DNA of 44,641 nucleotides from a virus (Duplodnaviria; Heunggongvirae; Uroviricota; Caudoviricetes), in the IMG/VR virus record IMGVR_UViG_3300028031_000001, positions 64,001 to 108,641 of that record. One strand, given 5' to 3'. A model generated the notes under the pieces. That model saw only the letters and a program-made list of their open reading frames with translations. It did not search any database and had not been told where the DNA came from. Shown piece by piece: positions 1 to 44,641 of the stretch. Both the position numbers and the translations under genes were made by a program. The stretch's first letter is position 1, and every line of letters begins with the position of its first letter.

Positions 1-87
1 TGGTCTCCAATCGTGACTTATGCGCCTATTTTAGAGTTGTTTTATACTCAACCCGAGACATTGAGGTTACAGATAGGAACGCCTTAA
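1..87 (+). CDS. 3' end of an upstream gene (partial), possibly a paralog of the next Fn3-like gene
   Basis: Frame 1 is open from base 1 (WSPIVTYAPILELFYTQPETLRLQIGTP*). Its TAA at 85-87 overlaps the next ATG (TAATG coupling). Confidence 0.7.
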   Translation, partial: WSPIVTYAPILELFYTQPETLRLQIGTP

Positions 88-449
88 TGTTACGTTGGAT
101 TTTACCATTATTGATATGTATTCCGGCATGGGCGCTGAAAACCGGCCCGGAATATATACTCACATGGTCGAGACCCACTCAATACGTAGATGGCTCTCCA
201 CTACCTATAGAAGAGATAGGTGGGTATAAATTAATTGAAATATTTAATGGGGTTCGTACCGAAAGAATTTTACCAGCTTCTTCTTTAATGTACTCAGGCG
301 TTAGAAAAATAGGAGATAGATATTGCTGGGAGTTAGCCGCATTTGATATTCAAGGCGATACCAGTGCATACAGCAAACAGGTTTGTAAAACATTTTTTGA
401 AGGAGACGTTTTTACACAGCCACAATTTATAAGATTGGAGATAGATTAG
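87..449 (+). CDS. Secreted fibronectin type III-like small protein
   Basis: Hydrophobic N-terminus ending in AWA (signal peptidase I-like). LTWSRPTQYVDGSPL..GY and YCWELAAFD..G..S.YS match the Fn3-like pattern. Confidence 0.6.
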   Translation: MLRWILPLLICIPAWALKTGPEYILTWSRPTQYVDGSPLPIEEIGGYKLIEIFNGVRTERILPASSLMYSGVRKIGDRYCWELAAFDIQGDTSAYSKQVCKTFFEGDVFTQPQFIRLEID

Positions 450-450
450 A

Positions 451-831
451 ATGGCTAACGTATTACATAGAACAAGTAAACAATTTATTAAATCTGTTAA
501 TACGGTCAAATACCCCCCTACGACATGGATTATTAACCCAGATTTATCCGGAATAACTGAGAGAGAATCTAAGTACTGGAATATAAATGGTGACCAAGTT
601 ACCGATATGAACGTCACCCAAAAAGATGCGGTAGATGCTCTAGAATCTGCCGAAATAACAACCGAAAAACGAGGCGAAGATAAGGCCGAATTCGATGAAC
701 GAATTATGTTTCGCGCTATGATGCATGTAATGTTAGACTTGTATAATGCCGGTAAGAAAGTTGGAGCGCCAGATGTTTCTATATCTCAAATTAGAACTCG
801 CGTTCGTAATAAAATGGATGGGCTTAACTAA
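451..831 (+). CDS. Hypothetical protein (virion gene cluster)
   Basis: 126-aa ORF, GGAG SD upstream, TAATG coupling to the next gene. Confidence 0.75.
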   Translation: MANVLHRTSKQFIKSVNTVKYPPTTWIINPDLSGITERESKYWNINGDQVTDMNVTQKDAVDALESAEITTEKRGEDKAEFDERIMFRAMMHVMLDLYNAGKKVGAPDVSISQIRTRVRNKMDGLN

Positions 832-1331
832 TGGCTAGTGGAAAACTTTGCGCTGCAATTATAAGGGACATGCCAACTGCTGACGGGCCTAATGCTTCAT
901 TAGGTGTTTTGCTCGGAGCCACAACAATTGGTGAACAGATTCCAACGTTAGACTTCGATGATACTACTATTGAGTATTGGGATTATTTAATCGATATGGA
1001 GTCCTATGATGCTGGAGGGTTAACCGTAACGCTTAAATATTCTGCCGCAGCATCTTCAGGGGATGTAGACTTTGAGTGCGCGTTTCGACGTATTGGTGAT
1101 GATATTGAGGATATTGACACCACCGCGCACACCTATAACTTTAATACCGCAACTACCACAGTGCCCTCCGTTATCGGGGAAATAGGATATCACGACGTAG
1201 TATTTACTGACGGCGTAGATATAGATTCAATAGCGGATGGCGAACTGGGTATCTTGCGTATCAGGCGAAATTCTGCCGACACTTTAGTAGGGGATGCATC
1301 GCTTATATCGGTTCTAATTAGAGAAACCTAG
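831..1331 (+). CDS. Hypothetical acidic beta-rich virion protein
   Basis: 166-aa ORF, translationally coupled, Asp/Thr/Gly-rich composition typical of virion beta-proteins. Confidence 0.7.
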   Translation: MASGKLCAAIIRDMPTADGPNASLGVLLGATTIGEQIPTLDFDDTTIEYWDYLIDMESYDAGGLTVTLKYSAAASSGDVDFECAFRRIGDDIEDIDTTAHTYNFNTATTTVPSVIGEIGYHDVVFTDGVDIDSIADGELGILRIRRNSADTLVGDASLISVLIRET

Positions 1332-1333
1332 AA

Positions 1334-4300
1334 GTGGCAGCTTTAAATTTTACAGCTAATGCCGGAATTTACTGGCCAATTGATCTGGACTTTACTGGTG
1401 ACGAATGCACCATAATGGTTTGGATGAGACCTACCGTTTGGGACGCTTCTAACGATTCCGCATTTATTAAAAGAAATACCTTTGGAATTGGAACGGATGA
1501 TAGTGGAGGCGTAGACGCCATTCGAACCTACTTTAAGGTGGGTGCAACAAATTATAACGACTTTGAAACGGGCGCAACCGAAAGTATGGATGCCGCCAAG
1601 GTTAATAAGTGGTTTCATGTGTGTATAAGATACAAAGGCGACGGCACAGAAGGTTTAAGGTATTTAGCCTATCAAGATTCGTTAGATATAGAGTCCGAAA
1701 GGATTAGAGATGCGGCGAAAACTGGAAATATTTCAAACAGTAATCATTCTTATTCGATGGGTGCAAGATTCGATAATCTTAACGGCTCATCTATCAGCAC
1801 AAAATACACCGGAGCCGTTCTTTGCGGTAAAGTTTGGGATGGCTGGTTAACTGTAGATCAAATACGTGACGAACGTAAGAGTATGTTCCCTATTCATCGT
1901 CTAGATAAATTAATATTTTTCTCAGACACATCTCAAGTTCTTTCTCAAGACCTAACAGGGAATTTTGGTACCGCAGTTGACGCGGATGGTGGCAATCCCA
2001 CAACTTTGTATTCTGGAGACCTACCGGTCGCATTGCTTAGACCTCGAAGAGTGCCGGGTCTTATTCTGCCGTTTCCATCTACAACCATTATTAGTCTTAG
2101 TTTATCCAATTCCTCATCGACAGGTAGTATCGAAACCTTATCGGTAACTGAAAATCACGATTTAACGTTAGCTAGTACAAGCTCTACTGGTAGCGTTGCT
2201 GACGTATTAATAACTCAAGATAGAAACTTATTAATTACGAGTGTAAATTCTACGGGCAATGTTGATACCGTATCGATAACTCAAAACCATGACTTAGTAG
2301 CAGCTAGTATAAACTCTTCTAGCTCTATCGATAATATTTTAATTGCCCAGAACCACGCTTTAACAGTGACAAATTTAACCTCTACGGGAAATATAGATAC
2401 AGTTGTCGCAACACAGAGTCACAATCTAGCCGTTGGGAGTTTAGCCTCTACGGATGAAATTAACTCCTTAGCGATTACTCAAGATAAAAACCTCACCCTG
2501 CTAAGTGGAAATTCTACTGCTAATATCAACACTACATCAATAACTGTAAACCATAATTTAATAGTGGCTGGAACAAATTCTGCTGGTAGCGTTGCTGACG
2601 TATTAATAACTCAAGATAAAAACTTAACCCTCTTAGGTGTAAATACCACCGGCAGCATCGACGCTACACCAATAACTCAAAACCATAATTTAACAGGGGC
2701 TAGCGCAAACTCCTCTAGCTCTATCGATAATACCTTAATTACTCAAGGTATAAATTTAATAATTGCAGGTACAAACTCCGCCGCAAGCGTAGATACCGCC
2801 TCAATAACTCAAAACCATGATTTAGAGTTCACGGGTTATTTTGTGCCGGCATTAAACCCAAAACAGATTCTATCGAGCCCATTTATTTTTACCTCTGGAT
2901 ATTTTAAAGGCCCAAATACTTCTATTTCCGGAGAAGGTACATTGGTAGGCCCAGACGGAACTCTTGGCGGCGCAATATTAACCAATGATGGCGGAAATTT
3001 TAATTACCTTTTTGGTGTAGCATCTGGCTCCGCAGGTTTAAGTAAGTACGTTGCGGATATAGTTGTTCAAGCGGGGGACGGCGTTCCGGAGTCCGCAACA
3101 CACCAAATAGGAATTTATTTTCAAGGCGTATACAAGGCCGCAACAGGCACTATCATATCCGGCCCCGGAAGTGTATCAGGAACAGATTTGCAGTCAGTTA
3201 CTGGCCTCAGCCAAACCGAATGGACTCACATAAAGGTAGTTTTAGACGCGGAAACTAGTGACGCGGTTACGGTTCGAACATTCCCAGCAGAACCCGGATC
3301 AGTTTCTAGCAAAAATAACTACTGGTATATAGGATTCCAAGCGGGTATCGCTCCCGGAGATAGTGGTGAACCAGAATTAATAGGTTCTGTAGATTCTTTG
3401 GCATTAACGCAAAATCAAGACCTTGTAATTTCCGAAATATCCCAATCCACAAGTACGTCAGATTCAATATCTATAACTCAAAATCATGACCTAGATTTTA
3501 ATGGATATTTTATACCCGCATCCAACCCAAAACAAATACTTACTAATCCATACGACTTCACTACAGGATATTTTAAAGGCCCATTCACCGTGATTGCCAA
3601 TGCGGGAGTTATTATAGGCCCAGACGGAACTCTTGGTGGTGCGAGCCTATCCAACAATAACGACCCCGATCCTTTTAATTATCTGATAGGATCAACGCAA
3701 GGGAATTTAGGTAACGTAAGGTATGTAGTAGACCTTTTGGTAAGAGCTAGTAATGACGATCCTAGCTCTGGAAATAGCGGGTTGTCACTTTTCCATGACA
3801 CTGTATTTTCACCCTGCACAGGCACAATTATCTCCGGGCCGGGAACTATATCAGGCACCACTATAATAGAGGTTTCGGGGTTAAGCGAAACACTGTGGAC
3901 TCACTACAAAGTAGTTAGTAACGACCCGCTACCTAACGCCACACTTGCTTGGTCTATACCCGCGAGAGGCGGTGTTGGGTCAAATGATTATTGGTATATG
4001 GGGTTTCAGGAAGGAACTGTTCCCGGAGATAGTGGAGAACCACAATCAACGGGGTCTATTAATTCTTTAGCTATTACCCAAGATCAAAATTTATTAATAT
4101 CAGAAATCGCCTCTACAGGAAATTCATTCGATGTGATAATTTCCCAAAATCAAGATTTGATTTTGGAATCTATTGTTGGAACAGGACAAATAAATACTGT
4201 AGAAGTTGTTAAGGCTATAGCGCTTTCTGCGGATAACTTATTTTCAGACGGCATTATCGGGTCGGTAACAATAGATCAAGATTATAACTTAACAATACCA

Positions 4301-5077
4301 CCGTTAAGTTTAGAAACTTCCACAGATAATGTAGCAATTACCCAAGGACACGACCTTGCAATATCTTTAACAAGTTCTATAGGGGCGTTAGACGCGCCAT
4401 TAATTGCTAAAATTATAACGCTTTCGAATTTAAATGTTGTTATGGAATCTAACATAATAGGCGTCTCTATAACACAAAACCACAACCTAATCACTTTGAT
4501 AATAAACTCTATAAGCGAATTATCAGATATATCGCTAACACAAAATTATAATTTATTAGTTAGTGACGTATTACTATCTTCAACTTTAAATGCTATAGAG
4601 TTAACTCAAGGTCAAAATCTGTCGATAACAACGACAGAATCTAACTCTCAAAATTTTGACACCTCCGTAACACAAATTCATAATTTAAGTAGTGAAGATA
4701 TTGAAAATATAGGGTCTATATTTGACATACAAATAACCAAAACTCTGTATATATTCCCGCTTGATATACAAGAAACGCCGACTATTGATGATGTTTCAGC
4801 GATGGTGGGGCAAGTTTTGGTTTTGCAGAATCTATCTTCATTCGGAAATATAGATGGTATTACGTTTCCAATACTATCTGCCGGATATTTAAAAGCATCT
4901 ATAACCTCACAACCGGCAATATATTTCAATACAAACATATCCAACACAAACAACTTAAAGGCTGTTGTTGCTTCACATCCAGCGCTGGCATTTGATAAAA
5001 TATTATCTAATGTAGGAATAGATTTAGATGTAAAAATTGATTCCAGTGTAAAAGCTAGCGTTAGGAACGGGTATTAA
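1334..5077 (+). CDS. Large fibre-like virion protein: N-terminal LamG/ConA-like domain, 22-aa repeat shaft, two duplicated inserted domains
   Basis: N-terminal CTIMVWMRP...NKWFHVCIRY...GKVWDGWLTVDQI matches LamG-like domains; periodic (T)QNH.L repeats follow. Confidence 0.7.
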   Translation: MAALNFTANAGIYWPIDLDFTGDECTIMVWMRPTVWDASNDSAFIKRNTFGIGTDDSGGVDAIRTYFKVGATNYNDFETGATESMDAAKVNKWFHVCIRYKGDGTEGLRYLAYQDSLDIESERIRDAAKTGNISNSNHSYSMGARFDNLNGSSISTKYTGAVLCGKVWDGWLTVDQIRDERKSMFPIHRLDKLIFFSDTSQVLSQDLTGNFGTAVDADGGNPTTLYSGDLPVALLRPRRVPGLILPFPSTTIISLSLSNSSSTGSIETLSVTENHDLTLASTSSTGSVADVLITQDRNLLITSVNSTGNVDTVSITQNHDLVAASINSSSSIDNILIAQNHALTVTNLTSTGNIDTVVATQSHNLAVGSLASTDEINSLAITQDKNLTLLSGNSTANINTTSITVNHNLIVAGTNSAGSVADVLITQDKNLTLLGVNTTGSIDATPITQNHNLTGASANSSSSIDNTLITQGINLIIAGTNSAASVDTASITQNHDLEFTGYFVPALNPKQILSSPFIFTSGYFKGPNTSISGEGTLVGPDGTLGGAILTNDGGNFNYLFGVASGSAGLSKYVADIVVQAGDGVPESATHQIGIYFQGVYKAATGTIISGPGSVSGTDLQSVTGLSQTEWTHIKVVLDAETSDAVTVRTFPAEPGSVSSKNNYWYIGFQAGIAPGDSGEPELIGSVDSLALTQNQDLVISEISQSTSTSDSISITQNHDLDFNGYFIPASNPKQILTNPYDFTTGYFKGPFTVIANAGVIIGPDGTLGGASLSNNNDPDPFNYLIGSTQGNLGNVRYVVDLLVRASNDDPSSGNSGLSLFHDTVFSPCTGTIISGPGTISGTTIIEVSGLSETLWTHYKVVSNDPLPNATLAWSIPARGGVGSNDYWYMGFQEGTVPGDSGEPQSTGSINSLAITQDQNLLISEIASTGNSFDVIISQNQDLILESIVGTGQINTVEVVKAIALSADNLFSDGIIGSVTIDQDYNLTIPPLSLETSTDNVAITQGHDLAISLTSSIGALDAPLIAKIITLSNLNVVMESNIIGVSITQNHNLITLIINSISELSDISLTQNYNLLVSDVLLSSTLNAIELTQGQNLSITTTESNSQNFDTSVTQIHNLSSEDIENIGSIFDIQITKTLYIFPLDIQETPTIDDVSAMVGQVLVLQNLSSFGNIDGITFPILSAGYLKASITSQPAIYFNTNISNTNNLKAVVASHPALAFDKILSNVGIDLDVKIDSSVKASVRNGY
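2087..2812 (+). repeat. Eleven 66-bp (22-aa) coding repeat units, block 1
   Basis: TQ/AQ/TV unit ends recur every 66 nt. A 36-bp identical copy at 2187-2222 and 2583-2618 is offset by 396 (6 units). Confidence 0.9.
2807..4080 (+). repeat. Tandem duplication of a ~220-aa globular insert
   Basis: NHDL.F.GYF.PA.NPKQIL..P..FT.GYFKGP...YWY.GFQ.G..PGDSGEP occurs twice, offset 669 nt. Confidence 0.9.
4082..4870 (+). repeat. About twelve more divergent 22-aa repeat units, block 2
   Basis: DQNLLISEIASTGNSFDVIISQ-type units continue at a 22-aa period. Confidence 0.8.
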
Positions 5078-5102
5078 CAACCTAAATTAATTATGTTATA
5101 AT
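5074..5102 (+). promoter_or_regulatory. Sigma70-type promoter with extended -10
   Basis: TTAACA-17 nt-TATAAT with a TGn extension, in an intergenic gap. Confidence 0.65.
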
Positions 5103-5137
5103 ACGTAGCAATCAAACCTGATTTTATGTAAAAAACT

Positions 5138-5455
5138 ATGCCTATAAAAGCAATTTTTGAAAATAATGACATGCTTATCGAGGTTGATGGTTTAAGGCAC
5201 TCCGTAACAAACGAATATATCAATGACGCAATTGTTACAGTTACCCTATTTAAAGATTCTGTAGAGGTTACTGGGGAAACATGGCCGTTATCAATGGCAT
5301 ACGTTGCGGGAACTAGAGCGGTTTATAGGGCTATAATAATAGGGTCTATAGATTTGGTAGATGGAGAAAGGGTGGACATTGTAGTCTCAGCACTTGGTGA
5401 TGGACTTACAGCAGAATTCAATTGCAACGTTAAAGTTAAAAAACGTTGTGAATAA
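5138..5455 (+). CDS. Hypothetical Ig/BppU-like small virion protein
   Basis: 105-aa all-beta-like ORF (VTVTLF, VYRAII, VDIVVSA). Confidence 0.6.
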   Translation: MPIKAIFENNDMLIEVDGLRHSVTNEYINDAIVTVTLFKDSVEVTGETWPLSMAYVAGTRAVYRAIIIGSIDLVDGERVDIVVSALGDGLTAEFNCNVKVKKRCE

Positions 5456-5506
5456 TTAAATATTTTATTTTAACCGTTATATAGGTTAAACATTGGAGAT
5501 TAAAGC

Positions 5507-7201
5507 ATGGCTATGGTAGATGCAGATTGGAGTATTACCCGTTCTAGTGGTGATATTAGATACATAGGAGATGACCACGGTGGTGGATCACCTTCTTACG
5601 CGACAGTTATTCAATTGCGTCGTTGGTTGGGTGCGTTCTCGGATGACGCGGCAAGTTCCGGCGATGATCAGTACGATATCACAGATGATGCCGCTTCTGA
5701 TCGTTCAACCGATAATATTATTACACTATTGGGTAATTATAATATAGACGATACTGCCGCTGAGCATTTGTTCGATGGATCAATTATTCAGGGTACTGGC
5801 GGAACTGAAGAGTATTACGATGGAGTTGTAAATTTTGGCAACGCAGACGTACAAATTCAAGTGCACCAGAATGGTGCTGTCCTATCAGACGATTGGTGGA
5901 ATTTTTCAAGCGCCGGTTTGAACCCAGACGCCGCTCAGGGAATTTCTCATAGATTCATGATAAAAACCAGAACAGCCGGTTCCGATATTGATGGTCGTAG
6001 ACTTATCGGTACGTCCAGAACATTTGGTAATGGCTATTCTGAATTCAAAATCAACGGCACAGCTCGTGGTAATAACGTATTCGCCCTTAAAGATTCCGCA
6101 GATTTGAACAACGCCACAATAGTTGGCACTGTCGCGGGTTGGACAGGTATTGCCTTAACCACTCAAGGCTATGTAGGTTTGGATGTAAACAATGATTCCT
6201 CAAATGAATTTTATTACTCGGAGTGGAATACCAATCAACCAACTAGAAGTATTAATGATTTCTACGAACGCATGAAATGGTTACAACGCGATGGATCGGC
6301 AGAAACTCTTTGGGGATTAAACGGAGAATTATTCCGTGGAATTACTCATGAGATAGTTGTTGATACTCCAACCGGAACTTTTAACGCTTTCGAAGACGTT
6401 TCTTGGACTGGTGGTACGGGGCAAATGCTTGCTATTAATTCAACTACCGCCGCCACAACTATGTGGATTCAGCTATTAACCGGAATCGCACCTACTGACG
6501 GACTAACAATCACAGGTGGAATATCATCCGCCACGGTTGATGTTAACGTTACCGTTACAGATAGAGAACCTAGACTAACATTCCCATTTATTGGGGCGTC
6601 AACCGGAACCTCTATTGTTGGTGGTTATGGTACAGGCATTGAAGTTAACGATGTAACTGCCGCAGACAAGTTGTTCGACTTAACGGATACTCAAATCGTA
6701 CCTCCCAATAACGTTACTTTCGACGTGCTTGGTGTTGTATCTGGAGAAGATAGAATACTAGTTACTACGGATGCAGCAGGCGCTATCGACACAAACCATT
6801 ATATACTTAATGGTGGGTTGGTTGGGGCTGCTGTTACAGCAGTTACCGTTTCCGGTGCTATCGATTCTGATACGCCTTCGTCTGGTACTATTCGTATCGA
6901 ACGTGATAGTGGTGCATACACACTCCATCCCTATAGTGCGTTCTCGGGTTCTGACTTTACTATAACGTCTCACGACTTTAGTACCGACAATGCGGCAACG
7001 ACTAACAACGTTTATAATAGTTATATCGACAAGCTTGCTGGCGGAACTACTGAATCATTCACCTACGTTTATAACGCAGACAGAACTCTGTTTATTCGAG
7101 TTAGAGATGGTGGTATTACACCTATTAAGCCATTTGAAACAACGGCTGTTATGGGATCAACTGGTGGTTCGGCTACGGTTATTCGAACAAGCGATGAGTA
7201 A
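5507..7201 (+). CDS. Virion structural protein of unknown function
   Basis: 564 aa, GGAG SD, Gly/Thr/Asp-rich, with codon usage like highly expressed structural genes. Confidence 0.75.
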   Translation: MAMVDADWSITRSSGDIRYIGDDHGGGSPSYATVIQLRRWLGAFSDDAASSGDDQYDITDDAASDRSTDNIITLLGNYNIDDTAAEHLFDGSIIQGTGGTEEYYDGVVNFGNADVQIQVHQNGAVLSDDWWNFSSAGLNPDAAQGISHRFMIKTRTAGSDIDGRRLIGTSRTFGNGYSEFKINGTARGNNVFALKDSADLNNATIVGTVAGWTGIALTTQGYVGLDVNNDSSNEFYYSEWNTNQPTRSINDFYERMKWLQRDGSAETLWGLNGELFRGITHEIVVDTPTGTFNAFEDVSWTGGTGQMLAINSTTAATTMWIQLLTGIAPTDGLTITGGISSATVDVNVTVTDREPRLTFPFIGASTGTSIVGGYGTGIEVNDVTAADKLFDLTDTQIVPPNNVTFDVLGVVSGEDRILVTTDAAGAIDTNHYILNGGLVGAAVTAVTVSGAIDSDTPSSGTIRIERDSGAYTLHPYSAFSGSDFTITSHDFSTDNAATTNNVYNSYIDKLAGGTTESFTYVYNADRTLFIRVRDGGITPIKPFETTAVMGSTGGSATVIRTSDE

Positions 7202-7527
7202 TGGCTACACAGTATCAATGGAAACAGTTTTGTGACGCTATGGCTATGGGCCGCGTAGGCCCATACCAACAAAAAAATAGTGTTTCTGGAGAAAATTGCA
7301 TAAGAGATTATAGTAGCGCAGGTAAAATTGTAGCCTCTATGAAAGTTTTAGGGGGAAACTCCAACAAACTAGGTCAAGAATGTATCAGGGAGTTTTTTGT
7401 GCTTAAAGATATTCTCCATAAATGCGCTGACATATATCAAATTACGGATGCGGAGTGGTATGAATGGGATAATGCGCGAGACGATTTTCATGATGAAAAG
7501 TGGTTACTCGAACGTAGGCGCGTTTAA
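7201..7527 (+). CDS. Hypothetical protein
   Basis: 108-aa ORF coupled by TAATG on both sides. Confidence 0.75.
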   Translation: MATQYQWKQFCDAMAMGRVGPYQQKNSVSGENCIRDYSSAGKIVASMKVLGGNSNKLGQECIREFFVLKDILHKCADIYQITDAEWYEWDNARDDFHDEKWLLERRRV

Positions 7528-8681
7528 TGACATTTACTATACCTACCGCAGTTCTGCAAATGCAGACAGATTGGGATTTAGATGCTAGGGCTAGAGGATC
7601 GTTTGCTGGGGCTGGTGAGGCTCAACCGGGCACTAGAAATCTCAAAACAAATGGCTCTCTACCACTTACCGGTTCACCCGCTACAGCGTTTGTTAACACC
7701 CAAACGAGTTCTTCTACCGGGCCTTTAAGAGGGGTGTATTGGGAATTCTTAGCAACTGGTGGATACGATGTATCCGTAGATACTAAGGTGGTTATATGGA
7801 ACTGGCAGTTCAATGCCCCAAATAGAGTTCAGTGTGCTGCCGCTGCTAACGATGGAGTTGTTTTCAGACTTGGCACTGGAACTGGCTCACCCCCCGTCAA
7901 TTACAAAACATGGCAGATCGCGGGAAATGATAAGGTGGGGGGTCAAGCTAGAGAAAACCCTAAGATGATTGTGGTTGATATGAATGTTGCAGACCATAAT
8001 GCATTAATAGGCACTTACGACAATACCGACGTTGAATGTTTTGGGTTTGGCACTGTCCGGTTTAATCTGTCAGGGTCAAGCACCACTCAGCATTTCCATC
8101 CAAGAATTTTTGTTTTTGATACTACCAAAAACGCTACCAACATTCCAAGATTTACCGGAGCTTTGTCTGATTGGGATGATATGGTAACGGCTGTAGGTAC
8201 TGCGTATAATACTAAAATAACAGACGAATGGATTAAAAGGGAGGGCTCTATATTTAGCTATGCCGCGCCTTGGGAGATAGGAAATAATAGCACCGTCACT
8301 ACGTTTAACGATAATGGGGTTAGCGTATTCTGGCCAAATTCAAATGATGTAAATGACCCTAGAGTGCATGTAACTGACCAAGCGTTTAGGGGGTATTTGA
8401 ATCTTAGAAATAACGTAGCAGATACCGCCATTTTTAGCGGGCTTTATGATGCCGGCAATAGTTATCCGCCTTGGGATTTTAATCAAAACGACGCCGCCGT
8501 AGTTACATTTTCCAGTCCAACCTTTAAACGTATTGGAACTTTTATTATGGGCTCTAGTATAACAGGCCCGGCAACATTTGATGATTGTGGATTAATAGAT
8601 TATCAAGATAATGGGGTTAATTTAGATGGTTCAACATTTAGAAACCCTCACGCGAGTCATCTTGTGAGTTTGGCAGCATGA
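7527..8681 (+). CDS. Virion protein, paralog of the N-terminal part of 8678..10348
   Basis: Shares YDVS.DTKV..W..QFNAPNR and NDVNDPRV.VT.QAFR.YLNLRNNVADTAIFSG with the next gene. Confidence 0.8.
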   Translation: MTFTIPTAVLQMQTDWDLDARARGSFAGAGEAQPGTRNLKTNGSLPLTGSPATAFVNTQTSSSTGPLRGVYWEFLATGGYDVSVDTKVVIWNWQFNAPNRVQCAAAANDGVVFRLGTGTGSPPVNYKTWQIAGNDKVGGQARENPKMIVVDMNVADHNALIGTYDNTDVECFGFGTVRFNLSGSSTTQHFHPRIFVFDTTKNATNIPRFTGALSDWDDMVTAVGTAYNTKITDEWIKREGSIFSYAAPWEIGNNSTVTTFNDNGVSVFWPNSNDVNDPRVHVTDQAFRGYLNLRNNVADTAIFSGLYDAGNSYPPWDFNQNDAAVVTFSSPTFKRIGTFIMGSSITGPATFDDCGLIDYQDNGVNLDGSTFRNPHASHLVSLAA

Positions 8682-10348
8682 CTTTCGCCTTGCCCGCCGT
8701 TCAAGACTTATGCAATTTAACCAGAAGCTCTGGGGATTCTAAATGGCTTGCTGATATTAATGCCCCAAGCAACACCGGCACAAAGTCTGCCGGAAGCTTG
8801 CCTATAACTGGCGTAGCTACTGAATTTGATAATAATACAAACGCCTCTGTAAAAGGATACGCTAAAGAGTTTGAAAACGGTCAATCGCCCGTATATGATG
8901 TTTCTAGCGATACCAAGGTTATGTTGTGGCATAGTCAATTTAACGCTCCTAATAGGATACAAGTCGATACAGTCGCTGCTGGTGGGGTAAGATTGCGCAT
9001 TTATTCCGGCACTGGTGCCCCTCCTGCCAACTATAGGGAATTCTATTTGGGTGGTAGGGATACCCCGTGGGCTGAGTGTATAAAAGGCCAATATCCTTTA
9101 ATAATTGATTTGAATGATTCGTCGCACGATGCTAGTTCTGGTACGTTTGATAATACATCAGTTACTAGTTTTGCATATTTAACTGCTAGACTAAATATGG
9201 CGGGTTCCAGCACTAATTGGAATTATCAAGGCAAACTATACGTTTTAGATACTATAAAAACATCATCCAGTACTCCGACATTTACTGGGGCATCGGAATT
9301 TCAAGATGCGGTTGATCTAATTCAGGGGTTTGATTATACCGATAAATTGGGTAATTGGATACGCAAGATAGGGGATGTTATATTTATAGATATGGGTTTT
9401 CGCGTTGGAGATAACTCTATCGAAACAGATTTCAACGATAACGGCCTTACTATTATTAGTCCGGTATCTAATGATGTAAATGACCCTAGAGTTAGAGTAA
9501 CTACTCAAGCATTTCGCACCTACTTGAATTTAAGAAATAACGTAGCGGATACTGCAATATTTAGCGGCACATGGATTTGGCAAACTAGAGCGCATTTTGA
9601 TTGGAATCAAAACAATTCTGCCGTAGTAACTTTTAACAGCCCAACTTTCAAGGGTATGGGAACTTTTACATTGGGTTCATCTATCACCGGCCCAGCAACT
9701 TTTGATGACGTAAATTCTGTCATATTCGCAGACACTGGGATAAATATAGATGGGTCATTATTTAAAAATCAAAATGGAAATTATGGGCTAGAAATAACGG
9801 CAGGGGCTATGGATATTACAAATATGCGGTTTGAGAGTTATGCGTCTGCGCACGCGATTCTTATAGATACAGCAGGTACTTACAACTTTGATAACGTTTT
9901 GTTTGATCAATCCGGAACTAACGATATCGAAACGACACACGCTACTGGTACAGTAACGATCAACATTTCAAACGGAGGCACAGTACCCTTGGTTACGGAG
10001 ACCGGAGCGGGGACTGTTGTTATAAATAACAATATAACCATATCCGTAAAAGCAACCGACACATCAGGAACAAATATAGAAAATGCCAGAGTTAGAATTG
10101 TTGCGAATGAAACGGTCGGAACGATAACAACGGGTGATGTTATTTTAACGGGCTTAACTAACGCATCCGGTTTATTAGAAACCACGACATTTAATTACGA
10201 AGGTGCGTTTGATCCTTCAGGTCTTGATTGCTTGCTTACGGTAAGACAGGGGTCGGTTTCTCCATACAAAAAATCTATTGAGAAAAAAGCTATAATAATT
10301 ATATCTACAGGATTCAATACAACAGAGGCGATGATATCAGATGAGTAA
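8678..10348 (+). CDS. Virion protein, paralog of 7527..8681 with a beta-helix-like and Ig-like C-terminal extension
   Basis: Paralogy as above. Extra C-terminus includes ISVKATDTSGTNIENARVRI...TGLTNASG (carboxypeptidase-regulatory/Ig-like pattern). Confidence 0.75.
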   Translation: MTFALPAVQDLCNLTRSSGDSKWLADINAPSNTGTKSAGSLPITGVATEFDNNTNASVKGYAKEFENGQSPVYDVSSDTKVMLWHSQFNAPNRIQVDTVAAGGVRLRIYSGTGAPPANYREFYLGGRDTPWAECIKGQYPLIIDLNDSSHDASSGTFDNTSVTSFAYLTARLNMAGSSTNWNYQGKLYVLDTIKTSSSTPTFTGASEFQDAVDLIQGFDYTDKLGNWIRKIGDVIFIDMGFRVGDNSIETDFNDNGLTIISPVSNDVNDPRVRVTTQAFRTYLNLRNNVADTAIFSGTWIWQTRAHFDWNQNNSAVVTFNSPTFKGMGTFTLGSSITGPATFDDVNSVIFADTGINIDGSLFKNQNGNYGLEITAGAMDITNMRFESYASAHAILIDTAGTYNFDNVLFDQSGTNDIETTHATGTVTINISNGGTVPLVTETGAGTVVINNNITISVKATDTSGTNIENARVRIVANETVGTITTGDVILTGLTNASGLLETTTFNYEGAFDPSGLDCLLTVRQGSVSPYKKSIEKKAIIIISTGFNTTEAMISDE

Positions 10349-10616
10349 AGAAATGGATGAATTAAAAAAGTTAGAATTATCTTTGGGCGAAAGAATGAAA
10401 AAGATAGAAGAGGTTAGAGATTCTGGCGCAATTGTAAAAAACGCAGAAGCTATGAAAGAAACAATACAGCATTGGAATAAATTATATCTTGATTTGGATA
10501 CCCGCATAACCGCTATAGATAATAACATTACTGTGTTTATGCAAACCGTAAAAGATATACAAGATAATAACACTCTAGCCCTGCAACAATTAAGGGGAAC
10601 TGGCCCTACCGCGTAA
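10341..10616 (+). CDS. Small coiled-coil protein
   Basis: Heptad-like L/I/M pattern over 91 aa; GAGG SD; overlaps the upstream stop. Confidence 0.7.
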   Translation: MSKEMDELKKLELSLGERMKKIEEVRDSGAIVKNAEAMKETIQHWNKLYLDLDTRITAIDNNITVFMQTVKDIQDNNTLALQQLRGTGPTA

Positions 10617-11179
10617 TGACGATAAGTATCAACCCATCCACATTTGTTATAACCGTACCAAAGGCAGATTTAACCTTGGTCTCGGGAACTTTGTATGAGC
10701 ACGATACAGAGGCATTTAGGTTACAGCTTATAAGTTGGGAACAAAGTGAAACTGGTATGAATTTTTTGCGAACTCACATCCACAATACCGTAGTATCTGT
10801 GGCTGGATTAACTTTGGCTAGAGTGATACAAATTATAGCCCCATATTCCGTTAAATATGAAGATGGAATATACTCGGTTAGATTGGCCGGTTCGAACAAT
10901 AACATATTTGATGTGGAGAGCGGAATACTTGTGCAAAATTCTGTACAAGTTATACCAAATAACTCTGCCGGACTACAGGTTGTTTCTGTTGGCTCTGGGC
11001 TGTCACAATCCCAATCGGACGAATTAACATTAGTTAAAGAACTTATGGAGTCTGATCAGGTATTCGATAACACATCTGGGCTGCTACATTATTACCGAAA
11101 AGGAACATTGGTAGATTTAATACCGCCTAAGATTGTATCTGGCTCGAAAGTGGGTCAAGATTCGTCGTTGGAGGAATAG
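10616..11179 (+). CDS. Hypothetical virion protein
   Basis: 187-aa coupled ORF, beta-rich. Confidence 0.7.
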   Translation: MTISINPSTFVITVPKADLTLVSGTLYEHDTEAFRLQLISWEQSETGMNFLRTHIHNTVVSVAGLTLARVIQIIAPYSVKYEDGIYSVRLAGSNNNIFDVESGILVQNSVQVIPNNSAGLQVVSVGSGLSQSQSDELTLVKELMESDQVFDNTSGLLHYYRKGTLVDLIPPKIVSGSKVGQDSSLEE

Positions 11180-11419
11180 ATGTTATTAGCGGGATACCTA
11201 CTGTTGTCGGGAGATGGGGCCGGGCTATCACCAATAACCTATATTCAGGGTGGAGTTGATATTGCCTTAGAGTCGCAAGAACCATCTTCTGTATTAACGC
11301 AAATTGAGTACTCTCTATCAACTAGCGAATTCAACATCGAACAAGCGAATGAAACCATTGAGGTATTAATCGATACAGAGGTTTCAAAATTAGACATATC
11401 GATTGATGAGGAAAATTAA
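11180..11419 (+). CDS. Small acidic hypothetical protein
   Basis: 79 aa, GGAGG SD, abuts both neighbours. Confidence 0.6.
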   Translation: MLLAGYLLLSGDGAGLSPITYIQGGVDIALESQEPSSVLTQIEYSLSTSEFNIEQANETIEVLIDTEVSKLDISIDEEN

Positions 11420-12223
11420 ATGACCGAATTTATAGTTAAACAAGGCGATACAAGCGCAACAATTAATGTTGGCTCTTCGTCTATGATAAGTACAACTGGA
11501 TGGACTTGCACGTTAAGAGTTTTGGATGATACCGGCACAGCTTTGATAAATAGAGTTGTGGCGGACATTAGTCCGTCTAAAGATAAATTTTTAGTATCCC
11601 TAACCCCAACAGAAACTGGGGCATTGGCTGTAGAAACTTACAGAATGATTATCGAATTAACTAATGCCGCACTAACACCTCCATTTAATTTAGAAGATCA
11701 ACATATTTTGGTTATAAACCCCCAAATGGAAATCGGGGATTTGACTGGGCTAATACAACTAACCAAAGGCTCAAATAGCTTTGCGGATTTGGAGACTCTT
11801 ATTTTGAAGCTGTCACAAATGCCCGCGTTAAGTGCGGCCCAATCAGCAGATAGAAATCAATTAAAGGGTGCGCTAATTTCTGCTTACGAAAACATAGGTT
11901 TAGTAACTACAAACTTTGAAGTTTTTGACGCAACGTTGGCAACTTATAAAACCAGCACGAGAGACTTTACCTTGATAGACATAGATGCACTAACTGCCGT
12001 AAAACAAGCCGCTTTAATTAGGGCTCAGCTAGTTGAAGGAAATTCTATATTGGGTGGAAATCCCATAGAGGATAGGAGGCGAGAAGGTATGATGTCTGAC
12101 AGAATAGGTGATTCAACAAGTTTTTTTAGAACCAGTTTACCGCTTGAAATGCCTGTGTATAGAGATACCGCAATGGCGCTAAAGGGTTATATAATTTGGA
12201 CTAAACAGATCGGTAGGGTTTAA
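11420..12223 (+). CDS. Head-tail adaptor/connector with an N-terminal BppU/Ig-like domain
   Basis: C-terminal MMSDRIGDSTSFF...LKGYI resembles the S.xIGd.S..y end of head-tail adaptors; N-terminal IVKQGDT...FLVSLTPTET is BppU-like; position fits. Confidence 0.6.
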   Translation: MTEFIVKQGDTSATINVGSSSMISTTGWTCTLRVLDDTGTALINRVVADISPSKDKFLVSLTPTETGALAVETYRMIIELTNAALTPPFNLEDQHILVINPQMEIGDLTGLIQLTKGSNSFADLETLILKLSQMPALSAAQSADRNQLKGALISAYENIGLVTTNFEVFDATLATYKTSTRDFTLIDIDALTAVKQAALIRAQLVEGNSILGGNPIEDRRREGMMSDRIGDSTSFFRTSLPLEMPVYRDTAMALKGYIIWTKQIGRV

Positions 12224-12958
12224 ATGGAAATATCTAAGGATTTTGAAACTCAAATAATAGAGTCATTAGCGGTATACTCATGCTTTAAGAGGTCTATATT
12301 TGAAGAATTTACAAGCTTCCTGATGTCCAAAAATGCCTCTAGCTATAAAGGCTCTAAGGTTCTAGGTGATATATTAGAAAAGCAGTTGAAAAGATACTCT
12401 AAAAAATTGTCCAAGAGAATGCTAGACAATAAAGAGTTTTCCTATACAGCAATTTTAAAGTCAGCCCTTACTGGGGTTAAAGAAAACCCATTCACAGATA
12501 AAGAGTTGGACGCGGTGGAGAATTTTTCAGAACTTATAATAGGTGATGCAGAAATAGCCATTAATAATCAAATGAATGCGGATGTCAGACGCCTTAAAGC
12601 TTGCTTCTCTAGGTTTCACCTGAAGGTTAGTATGAATACAGGCCATTCAATGAGCCATGAGGCCGCTGTGAGGCTAGAAAGGTCTAAAGTAATACCATCG
12701 GTAGAGTCTTACTGCAAATCCGCTGTAGGCTTCCATACAGATTCTGAATTATACGTACAGAGGCGACTCAGATCGGCCTTCTATAAAACCTTCAACACAT
12801 CTATGACTTACTTTCTGACAAAAATTGGGGATGATAGAGCTAGAATAGAAAGTCCAAGGATGTCAAACAATACTTCGTTTAGATTAGAAGAGTATGAGGA
12901 TATTGAAAATAAGTTTTTTCACCTGAATTCTGTAGCGATAGTACTGCCTATGGCCTAG
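12224..12958 (+). CDS. Hypothetical protein, possibly related to minor head/morphogenesis proteins
   Basis: 244-aa helical basic ORF in the neck cluster ending FFHLNS; assignment is weak. Confidence 0.45.
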   Translation: MEISKDFETQIIESLAVYSCFKRSIFEEFTSFLMSKNASSYKGSKVLGDILEKQLKRYSKKLSKRMLDNKEFSYTAILKSALTGVKENPFTDKELDAVENFSELIIGDAEIAINNQMNADVRRLKACFSRFHLKVSMNTGHSMSHEAAVRLERSKVIPSVESYCKSAVGFHTDSELYVQRRLRSAFYKTFNTSMTYFLTKIGDDRARIESPRMSNNTSFRLEEYEDIENKFFHLNSVAIVLPMA

Positions 12959-12986
12959 TGACTAATGCTTAAAAAAATGTTACAAT
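12958..12986 (+). promoter_or_regulatory. Extended -10 promoter, probably giving a leaderless mRNA
   Basis: GTGACT-17 nt-TACAAT with a TGn extension; ATG at 12993 lies 7 nt after the -10 end; no SD. Confidence 0.5.
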
Positions 12987-12992
12987 ATGGCA

Positions 12993-13352
12993 ATGCTGCG
13001 TACAACAACATTCAGACCTCATTTGCAGGTTGATTTGTTCCGAGTATCAGGGTTCAACTCCGACGGAAGCTCCGCCACAACAGAATCTACCAAAGTTGGT
13101 ATATCAATCGTGACTTTGGATGCGAAATCGCAGAAGACTCCCTTAAGGTTAGGGCAGTCAGGGTCTGTATCTAGAGCGGAAGAATTGATCTACGATGGGA
13201 GGGTATTAATTCACCCCAAACACGATATTACTCACGGTGATGTTTTGGAAATTTTTGGGCTCCAATATAAAATAGAATCTATTTTTCCTAGATACGAAAT
13301 CTCTGGGTTGTTAAATCACAACCAAGTGGAGCTAAACAGATGGGTAAATTAA
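12993..13352 (+). CDS. Head closure/stopper (SPP1 gp16-like) protein
   Basis: Small beta-rich ORF with D.L...G..Y.I.SI.P pattern, located before the HK97 gp10-like gene. ORF track starts at 12987; second ATG preferred. Confidence 0.6.
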   Translation: MLRTTTFRPHLQVDLFRVSGFNSDGSSATTESTKVGISIVTLDAKSQKTPLRLGQSGSVSRAEELIYDGRVLIHPKHDITHGDVLEIFGLQYKIESIFPRYEISGLLNHNQVELNRWVN

Positions 13353-13780
13353 TAGAAGTTTTTGGAATATCCAAAACAATGAGACGCCTTGTTCGTGTAG
13401 AAAAAAAAACAAATAGAAGAGCTTTAGCGGCAGTTCGAAGAAACGCAAAACTGATACAAAAGCGGGCTATAGAGTACGCACCTGTAGATGAGGGGTTTCT
13501 GGAAGACGCCATCCGTATAGGAGAAGTTAGGGGCGGAAAAAACAGATTTGAATTTTTGATAGGTGTGGATACAAACAAACTCGGGCCGTCGTATACCCAG
13601 CGTGGGTTTAGATATGACATAGCTATGCATGAAGGTTCTTACAGGCTTGGTATAAAGTCAGCAGAAAAAGAAGCGTTTTCTGGAAAAAATGTAGGGCCGG
13701 GGTATTTATCAAGAGCTTTTAAAGATTACGAAAAGAAAGTTATAAAAGATGTTGAGGAAGCTTTAAGAGGTAGTTTTTAA
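13340..13780 (+). CDS. HK97 gp10-family neck/tail completion protein
   Basis: A...AIEYAPVDEG.LEDAI...Y...MHEG...GPGYLSRAF motifs. Confidence 0.8.
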   Translation: MGKLIEVFGISKTMRRLVRVEKKTNRRALAAVRRNAKLIQKRAIEYAPVDEGFLEDAIRIGEVRGGKNRFEFLIGVDTNKLGPSYTQRGFRYDIAMHEGSYRLGIKSAEKEAFSGKNVGPGYLSRAFKDYEKKVIKDVEEALRGSF

Positions 13781-14154
13781 TGGATTTAGAACCGCTTATA
13801 GATTACTTAGAAAGAGAAAATTTAGGAACACCGGGGGTTGATTTGTTTCGTCATTTCATGCCTTCAGAAGTAGAAGAAGGAATCCTTGTAACCGTCCGAA
13901 CAGCTATCAATATAGATAGATATTTGGGGTATTGCGAAGGAGACTTCCAAGTTATTGCGCGAGGTAAAGATTACGATCAACCTCGCTTGTTTATGGTAGA
14001 AGTTATGAAAGCGTTTAACCAACAAGGTCTGACCTTGGGGGACATGTACTTCCATTATATCTTACCAAAGCACGAACCACTGTTATTTCCCAAAGCCGAG
14101 AGTGATCTCAAAGAGGTTTCGGTAAATTTCGAATTTAAATTTAGTCTCGTCTAA
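13780..14154 (+). CDS. Tail terminator-like (minor capsid family) protein
   Basis: Position between the gp10-like gene and the tube gene; LGTPGVDLF, FQVIARG, SVNF motifs. Confidence 0.65.
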   Translation: MDLEPLIDYLERENLGTPGVDLFRHFMPSEVEEGILVTVRTAINIDRYLGYCEGDFQVIARGKDYDQPRLFMVEVMKAFNQQGLTLGDMYFHYILPKHEPLLFPKAESDLKEVSVNFEFKFSLV

Positions 14155-14178
14155 TTATTAGACGAAAAGGAGAATAGA

Positions 14179-15051
14179 ATGTCTTTTCAATTATCCCCTA
14201 ATACGCAGAACATCCGCCTTGGAACCTGCTCAATTAGATACAAAGGTGTAGACCTTGGATACACAATGGGTGGAGTAGAAGTAGAAGTTACAACTACTAC
14301 ACACGAAACAAAAATTGATCAATTTGGTGACGTTGTAGCTAACGAGTTTATCCAAGGTCGTAACATCATGGTTTCAGCACCTTTAGCGGAAACAACGCTT
14401 GACAATATGATCAAGTTGATGCCGGGTGCGGCTTTTGTCGCTGAAGGCGGTGGGCAATCTACAGGTACGATTACCGTAGCAGCAAACCCAGCCGATGCAG
14501 AAACTGTTACAGTTAATGGTCAAGCTATTACTTTCAAAACAACCGGCGCTATCGCTTTCAATAGTGAAGTTAATATCGGCGCTGATACAACCATAACAGC
14601 TTCGAATCTAGCAACTTTGATTAACCTTGGATCGGATAACGACTTTGGTAACTTAGGTGCTGTATCCGCAATCAATGTGGTTACAATTACATACGCCCTA
14701 TACAGCGCTGCCGGAAACTCTGTCGGCCTTATAGATGGAACGACTGGAGATTTGACACTCTCAGGAGCAACGTTAACTGGTGGTTCTGCACCCACAAAGC
14801 AACGCGTAGAAGTATCTACCGGTGTTGGTGTGTCTCTACTTGACATCGCTGGAGAACTTACTCTTCACCCAATTGCTAATGCAGCGAATGATTTGACGGA
14901 AGACTTGGTAATCCCAAGAGCCGCAACTCCGGGTGGGATGAGCTTTTCTTACAAATTCGACGAAGAACGAGTATTCAACGCCGAGTTTAAAGGATACCCA
15001 GATGCCGCAGGCGTAATCTTTATTTACGGCGATAAGACAGCAACAGCGTAA
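14179..15051 (+). CDS. Major tail tube protein with an inserted decoration domain
   Basis: AAGGAG SD; LG.C.I...GVDLGYTMGGVEVEV...DQFG and F.YK.DEERVF...FKGYPD tube motifs flank a ~115-aa Gly/Thr/Ala insert. Confidence 0.8.
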   Translation: MSFQLSPNTQNIRLGTCSIRYKGVDLGYTMGGVEVEVTTTTHETKIDQFGDVVANEFIQGRNIMVSAPLAETTLDNMIKLMPGAAFVAEGGGQSTGTITVAANPADAETVTVNGQAITFKTTGAIAFNSEVNIGADTTITASNLATLINLGSDNDFGNLGAVSAINVVTITYALYSAAGNSVGLIDGTTGDLTLSGATLTGGSAPTKQRVEVSTGVGVSLLDIAGELTLHPIANAANDLTEDLVIPRAATPGGMSFSYKFDEERVFNAEFKGYPDAAGVIFIYGDKTATA

Positions 15052-15074
15052 GCTGATTAATAAGATTTAAATCC

Positions 15075-15096
15075 GGGCGGCCCTTCGGGGCCACCC
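15075..15096 (+). terminator. GC-rich UUCG hairpin after the tube gene (weak terminator or stabiliser)
   Basis: GGGCGGCCC-TTCG-GGGCCACCC followed only by ACTTATGT (poor U-tract). Confidence 0.6.
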
Positions 15097-15119
15097 ACTT
15101 ATGTAACTGAGGAAATATA

Positions 15120-15452
15120 ATGGAATTGTTAAATCTAGATGACCTAGTAAAAGTTGGTCGGGAAGTTGTTCTTTCAGGTGAAACCTACAAAGTTGTAGAT
15201 CAAACTGTTGGAGATATGGTTGATGCATTAAGGTTGGCAAAAAAAGTAGAGAAAAATCAGGATGACCCAGAGGTTATACTAGGTTCTCTTCTTTCGACTG
15301 CCCAGCGTTTAATACCTGCCTGCCCGAAAGACGTTTTAAATAAGATGGTCGCTAGACAGTTATCGGCTTTGATTGAATTCGCTTCCGCTTCTGACGAAGA
15401 AGTTATAGAAAGCGCCGAGGTCGAAGTGGTAGATGGTGACGAGGGAAAGTAG
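15120..15452 (+). CDS. Tail assembly chaperone (lambda gpG analogue)
   Basis: 110 aa between the tube and tape measure genes; GAGGA SD; ends at a slippery heptamer. Confidence 0.8.
   Translation: MELLNLDDLVKVGREVVLSGETYKVVDQTVGDMVDALRLAKKVEKNQDDPEVILGSLLSTAQRLIPACPKDVLNKMVARQLSALIEFASASDEEVIESAEVEVVDGDEGK
15443..15449 (+). other. -1 programmed ribosomal frameshift site GGGAAAG
   Basis: G GGA AAG TAG is the same heptamer as lambda G/GT. The -1 frame is open from here through MPTRRFW to the stop at 15760. Confidence 0.85.
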
Positions 15453-15535
15453 GAACCGTAGAGGCGATTGATTTCGTCTGGGTTTTTTCTAAATTCTGTC
15501 GCTTCTACGGATTTACCGATGCTGATGTTTGGGGT

Positions 15536-15760
15536 ATGCCTACGCGCCGATTTTGGGCTATGGAAAACCAAATTCAAAGAATACAGGCTGGCGATGACTT
15601 AAGAATGGTTAACGTTGGTATTGCAGCAGCAAGTGATGAAGCCCGCAAAGAAATTACGGAGCGACTGAGCTTAGAAATCGGTGAACCGTTTAAAATGAAA
15701 CGCGAAAAAATAGTTAAACCAGAAGCTAGTGCCGCAGCACGCATGAACGCGCTGATCTAA
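15536..15760 (+). CDS. Second tail chaperone (gpT analogue), probably made as the frameshift fusion 15120..15760
   Basis: In frame with the -1 product (VGTVEAIDFVWVFSKFCRFYGFTDADVWGMPTRRFW...). Confidence 0.75.
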   Translation: MPTRRFWAMENQIQRIQAGDDLRMVNVGIAAASDEARKEITERLSLEIGEPFKMKREKIVKPEASAAARMNALI

Positions 15761-18700
15761 TGGCATTTTCTGAACTGGTAGTCAGTCTTGATCTCGACGG
15801 TAAAAAATTCAACGCCGGGATTAGGATTGCCAAAAAAGACTTAGATAAGTTTCGAACTTCACTCGCAAAAACTAATGGCCCATTAAGAAGAAGCTCTAAG
15901 AGTGTAAAAACTTGGGGCAGAACATTCCGCGACACCTTTATCGTGCTTGGCCTAGCAAGGGCGGCATTCCAAAACCTAATATCTGTAGTTAATTTACTGC
16001 CCCGCGCCATGCTTGAAGCTAACGCGGAGATAGAGCGTATGCAGGCGTTAATGATGGGGTTGGATACCAGCACCAACGACGCAGCTAAGAGCCTATCCAA
16101 TGCTAACGAAAACATTCAAAAACTATTTACCTTATCAAGTAACTCACCCTTCGCAATTAATGCCGTAACAGATTCTTTCGTAAAGATGAAGGTAGCTGGC
16201 CTTGATCCATTGGCTGGCCCACTGCAAGCGCTGACAGACTCAGTAGCTAAATTCGGAGGTACGACAGAACAATTAAAACGAGCCTCTATAGCCATCCAAC
16301 AGATGGCCGGTAAAGGTGTTATCTCGATGGAAGAATTAAGACAGCAGCTTGGTGAGGCTGTGCCTAACGCGATGGCTACCATGTCAAGAGCTATTGGTAT
16401 AAGAATGGAAGCTTTGGTAGATATAATATCTCAAGGTAACCTTGAGGCTGTCACAGCGCTAAAAGCTATGTTCCAACAAATGGCTATTGAAAATTCCGGA
16501 GCTGCCGAGAAAATGTCTAAGACATGGAACGGCACAATGAATAGGATGCGTAACCAATTTACCTTGCTTATGAAAGCCGTTGGTGATGCCGGTGCGTTCG
16601 AAGCGTTTAAAAAACAACTAGACGAAATAGTCGGTCTAATGTCAGACGATACAATTAGGGAATTCGCCGTTACTCTGGGTGCCGGTATGGCAGACTTAGT
16701 TGTTGGTCTTAGAAAAGTTGTTTCGGTATTAATTGAATTTAATCAGATTATCACCTTAGCATTTAAGGTGTTTCTTGGAACAGCCGTTGCGAACGGTATA
16801 ACCTCCATAATAGGAAGATTGGGTGGATTGTGGGCTGTTACCCAAATTGCAACTCTTAATTTTACAAAATGGACATTTGGAATAGGTGCTGCGAAAACAA
16901 AATTAGTTGCATTACAAGTTCAACTAACGGCTGCAAATATATCAATGGCCGGATACTCATCGGTGACACGACTTGGCATCATAGCTACTAATGCATTTAC
17001 AGTATCTATGAGAGGTCTTGGTATAGCAATGAAATTTGCCTTTGGGCATATTGGCCTTATTGTAGGCGCGGTATTGATAGCTATAGAGGTTTGGGATAAA
17101 TTCGTTGGTGGCCAAAAAAGAGTATTAGATTCGATCAGAGAAACGGATGGGGCTTTAACAGCCCTACAAGAAAAACAACTAACTCAGGGGATTAGAAATC
17201 TTCGGGGTGAAAAAAGGGTGGCTGAACTTAGGTTACGCCAACTAGAATCGTGGGCTGGGGATGAAATAGCAATTAGAACGCGTCTCGCTATAGCGAACGC
17301 TAACGAAGAGGATGGTAAGCGGACAGCAGAAACAAGGGTTTTAAGTCAACTACTAAGCCATCAAAGAGAAATTGCGCGTATAACGACACAAATAGAAGAA
17401 GATAAGAACAGAATTACAAGTTCACAAGAAACAATAGCGAGTGACACAATTAGGGCGGCAGAGCTGGCAGCTCAAAAACAATTCGCCGCTGCAATACTTA
17501 AAAATTCAGAAGACAACGCTAAAAACTTTCTAGAGTTACAAGCTAGAACCCTAACCAATATGGAGTTAGGCAATGTGGCGGCTGCAAGAGAATTTAAAGC
17601 TGGTCAAGAACAAATACTTCAAGAACTGTTTCAGCTTGACTTAAGTTCCGCTAGGAATTTGCTTAAATTGCAAGCGGACACAAATAAATCTCTCAAAGAT
17701 GAAGATTTAAAGGCGGGTCAAGCAAGGCTAACCGCGTTACAAACATTAACGGAAGAGCTGATAGAACGTGGCGCCCTTACTATACAAGAAGCTACAATTT
17801 TTGGAGGAGATGATGGTCAAACAGAAGTTAAGAAGTTAGAGACCTTAGTCGCAAATACAAAAGCAGCTATAGCTGGTATGAAGGCAGAACTTAGAGGCAC
17901 AAACTCTGAAATTGCAAAGTTCATAGCGAAGTTTGATACAAAAGCTTTGGTAGAACAAGAATTGATTACTCAAGAGCTAGCCGATTCTATCCTTAAACTG
18001 AGGGGAGAGTACGGCGATCTAGCAGAGACTCTGAAAGATTTTAAAAAAAATAATACAGAATTTAACTCTATTACTAAAAAGGCTGAGAAGCTAACCGTTG
18101 TGATAGAAGCTCTAAACGCCAAAGCTGAGAATTCCAACAACCCATTTGTTAAAATGGCTGGTGGATTGAAGGCGGCTGAATTTAGAACACAACAATTGAT
18201 AGATAGGTTATTAGAATTACAATCTAACGGCAACCTCAGTGATGACAACCAACTTAAAATTCAAGGTCAGATTGATTCCTTAAGATTGAGTTTGGAAAAA
18301 CTTCCAGACGCTTCTAGAAAAGCCGGTATAGGCGAGATAAGTGAAGAGCTGAAAGATTACCAAGAGACGTTACGCAACACCGCGGCGGCTGCTGAATTCT
18401 CATTCAACAGGCAGAGAGACTTCTTAGATAAATTTGTTAAAGAGTCTGGTGATAAATTCACAGAGCTAGATAGGAAGATGGTTGATGAGTATCGAGCCGC
18501 TTTAGACCACATGGAGCTGTTACAGGGCAACGCCTTAGCATCATTGCTGCACGAATGGGAAACAAAAACTCTAGATATGAATGACGTATGGGCTAAAGGC
18601 ATACAGGGTATGGCGGACGCTTTAACAGAGTTTGTAACGACCGGAAAGTTTAAGTTTAAAGATTTAATTAGATCAATCATAAAAATGATCATACAATCCA

Positions 18701-19164
18701 GAATACAACAAATAATTGCCGGACTGTTTCAAGCTTTTCCGGGGTTCAATAGCTCGACAGCGGGCAGTCTCGGGGCAAATGTTAGCCCAAACTTTCAAAC
18801 AGGTGTGACATTCGCCTCTGGTGGGGTAATGGGAAGTAGGGGAAGTGTAGCTCTTAATAAATACGCCAATGGCGGTATAGCAAGATCGGCACAGGTGGCT
18901 GTATTTGGAGAAGGAGATGGGGCGGAAGCTTTCGTTCCTCTACCTGATGGTAGAAGCATTCCCGTAACAGTAAGTAGTGACAGTACTAATAAAGGCGGTG
19001 GAACCGGAGACGTGACTGTAAACCTTATAAACGAATCCGGAACTCAGTTAAACGCGGATGCGAAGCAGCCTAAGTTCGATGGGGAAAAGATGGTATTAGA
19101 TGTGGTGATGAGAAATCTATCGAAACCCGGTAGGTTTAGGGACGTAATGGGGGGTGCTAGATAA
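15760..19164 (+). CDS. Tape measure protein
   Basis: 1134 aa, Ala/Leu helical. N-terminal KRASIAIQQMAGKGVISMEELRQQLGE tape-measure motif; C-terminal FASGG...ANGGI...FGEG.G.EAFVPL. Confidence 0.95.
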   Translation: MAFSELVVSLDLDGKKFNAGIRIAKKDLDKFRTSLAKTNGPLRRSSKSVKTWGRTFRDTFIVLGLARAAFQNLISVVNLLPRAMLEANAEIERMQALMMGLDTSTNDAAKSLSNANENIQKLFTLSSNSPFAINAVTDSFVKMKVAGLDPLAGPLQALTDSVAKFGGTTEQLKRASIAIQQMAGKGVISMEELRQQLGEAVPNAMATMSRAIGIRMEALVDIISQGNLEAVTALKAMFQQMAIENSGAAEKMSKTWNGTMNRMRNQFTLLMKAVGDAGAFEAFKKQLDEIVGLMSDDTIREFAVTLGAGMADLVVGLRKVVSVLIEFNQIITLAFKVFLGTAVANGITSIIGRLGGLWAVTQIATLNFTKWTFGIGAAKTKLVALQVQLTAANISMAGYSSVTRLGIIATNAFTVSMRGLGIAMKFAFGHIGLIVGAVLIAIEVWDKFVGGQKRVLDSIRETDGALTALQEKQLTQGIRNLRGEKRVAELRLRQLESWAGDEIAIRTRLAIANANEEDGKRTAETRVLSQLLSHQREIARITTQIEEDKNRITSSQETIASDTIRAAELAAQKQFAAAILKNSEDNAKNFLELQARTLTNMELGNVAAAREFKAGQEQILQELFQLDLSSARNLLKLQADTNKSLKDEDLKAGQARLTALQTLTEELIERGALTIQEATIFGGDDGQTEVKKLETLVANTKAAIAGMKAELRGTNSEIAKFIAKFDTKALVEQELITQELADSILKLRGEYGDLAETLKDFKKNNTEFNSITKKAEKLTVVIEALNAKAENSNNPFVKMAGGLKAAEFRTQQLIDRLLELQSNGNLSDDNQLKIQGQIDSLRLSLEKLPDASRKAGIGEISEELKDYQETLRNTAAAAEFSFNRQRDFLDKFVKESGDKFTELDRKMVDEYRAALDHMELLQGNALASLLHEWETKTLDMNDVWAKGIQGMADALTEFVTTGKFKFKDLIRSIIKMIIQSRIQQIIAGLFQAFPGFNSSTAGSLGANVSPNFQTGVTFASGGVMGSRGSVALNKYANGGIARSAQVAVFGEGDGAEAFVPLPDGRSIPVTVSSDSTNKGGGTGDVTVNLINESGTQLNADAKQPKFDGEKMVLDVVMRNLSKPGRFRDVMGGAR

Positions 19165-19518
19165 ATGGTCGCTATGGTGTTACAATCGAGACAAGATTCC
19201 GCACAGTTCGCCGAGGGTCACATAGATAATGCCATCAAAGCGAAGGCTGAAGGTGGTTATACCTCAACAAGACCTAGATATACTAGAAATATGTTGAAGG
19301 AATTCCACACGGGGTTTTCAGACCTAACAGAGGCGGAAAAAAATATATTTGAAGCTTTTGTGGAAGATCATGGGACGTTTTTAATATTCGAATGGATTCA
19401 TCCAACTACCGCGATACAATATTCTGTAAGATTCGATAATGTTCCGCAAATAAAATACATTGGGCGTGGAACATTTAGGTTTTGGAGTTCCACCGGAATA
19501 GTTTTAAAAGAGGTTTAG
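19165..19518 (+). CDS. Distal tail protein (lambda gpM-like)
   Basis: 117 aa after the TMP; GGY..TRPRYTR, F.W.HP, ...LKEV end. Confidence 0.7.
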   Translation: MVAMVLQSRQDSAQFAEGHIDNAIKAKAEGGYTSTRPRYTRNMLKEFHTGFSDLTEAEKNIFEAFVEDHGTFLIFEWIHPTTAIQYSVRFDNVPQIKYIGRGTFRFWSSTGIVLKEV

Positions 19519-19519
19519 T

Positions 19520-20146
19520 ATGCCAAGGGCGTTAACGATAGCTGAAGTTATCGATAAAAATAAAATATCTTCTGATAGGGTTTGGGTTTATGCCATGAAA
19601 ATATTCGTGGTTGATTCTGCGGGCAGTCCCGTTGAAGAATTAAACTTGGTAAATAATAACGAAGACCTAACTATAGACGGAGAGGTTTATACAGCCTCAT
19701 CTTTCAGTGTTGAAAAAAAAGAAACTGGGGATAGTCTAGGCTCTATAAAAGTAACAGCTCACGACCATACTAGATTTTTACAAACCAGATTGCAGCAGTA
19801 TTTTGGCGCGGTAGGGTTTGTAGTCCACATAAGTTTTGCCCTAACGGACGATGGTTTACCAACAGCAAGTTTAAATGCGGACTTAGTAGAAGAATACAAA
19901 ATAATAATGTCTTCCGCTAACGATTTTATGGTCTCATTAGAGCTAGGCGCAGACAGTCCGCTTAATGTATTAATACCTAAAAGGGTTCAATCTCAAGATA
20001 GATGTTCATATAGGTACAAATCTATAGAGTGTGGATACGTAGGTGCGGAAACTTCGTGCGATTTTACCTTGGATGGCGCAAATGGGTGTGCGTTTCACAG
20101 CAATTCACCAAGATTTGGAGGTTATCCGGGCATTAAAATAAGGTGA
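19520..20146 (+). CDS. Tail tip protein (lambda gpL-like)
   Basis: C-terminal four-Cys cluster RCSYRYKSIECGY...SCDF...GC...RFGGYPGI. Confidence 0.8.
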   Translation: MPRALTIAEVIDKNKISSDRVWVYAMKIFVVDSAGSPVEELNLVNNNEDLTIDGEVYTASSFSVEKKETGDSLGSIKVTAHDHTRFLQTRLQQYFGAVGFVVHISFALTDDGLPTASLNADLVEEYKIIMSSANDFMVSLELGADSPLNVLIPKRVQSQDRCSYRYKSIECGYVGAETSCDFTLDGANGCAFHSNSPRFGGYPGIKIR

Positions 20147-20520
20147 GCATATCGGTTTCAGACCTTATAGGGAAACCCTTTGAATATAACGCAAGAGGGC
20201 CTGAAAAATACGATTGTTGGGGTTTGGTTATGGAAATGCAGCGCAGAAATGGTATAAAGATACCGGATTATGAAAGCCCCACCGCTTGGCAAGACATATC
20301 GAAACTTATGAGGCGGGAACTTGTGCAGTGGGAAAGGGTTGATCAAGAACCATATTCCGTAATGTATATGAAGCTAGCTACACAACCAAGTCACGTAGGA
20401 GTTTATTTAGGGTTTGGAAAATTTATACACGCTAGTGAATCTAGCGAAATGGTTCGTATAGAAAGAATTAGATTTTGGGAAAATAATATTGTTGGATACT
20501 ACAAATATATCGGAGCTTAA
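20143..20520 (+). CDS. NlpC/P60 tail-tip peptidase (lambda gpK-like)
   Basis: YDCWGLV catalytic Cys, SHVGVY His, FIHA. Confidence 0.9.
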   Translation: MSISVSDLIGKPFEYNARGPEKYDCWGLVMEMQRRNGIKIPDYESPTAWQDISKLMRRELVQWERVDQEPYSVMYMKLATQPSHVGVYLGFGKFIHASESSEMVRIERIRFWENNIVGYYKYIGA

Positions 20521-23500
20521 AAGAGAGATAAAAAATAATGAAATTGCGTTTTTCATTATGGATAATCTTCTTGAGCCGGAAAACACTCTAGTAGAAAATA
20601 GAGAGTGGGAAGATGGTGTGCCCTTAAGTATGTATTTAGGAGACTTAGGGGAAGATTGGACTGTAATTCATAATGCCAAACATATAATTCCTTCGGAATT
20701 AAAAAATGTAATACCTAAAGCTATGGATATTGTTGTTGTAACAATAACCCCAAATGGAGACGCATTTAAAGCTGTTTTAGCTATCGCAGCTATCGTTGTA
20801 ATTAGTTATTTTACCTTTGGGGCGGGAGGTTTAGCAATTGGGGCCGGAGAGGGTGCCGGATTCTTAGGCTCTTTTGGTGGAACTTTTCTAGGAGCTAATG
20901 GCTTCGGGGCATTCTTAGCCGCTTCTGCGGTATTTATTGGCGGATCAATGCTTGTTAACGCCATTCTAGGGCCGAAACCTCCGGGGTCTGGAGACGAATG
21001 GACTAATGATCCTACTTATGGCATCGATGGGCCAAAGAATTCCTCAACGGCGGGCATCCCAACTCCAGTAATTATAGGCCCATATAGAATGGGCGGAAAC
21101 TTTATAGCTGTTCATACTACAAATGGCGAACAAGTACTAGATGGCAAAGCATCCATCCAACCCGACTGGAGTCTGGCGTATAACGATTACGACAATTATG
21201 ATCCCGGCGATTCATACAAAAGTGCTATGGGTGGTTTGGCTGGAGTATCTACGGAAAATACACGCGGTGACCAATTCCTGTATATGCTAGTGAATGCGGG
21301 CGAAGGTGAGATAGAGGGTATTAGTGAGGTAGAAATAAACGACCAACCAATATCTAATTTTAAGAACGTAGAGTTCGTAGCAAGAATGGGGGTTGATAAC
21401 CAAGTATCAGTTCCAGCGTTTAATGACATTCTGGTTCCCCAAAGCGTAGCGGCAGAAATAAACACAGCCGCAACTTGGGTTGAAAGACAAACTGATAGTG
21501 CGGTAGATAGAGTTCGGGTAGACGTTGTTTTCCCTAGAGGGTTGTTTGGAATATCCTCAAAGGGTTCTAGAAGATTAACAACTGTAAATATAAGAATAGA
21601 AATTAAAGAACAATCTTCCGGAATTTGGTTGAATTTTATTGATTTGGCCACGGCCACCCCACTCCAAACCGTATATTCTGTAACAAAAAATTCCACAGAA
21701 GCTGTAAGGCTTAGCTACTTTAGCCCTCAATTACCTACAAACGCTATCTATGACGTAAGGGTTCAAAGAGATAATATCACCATAGAAGATAGTAACATGC
21801 GTGATATGGCTTGGGCGGATATGTTTTTAATAACAGACCATGTTGTTGATTACAATCATACAGCCGTTCTGGGAATAAAGGTAAAGTTGGATGAGCAGCT
21901 TAACGGTATTCCAAAAATAACTTTTATAAATAAAGGTATAAAATTAAGAAATTATGACGAAACTTTAGGTTGGCAAACAACACAAACTGACAATCCAGCT
22001 TGGATTGTTTGGAACGCAATGACTAATAGTCGATGGGGCGGCTCTATATCAGAATCTAAAATGGACTTATTTTCATTTAGAGAATGGGCTCAGCATTGTA
22101 ATGACGAAAATATAGTTTGGCGCGGAGTCTTTGAACGACAAAGATCAATGTGGGATCAAATACAAAGAGTTCTACAGATAGGTAGAGCGACAATTATGCG
22201 TATTGGCACAATCTACTCTATAACAATAGAGAAGGCGAAAGACTCTTCGTTTATGATAAATAACACCAATATAATAGAGGGCTCTTTTAGCCAATCTTGG
22301 ATTAGTAATGAGGATAGAGCCAATGAAGTTGAGGCGACTTACTTCGATAAAGATGATGGATTTAGACCTAAAGTCACTAGGGTCGTATTACAATCAGTTC
22401 AAGACAAACAAACAAAGGTAATATCCACAAAGTCCACTTATTACGGGATTGATAATTTAGAGCAAGCCCAAAGACAAGCTCAATTCGAGCTAAACTTAAA
22501 CGCCCTAATTTCCATCGTAGATTTAGAAGTTACAATGGACGGGTTAAGTTTAGTTGTTGGGGATTTAGTTTCTGTGCAACATGATCAACCGGAATGGGGG
22601 GATGGGGGAAAATGCGTAGCGTCTTCAACAACCACGGTTGTAAATCTCGATAGAGAAGTAGATGTCGTTTCTGGAACCTATCAACTTATGGTGGCGTTCG
22701 ACTCCTTAGTTAGGCATACCAATACTGTTTCGGGAGTTAGTGGAAATATTGTATCCATTACAGGATTGGATTGGACTGCAATCGAAGGTAGCCCTTCAAG
22801 AGTCACTATAAACGGCATAGAGCATACAATCCTGAAAGAAGTTATTTCTGGGGGTGCTGACGGTGTAGAAATAGCAGATGTAACTGGAATATCTGGCGGA
22901 AATACAGCCAGCGTTATAGAAACGGACGCTTCAGAAATAAGAACCATCACTGAAGGCGTAGGGGTTTACTCCATTCTTACCGCGTCTAGCGCATTTAGCC
23001 AAGCCCCATCTCTTTATGATAAATGGATATTCGGGCCTATAAATCAAAATGCTGTAGAATATACGGTTCGAGAAATAAGTTCATCTTCTTCTGAAAATTC
23101 ATACGCGTTATCCTTATTAGAATATAATGTTGGCGTATTTAATACAGACCCCGGAACAGTAGTGTCGCCTTTTTCGTACACAACTGACGCCCTATTGCCG
23201 GTAACTTTTCCAGCAACCCCGGTAATACAAGACGTTTTAGAATCATCCTTCTCTGTAAAAAGATATGAAATTCATTTAAATTGGAGTCATAGCGACTTTA
23301 GATATAAAGACGCACAAGTTTGGTACTCAAAGAATGGCTCTGCGTTTGAAAATATGGGATTCTTCCCTTCTTCATTTTCAACCGAAGCGGATTTGGGAGA
23401 TGATTTACAATTTGTTGTAGTGCCAAGAAGTATAGAGTTAATATTAAGCGTAAGGGATTCACAGCTAACTATATCGCACACTGTAACATCTCTCGAAGAA

Positions 23501-26500
23501 AACCCATCTATACCGATTGGTATCGTTGAAAGGCTTGGAGACACATTTGAAGACAACGATCTTGTTAGAGTTAAAGCCACTTGGAATGAAAAAGCAAATG
23601 TCGTTATAGATGAAACTTCAGAACTTATAACTAACGAAGTAACTGCCGGAATTTCTGGAATTTATTCATATCAGTTGGGAGATAACTTAGCTGATGACGA
23701 AACATGGCGCGGTATTGATAGAAGATTCGCTATGCCAGTTGTACAGGGGGTGGTGTACAGGTTAACAGCGACATTCAGAAGGGTTACTGGTGCAGGCTCT
23801 ATATATATCGGTGTAAACGGGTTCTCCGGAGATGTCGCTAATGGGGCAGGAGCTTTAGTAAACAGAAATGGGCTAGACTCATACGCCCTACAACATTACT
23901 TCGGAAAGGCAAACTATGTTCCCGCAGGAACATCTTACGAAACAGTTGAAGCGTTTTTTACAAAAGATGATGTGGCGTACGCATTAAATCTTGGAACGTT
24001 AGATAACCCACACATGTTACATCCGGACGTTGAATATATAGCGCCCATGTTTATCGCTAACAGTATAGCGCAGAGTGGCGAATACAGAATTGCGGAAATT
24101 AACGTAGAAACGAGAATTGGGGATCAACCGTTTTTAATTGGCGCTACACAACCAACAGCGCTTACAGCAGAGCCAACACCAACTGGTATATATACTAGCT
24201 GGACTAGACCTCCGCTAAGCGAATATAGAAATATAAGGGTTTATGCCAGTTCTCAAGACGATTGGACAATGGGAACAACTTTAATTTATGAGGGTGTAAG
24301 TGATAATTATCATCACGAATGGACTACAACGGACAAGTCTTTAGTTGGAAAGTTGAGGTATTTTTGGATTGTTGGTGTTGACTCTCAAGGTGATGAATCA
24401 TCTCATCTTGACGAAGTTGGTGGGACAGAAATAAGTACTGTATCTGCGACTGGTGGCAACACAGCACAAATTACGCTGGTACAAAGTCTAGCGGCAGAAC
24501 CAACACCGCTAGGAATACAAGTAACTTGGGCGAATCCATTAGCCGAGCCACAATTTAAAGAGATAGTTCTATATGCCAACTCTCAAGATAGCTGGACGGT
24601 AGGGCATGTAGAAATATATCGCGGTCTAATGAGTTCGTTGGATCACAACTTCAGCAATACTTCAAAATCCATTGTTGGAAAAACTCGATACTACTGGATA
24701 ACGTCAGTTAATCCGGCAGGTATAGAGTCTAGCCACGGCGCTGATATATCTACAGTAACTGCCACTGGAGCAGATTTTGCCGCTGTGGCATCATCTTCTC
24801 TGGCAGCAGAGTCTTCAGCTTTAGGAATCCACGTAACATGGGATAACCCAATTGATGATCCAAACTACCAACTAACTAGACTATATTCAAAATCTGTAAA
24901 TGACTGGACAACCCCGCCATCTGGAGCGGTGTTGATTTGGGAAGGCGTGGCTAGCTCCTATGAGCATAATTTTAGTACCACCGATAAGTCTATTATAAAT
25001 AAAACTCGATACTACTGGATAACTACGGTAAATAATGCTGGGGTAGAATCGGGTCACGGTGCAGATGTCAGTACGGTAGTTGCAACTGGTGGGAACACGA
25101 CAGCCGCAGCATCATCTTCTCTGGCAGCAGAGTCTTCAGCTTTAGGAATCCACGTAACATGGGATAACCCAGTAGGTGATGCAAGTTACGCACTAACAAG
25201 ATTGTATTCTAAGTCCGTTAGTAACTGGTCGACCGCACCAGTAGGGGCTGTATTAATTTGGGAAGGCACTGGAAGCTTCTACGACCACAACTTTAGTACT
25301 ACAGATAAATCCATAATCGGAAAGACAAGGTATTATTGGGTTACTACTGTAAACCAAGCCGGTGCTGAGTCAGGTCATGGAGCGGACATAAGCGCGGTAG
25401 TCGCAACTGGTGGCGATCCCACACCCCCTGCGGCCTCTGGTAGCGGCCTGACGGCTGTATCTATTCCTGCCGGAGTAAGGGTTGGCTGGTCTAACATAGT
25501 AGCTGGAGAATTTGATCATGTAGTAATCTTTACCTCTCACCAGAATACCTTTGCAACCCATAATGAAGTTATATTCTCAGGAGTTGCAGAGGCATTCGAT
25601 CATTATGGAGATGTTGGGGACGTATCTATAACAGGTTTAGACCGCTTCTATTGGATAAAATTTGTAAACGCTAACGGAAGTACTTCCGCTGTGTTCCCAG
25701 CCAACGTATCTGCAATTACGGCTACGGGCGGGGACACATCAATAGCCACCCCTACAGGATTGACCGCCACTTCTATTACTGGGGGTGTACATTTAGAGTG
25801 GACTGATTTATTATCATCCACATGGAGTCAGACCAATCTATACACTTCAAATCAAGATACATTCTCCACCGACAATGAAATAATATTTGCCGGAGCTGGG
25901 GGATTCTTTGATCACTTTTCAGACTCTATAAATTCTGACATAACAGGCCAGACCCGATACTATTGGATTAAATTTTTAAACGGAGCGGGTGGAACATCAC
26001 CAATATTTCCAGCTAATGTAAGCGCGGTTACTGCGGTAGCTGGAATAGTGGCACCTTCTGACGCAACCAACAATAAAGTTTGGTTTTTAAGTTCCATCCC
26101 GACAAGTCAAGGTACAGATGGGGATTTGGCAAAGGTAACTATAGCCACGATTGTAACTTTCTACTTAAAGGAAGGTGGTTCATGGGGCTTAGTAAGCGAC
26201 CAGACAGCACAGAATATTTCTGCGGGGATATCAGCTCAAGGCGATTTGGCTACGCAAAATACAGTTGATTGGCAGACAGATGTCAGTGGTTCTGGAATAC
26301 CAGCAGATAACGCTACAAGAAATACCATTACCTCCGGAACTGCTAACCCCTCTGGCGGTAATGATGGGGACTTATATCACGAGAATGATGTTGATTCGTG
26401 GTGGGCAAAAATAAGCGGGACTTGGCGAGAAGTTTCTGATACAACAGCTAATAATATTGCCGCAGCCATAACTCTTCAAGGCGATTTAGCAACACAAGAC

Positions 26501-27700
26501 ACCGTGGACTATGGGACAGATGTAATAGGAACAAAACCCCCGGATGATGCAACCAATAACGAAGTAACTACAGGGACTAGCGACCCAACAGGCGGTTCAG
26601 ATGGAGACATTCATTATAAGACCACAGGCCAAGCCAACTGGGTAAAAATAGGAAGCAATTGGACGATAGTTGCTGATACTACCGGAGCTAACACAGCAGC
26701 AGATGTAGTAGGCCAAGGCGATTTGGCTACTCAAAATAATGTTGATTGGCAGACTGACATTGGAGGTGCAAACAAGCCAGTCAATAATGCCACAAGAAAT
26801 TTAATTGTTGTAGGAACTACGGCGAACCAACCTGCTAATGTTGATTCAGAAACAAATGATTTGTTTTTTTGGACTACACTTGATGGGGGTCTTCCTGTCG
26901 GGAATATTCAATACTATAGCTCGGGGGGGGCTTGGACAGATTTCGAGACCAATGCATTTACGCTTGCTGGCAACCCGCCCTCATGGTACGCCACTTCTGC
27001 TGCTAATTTGAGTGAAGTGGCCGCAGCTAATGCACTTAAATTTGGGGGGGTTTTGCCTTCTGGGTATATAACCACAACAGGGAACATTGGCAGTACCACA
27101 GGGGCGGCAGATGATAGTGATAAGTTAGGTGGGGTTACTGCGGCAAATTATGGCCGGACAGATATTACTGAGAACTTTAAAGATACTGTTCATACCAAAG
27201 TTTCGCTAACAACCAGCCTTGGTGGCGCAGGAACTATAGCCGTAAATGGCCCCGGAATCGCGTATGTTGGGTCATCATCAGGAGGGGGCTTAGCCACAGT
27301 AATTGGGTTTAGATGGAATTCCCCAGACATGATTGGGGTTGTTAATGATAGTACCAACTTTGTCGTTGGCACTAGTTCAGACTATCGCCTAAAAAATGTA
27401 AAAGGCCCAATAATAAATGCCCTATCCACTTTGCAAAAAATACAAACGTATGCGTATACGGTAGTTGATGACGAATCAGAAGTTATTCATTATGGGTCAT
27501 TAGCTCATGAAGTACAGGAAATTTTGCCCAGCTTGGTTACTGGCGAAAAAGATGGTATGCATACGCATACGAACGAGGATGGAACAAAAAGAACTAACCC
27601 ATCTTACCAGTCTATAAATTATGCGTTGTTAGTGCCATTTTTAATAGAGTCTATAAAAGAGTTAACCGCTAGAGTAGAGGAATTGGAGAAGAATAAATGA
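20489..27700 (+). CDS. Fused tail tip/central fibre (gpI+gpJ-like) with Fn3-like repeats and a C-terminal peptidase S74 chaperone
   Basis: N-terminal Gly/Ala hydrophobic gpI-like stretch; G.P.PVIIG, GEGEIEGI, NPAWIVW, EVEATYFDKDDGF J motifs; terminal SDYRLKN...G.LAHEVQE.LP.LV...INYA.LVP.LIESIKEL. TTG start is uncertain. Confidence 0.9.
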   Translation: MLDTTNISELKREIKNNEIAFFIMDNLLEPENTLVENREWEDGVPLSMYLGDLGEDWTVIHNAKHIIPSELKNVIPKAMDIVVVTITPNGDAFKAVLAIAAIVVISYFTFGAGGLAIGAGEGAGFLGSFGGTFLGANGFGAFLAASAVFIGGSMLVNAILGPKPPGSGDEWTNDPTYGIDGPKNSSTAGIPTPVIIGPYRMGGNFIAVHTTNGEQVLDGKASIQPDWSLAYNDYDNYDPGDSYKSAMGGLAGVSTENTRGDQFLYMLVNAGEGEIEGISEVEINDQPISNFKNVEFVARMGVDNQVSVPAFNDILVPQSVAAEINTAATWVERQTDSAVDRVRVDVVFPRGLFGISSKGSRRLTTVNIRIEIKEQSSGIWLNFIDLATATPLQTVYSVTKNSTEAVRLSYFSPQLPTNAIYDVRVQRDNITIEDSNMRDMAWADMFLITDHVVDYNHTAVLGIKVKLDEQLNGIPKITFINKGIKLRNYDETLGWQTTQTDNPAWIVWNAMTNSRWGGSISESKMDLFSFREWAQHCNDENIVWRGVFERQRSMWDQIQRVLQIGRATIMRIGTIYSITIEKAKDSSFMINNTNIIEGSFSQSWISNEDRANEVEATYFDKDDGFRPKVTRVVLQSVQDKQTKVISTKSTYYGIDNLEQAQRQAQFELNLNALISIVDLEVTMDGLSLVVGDLVSVQHDQPEWGDGGKCVASSTTTVVNLDREVDVVSGTYQLMVAFDSLVRHTNTVSGVSGNIVSITGLDWTAIEGSPSRVTINGIEHTILKEVISGGADGVEIADVTGISGGNTASVIETDASEIRTITEGVGVYSILTASSAFSQAPSLYDKWIFGPINQNAVEYTVREISSSSSENSYALSLLEYNVGVFNTDPGTVVSPFSYTTDALLPVTFPATPVIQDVLESSFSVKRYEIHLNWSHSDFRYKDAQVWYSKNGSAFENMGFFPSSFSTEADLGDDLQFVVVPRSIELILSVRDSQLTISHTVTSLEENPSIPIGIVERLGDTFEDNDLVRVKATWNEKANVVIDETSELITNEVTAGISGIYSYQLGDNLADDETWRGIDRRFAMPVVQGVVYRLTATFRRVTGAGSIYIGVNGFSGDVANGAGALVNRNGLDSYALQHYFGKANYVPAGTSYETVEAFFTKDDVAYALNLGTLDNPHMLHPDVEYIAPMFIANSIAQSGEYRIAEINVETRIGDQPFLIGATQPTALTAEPTPTGIYTSWTRPPLSEYRNIRVYASSQDDWTMGTTLIYEGVSDNYHHEWTTTDKSLVGKLRYFWIVGVDSQGDESSHLDEVGGTEISTVSATGGNTAQITLVQSLAAEPTPLGIQVTWANPLAEPQFKEIVLYANSQDSWTVGHVEIYRGLMSSLDHNFSNTSKSIVGKTRYYWITSVNPAGIESSHGADISTVTATGADFAAVASSSLAAESSALGIHVTWDNPIDDPNYQLTRLYSKSVNDWTTPPSGAVLIWEGVASSYEHNFSTTDKSIINKTRYYWITTVNNAGVESGHGADVSTVVATGGNTTAAASSSLAAESSALGIHVTWDNPVGDASYALTRLYSKSVSNWSTAPVGAVLIWEGTGSFYDHNFSTTDKSIIGKTRYYWVTTVNQAGAESGHGADISAVVATGGDPTPPAASGSGLTAVSIPAGVRVGWSNIVAGEFDHVVIFTSHQNTFATHNEVIFSGVAEAFDHYGDVGDVSITGLDRFYWIKFVNANGSTSAVFPANVSAITATGGDTSIATPTGLTATSITGGVHLEWTDLLSSTWSQTNLYTSNQDTFSTDNEIIFAGAGGFFDHFSDSINSDITGQTRYYWIKFLNGAGGTSPIFPANVSAVTAVAGIVAPSDATNNKVWFLSSIPTSQGTDGDLAKVTIATIVTFYLKEGGSWGLVSDQTAQNISAGISAQGDLATQNTVDWQTDVSGSGIPADNATRNTITSGTANPSGGNDGDLYHENDVDSWWAKISGTWREVSDTTANNIAAAITLQGDLATQDTVDYGTDVIGTKPPDDATNNEVTTGTSDPTGGSDGDIHYKTTGQANWVKIGSNWTIVADTTGANTAADVVGQGDLATQNNVDWQTDIGGANKPVNNATRNLIVVGTTANQPANVDSETNDLFFWTTLDGGLPVGNIQYYSSGGAWTDFETNAFTLAGNPPSWYATSAANLSEVAAANALKFGGVLPSGYITTTGNIGSTTGAADDSDKLGGVTAANYGRTDITENFKDTVHTKVSLTTSLGGAGTIAVNGPGIAYVGSSSGGGLATVIGFRWNSPDMIGVVNDSTNFVVGTSSDYRLKNVKGPIINALSTLQKIQTYAYTVVDDESEVIHYGSLAHEVQEILPSLVTGEKDGMHTHTNEDGTKRTNPSYQSINYALLVPFLIESIKELTARVEELEKNK
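24150..26050 (+). repeat. Six ~105-110 aa Fn3-like modules
   Basis: L.A....GI.V.W...RY(Y/F)W...VN recurs six times. A 63-bp identical repeat lies at 24788-24850 and 25109-25171. Confidence 0.9.
26200..26800 (+). repeat. Three ~80-aa QGDLATQ..VD repeats
   Basis: CAAGGCGATTT(G/A)GC at ~26237, ~26477 and ~26714. Confidence 0.85.
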
Positions 27701-27987
27701 GATATTATGTAAGACAAGATGAAAGAAATCCATCAGAGTTTGTGCACTGGGTATACGGGCCAAGGGCTTTTGGAAATGATTTAAACTTAGCCATCACCAT
27801 ACCCGAAGATCGTATAGATCAATTAAGGGAGGGATTCACGGCGGTGGCGGTTGATTCCGCTGATACAGCGGCTGTGGAAGTTAAGCATAGAAGAGTTGCT
27901 TATGCGGATATGCCTATCACAAGCCCTAAAGATTCGGATTCCCACTTTAAGACATTACAAATATTTGAGGAGAAGCCTAGTGCGTAA
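27697..27987 (+). CDS. Hypothetical protein following the tail fibre
   Basis: 96 aa, GGAG SD, ATGA/TAA overlap. Confidence 0.65.
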   Translation: MRYYVRQDERNPSEFVHWVYGPRAFGNDLNLAITIPEDRIDQLREGFTAVAVDSADTAAVEVKHRRVAYADMPITSPKDSDSHFKTLQIFEEKPSA

Positions 27988-28171
27988 CACAAACCAAAGA
28001 GTACCTATAGCCGAGTACGAATATTTGCTTAATAATAATCTAAATCCATTGGATTATTTGACAGAGCATGAGGTAAGAAACAACACTATACTTAGGAAGT
28101 TGTTTTACACCCAGCACACCGAATACCCAGATGATCACATAGAAACAATAGAAGGTTTAATCCTGCAATGA
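27980..28171 (+). CDS. Small hypothetical protein (63 aa)
   Basis: GAGGAG SD 7 nt before the GTG at 27980; this is the 3' part of track ORF 27851..28171. Confidence 0.6.
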   Translation: MRNTNQRVPIAEYEYLLNNNLNPLDYLTEHEVRNNTILRKLFYTQHTEYPDDHIETIEGLILQ

Positions 28172-28473
28172 AACTTAATAAGCCAGAACTTGTAGATGAG
28201 CTAACGGACTATACTAGAAATCTATTCTTTAAGGTTAAGAGAAAACACGGTATCGAAGAGAGTAATAGAATAACTTGGAGACCTGATCAGATAGGCCCGA
28301 TAGTATTTGGATACTCAAAAGATGCGGAACAGTTTACTGTAGTATTTGATGCTACTATAGCCCACAAGTTTGACAAGAAGACTAAGAAGGCTATATTGGA
28401 CTCCATCGCCAAGACAATATCAGAGGCTTATGATGTCTTAAGCTTAAAAGATATTAAAGAGTCTATGGCCTAA
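28168..28473 (+). CDS. Hypothetical protein
   Basis: 101 aa, ATGA overlap with the upstream gene. Confidence 0.65.
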   Translation: MKLNKPELVDELTDYTRNLFFKVKRKHGIEESNRITWRPDQIGPIVFGYSKDAEQFTVVFDATIAHKFDKKTKKAILDSIAKTISEAYDVLSLKDIKESMA

Positions 28474-28511
28474 ATACTACGCCCTATAGGTATACTTATT
28501 TGCAGCTATAT

Positions 28512-28522
28512 ATGTTAAAATA
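28512..28522 (+). promoter_or_regulatory. Extended -10 promoter element upstream of the lysis genes
   Basis: ATGTTAAAATA matches the motif at 5093 and 12977; -35 is poor. Confidence 0.45.
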
Positions 28523-28608
28523 AGCCACACAAAAGGGCCAGCGGGAATCCTTATGGAATACAACACACAGCCGGAAAATTCTGAGCAAAAGATTGGAGCA
28601 GTATTGAA

Positions 28609-28959
28609 GTGGAAACTAATGTTTATTGGTTTATGTTTATCTTGGGGCTCATTTCTTTTGGCGGCATCGCAATTGCAGCCGCTGCTTTAGTTAAAAAAAC
28701 TCCAGATGCTATAAAAATCCAAACCGAAAGTATAGAAGATTTAAAAAAACTTTTAGATATACATATTGATGGAGGCGAGTTGGCGCGAACACAAATACAC
28801 GAAGCCATTATAGAGATTAAAAAGGTCGTTGATAATTTAAAATATCAACACGACCATTCTGACAAATTTGGCTTCGGAACGCAAAAAACAGAGAAAGAGC
28901 TTGGACAAGTTCACAACCTTTTAATACGCTTGATAGCGAAAATAGACGTGATGAAATGA
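28609..28959 (+). CDS. Putative holin (single N-terminal TM)
   Basis: One hydrophobic helix (VYWFMFILGLISFGGIAIAAAALV) then a charged coiled coil; directly before the endolysin. Confidence 0.5.
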   Translation: METNVYWFMFILGLISFGGIAIAAAALVKKTPDAIKIQTESIEDLKKLLDIHIDGGELARTQIHEAIIEIKKVVDNLKYQHDHSDKFGFGTQKTEKELGQVHNLLIRLIAKIDVMK

Positions 28960-29444
28960 AATTAACTGAAAATTTCAGCCTTAGAGAGTTTGAAGTATCT
29001 CAAACCGCAGCTCGTGGCGGTTATTCAAATAGAATTCCAGAGGAACTTATTGAAAATATAGAGGTCGTAGCTTACTGGTTGCAAGACTTAAGGGATAGAC
29101 TTGGGGAGGAGTGTGAAGAAAATATTCCACTATCGATATCATCAGGCTACAGAGGAGATAGGCTTAATAGGGAAATTAGAGGGTCTAAAAATTCAGCTCA
29201 CGTTAAAGCGCTCGCCGCTGACTTTACATCTAATACGCTAGGAGCACCATCGGTATTTAATTTTATACTACGCCAGCGTAACATGCGTTTCGATCAATGT
29301 ATTTTAGAATTTGACAAATGGGTTCATATTGGATTTAAAAGAAACAGAGCCCAAGAAAGAAATCAAATATTAATAGCTACAAAGAAGAGTAATTGGAGGG
29401 GAAAGATGGTTACTCACTACGAAGCAATTAAGCGTCCATTATAA
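28956..29444 (+). CDS. Endolysin, peptidase M15A family
   Basis: NFSLREF start, ISSGYR...LN....GS.NSAH...AADF, WVHIG. Confidence 0.9.
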   Translation: MKLTENFSLREFEVSQTAARGGYSNRIPEELIENIEVVAYWLQDLRDRLGEECEENIPLSISSGYRGDRLNREIRGSKNSAHVKALAADFTSNTLGAPSVFNFILRQRNMRFDQCILEFDKWVHIGFKRNRAQERNQILIATKKSNWRGKMVTHYEAIKRPL

Positions 29445-29461
29445 ATTACTGAGGATACACA

Positions 29462-30826
29462 ATGGCTGGAAACTTAACGGTTGAGCAGTTCGCCATTATC
29501 TGGAATGATACAGATAATTTTCCAACAATAAAATCTATAGCTAGACATACGGGATACAAGCCTTCTGCCATCAAGAGTAGAGCTAGTAAGATTAAAAAAA
29601 GATATCAAGATGGTAAGGATGCGCCAGAGCTTTTAAACCGAGGAAACATTAGGAAAAAGAAGCCATTGGTTACTGAGATGCGACACCGATATCTGGCAGA
29701 TATAACGGAAGAGCAGTTAGTGCAGATTCTACGTGACCTTGCTATAGCGCATGAAGATAAAGTCATAACTAGAAACTTTTTTCGAGCCCAGACTGACATA
29801 TCCGATTCTACTTGGAACAAATATTTCGGCACCTTTCAAGAATACAAACGTCAAGCTGGTTTAGAATTAACCAGAGAGCAGCACGCCCTTGAGCGACAAA
29901 CCGCTAAGCACGTTTCATCAGACCACTACCGAGACTTCAACACTCGCCACAACTATTCAGATCGATATAACAGACCCAACGGTAAGAAAATTCAAACCGT
30001 AATTGGTTGTAGTGACCTACATGACGAAGAGATTGATCCATTTTGGTTGAGAGTTTTTATTGAGACTTGCAAAATGGTTCAGCCGGACGTCATCAATTTT
30101 GGTGGAGACATCTTCGACTTACCCGAGTTTAGTAAGTTCGCAGTTGATCCAAGAGAATGGGACGTTGTTGGGCGAATCAAGTTCGTTCATAAAAACATCT
30201 TCCTGCCGCTGCGTGAGGTCTGTCCTGACGCGCAAATAGACTTCATTGAGGGAAACCATGAGTTTAGACTTATAAGGCACCTAGCGGACGCCACACCGGC
30301 CCTGAAGGCCATCCTGTCCGACCTATTAGGGCTGACAGTATCATCACTGCTTGGATTAGAAGAATTTGAGATAAATTATATCTCAAAAGGCGACCTTGCC
30401 GCATTCAATCAAGGCGATAAAAATCGAGAGGTAGAAAAATCCTATAAGATATACGACGATACCATACTTATTCATCACCACCCTCATGCGAAGAGCTGGG
30501 GACTGGCTGGTTGGAATGGTCATCATCATTCTTGGAAGGTAGACCACTTAAAGAACGTGGTCAACGGAGGCTATCAGTGGTTGCAGCTAGGAGCTGGTCA
30601 CAGGTTACGCGCTTCATACACAGAGGGAGAATTCTGGTCATTAGGATTCAACATCTGCCACTATAACAGGGAAACCAAATCGGTGCTTCATGAGTACGTA
30701 AATATTACCGATATGGCATGTGTGGGTGGGGTTTATTTTACCCGCACAGCGCAAGAAAGTATCGGAGAGTTTGCTATTCGTGGTAAGGGAGCAAATGAAA
30801 AAATCCAAAAAGGGTCGTCGTATTGA
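29462..30826 (+). CDS. Calcineurin-like metallophosphoesterase with N-terminal HTH-like and homing-endonuclease-associated repeat domains
   Basis: SDLHD, GGDIFD, GNHE, GHHH motifs; EEQLVQILRDLA...STWNKYFGTFQEYKRQAGL repeat-like unit. Confidence 0.85.
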   Translation: MAGNLTVEQFAIIWNDTDNFPTIKSIARHTGYKPSAIKSRASKIKKRYQDGKDAPELLNRGNIRKKKPLVTEMRHRYLADITEEQLVQILRDLAIAHEDKVITRNFFRAQTDISDSTWNKYFGTFQEYKRQAGLELTREQHALERQTAKHVSSDHYRDFNTRHNYSDRYNRPNGKKIQTVIGCSDLHDEEIDPFWLRVFIETCKMVQPDVINFGGDIFDLPEFSKFAVDPREWDVVGRIKFVHKNIFLPLREVCPDAQIDFIEGNHEFRLIRHLADATPALKAILSDLLGLTVSSLLGLEEFEINYISKGDLAAFNQGDKNREVEKSYKIYDDTILIHHHPHAKSWGLAGWNGHHHSWKVDHLKNVVNGGYQWLQLGAGHRLRASYTEGEFWSLGFNICHYNRETKSVLHEYVNITDMACVGGVYFTRTAQESIGEFAIRGKGANEKIQKGSSY

Positions 30827-31505
30827 TAGCGACGAATTAGATAGAACTTTTTACCAGAAAAGGGGTCGAAGACCAAAGATACGCGCACTTACGGAAGCGC
30901 AGGGTCATTACATAATAAGTGTTCAAGAGAATGACGTAACATTCGGTATAGGCCCAGCAGGAACGGGAAAAACTTACGTCTCTACCTGCTTAGCGGCAGA
31001 ATCTTTAAGCAAGGGTGATGTAGAAAAGATTATATTTTGCAGACCTATGGTAGGATGTGATGAAGATATGGGGGCATTACCGGGGGATATTCATCAAAAG
31101 TACGATCCTTGGGTGGAGCCTGTTGTGGAGGTTCTTGAGGAGCGTCTTGGTAGAAGTCAAGTGCAGATGTTTTTAAAGAACGGTAAGATACAAGCCAAGC
31201 CTATGATGTATATGCGAGGCAAAACGTTTGACAATAGCTTCGTAATTTTAGATGAGGCGCAAAACACAACACCGCAACAGATGAAAATGTTTTTAACGAG
31301 GATAGGTAACGAATCTATAGTGGTTGTAGATGGAGATTTGGATCAATCTGACCTTAAAGATAAGCGGGGAAACTCTAGACCAAACGGTTTAGAAGAAGCT
31401 GTTTATAATTTAAAGGATATAACAGGAATTGGTATAGTTCGTTTTGATATCCACGACATTGTTCGTAGCGGCTTGGTTAAAAGGATTTTAGAAGCTTACG
31501 CATAA
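30795..31505 (+). CDS. phoH: PhoH-family ATPase
   Basis: GPAGTGKT, RPMVG..E.MG.LPG, YMRGKTF, ILDEAQN, FLTRIG, GD..QSD, DIVRS. Start reassigned to the ATG at 30795 behind GGGAG. Confidence 0.95.
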   Translation: MKKSKKGRRIDSDELDRTFYQKRGRRPKIRALTEAQGHYIISVQENDVTFGIGPAGTGKTYVSTCLAAESLSKGDVEKIIFCRPMVGCDEDMGALPGDIHQKYDPWVEPVVEVLEERLGRSQVQMFLKNGKIQAKPMMYMRGKTFDNSFVILDEAQNTTPQQMKMFLTRIGNESIVVVDGDLDQSDLKDKRGNSRPNGLEEAVYNLKDITGIGIVRFDIHDIVRSGLVKRILEAYA

Positions 31506-31510
31506 AGTGC

Positions 31511-31539
31511 TTGCATATTGAATGGTTATACTGTATATT
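31511..31539 (+). promoter_or_regulatory. Sigma70 promoter of the replication module
   Basis: TTGCAT-17 nt-TATATT. Confidence 0.6.
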
Positions 31540-31564
31540 ATTTTAAAAATAAGAAGACTAAATT

Positions 31565-32323
31565 ATGAAAGTATTCACTGGTGGAAATGCGAGTCATAAA
31601 GTATATAGCGGACAGGTTGTTAAATATATTCGACCCTCTCTAGCTAAAAAAGAGTCTGGGTTATACAATACAAAATGGTGGGACTACCGTTTTCGGAATA
31701 ACGATAGCGGTAGTTTTTCACCTATGCATCCAATGGAAGCTACCCATCTTTTTGCCCATCACTTTATTATAGAATCAAAAAGGGCGCATTCTGAAAGAAT
31801 CGACAAAAATTCCTCCAATTTTAAAGTCCCCATCACTGATGGGAGTTTACTAAGAGCTAAGAAAGGTGTTGTGGTTAGCGCTTGGAAGGGTAGGCAGGCT
31901 GCTGATACGCTAGGAGTCCCATATAGTTATTGGTGTTCTCAAGCTATGCGCTATTCTGATATATTTAATTGGCAAACGCTACCTCTAATTAATCAAATAT
32001 ACTGTAAGACAGTTTCTGTAGAAAAAGATAATGCCATAAGTATAGTTGATTATATTTCAGAGCAATGGACTAAGCGAAAAAAATCTTACCTTCAAAGGGG
32101 GAGTAGCTTATTTTACAAAACCCACTACTCTAGCTTTCAACATCCATATCAAATCGAACACGCAACGCATTTATTAGATTATGCTAACCAGTCAAATGAT
32201 ACAACTAGGATGGTTATGGATTTGATAGAGGATGATTTTTTAAACGATAAATTAATACGAAATTATTTTGGCGAAAAAAGAGCTAAAATAATGTTAGAAA
32301 AAATTGCGGTATTATCCGCTTAA
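31565..32323 (+). CDS. Hypothetical protein
   Basis: 252-aa aromatic/basic ORF, first gene after the promoter. Confidence 0.7.
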   Translation: MKVFTGGNASHKVYSGQVVKYIRPSLAKKESGLYNTKWWDYRFRNNDSGSFSPMHPMEATHLFAHHFIIESKRAHSERIDKNSSNFKVPITDGSLLRAKKGVVVSAWKGRQAADTLGVPYSYWCSQAMRYSDIFNWQTLPLINQIYCKTVSVEKDNAISIVDYISEQWTKRKKSYLQRGSSLFYKTHYSSFQHPYQIEHATHLLDYANQSNDTTRMVMDLIEDDFLNDKLIRNYFGEKRAKIMLEKIAVLSA

Positions 32324-32339
32324 TCCGAGGAGTAGTAGA

Positions 32340-32594
32340 ATGGGCGAAAAACACAACAATAGCTTTAGAGAAGATTCAAGTTCAAAGCATCACGAAAAAG
32401 CGGTCGGACATGAAAGACCTTTAGCCTCAATGATAAAGCGCGGTAGGGATATTCACATCGAATTCGTAAATGATAAAGAACCAATCTCCGGCCTTATTAC
32501 AAGTTTTGATAAGTTTTCCATAACTGTGAATTTTGGCGGTGATATACCTATAACATATTTTAAACACAATATATCTGGCTTCACAGAGGTTTAA
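32340..32594 (+). CDS. hfq: Hfq/Sm-like RNA-binding protein
   Basis: GAGGAG SD then ATG 32340. ISGLITSFDKFSITV aligns to Hfq LQGQIESFDQFVILL, and YFKHNISG to VYKHAIST. Confidence 0.8.
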   Translation: MGEKHNNSFREDSSSKHHEKAVGHERPLASMIKRGRDIHIEFVNDKEPISGLITSFDKFSITVNFGGDIPITYFKHNISGFTEV

Positions 32595-32597
32595 TTT

Positions 32598-34001
32598 GTG
32601 AGTGAGGCGGAAGATAATGTCAAAGAGGCAATCGTTAAACAGTTGACTGGTAGTTTTGAGAACATCGAGTCTACATCAGAACCTATAGAGAAGTACGAAT
32701 TCGACGCTGAATTTCAGAGTCGAATCGCCTCTCTTATGGTTACAGATGTGGGTTTCGTTCGCAGAACTGACGGACTTATACTCCCAGACTATTTCGAAAA
32801 CGAATGTCAAGCTATTCTGGTCAACACTTGTCAGGAATATTTTGAAAGATATAAGAGTGTGCCCGCTAGTAATTCCGTATGGAAGCAACTGCTTGTGGAT
32901 AAAATTAAAGCTAAAAATCTTAGAAAAGATGTTGGGATTGAGGCCATCAAAGAAGTTTTCAAACTTCGTAAGAAAGATTTGTCCGATGCAAATTACGTAG
33001 TGGATGTTGTGGCTAAGTTTGCAAAGAATGCGGCGGTAGCTCAAGCAACTATGGAGATGATTGATTTAGCCGAGAAGGGTGACATGGAAGCCGCTCAAGA
33101 AATTATGGAGAAGGCATTTAGGGTTGGTGCTTCAGAAGAATTCACAGACCACGACTATTGGAATGAAATTGAGAGAAGAACCCAATACAGAAAAGATAAA
33201 CTGTCGGGATTGATTGCACCGGATGGCATCCCAACGGGAATTAAAAAGATCGATAGAGAGTTGTTCCACAAAGGCTGGGGCAGGAAAGAACTCACGGTAT
33301 TTATGGGTGGCGCTAAGAAAGGCAAATCTATGGCATTGGGTGAGTTCGCAGTTAGAGCGTCCAAGCTAGGCCACAACACGTTGTACTTAACGTGCGAAGT
33401 CTCTGAGGCCATAATACAGGATAGAATGGACGCCAACATATCATCCATAGAGATGGGTATGTTGGAATTAAACTTGAATGCGGTAGAAGCAAGTGTTAAA
33501 ACGAATAGAACTGCCGGGGTTGGAGAGCTTCGAGTTGCAGAATTTGCATCTGGAACTTTAAAGGTTAGTGGTATACGTAGAATTCTAGAAAGATATAGAG
33601 CTGATGGAATTATATTCGATATGATTGTTGTAGATTATGCGGACATCCTTGCTCCAGAGAACTACAATGCCAACAGCGCTATAGAAAACAGCAGACTGAT
33701 TTGGTTGGCTCTAAGAGCCTTAGCGTTTGAAGAGAATGCGGCTGTAATGACAGCAACACAAACTAATAGAGAAGGTTTTAAATCTACTGTGGCGAAGGCG
33801 GGGGACGTTGCGGACGACTTTAACAAGATACGGATAGCCGACTTGGTAATCTCAATCAACAGAGATGAAGATGAGACTAGAGAAGGTAAGGCTAGGTTGT
33901 TCTTTGCAGCGTCTCGAAATCAGGCTGGTGAATTTACAATACGCATCGAACAAGACTTGGCTAAAATGAAATTTGTTAAGAAGGTGACGGGGAGAGCATA
34001 A
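32598..34001 (+). CDS. dnaB: DnaB-like replicative helicase
   Basis: GIPTGIKKID, GGAKKGKS Walker A, IVVDYADIL Walker B, TATQTNR, ADLVISI, SRNQ. Confidence 0.9.
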   Translation: MSEAEDNVKEAIVKQLTGSFENIESTSEPIEKYEFDAEFQSRIASLMVTDVGFVRRTDGLILPDYFENECQAILVNTCQEYFERYKSVPASNSVWKQLLVDKIKAKNLRKDVGIEAIKEVFKLRKKDLSDANYVVDVVAKFAKNAAVAQATMEMIDLAEKGDMEAAQEIMEKAFRVGASEEFTDHDYWNEIERRTQYRKDKLSGLIAPDGIPTGIKKIDRELFHKGWGRKELTVFMGGAKKGKSMALGEFAVRASKLGHNTLYLTCEVSEAIIQDRMDANISSIEMGMLELNLNAVEASVKTNRTAGVGELRVAEFASGTLKVSGIRRILERYRADGIIFDMIVVDYADILAPENYNANSAIENSRLIWLALRALAFEENAAVMTATQTNREGFKSTVAKAGDVADDFNKIRIADLVISINRDEDETREGKARLFFAASRNQAGEFTIRIEQDLAKMKFVKKVTGRA

Positions 34002-34240
34002 TGGATGGATGGAAAGGTATAAAAAATGAATTGCCAACCGAATATACGCCTGTTAGAATACTTATCAGCGGTTGCATGTCAAGCTATGGGTATATGGTTG
34101 GCGCTGGTTGGGAGTTTTCTTATCCAGCTCACTATAAGTTACTAGATATAGAAAAAGTCACTCACTGGAAAACATTACCTGAGCAGAATTATGATTCTAG
34201 GATTTTACCTCCAGACGGGGAGAATTCTGTTGGACACTAG
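34001..34240 (+). CDS. DUF551-like small phage protein
   Basis: W..IKNELP...VTHWKTLPE. Confidence 0.7.
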   Translation: MDGWKGIKNELPTEYTPVRILISGCMSSYGYMVGAGWEFSYPAHYKLLDIEKVTHWKTLPEQNYDSRILPPDGENSVGH

Positions 34241-35312
34241 AGAACTAAATTCCCAACTAGAACAAATGGAGATAGAGGATTTTTTAGTTTGGTATGGGGT
34301 TGATTATAAAACGGGAACCGGAGCTTCTGGCCCTCAGCTTAACGTTAAAGAATGCCCATCTTGCGGTGGAAATTCTTGGAAGGTTTATATTGGAGCGGAG
34401 ACGGGATTAGGAAATTGTTTTCACGGAGATTGCGAAAAAACATTCAACAAATATTCTTTTATAAAATGCTTATTTAATAACAGCCATAAGGAAGCTATAA
34501 AAGAGATTGAAAAATATTCCAGAGAACTTGGTTGGAGACCTAAGAAAAAGAAAGCCCCGAAGAGACAATCGGTCACATTCATGATGCCCGAGACGGAAGA
34601 AATTAGTCGAGGTGGTATAGCTTATGATTACTTAATACGTCGGGGATTTTCAGAAGATGATATAGATTATTTTGGTTGGAAATATTGTAAAGAAGGTAGT
34701 ATAATTTTCTTTAATGAAAAAAATGAACAGTGCGAACAATGGTTTAGTAAGAGGTTGATATTTCCAGTTATAGATTTGAACGGAAAAATAGTTACCTTTC
34801 AGGGTCGGGACATAACCGATTCTGCGGACAAAAAATATAAATTTCCAGCAGGGCAACCGGGAACGGCAAAGTTTTTATATAACGGTAATAATGTTATAGG
34901 GAAAAGTCATATTATAATATGCGAGGGCGTAATGGACGTTGCCGCTACAAGATTTTCAATAGATCGTTCGCCAGAGTTGGAAGGTTGCGGTGTTGTAGGA
35001 ACATTCGGTAAGCACTTATCAAAATCAAAAAATAATAGTGACGACCAATATGGAAGGATTTTAAAGTTAAAAAATCTTGGCTTGGAAAAGGTTACATTTT
35101 TGTGGGATGGGGAGCCAAAAGCAATTAAGTCAGCTATAGAACACGCAATAGCGCTGAGAGGTCTTGGGCTTAATGTATCTGTCGCAACGCTGCCAATGGG
35201 TAAAGACCCAAACGAAGTATCAACTTCGGTAGTTATAAAGTCTATAAAGAATGCGGTAGTATTAACTCCATTACTTACTATAAAGTTGAAAATGCAATTC
35301 ATTAATAAATAA
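34191..35312 (+). CDS. DNA primase (Zn finger plus Toprim)
   Basis: CPSCGG...CFHGDC, YL..RG, RLIFPV, FQGR, ICEGVMD, LWDGE, KDPNE. True start may be ~34230 or ~34267. Confidence 0.9.
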   Translation: MILGFYLQTGRILLDTRELNSQLEQMEIEDFLVWYGVDYKTGTGASGPQLNVKECPSCGGNSWKVYIGAETGLGNCFHGDCEKTFNKYSFIKCLFNNSHKEAIKEIEKYSRELGWRPKKKKAPKRQSVTFMMPETEEISRGGIAYDYLIRRGFSEDDIDYFGWKYCKEGSIIFFNEKNEQCEQWFSKRLIFPVIDLNGKIVTFQGRDITDSADKKYKFPAGQPGTAKFLYNGNNVIGKSHIIICEGVMDVAATRFSIDRSPELEGCGVVGTFGKHLSKSKNNSDDQYGRILKLKNLGLEKVTFLWDGEPKAIKSAIEHAIALRGLGLNVSVATLPMGKDPNEVSTSVVIKSIKNAVVLTPLLTIKLKMQFINK

Positions 35313-35325
35313 ATTAGAGGAAATT

Positions 35326-35967
35326 ATGAAACCGATGATAATAACATTAACCGGCCCGTCTTGCGCTGGCAAAACTTACTTATTAAATAGTCTTTTAAAA
35401 GAATATCCGAATATATTTGCGAAACTATTAAGTGATACGACTAGAGAAAAACGAATTGATGAGAGTGAGGGTGACGAATATAATTTTATCAGTAAGGAAG
35501 ATTTTATACGTAAAAATATTAACGACGAATACTGTCAAACGGTAAGTTTTAACGGAATTAATTATGGAACTAAAAGGGAGGCGCTTACTTATGCCTTTGA
35601 AACTGGGTTAGTGCCAATAAGAATCGTCGAGCCCACAGGAATTGCGCAGTTCAGAAAAATATCACAAGAGCTAGGATGTATGTATTTTTCTGTATACGTG
35701 GACGAAGAACCTGTAGTTGTTATGTCTAGATGGATCGAACGTTATAGAAATGAAAAAAACCCTAACACAGAATATTACGCCCTTAGAATATTGCAAACTA
35801 TTTTTTCAGAAATAACATGGATAGATCAAGAGGACTACGACTTTTATTACAACGAAAGTATAGTCGACCCTCTCGAATTATCATACGCCTTAAGCAGAAT
35901 AGCCAGCGGCAACATGCCGATAAGTACGTGTAGAAAAATATTTCCTATGCCGGAAAATAATTCTTGA
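35326..35967 (+). CDS. gmk: Guanylate kinase-like nucleotide kinase
   Basis: LTGPSCAGKT, SDTTREKR..E.EG.EYNFIS...F, NYGT. Confidence 0.85.
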   Translation: MKPMIITLTGPSCAGKTYLLNSLLKEYPNIFAKLLSDTTREKRIDESEGDEYNFISKEDFIRKNINDEYCQTVSFNGINYGTKREALTYAFETGLVPIRIVEPTGIAQFRKISQELGCMYFSVYVDEEPVVVMSRWIERYRNEKNPNTEYYALRILQTIFSEITWIDQEDYDFYYNESIVDPLELSYALSRIASGNMPISTCRKIFPMPENNS

Positions 35968-35992
35968 CATTATACCGCTTTAAGTTTATTAT
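35964..35992 (+). promoter_or_regulatory. Sigma70 promoter
   Basis: TTGACA-17 nt-TATTAT. Confidence 0.75.
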
Positions 35993-36026
35993 TTAAAAAT
36001 AAGCAAAATAATAATTAGGAAATTAT

Positions 36027-37871
36027 ATGGAAGTACCTATAGCAAGAGTAAAAAAAATTAGAGCAATAAGACACTCTATATCTAATACAGTGCGTATGTT
36101 AGCTGGAAGACAATTGCAAGTTAGGCAAGCTGGTTCTAAAGCTTATGTTAGATTGGATGAAACAGGTGTACCAAATTTAATAAATATACCAGTAATTCCA
36201 GACACGGCTTCGGATAAATTATTAAATGGTGTGCAGGGTTATCTGGATCATGAAATTGGTCATGTATTATTTACAGATATAAATGTTTGGAGGTTAAAAG
36301 CTAAAAAAAGCACCCCACAATTAGAAACCTTTTATTGGAATATACTAGAAGACTCTTTCATTGAGAAACGCATGATTGATCGATTCAAAGGATCGTCTTT
36401 TAATTTAAATAATTCCCGAGAATTAATGATTGACCATATAGATGGAATAATTCCAACAATAAAATCTGACAATGGTAGTGAGAAAGAATGGTGGAATCTT
36501 TTTTGCGTTTGCGCCCTAAGAGCTATGTCTGGCGAAAGTATATTTGTATCGTATATGGAAGACAAATGGCATCTAATACCAAATTCGGTAAAGACTTTAG
36601 AAAAATTTAAGTCGGAACTTCTGACTGTAGAAAGCACTAAGGAAGCTTCTAACTTATCTTTAAGAATAGTAGAAGCTTTATTTGGGAAGCAAAATCCGGA
36701 AGACGAAAAATCTCCAGAGAATAACGCTGAAGGGAAGCCATCTGAAGGGAAGCCATCTGAAGACGAATCATCTGAAGACGAATCATCTGAAGACGAATCA
36801 TCTGAAGGGAAGCCATCTGAAGACGAATCATCTGAAGGATTTAAAGTCAACGAAGATGATTTAGGTAATAACCCATTTACCTTGGAGGACTTTGATTCTG
36901 GTCAGGCTACTACACAGCAGAATTTAATGGAAATTATTATATCGAAAATCGCCGTTGATGAATTTAATAGTACAGATTATATACCATTTACAACATCAAA
37001 TGACATAATAGAGCCGGTTAAAATGCCACAAAATATGGCTGGGGTAGATAGGTCATTCGAAATTATAGATTCAAAATCTAAAGAGATGGTAGGTGTTTTA
37101 CAAAAAGGTCTAGAAAGAGCGTTCCTAGCTATGAGTAAAAAACGCTGGGAATCTGGCCGAACATCAGGGAAACTAAATACTTCCGGACTATCAAGGTTAG
37201 TGGTTGGTGATGATAGGGTATTTCGTCAGCGCGTAATAACAAAAAGTAAAGAAGTCGCCGTTTCTCTTTTGATAGATTGCTCCGGATCGATGTCTGGTAG
37301 GGAGATAAGATTAGCAATTATGGCCGCATGGTCTTTATCAGAAGTGATGGATAGGCTTAATATTAGCAGTGAAGTGATTGGATTTACGACCGAATATTTT
37401 CCATATAATGCGACAGAATCATTGAAAAAAGATAATAGGGACGGAGACTTATATAGCAGATTTAGACCATTATATATGCCAATATTTAAAACTTTTATAG
37501 ATAGGTTCGGAATAGTCCAAAAAAAACGTTTAGCTGTATATCACGCTGGATTGGGCCATATGTCCTGTAATATAGACGGAGAATGCTTAAGGATCGCTGC
37601 GGATAGGTTGATGAATAGGCCAGAATCCGGAAAGACTATCATAGTGTTGTCAGACGGATATCCCGCTGGCGATGGAAATTCTCAAAAATTAAGATCGCAC
37701 TTAAAAAGTACCGCCTTGGATATAGAAAGGGAGGGTATTAACGTTGTTGGGATAGGCATAGGAACCGACGCCCCTGCCAGATTTTATAGGAAGCATGTAA
37801 AGTTAGATAATATAGATGATTTGCCTAGTACAGTTTTGAGTAAATTGAGAGAAGCAATATTACAACCATAA
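36027..37871 (+). CDS. CobT-like VWA (MIDAS) protein with an N-terminal HExxH domain and acidic linker
   Basis: DHEIGH...NILED; SGKLN; LLIDCSGSMS; NIDGE; VLSDGYP; VVGIGIG. Confidence 0.88.
   Translation: MEVPIARVKKIRAIRHSISNTVRMLAGRQLQVRQAGSKAYVRLDETGVPNLINIPVIPDTASDKLLNGVQGYLDHEIGHVLFTDINVWRLKAKKSTPQLETFYWNILEDSFIEKRMIDRFKGSSFNLNNSRELMIDHIDGIIPTIKSDNGSEKEWWNLFCVCALRAMSGESIFVSYMEDKWHLIPNSVKTLEKFKSELLTVESTKEASNLSLRIVEALFGKQNPEDEKSPENNAEGKPSEGKPSEDESSEDESSEDESSEGKPSEDESSEGFKVNEDDLGNNPFTLEDFDSGQATTQQNLMEIIISKIAVDEFNSTDYIPFTTSNDIIEPVKMPQNMAGVDRSFEIIDSKSKEMVGVLQKGLERAFLAMSKKRWESGRTSGKLNTSGLSRLVVGDDRVFRQRVITKSKEVAVSLLIDCSGSMSGREIRLAIMAAWSLSEVMDRLNISSEVIGFTTEYFPYNATESLKKDNRDGDLYSRFRPLYMPIFKTFIDRFGIVQKKRLAVYHAGLGHMSCNIDGECLRIAADRLMNRPESGKTIIVLSDGYPAGDGNSQKLRSHLKSTALDIEREGINVVGIGIGTDAPARFYRKHVKLDNIDDLPSTVLSKLREAILQP
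36729..36833 (+). repeat. 15-bp coding VNTR, 7 units of two types (AABBBAB)
   Basis: A=GAAGGGAAGCCATCT (EGKPS), B=GAAGACGAATCATCT (EDESS). Confidence 0.95.
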
Positions 37872-37878
37872 TTAGGAG

Positions 37879-39072
37879 ATGTATATGTCAGATAATAAAA
37901 AGATAGTATGTATGATATGTTCAAAAAATGCCCACTCTATAAAAGTCCACATTAAAGAGGATCATTTTGCAGGTTCTAAACAACCTTATACATTTGAGAA
38001 ATATGTAGAAAAATATCCAGAAGCTCCTTTATTGACTTCTGCCGCCGTTGAATATATGAAAAAAATGAGAGCTGAAAGAGTGAAATCTCCGAAACCAACT
38101 ATATTTAAATACAATTTAGACGAAAATAAAAAGCCTATGGCGGAATTGTTTGGATTAAGCGATGCTAATGGGAAAAATATATCTGGAAAAGATATTATGA
38201 TTGGAGTTTCTGACGAAATTAAATTTCCAGAATATGTTCCGCAAATAGATTCTTCATATGTATACCCAGTGACCACGCTAAAAACGGTTTTAATGGCGTT
38301 AAGTCAAAATATTCCCGTATATATATATGGCCATGCAGGTGTGGGAAAAACATCTTTATTTGAACAAATTTGTGCTAGAACTAACAACCGTATGATACGA
38401 ATACAACATACAGCCAATATAGAAGAGTCGCATATTATCGGCCAATGGACTGTGGAAAAATTTAAGGACGAAGAAAGCGGCCAGCTAATATCTGAAACAG
38501 TTTTTAAACTCGGCCCCCTAGCCGTAGCTATGAAGTATGGATTTTACTATTTGGCAGATGAATTTGATCGCGGACATCCGACGGTTATGTCAATTTATAA
38601 TGCGGTGCTGGAAGGTAAGCCTTTAATAATTCCCGAGGCTGATGAAGATAATAGGGTTATAACACCTCATAAAAATTTTAGGTTCGTGGCAAATGGAAAT
38701 AGCAACGGCTCTGGGGATGAGACCGGCCTTTACCAAGCCACTATCATGCAAGACGCCGCCAGCATAGAAAGGTTTGGAGTGTGCTTGAAACTGAATTATA
38801 TGAGTCCAGCCAAAGAGCTGAAAATGATTATAGACAAGACTGGGTTGCCATCCGAAGACGCGGAAAGGGTTGTCAGTTTTTGCACTAAAATTAGAGAGTC
38901 TTACCCATCTTCAGTATCTTTAACTATTGGCCCTAGAGTAGCAATTACTGCCGCCGTAATTGGGCTATTAAGTGGAAATATAAAACGTGGTATAGAATGC
39001 GCCTACGCTAATAGATTACCAGAATCTGAAAGGGAGTCTGCGCTAGCAATATCTCAAAGGATTTTTGGATAA
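37879..39072 (+). CDS. CobS-like MoxR AAA+ ATPase with an N-terminal C2H2-like Zn finger
   Basis: CMIC...H....H; GHAGVGKT; LADEFD; FRFVANGN; ERF. Confidence 0.9.
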   Translation: MYMSDNKKIVCMICSKNAHSIKVHIKEDHFAGSKQPYTFEKYVEKYPEAPLLTSAAVEYMKKMRAERVKSPKPTIFKYNLDENKKPMAELFGLSDANGKNISGKDIMIGVSDEIKFPEYVPQIDSSYVYPVTTLKTVLMALSQNIPVYIYGHAGVGKTSLFEQICARTNNRMIRIQHTANIEESHIIGQWTVEKFKDEESGQLISETVFKLGPLAVAMKYGFYYLADEFDRGHPTVMSIYNAVLEGKPLIIPEADEDNRVITPHKNFRFVANGNSNGSGDETGLYQATIMQDAASIERFGVCLKLNYMSPAKELKMIIDKTGLPSEDAERVVSFCTKIRESYPSSVSLTIGPRVAITAAVIGLLSGNIKRGIECAYANRLPESERESALAISQRIFG

Positions 39073-39639
39073 GTGGGTGACTTAAAACCACCATGCTATG
39101 GTATATCGATATGTTTCAATAGGGAGTCTAAAACCTGCAAGACCTGCTCATTTGAAAATCAGTGTTTTGCGGATAGTAAGGAAGAGGCTATATCTCTATC
39201 GAAAGACTATATTATGGATGACTGGTTAGTTAGGTTTGATTGTAAGTCCGATAACTTAACCACCAATAAAGTTAGAAATGCAGCCGTAGAGCCTGTATAT
39301 TGGGTCTTAACTAAAGAATTGCAAGAAGTTGTCAACTGTATGCCGGATAGGCCAGCTAAGATAGCAAAGTCTATTGTCAGGTGTGGTATAGATATTAAAG
39401 GTAAGATGGCTTTAGGCATCAACCCAATAAAAAGAAGAAAGTACAAGTACCTTAAGGACGCTTGTGACTTTTTGTTGGACGATGGCTACTCATATCAAGG
39501 CTTGACTCAATACTATATGGACAAATATAAGTGTGGAGTTTCAACTGCTCGAAATTATACTTGGCTTTCTACTGAAATTCTGTTAGGGTTACAGGTAATT
39601 GAGTGGTATGATAGCAGACTCATCCTGAGAGGCGAATAA
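39073..39639 (+). CDS. Hypothetical protein with an N-terminal Cys cluster
   Basis: C-x5-C-x7-C-x2-C-x5-C; abuts both neighbours. Confidence 0.7.
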   Translation: MGDLKPPCYGISICFNRESKTCKTCSFENQCFADSKEEAISLSKDYIMDDWLVRFDCKSDNLTTNKVRNAAVEPVYWVLTKELQEVVNCMPDRPAKIAKSIVRCGIDIKGKMALGINPIKRRKYKYLKDACDFLLDDGYSYQGLTQYYMDKYKCGVSTARNYTWLSTEILLGLQVIEWYDSRLILRGE

Positions 39640-39640
39640 T

Positions 39641-42600
39641 ATGACGTGTATGATAGGAGCGAAAACAGATTTCTCTCTAAAAGAGAGTGTGCTGAGTGCT
39701 AAGTATTTAGTAAATAAAGCTAAAGAGCTTGGGTACGATGCTATAGCTATCGCCGACACATCCTCTATCAACGCACTGACAAAGATATTCGCTGAAGCAA
39801 AGAAGGCTGACATAAAAGCGATCATCGGTGTTACGTTCACAGTCACTGACGACATCCATTACCGCGATGCAAAGCGTGGCACCCCCAAGACTAAGAAGCC
39901 TAGATTCCACAGACCAGTTCTGTACGCAAGAGATCAACACGGCCTAAGCGTGATAATGAATCTTGTAACTCTATCCAATGATGCGAATCACTTCTATTAT
40001 AACACGCAGATAAATCTAGAAGAACTACTATCCGCCATCAAAGAGGGTGGAGTTGTGTATTCGACTGGCGAAGCTTACTCGACGTTTACACATCCAGAAT
40101 ATATAGAAATTTTGCATTTGGTGGATTCTGCCTGTATAACATCTACACTCCAGTCTGCCACACCAAACGAATCTTTAATGTTCGGAGCGGTAGTCCCTGT
40201 AGATACCCCATACTACGATATGATTACACAGCGAGCAATATCTTGGATAAAATTTGACGCAACCCGTAATTTAATTATTTCAAAGCCGGTACTTCACAAG
40301 AAAGGTAAGGCCGATGTCCGTAATACTATGGACTGTATTCTTAACCGCAACAAGGTTGACAGTCCGTGGCGCAATGAGCCAGCGGAATTTCATCCAGAAC
40401 AACCTGCTATAATCGTGATGATGGTAGGGTTCCAACAAGCCAGAATTTCAGCCAACAGCACAGGCGATTTATCCGATATATTATTCGATGGTATTAAAGT
40501 TTTCGAAGATTCGTTCACATACGAATTCAAGAAGATGCCTATCTCCCTACCTGAGATATCCACTACGCCAAAAGAAACTCTGCTGAAGTTGTCTATCGAA
40601 GGATGGAAGAATCGAATTGCTAAAACTGTGTTGGGCTACAAGCCGGACGCATCCGAATTGCCGAAGTACAAAGAGCGCCTGAAGTACGAACTAAAAACCC
40701 TAAACGACATGGGCTTTGAGAATTACTTCCTGTTGGTTGAGAAGCTGACTACATGGTGTGCCGAAGAAGGAATTTTTGTTGGCCCCGGACGAGGCTCTGT
40801 CGGTGGTTCACTAGTAGCCTACCTGCTTGGAATAACAGACGTCGACCCTATCCGCTTTGGATTGATATTCGAGCGATTCATTAACCCCTCACGATTGGAC
40901 TTGCCAGATATCGATTTGGATTTCATGTCCTCTCGCCGTCATGAAGTGGTCACTTATTTAAGGGATCAATTTGGAGAGGATAACGTGGCTGGTATATCTA
41001 ACTACGGAGTTATGGGGCCATCATCTTCACTGAGAGCTGTGGGTTCTGCTCACAACTTAACGCAGGACGAAATCTCCTGCTCCAAGATGGTTCCGAAAGA
41101 GCATGGCATACCAATGAAGTTGGAAGCTTGCGTGGCAGAGGTTCCAGAGCTGGAGAGATTCGCAATTGACCATCCAAGCATCTGGGAAGAGGCTGTCGAG
41201 TTGCAGGGAGTGTTCAAAAATTACGGCACGCACGCCGCAGGTATAGTTGTGTCTGGAGTACCAATCAAAGAGAGAGCGGTTGTAGAGAGACGCAAAGATA
41301 AAGTCTGGTCTATCAATTGGGACAAGCGTGTGGTGGAAGACTTCGGTCTAGTTAAGTTGGACGTACTAGGTCTACAGACTCTGGACATCCTAGCAAAAGC
41401 TAATGAATATCTAATTGATGACGGCAAAGAGTCAATCAATTATAAATCTATAGAACTGACAGATGGAAAGGTGTTAGCTGGATTTGCCAAGGCCGAAACT
41501 AAAGGTGTATTTCAGTTTGAAGGTGGTGGTATGAGACACCTTCTTAAGGAACTGGCTGACGGTGACAAAATATCTTTCGAGGATATTACAGCAGCAACGG
41601 CACTGTTTCGTCCCGGCCCAATCGATGCTGGATTGATGGATGACTACGTACAGATTAAGCAGGGTGCTTCGTATCCTAACTACCTGCATCCAGCTATGGA
41701 ACCAGCACTGAAAGAAACTCAATCGGTGATTGTGTATCAGGAACAAGTGATGCAGATCGCTCGTGACTTGGCCGGATTCTCATTCGCGGAAGCTGACGTA
41801 CTTAGAAAAGCTATGGGCAAGAAAGACCATGACTTAATGGCACAGCAACGTAGCAAGTGGGTTGATGGATGCTTAACAACTCATAACATGGATATTATAA
41901 CTTCAGGTGGTCTGTTCGATCAGGTTGAGAAGTTTGCTGGCTACGGCTTTAACAAGTCTCACTCAGTCGAGTACACAATTATATCGTACTGGTCTATGTA
42001 CGTGAAAACGTATCACCCTGCCGTATTTTACGCGGCGGCGTTGTCAGTCTTGGACGAACCGAAGCTGATGGGTCTGGTGAAAGAGGCAGAGACTAAAGAT
42101 ATATTCGTTCGATCACCCGATATAAATAAGTCTTCAGACCGATATGAGGTTGTTAAAGAATTGGATGGTGGTATATCTTTGTACGCTCCATTCCAAGCTG
42201 TGAAAGGAATCAGTGAAAAAGGTGCGGCGGCGATCTTGGAAGCACAGTTGAACACTGGGGCGGGCATGGGTTTGTTCACAAGCAAGGCCAACTTCCTAGC
42301 CAGAGTAAACAAAAGATTCGCAAATATCAGAGTACAGTCTGCACTGGATAAGATTGGGGCGTTTGCTTCAATAGAATCTGACCAGCTACCAGCCTCTGAC
42401 ATCAGCAGGTTGAGAGATCAAAAGGAACTATTACCGGGGATTGTTACTAGAAATGTTATGACAGACCGGTCTATAATGAAGGATAAGGAATCTCTAGCGT
42501 CCCTACGTGAGGTTTTGCAAGAAGTTCAGGGCTGTTCTGCCTGTAGTTTGCAGGGAGAATGCCACCCCAAGCCAAAAATGGGTAAGACTGCGAAGATAAT

Positions 42601-43051
42601 GATCGTCACGGACTGCCCCAACTGGGGTGAAGAGAAGATGATGGGCACTGGAGAGGGCTGTACAGCCTTACGAGAGGCTTTAAAGGTTGCAGACATACCG
42701 ATGGCAGACGTATACCTAACATCGCTTGTGAAGGCTCTCAAGGGCTCTGGACAGACGCTACAGAACGAGTCAATCATAGGTTGTTCTGGGTTTCTAGATC
42801 GAGAGATAGAGATATTGAAGCCGCCAGTGATTGTTGTGCTGGGATCGGCAGCATTCAGGCACCTATACCCAGAAGCCAAAGGTGGGTGGGAAGAATTAAA
42901 TGGGCAGGTTCAGTATATTTCAGAGACAGATATGACATTGGTATGCGGATTGAATCCTTTGATGGTTCACTTTGATAAAACCAAGCAGATACACTTAAAC
43001 GACGCACTAATTACAGCGAAGAGTTTATTTAAGCTACCTACCAACCTCTAA
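39641..43051 (+). CDS. dnaE: DNA polymerase III alpha (DnaE, family C) fused to a C-terminal family-4 UDG-like domain
   Basis: GPGRGSVGGSL..YLLGIT..DP...L.FERF.NP.R.DLPDIDLDF, HAAG, KLDVLG, YQEQVM, FAGYGFNKSH; ends CSACSL...EIEILKPPVIVVLGSAA. Confidence 0.95.
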   Translation: MTCMIGAKTDFSLKESVLSAKYLVNKAKELGYDAIAIADTSSINALTKIFAEAKKADIKAIIGVTFTVTDDIHYRDAKRGTPKTKKPRFHRPVLYARDQHGLSVIMNLVTLSNDANHFYYNTQINLEELLSAIKEGGVVYSTGEAYSTFTHPEYIEILHLVDSACITSTLQSATPNESLMFGAVVPVDTPYYDMITQRAISWIKFDATRNLIISKPVLHKKGKADVRNTMDCILNRNKVDSPWRNEPAEFHPEQPAIIVMMVGFQQARISANSTGDLSDILFDGIKVFEDSFTYEFKKMPISLPEISTTPKETLLKLSIEGWKNRIAKTVLGYKPDASELPKYKERLKYELKTLNDMGFENYFLLVEKLTTWCAEEGIFVGPGRGSVGGSLVAYLLGITDVDPIRFGLIFERFINPSRLDLPDIDLDFMSSRRHEVVTYLRDQFGEDNVAGISNYGVMGPSSSLRAVGSAHNLTQDEISCSKMVPKEHGIPMKLEACVAEVPELERFAIDHPSIWEEAVELQGVFKNYGTHAAGIVVSGVPIKERAVVERRKDKVWSINWDKRVVEDFGLVKLDVLGLQTLDILAKANEYLIDDGKESINYKSIELTDGKVLAGFAKAETKGVFQFEGGGMRHLLKELADGDKISFEDITAATALFRPGPIDAGLMDDYVQIKQGASYPNYLHPAMEPALKETQSVIVYQEQVMQIARDLAGFSFAEADVLRKAMGKKDHDLMAQQRSKWVDGCLTTHNMDIITSGGLFDQVEKFAGYGFNKSHSVEYTIISYWSMYVKTYHPAVFYAAALSVLDEPKLMGLVKEAETKDIFVRSPDINKSSDRYEVVKELDGGISLYAPFQAVKGISEKGAAAILEAQLNTGAGMGLFTSKANFLARVNKRFANIRVQSALDKIGAFASIESDQLPASDISRLRDQKELLPGIVTRNVMTDRSIMKDKESLASLREVLQEVQGCSACSLQGECHPKPKMGKTAKIMIVTDCPNWGEEKMMGTGEGCTALREALKVADIPMADVYLTSLVKALKGSGQTLQNESIIGCSGFLDREIEILKPPVIVVLGSAAFRHLYPEAKGGWEELNGQVQYISETDMTLVCGLNPLMVHFDKTKQIHLNDALITAKSLFKLPTNL

Positions 43052-43062
43052 TAGGAAATAAT

Positions 43063-43371
43063 ATGGCAAGATTAAGAATACCAAAGTCATTAAGATTGAT
43101 GGGTCACGACATCGAAGTTGTGATGGTTGATGATTTAATAGAGGAATGCGAATTGCTTGGCGACTGCGACTTTTACGAAAATGTAATACGAATACAGACA
43201 CCAATACCCGGAATATTGACTCGCTCCCAAGCTGTTCAAACGTATTATCATGAACTGCTACATTTCGCATTTCACCTAACAGGTTATGAGAAGGAAAGTC
43301 AGGACGAACAGATGGTCGATAGGATCGCACAGTTAATTCACCAAGCTTTGGTATCAGCGAAATATAAATAA
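43063..43371 (+). CDS. Small HExxH zinc metallopeptidase-like protein (ImmA/IrrE-like fold)
   Basis: G.CDF....IRI...TYYHELLHF...E..VD.IA. Confidence 0.7.
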   Translation: MARLRIPKSLRLMGHDIEVVMVDDLIEECELLGDCDFYENVIRIQTPIPGILTRSQAVQTYYHELLHFAFHLTGYEKESQDEQMVDRIAQLIHQALVSAKYK

Positions 43372-43379
43372 AATAAAGC

Positions 43380-43408
43380 TTGACCTTTATAAAAACAATA
43401 GGTAGAAT
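43380..43408 (+). promoter_or_regulatory. Sigma70 promoter with an A-rich UP element, probably giving a leaderless mRNA
   Basis: TTGACC-17 nt-TAGAAT; ATG at 43415 lies 7 nt after the -10 end; no SD. Confidence 0.7.
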
Positions 43409-43414
43409 GCGCAG

Positions 43415-43915
43415 ATGAATCAGACTAACACTCAAAAACCACTCAAAGAATTTATAGATCAGGAAAAACTGAGAGAGGATTTAGCATTTGGAGAATATGA
43501 TTTGTCCGATGCTGTATCTATTCAAGCTGGACTTTTTTCATTCTACGCATCTATGCATACAAATGCTATGCTACAAACGGAAAAAAGCAGATCATATTTT
43601 GAGTTAGTAGAGGCTCAATTGGATACAAAAATTCGCATACGTGCTTCTAAAGCTGGTGAAAAAATCACCGAGAAGCAGATAACGAATAAGATTAGGATGC
43701 AATCTATGTACCGTATAGCGGAAGCTCGATACTTCGATGCAAAGTTTATATCTCGATCTTGTAGGGAAGCTCAACAGGCCATCAAAAATAAAGGCGATAT
43801 GCTGGTACAAGCAGCAAAAGCAAAAACTATTGAGATGCAAGGCCAGATGAGATTTTCAGGCAATGGTGGGGGCCAAAGCCCATCACAACGAATACAGGAA
43901 GCGTTGGATAAGTAA
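43415..43915 (+). CDS. UvsY-like recombination/SSB mediator (putative)
   Basis: Helical 166 aa; L.EDL.F....L......Q..LFSFYA, KITEKQI...I; adjacent to a gp32-like SSB. Confidence 0.5.
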   Translation: MNQTNTQKPLKEFIDQEKLREDLAFGEYDLSDAVSIQAGLFSFYASMHTNAMLQTEKSRSYFELVEAQLDTKIRIRASKAGEKITEKQITNKIRMQSMYRIAEARYFDAKFISRSCREAQQAIKNKGDMLVQAAKAKTIEMQGQMRFSGNGGGQSPSQRIQEALDK

Positions 43916-43917
43916 CA

Positions 43918-44001
43918 AAGGTAATGGGCTGAAAACCTATTACCTTGCCTATAGGTGGTGATCTCAGGTCTTTCTACATACATAGGGGATCGGAAGCCAC
44001 T
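43918..44001 (+). ncRNA. Candidate structured RNA (leader of the SSB gene or sRNA)
   Basis: 11-bp hairpin 43918-43946, plus a second bulged stem pairing 43954-43965 with 43986-44001. Confidence 0.4.
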
Positions 44002-44060
44002 CTACCAGCACAACATATCCTGATTCGAACTTAAAACCGATAGTAAATAGGAAATAAAAC

Positions 44061-44641
44061 ATGTCCGAAAAAAATACAGTAGCATCCCTCATGGCGCAAG
44101 CCAAAGAAAAATCTGAAGCTAAAAAGGCTGGTGGCATTCGTCCAATCAAGCCTTCACAAGGTAACCACACATACAGGATTTTACCGTCTTGGCGTGGTCT
44201 TGATGCGGATGGTGGTAGTAATCCATTCTGGCATGATTTCGGTCAACACTTTATCCGCCCTGCGGCTGGTTCAAAAGTGGAGTCAGTTTATGTTTGCTCT
44301 CACAAAACTTTCGAAGAAGAGTGTGAAGTGTGCAATGCAATCAACCAGTCTATGCGTCTGGATGGAGTTTCAGATTCAGATTTGAAAACTCTTAAAGATG
44401 CTAGAGCATCACAGCACTATTTAATTAATGTACTGCATCGATCCGGCCCAGCAGATAAGGTTAACGAGCCACAACTAATGGTTGTTGGTTCCAAAATCTT
44501 TGAACAGATTGCTGATATCGTTGGTATGTACAATGATATAACTGATTTAGCTACTGGTCGCGATATTGCTATTACTCGCAAAGGTACTGGCTTTGATACA
44601 ACATATAATGTTGTACCAACGGCAGCACCATCTGTGGTGGA
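44061..44641 (+). CDS. Single-stranded DNA-binding protein, T4 gp32-like (partial, runs off the window)
   Basis: AGGA SD; open frame G.HTYRILPSW...PFWHDFGQHF...YVC.HKTFEEECEVC...A.QHYLINV; absent from the track because it has no stop. Confidence 0.8.
   Translation, partial: MSEKNTVASLMAQAKEKSEAKKAGGIRPIKPSQGNHTYRILPSWRGLDADGGSNPFWHDFGQHFIRPAAGSKVESVYVCSHKTFEEECEVCNAINQSMRLDGVSDSDLKTLKDARASQHYLINVLHRSGPADKVNEPQLMVVGSKIFEQIADIVGMYNDITDLATGRDIAITRKGTGFDTTYNVVPTAAPSVV

Follow-up and report, generated by a model that had tools for sequence, protein, structure and literature searches.

The DNA analysed here (the window, 44,641 nucleotides) is the right-hand 44.6 kb of the complete genome of an uncultured phage, 108,641 bp (~109 kb) long, which was assembled from a hydrothermal-vent metagenome and is characterized by direct terminal repeats, a G+C content of 39.7% and a tRNA array. 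An open reading frame (ORF) on its plus strand at 32340..32594 (ATG start, TAA stop included) encodes a protein of 84 aa (P0001), identified as Hfq-like by homology and fold, and a Shine-Dalgarno sequence, GAGGAG, is found at 32327..32332, 7 nt 5' of the ATG. The first-pass annotation had given these coordinates and the strong ribosome-binding signal correctly, and it had also placed the gene directly before dnaB, which is borne out: the TAA stop (32592-32594) is separated by 3 nt from the GTG start (at 32598) of a DnaB-type replicative helicase of 467 aa (32598..34001, plus strand; phrog_19, E=2.5e-71), whose own Shine-Dalgarno sequence, AGAGG at 32585-32589, lies within the last codons of the Hfq-like ORF, and the whole junction occupies 32585..32600. 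The upstream partner, p252 (31565..32323, plus strand), was recognized by a PHROG match (phrog_2500) and by related loci, and further downstream lies a DnaG-type primase (34191..35312, plus strand; PF08275, E=2.9e-10), which is conserved in related loci. The complete gene string comprises PhoH, p252, the Hfq-like protein, DnaB, a DUF551 protein, the primase, a guanylate-kinase-like protein, and CobT/VWA and AAA proteins.

Taken alone, the Hfq-like protein is a borderline case, with 21.4 bits (E=1.9e-4) against the Pfam Hfq family (PF17209; cut-off 27 bits) and 25.2 bits (E=1.1e-5) against TIGR02383 (cut-off 61.7). An exhaustive phmmer search recovered about 33 short homologues with 29-47% identity, and 32 of 33 relatives match PF17209 at E<0.01 (best E=3.4e-9), the homologue from Pseudomonas phage hairong scoring 31.4 bits and thus over the cut-off. 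The profile of 33 relatives finds solved Hfq chains in the PDB at E=1.4e-9, with Gram-positive Hfqs (B. subtilis, Listeria, S. aureus) as its top sequence matches, and the patterns FD[KN][FWY] and FKHAI..F are common to the family and these proteins. Comparison with E. coli Hfq by hhalign gave a probability of 94.7% (E=6e-8). The AF2 model, built on the family alignment, exhibits the Sm fold, with an N-terminal helix (residues 23-34) and five strands (37-42, 49-56, 60-64, 71-74 and 78-83) and a core pLDDT of >90. In a Foldseek search of the PDB the top 50 matches are all Hfq, and VIA-align against 50 Hfq entries returned Z scores of 10.3-11.7 and an rmsd of 1.0-1.4 Å over 60-61 residues, model residues 22-84 pairing with residues 6-65 of E. 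coli Hfq, at an identity to solved Hfq chains of 14-27%. Because the profile of the relatives, the profile-profile alignment and the fold agree, the homology is firm in spite of the borderline score of the single sequence: on the strength of these profiles and of the predicted structure, the 84-aa protein is a divergent, phage-encoded homologue in the Hfq branch of Sm proteins, and the first-pass claim of an Hfq homologue with an Sm fold can be regarded as settled.

The domain organization follows the model closely. Residues 1-22 (32340..32405) form a polar, His/Ser/Lys-rich N-terminal tail modelled with low confidence (pLDDT 63-66), and helix alpha-1 (residues 23-34, 32406..32441, delimited by DSSP on the AF2 model) carries G23-H24-E25, L28 and K33. 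The Sm1 region, with strands beta1-beta3 (residues 37-64, 32448..32531, from the hhalign map and column statistics), includes the motif G...FD as G51...F56-D57; it holds the changed distal residues E41, D45-K46, E47, P48 and S50 together with the retained proximal F56-D57-K58-F59. The Sm2 region, with strands beta4-beta5 (residues 71-83, 32550..32588, from the alignment), comprises T72, F74-K75-H76 (corresponding to Y55-K56-H57 of E. coli Hfq) and F81, the last invariant in the family; its motif [YF]-K-H-A-I reads F74-K75-H76-N77-I78. All these features lie on the plus strand. Further signatures of the family are G23-H24-E25, L28, T/S60-I61-T62, P70, T72 and F81.

A competing identity was suggested by single-sequence searches, in which residues 8-49 (window 32361-32486) match designed ankyrins (E=0.007, phmmer vs PDB) and long ankyrin-repeat proteins. 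We rejected these matches as chance, because profile, fold and synteny all point to Hfq; the likeness comes from a GHE...L...G.D stretch that is near the ankyrin consensus. This ankyrin-like stretch outranks true relatives in single-sequence searches and is a trap for automatic annotation. The PHROGs contain no family matched by the Hfq-like protein or by the hairong homologue, megablast of the region against phage records found no match, nor did a match appear when two family members were compared with PLSDB plasmids by tblastn. A search for related loci yielded none in the viral contig collection and one in metagenome contigs.

A protein with the Hfq fold could in principle mix into the hexamers of the host Hfq as a dominant-negative subunit, and the strand-pairing elements beta4 and beta5, whose residues are conserved in the family, are the same in both. 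The identity of only 14-27% quoted above argues against such mixing, and so does a metagenomic relative of 190 aa (P0028), in which the Hfq-like domain is naturally duplicated in tandem, with the H-E...FKH signature in both copies; this suggests that members of the family assemble into separate rings, and its two-domain chain would fit a ring with an even number of domains, made from half as many chains. We consider subunit mixing extremely improbable.

The hhalign map, together with the structural alignment, places the three RNA-binding faces of E. coli Hfq on the phage protein and reproduces the manual alignment made in the first-pass annotation (Y25 replaced by E41 and G29 by D45, with F39, D40, F42, K56 and H57 kept). 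In Hfq the proximal pocket reads uridine by means of Q8, residue 41, the aromatic residue at position 42 and K56, and H57 contacts the ribose 2'-OH, which favours RNA over DNA (PMC10628458). The equivalents in the phage protein are H24 for Q8, F56 for F39, D57 for D40, K58 for Q41 and F59 for F42 and, in the Sm2 region, F74 for Y55, K75 for K56 and H76 for H57, so that the residues of the uridine / 3'-end pocket (H24, K58, F59, K75, H76) are retained, and they fall in the columns of lowest entropy. Calculated over 33 relatives, the mean column entropy is 0.58 bits for the proximal face, 2.33 for the rim and 2.79 for the distal face, compared with 1.97 for the whole core. H24, D57 and K75 are invariant in the family, H76 is present in 31/33 members, position 59 is aromatic in all members but one, and G23, H24 and L28 are identical in 32/32 sequences. 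The proximal face had been described as intact before this analysis, and its columns are indeed the most conserved, with Q8 changed to H24.

The distal face presents the opposite picture. The A-A-N site of Hfq is formed by Y25, L26, N28, I30, L32, Q33, Q52 and T61 (PMC10628458); in the phage protein Y25 is replaced by E41, G29 by D45 (with K46 inserted), I30 by E47, K31 by P48, Q33 by S50, Q52 by I71 and T61 by G80, and the column of Y25 is among the most variable of all (E, T, K and others). The remodelling of this face reported in the first-pass annotation is therefore upheld, with Y25, I30, K31, Q33 and Q52 all replaced and the highest mean entropy of the three faces. Its companion claim of an intact rim goes too far: the stretch IKRGR is locally basic in this copy, yet unconserved and offset from the arginine patch, since R16, R17 and R19 correspond to I32, K33 and G35, which leaves K33 (the equivalent of R17) as the only basic residue of the patch; R34 and R36 are equivalents of E18 and V20 and lie outside it. 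K33 is also the only conserved rim position, occurring in 23/33 members. As judged from the alignment, the proximal-pocket columns are nearly invariant, the distal A-rich site is replaced and varies freely, and the arginine patch is shrunk to one conserved lysine.

This pattern bears on two readings in which the protein would act through small RNAs. According to the first, the ring would be a host-directed sponge: it would rival the host Hfq in binding the U-rich 3' tails of host sRNAs, or else mRNAs that depend on Hfq, and would thereby disable sRNA regulation during infection, its place in a replication operon setting its timing only. A kept proximal pocket with the distal face and arginine patch lost is what one would expect of a non-productive competitor, and the plasmid-borne Hfq3 of B. 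anthracis demonstrates that an Hfq from a mobile element is able to perturb host physiology; however, the toxicity of Hfq3 required the distal face (PMC5348863), which is lost here. The near-neutral core of the phage protein would also make it a poor competitor against the basic host Hfq, and the conserved place beside the helicase, described below, is unexpected of a general host-takeover gene, so that we regard a sponge as unlikely.

According to the second, the protein would be a full Hfq-type chaperone, pairing phage sRNAs with their targets, with a basic tail at its N-terminus, or another surface, standing in for the distal face and rim. This tail is disordered in the family, 1-52 residues long (mean 29 aa) and usually basic (mean net charge +3), K33 is conserved, and R34 and R36 add charge near the rim in this copy. 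On the other hand, the sequence of both tail and rim is unconserved across the family, the tail of 22 residues has a net charge of 0 in the protein considered here (pI 6.6), and no Rfam family was found in the window. The rate of RNA annealing is set by the number of rim arginines, and Gram-positive Hfqs, whose rims are weak, anneal RNA poorly (PMC10628458); in the phage protein 0/3 patch positions are Arg. Pairing of this kind therefore seems to us very improbable. The core is near-neutral throughout the family (net -1 here), and together with the uncharged tail this suggests that the non-specific RNA affinity of the present protein may be low.

The genomic context turned out to be as constant as the pocket. 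The helicase is 51% identical to that of phage hairong and 50-51% identical to Nickievirus helicases, and the nearest named phages are those of the genus Nickievirus, which infect Pseudomonas syringae, with RHEph10-like, Stenotrophomonas and SSU5-like phages farther away. Using the family HMM and tblastn, we found the order p252 (~240 aa), Hfq-like gene, DnaB, primase in 13/13 independent loci that extend far enough: this window, the Nickievirus phages hairong, nickie, phiK7B1, ZY21 and Nican01, a TARA marine contig, contigs from sludge and other metagenomes (several from Logan, JGI and ENA), and ~110-kb contigs in assemblies of Ectopseudomonas mendocina and Vibrio coralliirubri. The survey of dnaB synteny in related phages called for by the first-pass annotation thus returned the same arrangement throughout, and this strict linkage favours the last-named of the options offered there, a role linked to replication. 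The gap between the Hfq-like gene and the helicase gene ranges from -11 to +13 nt in 11 related loci and is once +63, a spacing that points to translational coupling of the two genes as the usual state. The order is kept among relatives whose helicases are only 37-52% identical and which come from very different habitats and hosts. In RHEph10 and SSU5, the p252-DnaB pair is kept without an Hfq-like gene, which indicates a stable accessory of the replication module and not a core replication factor.

The two ~110-kb contigs found in bacterial assemblies, L018 from Ectopseudomonas mendocina (110-kb) and L019 from Vibrio coralliirubri (115-kb), are relatives of the phage, and their occurrence there is consistent with a phage-plasmid or carrier-state lifestyle in part of the lineage. 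In the Vibrio locus, divergent PadR and HTH regulators are located upstream of p252. In Stenotrophomonas phage BUCTxx99 the slot between p252 and DnaB is taken by a 69-aa ORF (L013:2781-2990) that looks Sm1-like by eye; with an hhalign probability of 4% against the Hfq-like family and no Pfam match, a relationship is unsupported.

The p252 protein adjoins the helicase in Nickievirus, RHEph10, SSU5, BUCTxx99 and the metagenomic relatives. It exhibits an invariant K-WWDYR-like motif and a mostly helical AF2 model (pLDDT 74), with no Pfam or PDB sequence match and no usable Atlas match; the best Z score of the model is 5.1, on a helical segment, its AFDB relatives are all unnamed, and the model has no recognisable fold. 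By its position p252 could be an initiator or a helicase loader.

Such a neighbourhood invites the view that the Sm ring acts on protein or DNA in the replisome, as an adaptor or loader of the DnaB hexamer or as a binder of origin ssDNA. The unvarying gene order and the translational coupling with a hexameric helicase speak for it, and the phage order would parallel that of genes 38-39-40 of phage SPP1, which we take to encode an initiator-like protein, a small protein and the helicase. We know of no helicase loader with an Sm fold, which counts against this view. Hfq is itself capable of binding DNA and influences the replication of ColE1 (PMC4963395), and archaeal plasmids with Hfq-like genes beside helicase genes have been described (PMC3543421). 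What the phage family conserves is nevertheless the RNA-specific pocket for uridine, with its His in contact with the ribose 2'-OH, and RHEph10 and SSU5 do with p252 and DnaB alone. Complex prediction for DnaB and the Hfq-like protein gave a score of 0.00, which we count as evidence neither way. Altogether a direct part in the replisome of this sort appears improbable.

We also looked for RNA elements and transcription signals that could reveal a ligand. Promoter-like and terminator-like sites occur at chance level, the gene junctions of the relatives have no conserved sequence, and no positionally conserved RNA structure was found in six loci; since neither the junctions nor the neighbouring genes offer a conserved RNA motif or structure, no candidate RNA ligand emerges. 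As to expression, no RNA data set is listed as containing this DNA, and the one DNA data set listed is probably the source sample. The two best sigma-70-like sites of the region (11/12 matches each; 28370-28397 and 35964-35992, plus strand) bracket the lysis-like genes, PhoH, p252, the Hfq-like gene, the helicase, the primase and the guanylate-kinase-like gene, which suggests one long transcription unit between them, followed by a second unit from the CobT-like gene. The 5' part of p252 (31615-31795) folds unusually well, with z=-4.7 against mononucleotide shuffles for 31665-31764 of the plus strand and z=-2.7 for 31615-31765 of the minus strand. The minus strand there also contains a promoter-like TTCAGA-18-TATAAT (31795..31766) and a 10-bp hairpin (31656..31632), in an order that suits an antisense RNA of ~110 nt; this candidate may be due to chance, because its position is unconserved in five relatives.

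Conservation centres on the RNA-specific pocket for uridine and 3' ends, and the most economical reading of these data is therefore a protein that assembles into rings, binds U-rich RNA or the 3' ends of RNA, and acts post-transcriptionally in the service of the replication module; we judge this reading, taken as a whole, about as probable as its negation. The phage protein would form an Hfq-like ring whose pockets, each lying between two adjacent subunits, would take up single-stranded U-rich RNA or the 3' ends of RNA, and the N-terminal tail would emerge at the end which in Hfq is on the proximal side. It would not join sRNA and mRNA as E. coli Hfq does, such matchmaking being improbable because the distal face and the arginine patch are lost. 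Most likely it would be a single-surface RNA binder for the replication module, by which the helicase-primase transcript may be protected, its translation repressed, or a replication-controlling RNA assisted. A post-transcriptional role is favoured by the fixed, usually coupled place before the helicase and by the parallels in T4 and the Thermococcales discussed below, although the position of the gene may reflect expression timing only. In other words, because only the uridine pocket is kept and the place before the helicase is constant, the protein probably binds RNA in a specialised capacity linked to phage replication, instead of acting as a classical matchmaker of small RNAs.

A broader proposition, which we put forward tentatively and consider possible though doubtful, is that, in a large clade made up of phages and phage-plasmid-like elements of ~110 kb, the replication module counts the Sm ring among its working parts; the ring would either dock on the DnaB hexamer or handle an RNA required for replication, for which primer or R-loop RNA, a copy-control antisense RNA and the helicase-primase message would be the candidates. 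If true, it would reveal, together with the archaeal plasmids and the effect of T4 GoF on gene 41 mRNA, that Sm proteins and replicative helicases are recurrently linked in mobile elements, a connection hitherto unrecognised.

Hfq is the central RNA matchmaker of many bacteria, whose three RNA-binding surfaces have been dissected thoroughly, and the phage family amounts to a natural separation-of-function variant: of these surfaces selection retained the uridine / 3'-end pocket alone, while the protein gained an N-terminal tail and its gene became fixed before that of the replicative helicase. A partner RNA or protein, if found, would reveal the use of a single-surface Hfq and could also explain why phages and plasmids recurrently carry Sm-fold genes next to helicase genes. 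Cultivable relatives, namely the Pseudomonas syringae phages nickie and hairong, make the question directly testable.

The existence of the family is visible in databases: the Nican01 homologue is already annotated as 'hfq' in GenBank, some relatives pass the Pfam threshold, in the Atlas the protein groups with clusters that bear PF17209 or PF21979, and UniProt lists 'Hfq-like domain-containing' proteins in mycobacteriophages. In the literature searched we came upon no experimental study of an Hfq homologue from a phage, and nothing on phage-encoded Hfq or on Hfq combined with Nickievirus; a study of phage T4 from 2025 terms its structure-only family the first phage LSm-like family (PMC12152347). 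What is described here is a phage Hfq family cut down to the proximal pocket, provided with an N-terminal tail and fixed before the replicative helicase.

Among known proteins, the closest in structure are the bacterial Hfqs, above all those of Gram-positive species (B. subtilis 3AHU/3HSB, L. monocytogenes 4NOY/4NL2, S. aureus 1KQ1), with Z about 11 and an rmsd of about 1.1 Å over 60 residues. The likeness extends to Sm1, the [YF]KH of Sm2, the proximal pocket residues and the weak rim, and K58 of the phage protein, at the place of residue 41, matches the lysine that S. aureus Hfq has there (YDKY). Unlike bacterial Hfq, the phage protein has His at the Q8 position, inside an invariant G-H-E motif, lacks the distal Y/F25, I/F30 and Q52 as well as the arginine patch, and exhibits a near-neutral core and a disordered tail that is N-terminal instead of C-terminal; it is also phage-encoded, located before a helicase gene, and alone scores below the Pfam gathering cut-off. 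The Nickievirus proteins (hairong_042, nickie, phiK7B1, ZY21, Nican01_00034) belong to the same family (family HMM E=1e-18 to 1e-24), that of hairong being 33% identical to the protein described here, and their gene order, PhoH, p252, Hfq-like gene, DnaB, is identical. They differ in that their hosts are Pseudomonas syringae strains, whereas the present one is an uncultured phage of a vent metagenome, and in that some copies (Nican01) have long insertions in the beta3-beta4 loop. Hfq3, encoded by the B. anthracis plasmid pXO1, is likewise an Hfq copy on a mobile element, but it is near-canonical and its phenotype depends on residues of the distal face (PMC5348863), which the phage protein has lost.

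The nearest functional parallel is provided by the phage-encoded Sm-fold proteins GoF, MotB.1 and Frd.2 of T4, as the GoF(D25Y) mutant makes the mRNA of gene 41, which encodes the replicative helicase, more stable; compared by description, the proteins of this type, found in Tevenvirinae, are about 140 aa long, were recognized by structure only, and possess an extra C-terminal domain and no Hfq sequence motifs (PMC12152347). The 84-aa phage protein is devoid of such a C-terminal domain. To our knowledge, the genes of GoF, MotB.1 and Frd.2 do not lie beside the helicase gene on the T4 map. The parallel in gene arrangement comes from the ZF-Hfq-like proteins of Thermococcales and Methanococcales plasmids, where, as in the phage, an Hfq-like domain and a replicative helicase are encoded together on a mobile element, and in the Thermococcales plasmids they share one transcription unit (PMC3543421). 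In these archaeal plasmids, however, the Hfq-like gene is located downstream of a helicase of another family, as opposed to upstream in the phage, and most of the proteins carry an N-terminal C2H2 zinc finger, whereas the tail of the phage protein (residues 1-22) contains no Cys.

Follow-up and report, generated by a model that had tools for sequence, protein, structure and literature searches.

[quoted passage not shown] Judging from its residues, we lean towards regarding this tail as a permanent structural or DNA-contact module of the replicase that would not excise uracil. The DnaE-UDG fusion is already known, having been published in 2014, and this phage is an ordinary member of the group without new architecture. 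What is new is the residue-level analysis of the family, covering selection on the tail, the swapping of the uracil-handling residues, retention of the motif-A acid, and a candidate relocated ligand. The gene lies in a stretch of 44,641 nucleotides (the window, to which all coordinates refer) from an uncultured phage of ~109 kb, whose genome is complete at 108,641 bp.

Organization of the polymerase

The features of the gene outside the UDG-fold motifs are as follows.

39641..43051, plus strand: dnaE-UDG gene, open for 1136 aa (P0001)
39662..40072, plus strand: PHP domain, residues 8-144 (Pfam PF02811)
40580..41371, plus strand: Pol III alpha palm/thumb core, residues 314-577 (DNA_pol3_alpha, PF07733, 2.1e-70)
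40904-40921, plus strand: PDIDLD, catalytic Asp motif, residues 422-427
41354-41371, plus strand: KLDVLG, catalytic Asp motif, residues 572-577
41378..41875, plus strand: fingers domain, residues 580-745 (PF17657, 1.5e-49)
42101..42382, plus strand: (HhH)2/beta-binding-domain region, residues 821-914 (HHH_6, PF14579, 2.3e-11)
42407..42439, plus strand: RLRDQKELLPG linker motif, residues 923-933 (QKELL 927-931, from nt 42419)
42503..43030, plus strand: family-4-UDG-fold domain, residues 955-1130, substituting for the OB and tau-binding domains

A ribosome-binding site, GAGAGG, lies ~8 nt before the ATG at 39641. The public gene call (P0002) is 1133 aa long, three residues fewer than P0001, as would be expected if translation began at the second in-frame ATG (39650). 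All of the attributes of a C-family DnaE-type enzyme are present, namely the PHP domain, a palm with its catalytic aspartates, the fingers and the (HhH)2 region. The Asp columns of PDIDLD and KLDVLG are invariant in the family alignment, and the (HhH)2 region aligns with residues 888-946 of the Taq enzyme and 836-895 of the E. coli enzyme in a profile alignment. The sequence-only reading had described a complete DnaE palm carrying these two motifs, and both this and the positions of every other motif that it quoted are borne out.

The C-terminal OB and tau-binding domains that distinguish DnaE1-type, E. coli-like replicases are missing; no Pfam match to either was found at E ≤ 1 in the whole protein, and no more than 40 residues lie between the HhH region and the UDG fold. 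The full-length structural model (pLDDT 92.6, pTM 0.87) resembles Pol III alpha of E. coli and Taq (2hnh, 2hpi), with the linker at residues 915-954 modelled at a pLDDT of ~90. In this confidently compact model the tail is predicted to be integrated into the enzyme. We note that in some relatives the gene is interrupted just past the fingers by a free-standing HNH/NUMOD endonuclease gene; in these split genes the tail remains attached to the HhH piece.

The tail has a UDG fold

The tail (~180 aa) matches the UDG family PF03167 at residues 984-1084, scoring 34.2 bits in the whole protein and 37.8 bits as the tail alone, relative to a gathering cut-off of 24.3 bits. Searches of family-4 UDG structures with the tail alone gave 4zbx (3.8e-10) and 1ui0 (4.6e-09), and the profile of the 112-sequence family reached an E value of 1.6e-23. 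An AlphaFold2 model of residues 915-1136 is of high confidence (pLDDT 94.4, pTM 0.90). Foldseek places it closest to family-4 UDGs and UdgX (E ~1e-12, target TM 0.81-0.86), with far weaker matches to TDG/MUG (~1e-5). The UDG likeness of the tail is well above chance, and with the PF03167 threshold passed and an alpha/beta UDG fold it belongs to the UDG superfamily. An OB fold or another fold for the tail was considered and is ruled out by the Pfam and Foldseek matches to UDG. Replacement of the OB/tau-binding tail by a family-4 scaffold, proposed previously as a ~185-aa domain beginning near 42490, is thus upheld by both domain HMMs and AlphaFold, and is mapped here to residues 955-1130.

The tail does not reach the level of the curated enzyme families. 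It scores 42.5 bits with the family-4 model TIGR00758 (cut-off 125.3), 49.7 bits with the family-4 model NF040953 (cut-off 250), and 37.2 bits with the UdgX model TIGR03914 (cut-off 189.95).

Remodelling of the catalytic motifs

The motifs of the tail, and the canonical forms to which they correspond, are listed below.

42533..42565, plus strand: CSACSLQGECH, residues 965-975, with the two N-terminal Fe-S cysteines and H975
42608..42622, plus strand: TDCPN, residues 990-994, motif-A equivalent (canonical GE(A/G)PG)
42713..42742, plus strand: YLTSLVKALK, residues 1025-1034 (canonical (Y/F)xTNxVKCRP)
42779..42784, plus strand: G1047-C1048, fourth canonical Fe-S cysteine, kept in 74/112 relatives
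42947..42973, plus strand: GLNPLMVHF, motif-B equivalent (canonical xHP(S/A)xxxR), with GLNPL at residues 1103-1107

As the sequence-only reading had claimed, the canonical family-4 motifs are altered. Motif A reads TDCPN, PFVG is MGTG, KCRP is KALK and HP(S/A) is NPL. In family-4 UDGs, E52 activates water, R184 holds the DNA, and N91 and H178 pull on the leaving base (PMC10359453). Conservation at the corresponding positions was counted over 112 relatives. Both glycines of motif A are lost in TDCPN, while the acid is retained as D991 (the E52 equivalent) in 104 of the 112 (93%), with just two changes on the tree, and P993 is found in 101. The uracil-contact Asn position is S1028, and is occupied by Ser in 60 relatives, Ala in 19, Thr in 17 and Gly in 14. 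At the motif-B His position N1105 is Asn in 83, Ser in 17, Thr in nine and His in one (N/S/T in 109/112), followed by P1106 in 107; the position of the DNA-loop Arg (R184) is F1111, with Phe in 77, His in 12 and Tyr in nine. The stacking-Phe position is variable. The features that define a family-4 enzyme (UDGa), a GE(A/G)PG motif A, the uracil-contact Asn and the motif-B His, are therefore all absent, and uracil recognition and excision have most likely been lost, as far as residue identities can indicate.

Selection on the tail

The fusion is present in 83 full-length representatives of clusters defined at 50% identity and in 31 phage records. Mean pairwise identity is 38.8% in the tail, compared to 54.7% in the palm and 28.7% in the PHP region (residues 1-300), where conservation is lowest in the protein. 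Two tail residues, E1055 and G1068, never vary among the 112 relatives, and 18 more tail columns are at least 90% conserved. Relative to canonical UDGs the family has also made conserved, surface-type gains of its own at K1034, K1080-G1081, Y1092, D1097 and F1111, and in the R923-G933 linker. The pattern of substitution indicates a tail remodelled under strong purifying selection rather than decayed. The domain had previously been called degenerate, which is the wrong word, because the replacements are the same across the family and conserved, as D991, E1055 and G1068 illustrate. Free-standing copies of the remodelled domain were considered and rejected, since the short matches (e.g. P0078, P0057) look like fragments of the fusion or internal-Met calls.

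That the tail is a functionless vestige is hardly credible, for despite the loss of its catalytic motifs it is conserved in more than 80 clusters with invariant columns, surpasses the PHP domain in conservation, and gives a high-confidence fold.

A candidate metal site

The sequence-only reading counted four remaining cysteines, including that of the GEC motif, although the tail in fact holds seven (965, 968, 974, 992, 1007, 1048 and 1102). The four-Cys [4Fe-4S] ligand set of family-4 UDGs is incomplete; C965, C968 and C1048 are kept, and the third position, in KCRP, is occupied by A1032, no family member having Cys there. C974 is a poor candidate for the missing ligand, as Cys is confined there to this phage and a few relatives (11/112), whereas the neighbouring H975 is conserved in 78 and is family-specific. 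This His is present in 70 of 72 sequences with the Cys triad and in eight of 40 without it, counts that relatedness may partly inflate; a phylogenetic control of the association is underpowered, yielding three independent pairs on supported branches (two the same, none opposite). Co-occurrence of the triad with the new His suggests a Cys3His site, and we infer that a metal site, probably Fe-S, is retained with Cys965, Cys968, Cys1048 and His975 as ligands. Such Cys3His ligation of an Fe-S site is viable in UdgX (PMC4787834).

The linker and the clamp question

The linker between the HhH region and the tail is well conserved, with R923 in 95, Q927 in 101, L930 in 92, P932 in 96 and G933 in 91 of the 112 relatives, and an ordered helix is predicted at 921-930 (pLDDT ~85-91). 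QKELL lies ~19 residues past GAF, and QADMF of E. coli (920-924) ~31 past the equivalent point; the SSU5 counterpart reads QAELM. A profile of residues 845-962 aligns with DnaE structures in the PDB only through GAFAS/IEPGQ, ending before QKELL, and the alignment of Taq 'LRYEKEALG' with the linker motif by phmmer is weak and non-significant. The motif may be an internal site for binding the beta clamp, or else a neck helix with a structural role.

Genome context

The gene adjoining dnaE upstream may encode a replication accessory or regulatory protein.

39073..39639, plus strand: 188-aa gene, its stop codon separated from the dnaE ATG by a single base

The gene is conserved, and its product has an N-terminal Cys-rich motif and matches no Pfam family. 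A conserved small gene is also found next to dnaE in distant relatives. No DnaN or clamp-loader families were detected across the complete 108,641-bp genome, and no second, canonical UDG was found in the phage; a separate DnaQ-like exonuclease is encoded. The phage also encodes a true ThyA (an equivalog-level thymidylate synthase), and therefore presumably has ordinary thymine DNA; its relative hairong has ThyA, DHFR and RNR. The earlier suggestion that the tail reads modified bases is disfavoured by these genes in both phages.

Possible roles of the tail

In the reading that we favour, the tail would be a non-catalytic C-terminal module standing in for the missing OB/tau-binding tail. It would probably touch DNA near the clamp-binding region, and possibly also a partner protein, and the DNA contact would help to keep the polymerase on its substrate, giving the tail a putative role in processivity. 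The sequence-only reading had likewise put forward a processivity module and a template-base sensor, both of which stay hypothetical. Several points sit uneasily with this. Loss of catalysis is deduced from residue identities, MUG/TDG-type enzymes function without the motif-B His, and the near-invariant D991 and the conserved N/S/T-Pro of motif B are not obviously needed for a structural role. The tail is also without the basic character of free UDGs (pI 5.6, with a family median of 6.4; pI >8.5 in 9/12 free-standing family-4 UDGs), which weakens generic DNA binding, and protein docking fits equally well.

We think it rather unlikely that the remodelled pocket still works, as a glycosylase or tight-binding sensor of new specificity (for a non-uracil base or abasic site) that would act on nascent or template DNA passing the polymerase. 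Its appeal lies in the rarity of changes at D991, in a motif B that keeps G-x-(N/S/T)-P, and in recurrence of the same trio of E-to-D, N-to-S and H-to-N changes in an unrelated UDG-PolA protein (P0167); family 2 UDGs are moreover active without the motif-B His (motifs: PMC10359453). Against it, the counterparts of N91 and H178 have been lost together with the stacking Phe and the Arg of the DNA loop, and position 1028 is unfixed (S/A/T/G), which is odd for a specificity determinant. There is no sign of unusual bases, a true ThyA being present, the scores fall far under the curated family-4 and UdgX cut-offs, and the UdgX R-loop is missing.

A comparably modest chance attaches to the tail acting chiefly as a hub for protein docking in place of the tau-binding C-terminal domain, with the phage helicase, SSB, the host clamp, a second polymerase or the upstream 188-aa protein as conceivable partners. 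The near-neutral to acidic tail, unlike free UDGs, and its many family-specific surface-type gains are consistent with such a hub, as are the lack in the phage of a clamp loader or tau that could link the polymerase to the helicase, and the conserved small gene that abuts dnaE in distant relatives. The gains could equally form an interface with the polymerase core, however, and the gene upstream of the SSU5 polymerase encodes only 67 aa.

A more elaborate proposal, which we regard as speculative, combines a Cys3-His Fe-S or zinc site, its fourth ligand moved to H975, with a re-specified pocket (D991, a small residue at 1028, N1105 and F1111) that would bind or cut a non-uracil target. If true, this would be a C-family replicase with a built-in lesion or DNA-state sensor. 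Loosely comparable to such a sensor would be the C-terminal Fe-S domains found in eukaryotic replicases of family B and the pocket with which archaeal polymerases read ahead for uracil.

It is very improbable that the tail is a normal, active family-4 UDG that clears wrongly incorporated dUMP in the wake of the fork. In its favour are the retained fold, the acid at motif A and two or three of the Fe-S cysteines, but replacements affect both uracil-contact residues (Asn and His) as well as the stacking Phe, the Arg of the loop and the third Cys of the cluster, and TIGR00758 gives 42.5 bits for a cut-off of 125.3.

Neither a clamp or clamp loader encoded by the phage nor an OB or tau-binding domain of its replicase was detected. 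A selected, remodelled tail on a replicase without the usual accessories makes this a tractable system for studying C-family processivity and coupling in the absence of canonical accessory domains, and cultured relatives exist for experiments.

Relationship to known polymerases and glycosylases

Timinskas et al. [quoted passage not shown] The phage protein has the same domain order, with OB and CTD swapped for PF03167. PHROG 405 covers residues 7-1128, i.e. the whole protein, PF03167 is precomputed on 47/47 close homologues, and the GenBank note of RHEph10 gp048 includes 'uracil-DNA glycosylase-like'. The sequence-only reading had named as its own undoing a fusion that is already the annotated norm with normal UDG activity; the 2014 paper and PHROG 405 establish the first half of this, and the second half is the improbable active enzyme discussed above.

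The DnaE-UDG layout is common among ~110-kb phages. Besides more than 80 metagenomic clusters, its carriers include Nickievirus, Rhizobium and Stenotrophomonas phages, together with the SSU5-like phages that infect Salmonella, Klebsiella and E. coli. The closest cultured relatives are the Nickievirus Pseudomonas phages (hairong, nickie, ZY21) and the Rhizobium phage RHEph10 group, which share the gene order helicase, primase, CobT/CobS-like pair, small gene and dnaE-UDG. The hairong DnaE is 47.7% identical over its full length, and as identity to this group is below 50%, the present phage represents a different genus-level lineage. Salmonella phage SSU5 has a tail of the same kind, 31% identical (5e-28) with a shared pattern of D, small residue and N-P; SSU5 has lost the CxxC...H...C set, whereas this phage and about two-thirds of the family retain it.

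The tail shares its fold (TM 0.81-0.86) with the family-4 UDGs of Thermus (UDGA, 1ui0), Thermotoga (1l9g/1vk2) and Sulfolobus (4zbx), and with UdgX (6ail/6ajo). In common with family-4 UDGs it has the N-terminal CxxC, the last cluster Cys, the Y-x-T-x-x-x-K strand, the helix L-x-x-E-I-x-x-x-x-P and the LG loop. It differs from them in TDCPN, in the Asn-to-Ser, motif-B His-to-Asn and loop Arg-to-Phe replacements and the lost stacking Phe, and in being acidic rather than basic and fused to a polymerase. Like UdgX it has K-x-x-K in place of K-C-R-P, although the third Cys position is Ala and not His, motif A is TDCPN and not GEQPG, and alignment to the UdgX chains shows a gap at the R-loop (KRRIH, with the cross-linking His).

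A parallel in design exists with the UDG-PolA fusions of N4-like, SPO1-like and other phages, in which a family-4 UDG fold is likewise joined to a phage replicative polymerase. In N4-like PolA the catalytic residues of the UDG domain are not conserved and it is inactive (Czernecki et al., NAR 2023, PMC10201439), and a processivity role has previously been proposed for UDG on PolA fusions (PMC10201439; Kazlauskas and Venclovas 2011, PMC3201878). A short helix and a beta-hairpin are reported to be missing from the N4-like domain, whereas the DnaE tail fold is modelled whole and confidently. One such fusion, P0167, carries the same D/S/N substitutions as the DnaE tail, but the UDG-PolA proteins join an N-terminal UDG to a family A polymerase, and the present protein a C-terminal UDG to one of the unrelated family C.

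Domain organization and fold of the polymerase

The dnaE-UDG open reading frame runs for 1136 residues without interruption, and all of the motifs by which a sequence-only reading had recognized a DnaE with a degenerate family-4 UDG domain in place of its OB/tau-binding tail are present in the translation, at the positions which that reading gave.

Features of the dnaE-UDG gene and protein
39641-43051, plus strand: dnaE-UDG open reading frame
about 8 nt 5' of the ATG at 39641, plus strand: ribosome-binding site GAGAGG
residues 8-144: PHP domain (Pfam)
residues 314-577: Pol III alpha core (Pfam, 2.1e-70)
residues 580-745: fingers (Pfam)
residues 821-914: HHH_6 (Pfam)
residues 984-1084: UDG, PF03167 (Pfam)

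The public gene call for this protein (P0002) has 1133 aa, three fewer, as expected if translation began at the second in-frame ATG (39650); the GAGAGG site is better placed for the ATG at 39641.

PF03167 scores 34.2 bits in the whole protein and 37.8 bits in the tail alone (cut-off 24.3), and in the 1136 residues Pfam detects neither an OB fold nor a tau-binding domain. By sequence search the tail alone matches solved family-4 UDGs (4zbx, 3.8e-10; 1ui0, 4.6e-09), and a profile built from 112 relatives matches family-4 UDG structures at 1.6e-23. The AlphaFold2 model of residues 915-1136 (pLDDT 94.4, pTM 0.90) has family-4 UDGs and UdgX as its closest structures (E ~1e-12, target TM 0.81-0.86), with TDG/MUG well behind. 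In the full-length model (pLDDT 92.6, pTM 0.87) the core aligns with the Pol III alpha structures of Taq and E. coli and the tail, again, with family-4 UDGs. The presence of a family-4 UDG fold at the end of a DnaE is thus confirmed by Pfam, profile, model and structural comparisons. The tail does not pass the curated family-4 model (42.5 bits versus a cut-off of 125.3) or the curated UdgX model (37.2 bits versus 189.95), and the UdgX R-loop is absent from it when the family profile is aligned to UdgX.

Distribution of the fusion

The fusion is a known, published and annotated architecture to which this phage adds one more member; it was described by Timinskas et al. (NAR 2014, PMC3919608). 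PHROG 405 ('DNA polymerase') matches residues 7-1128 continuously, PF03167 and DnaE domains occur together in 47/47 close metagenomic homologues, and an exhaustive homologue search gave 108 representatives at E <= 1e-10. A tblastn search with the tail recovered 31 phage records with at least 80% of it covered, which belong to Pseudomonas phages hairong, ZY21, phiK7B1, nickie and Nican01, the Rhizobium RHEph10 group, Stenotrophomonas phages ANB28 and BUCTxx99, Xanthomonas phage JGB6, and SSU5-like phages of Salmonella, E. coli and Klebsiella; Salmonella phage SSU5 itself has the same tail. The annotated records read 'DNA polymerase III alpha' or 'DNA polymerase', with the exception of JGB6 ('AAA family ATPase'), and the GenBank note for RHEph10 gp048 includes 'uracil-DNA glycosylase-like'.

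Proteins of ~390 aa with HHH_6 and UDG domains (PHROG 4335; for example, in metagenome relative L007, 1-2572) are C-terminal pieces of dnaE genes that have been split after the fingers domain, at about residue 745 here, by a free-standing HNH/NUMOD/HTH endonuclease gene. The UDG-like tail remains on the HhH piece in these split genes.

Counterparts of UDG active-site residues in the tail

We aligned 112 family members, both full-length proteins and C-terminal pieces, with 11 canonical free UDGs. Published work on UdgX and family-4 enzymes assigns water activation to E52 of motif A (GE(A/G)PG), hydrogen bonding to uracil and the pull on the leaving group to N91 and the motif-B residue H178, and the holding of DNA to R184 of motif B (PMC10359453).

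Canonical UDG positions in this tail and in 112 relatives
Motif-A acid (E52): D991 here; D in 104/112
Motif-A Pro: P993 here; P in 101/112
Stacking Phe: G1002 here; variable (G30, M22, L16, T10)
Uracil-contact Asn (N91): S1028 here; S60, A19, T17, G14
Motif-B His (H178): N1105 here; N83, S17, T9, H1
Motif-B Pro: P1106 here; P in 107/112
DNA-loop Arg (R184): F1111 here; F77, H12, Y9

Ordinary uracil excision by the tail appears very unlikely, because both residues that pull on uracil, along with the stacking Phe and the loop Arg, have been lost at once throughout the family. The scaffold is retained, with Y1025 in 111, T1027 in 110, K1031 in 108, and E1055 and G1068 in all 112 relatives, and gains specific to the family include K1034 (103/112), K1080 (98/112), G1081 (96/112) and D1097 (99/112). 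On the polymerase-core tree the acid at 991 has changed only twice and N1105 twelve times, and mean pairwise identity in the tail (38.8%) lies between that of PHP (28.7%) and palm (54.7%). Judged by the rarity of changes at 991 and this level of identity, the tail is remodelled under purifying selection, not decayed.

The same three substitutions (motif-A Glu to Asp, contact Asn to Ser, motif-B His to Asn) are seen in the N-terminal UDG domain of P0167, a metagenomic UDG-PolA fusion of 1087 aa with an intein, in which the KCRP cysteine is still present. This single example may reflect parallel remodelling in an unrelated polymerase family.

A putative relocated metal ligand

Three of the four canonical Fe-S cysteines are represented by C965, C968 and C1048, which co-occur in 72/112 relatives. 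At the position of the KCRP Cys, the third canonical ligand, the family has Ala, Ser, Arg or Thr, and Cys in 0/112. H975, seven residues past the CxxC, is present in 70 of the 72 relatives with the triad versus 8 of the 40 without it; a phylogenetically controlled test of this association is underpowered, with three independent pairs, two concordant and none discordant. In UdgX a Cys3His Fe-S cluster is viable within a UDG fold, with the His at the third-Cys position (PMC4787834). This precedent and the association of H975 with the triad suggest that H975 is a relocated fourth ligand of a metal site in the tail. The adjacent C974 is an alternative ligand in this protein, conserved in only 11/112 relatives.

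The linker

Residues 923-933 (RLRDQKELLPG), which are nearly invariant in the family, include a QKELL sequence (QAELM in SSU5) similar to the internal clamp-binding motif of E. coli alpha (QADMF, 920-924; PMC3201878) and at a similar distance past the HhH 'GAF' landmark. The linker is predicted as an ordered helix (pLDDT ~85-91), also in the isolated-tail model, which counts against a free clamp-binding peptide. When solved DnaE structures are aligned by profile, the match stops short of the linker, and the weak likeness of the linker to Taq DnaE 'LRYEKEALG' (residues 999-1007, downstream of the HhH region) is not significant.

Genome context

The viral record is complete at 108,641 bp and has direct terminal repeats; the window is its final 44.6 kb. 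Near dnaE are genes for a DnaB-type helicase, a primase and SSB, and a separate gene outside the window (G000:C1:15620-16108 of the complete genome) encodes a DnaQ-like (RNase_T family) exonuclease that is probably the proofreader for DnaE-UDG. No beta clamp, clamp-loader family or second UDG was found in the complete 108.6-kb genome.

The sequence-only reading is correct on the fold, and its functional proposals are partly supported. A modified-base reader is disfavoured, since nothing points to uracil-containing or hypermodified DNA: the phage has thymidylate synthase at equivalog level (366 bits versus a cut-off of 327), and hairong has ThyA, DHFR and RNR.

A 188-aa gene (39073-39639, plus strand) stops one base before the dnaE start codon. 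Its product has a Cys-rich N-terminal motif (PCYG...CxxC...C), and no Pfam or NCBIfam match. Homologues occupy the same place in hairong (24% identity, 3e-13) and lie two genes before dnaE in RHEph10 (gp046, 2e-5), and the protein may serve replication as an accessory factor or be a regulator. Just upstream (36027-39072, plus strand) lie a CobT-like (VWA) gene and a CobS/MoxR-like (AAA_5) gene. The pair also comes before dnaE-UDG in hairong, SSU5 and RHEph10, whose annotations call it cobaltochelatase or 'porphyrin biosynthesis', and its conserved association with the replication module is unexplained. Between the primase gene and the CobT-like gene is a guanylate-kinase-like gene (PHROG 1815; 35326-35967, plus strand).

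Role of the tail

The strong conservation of the tail and a full-length model that is compact and confident both argue for an integral working part of the replicase, at the position where DnaE1 carries its DNA-binding OB and tau-binding domains. We lean somewhat toward a tail that has no catalytic role and serves as a structural or DNA-contact module, helping to hold the polymerase on its substrate. A pocket re-specified as a new active or binding site, with which the near-invariant D991 and the retained polar residue-Pro of motif B would be compatible, seems improbable. We are similarly doubtful that the tail is a protein-docking hub in place of the tau-binding domain, a role that would fit a tail no longer basic like free UDGs: its pI is 5.6, the family median is 6.4, and 9/12 free-standing examples exceed 8.5. 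Both the pattern of residues and the metal ligand that may have moved are worth testing at the bench on cultured relatives.

A structural or DNA-contacting module without catalysis, as we favor, would keep the polymerase on its substrate, and the DnaE tail would then resemble the domains of other phage polymerases for which the same kind of role has been proposed, namely the inactive UDG domains on N4-like PolA and the N-termini, similar to UDG, of the SPO1 and T5 polymerases (PMC10201439, PMC3201878).
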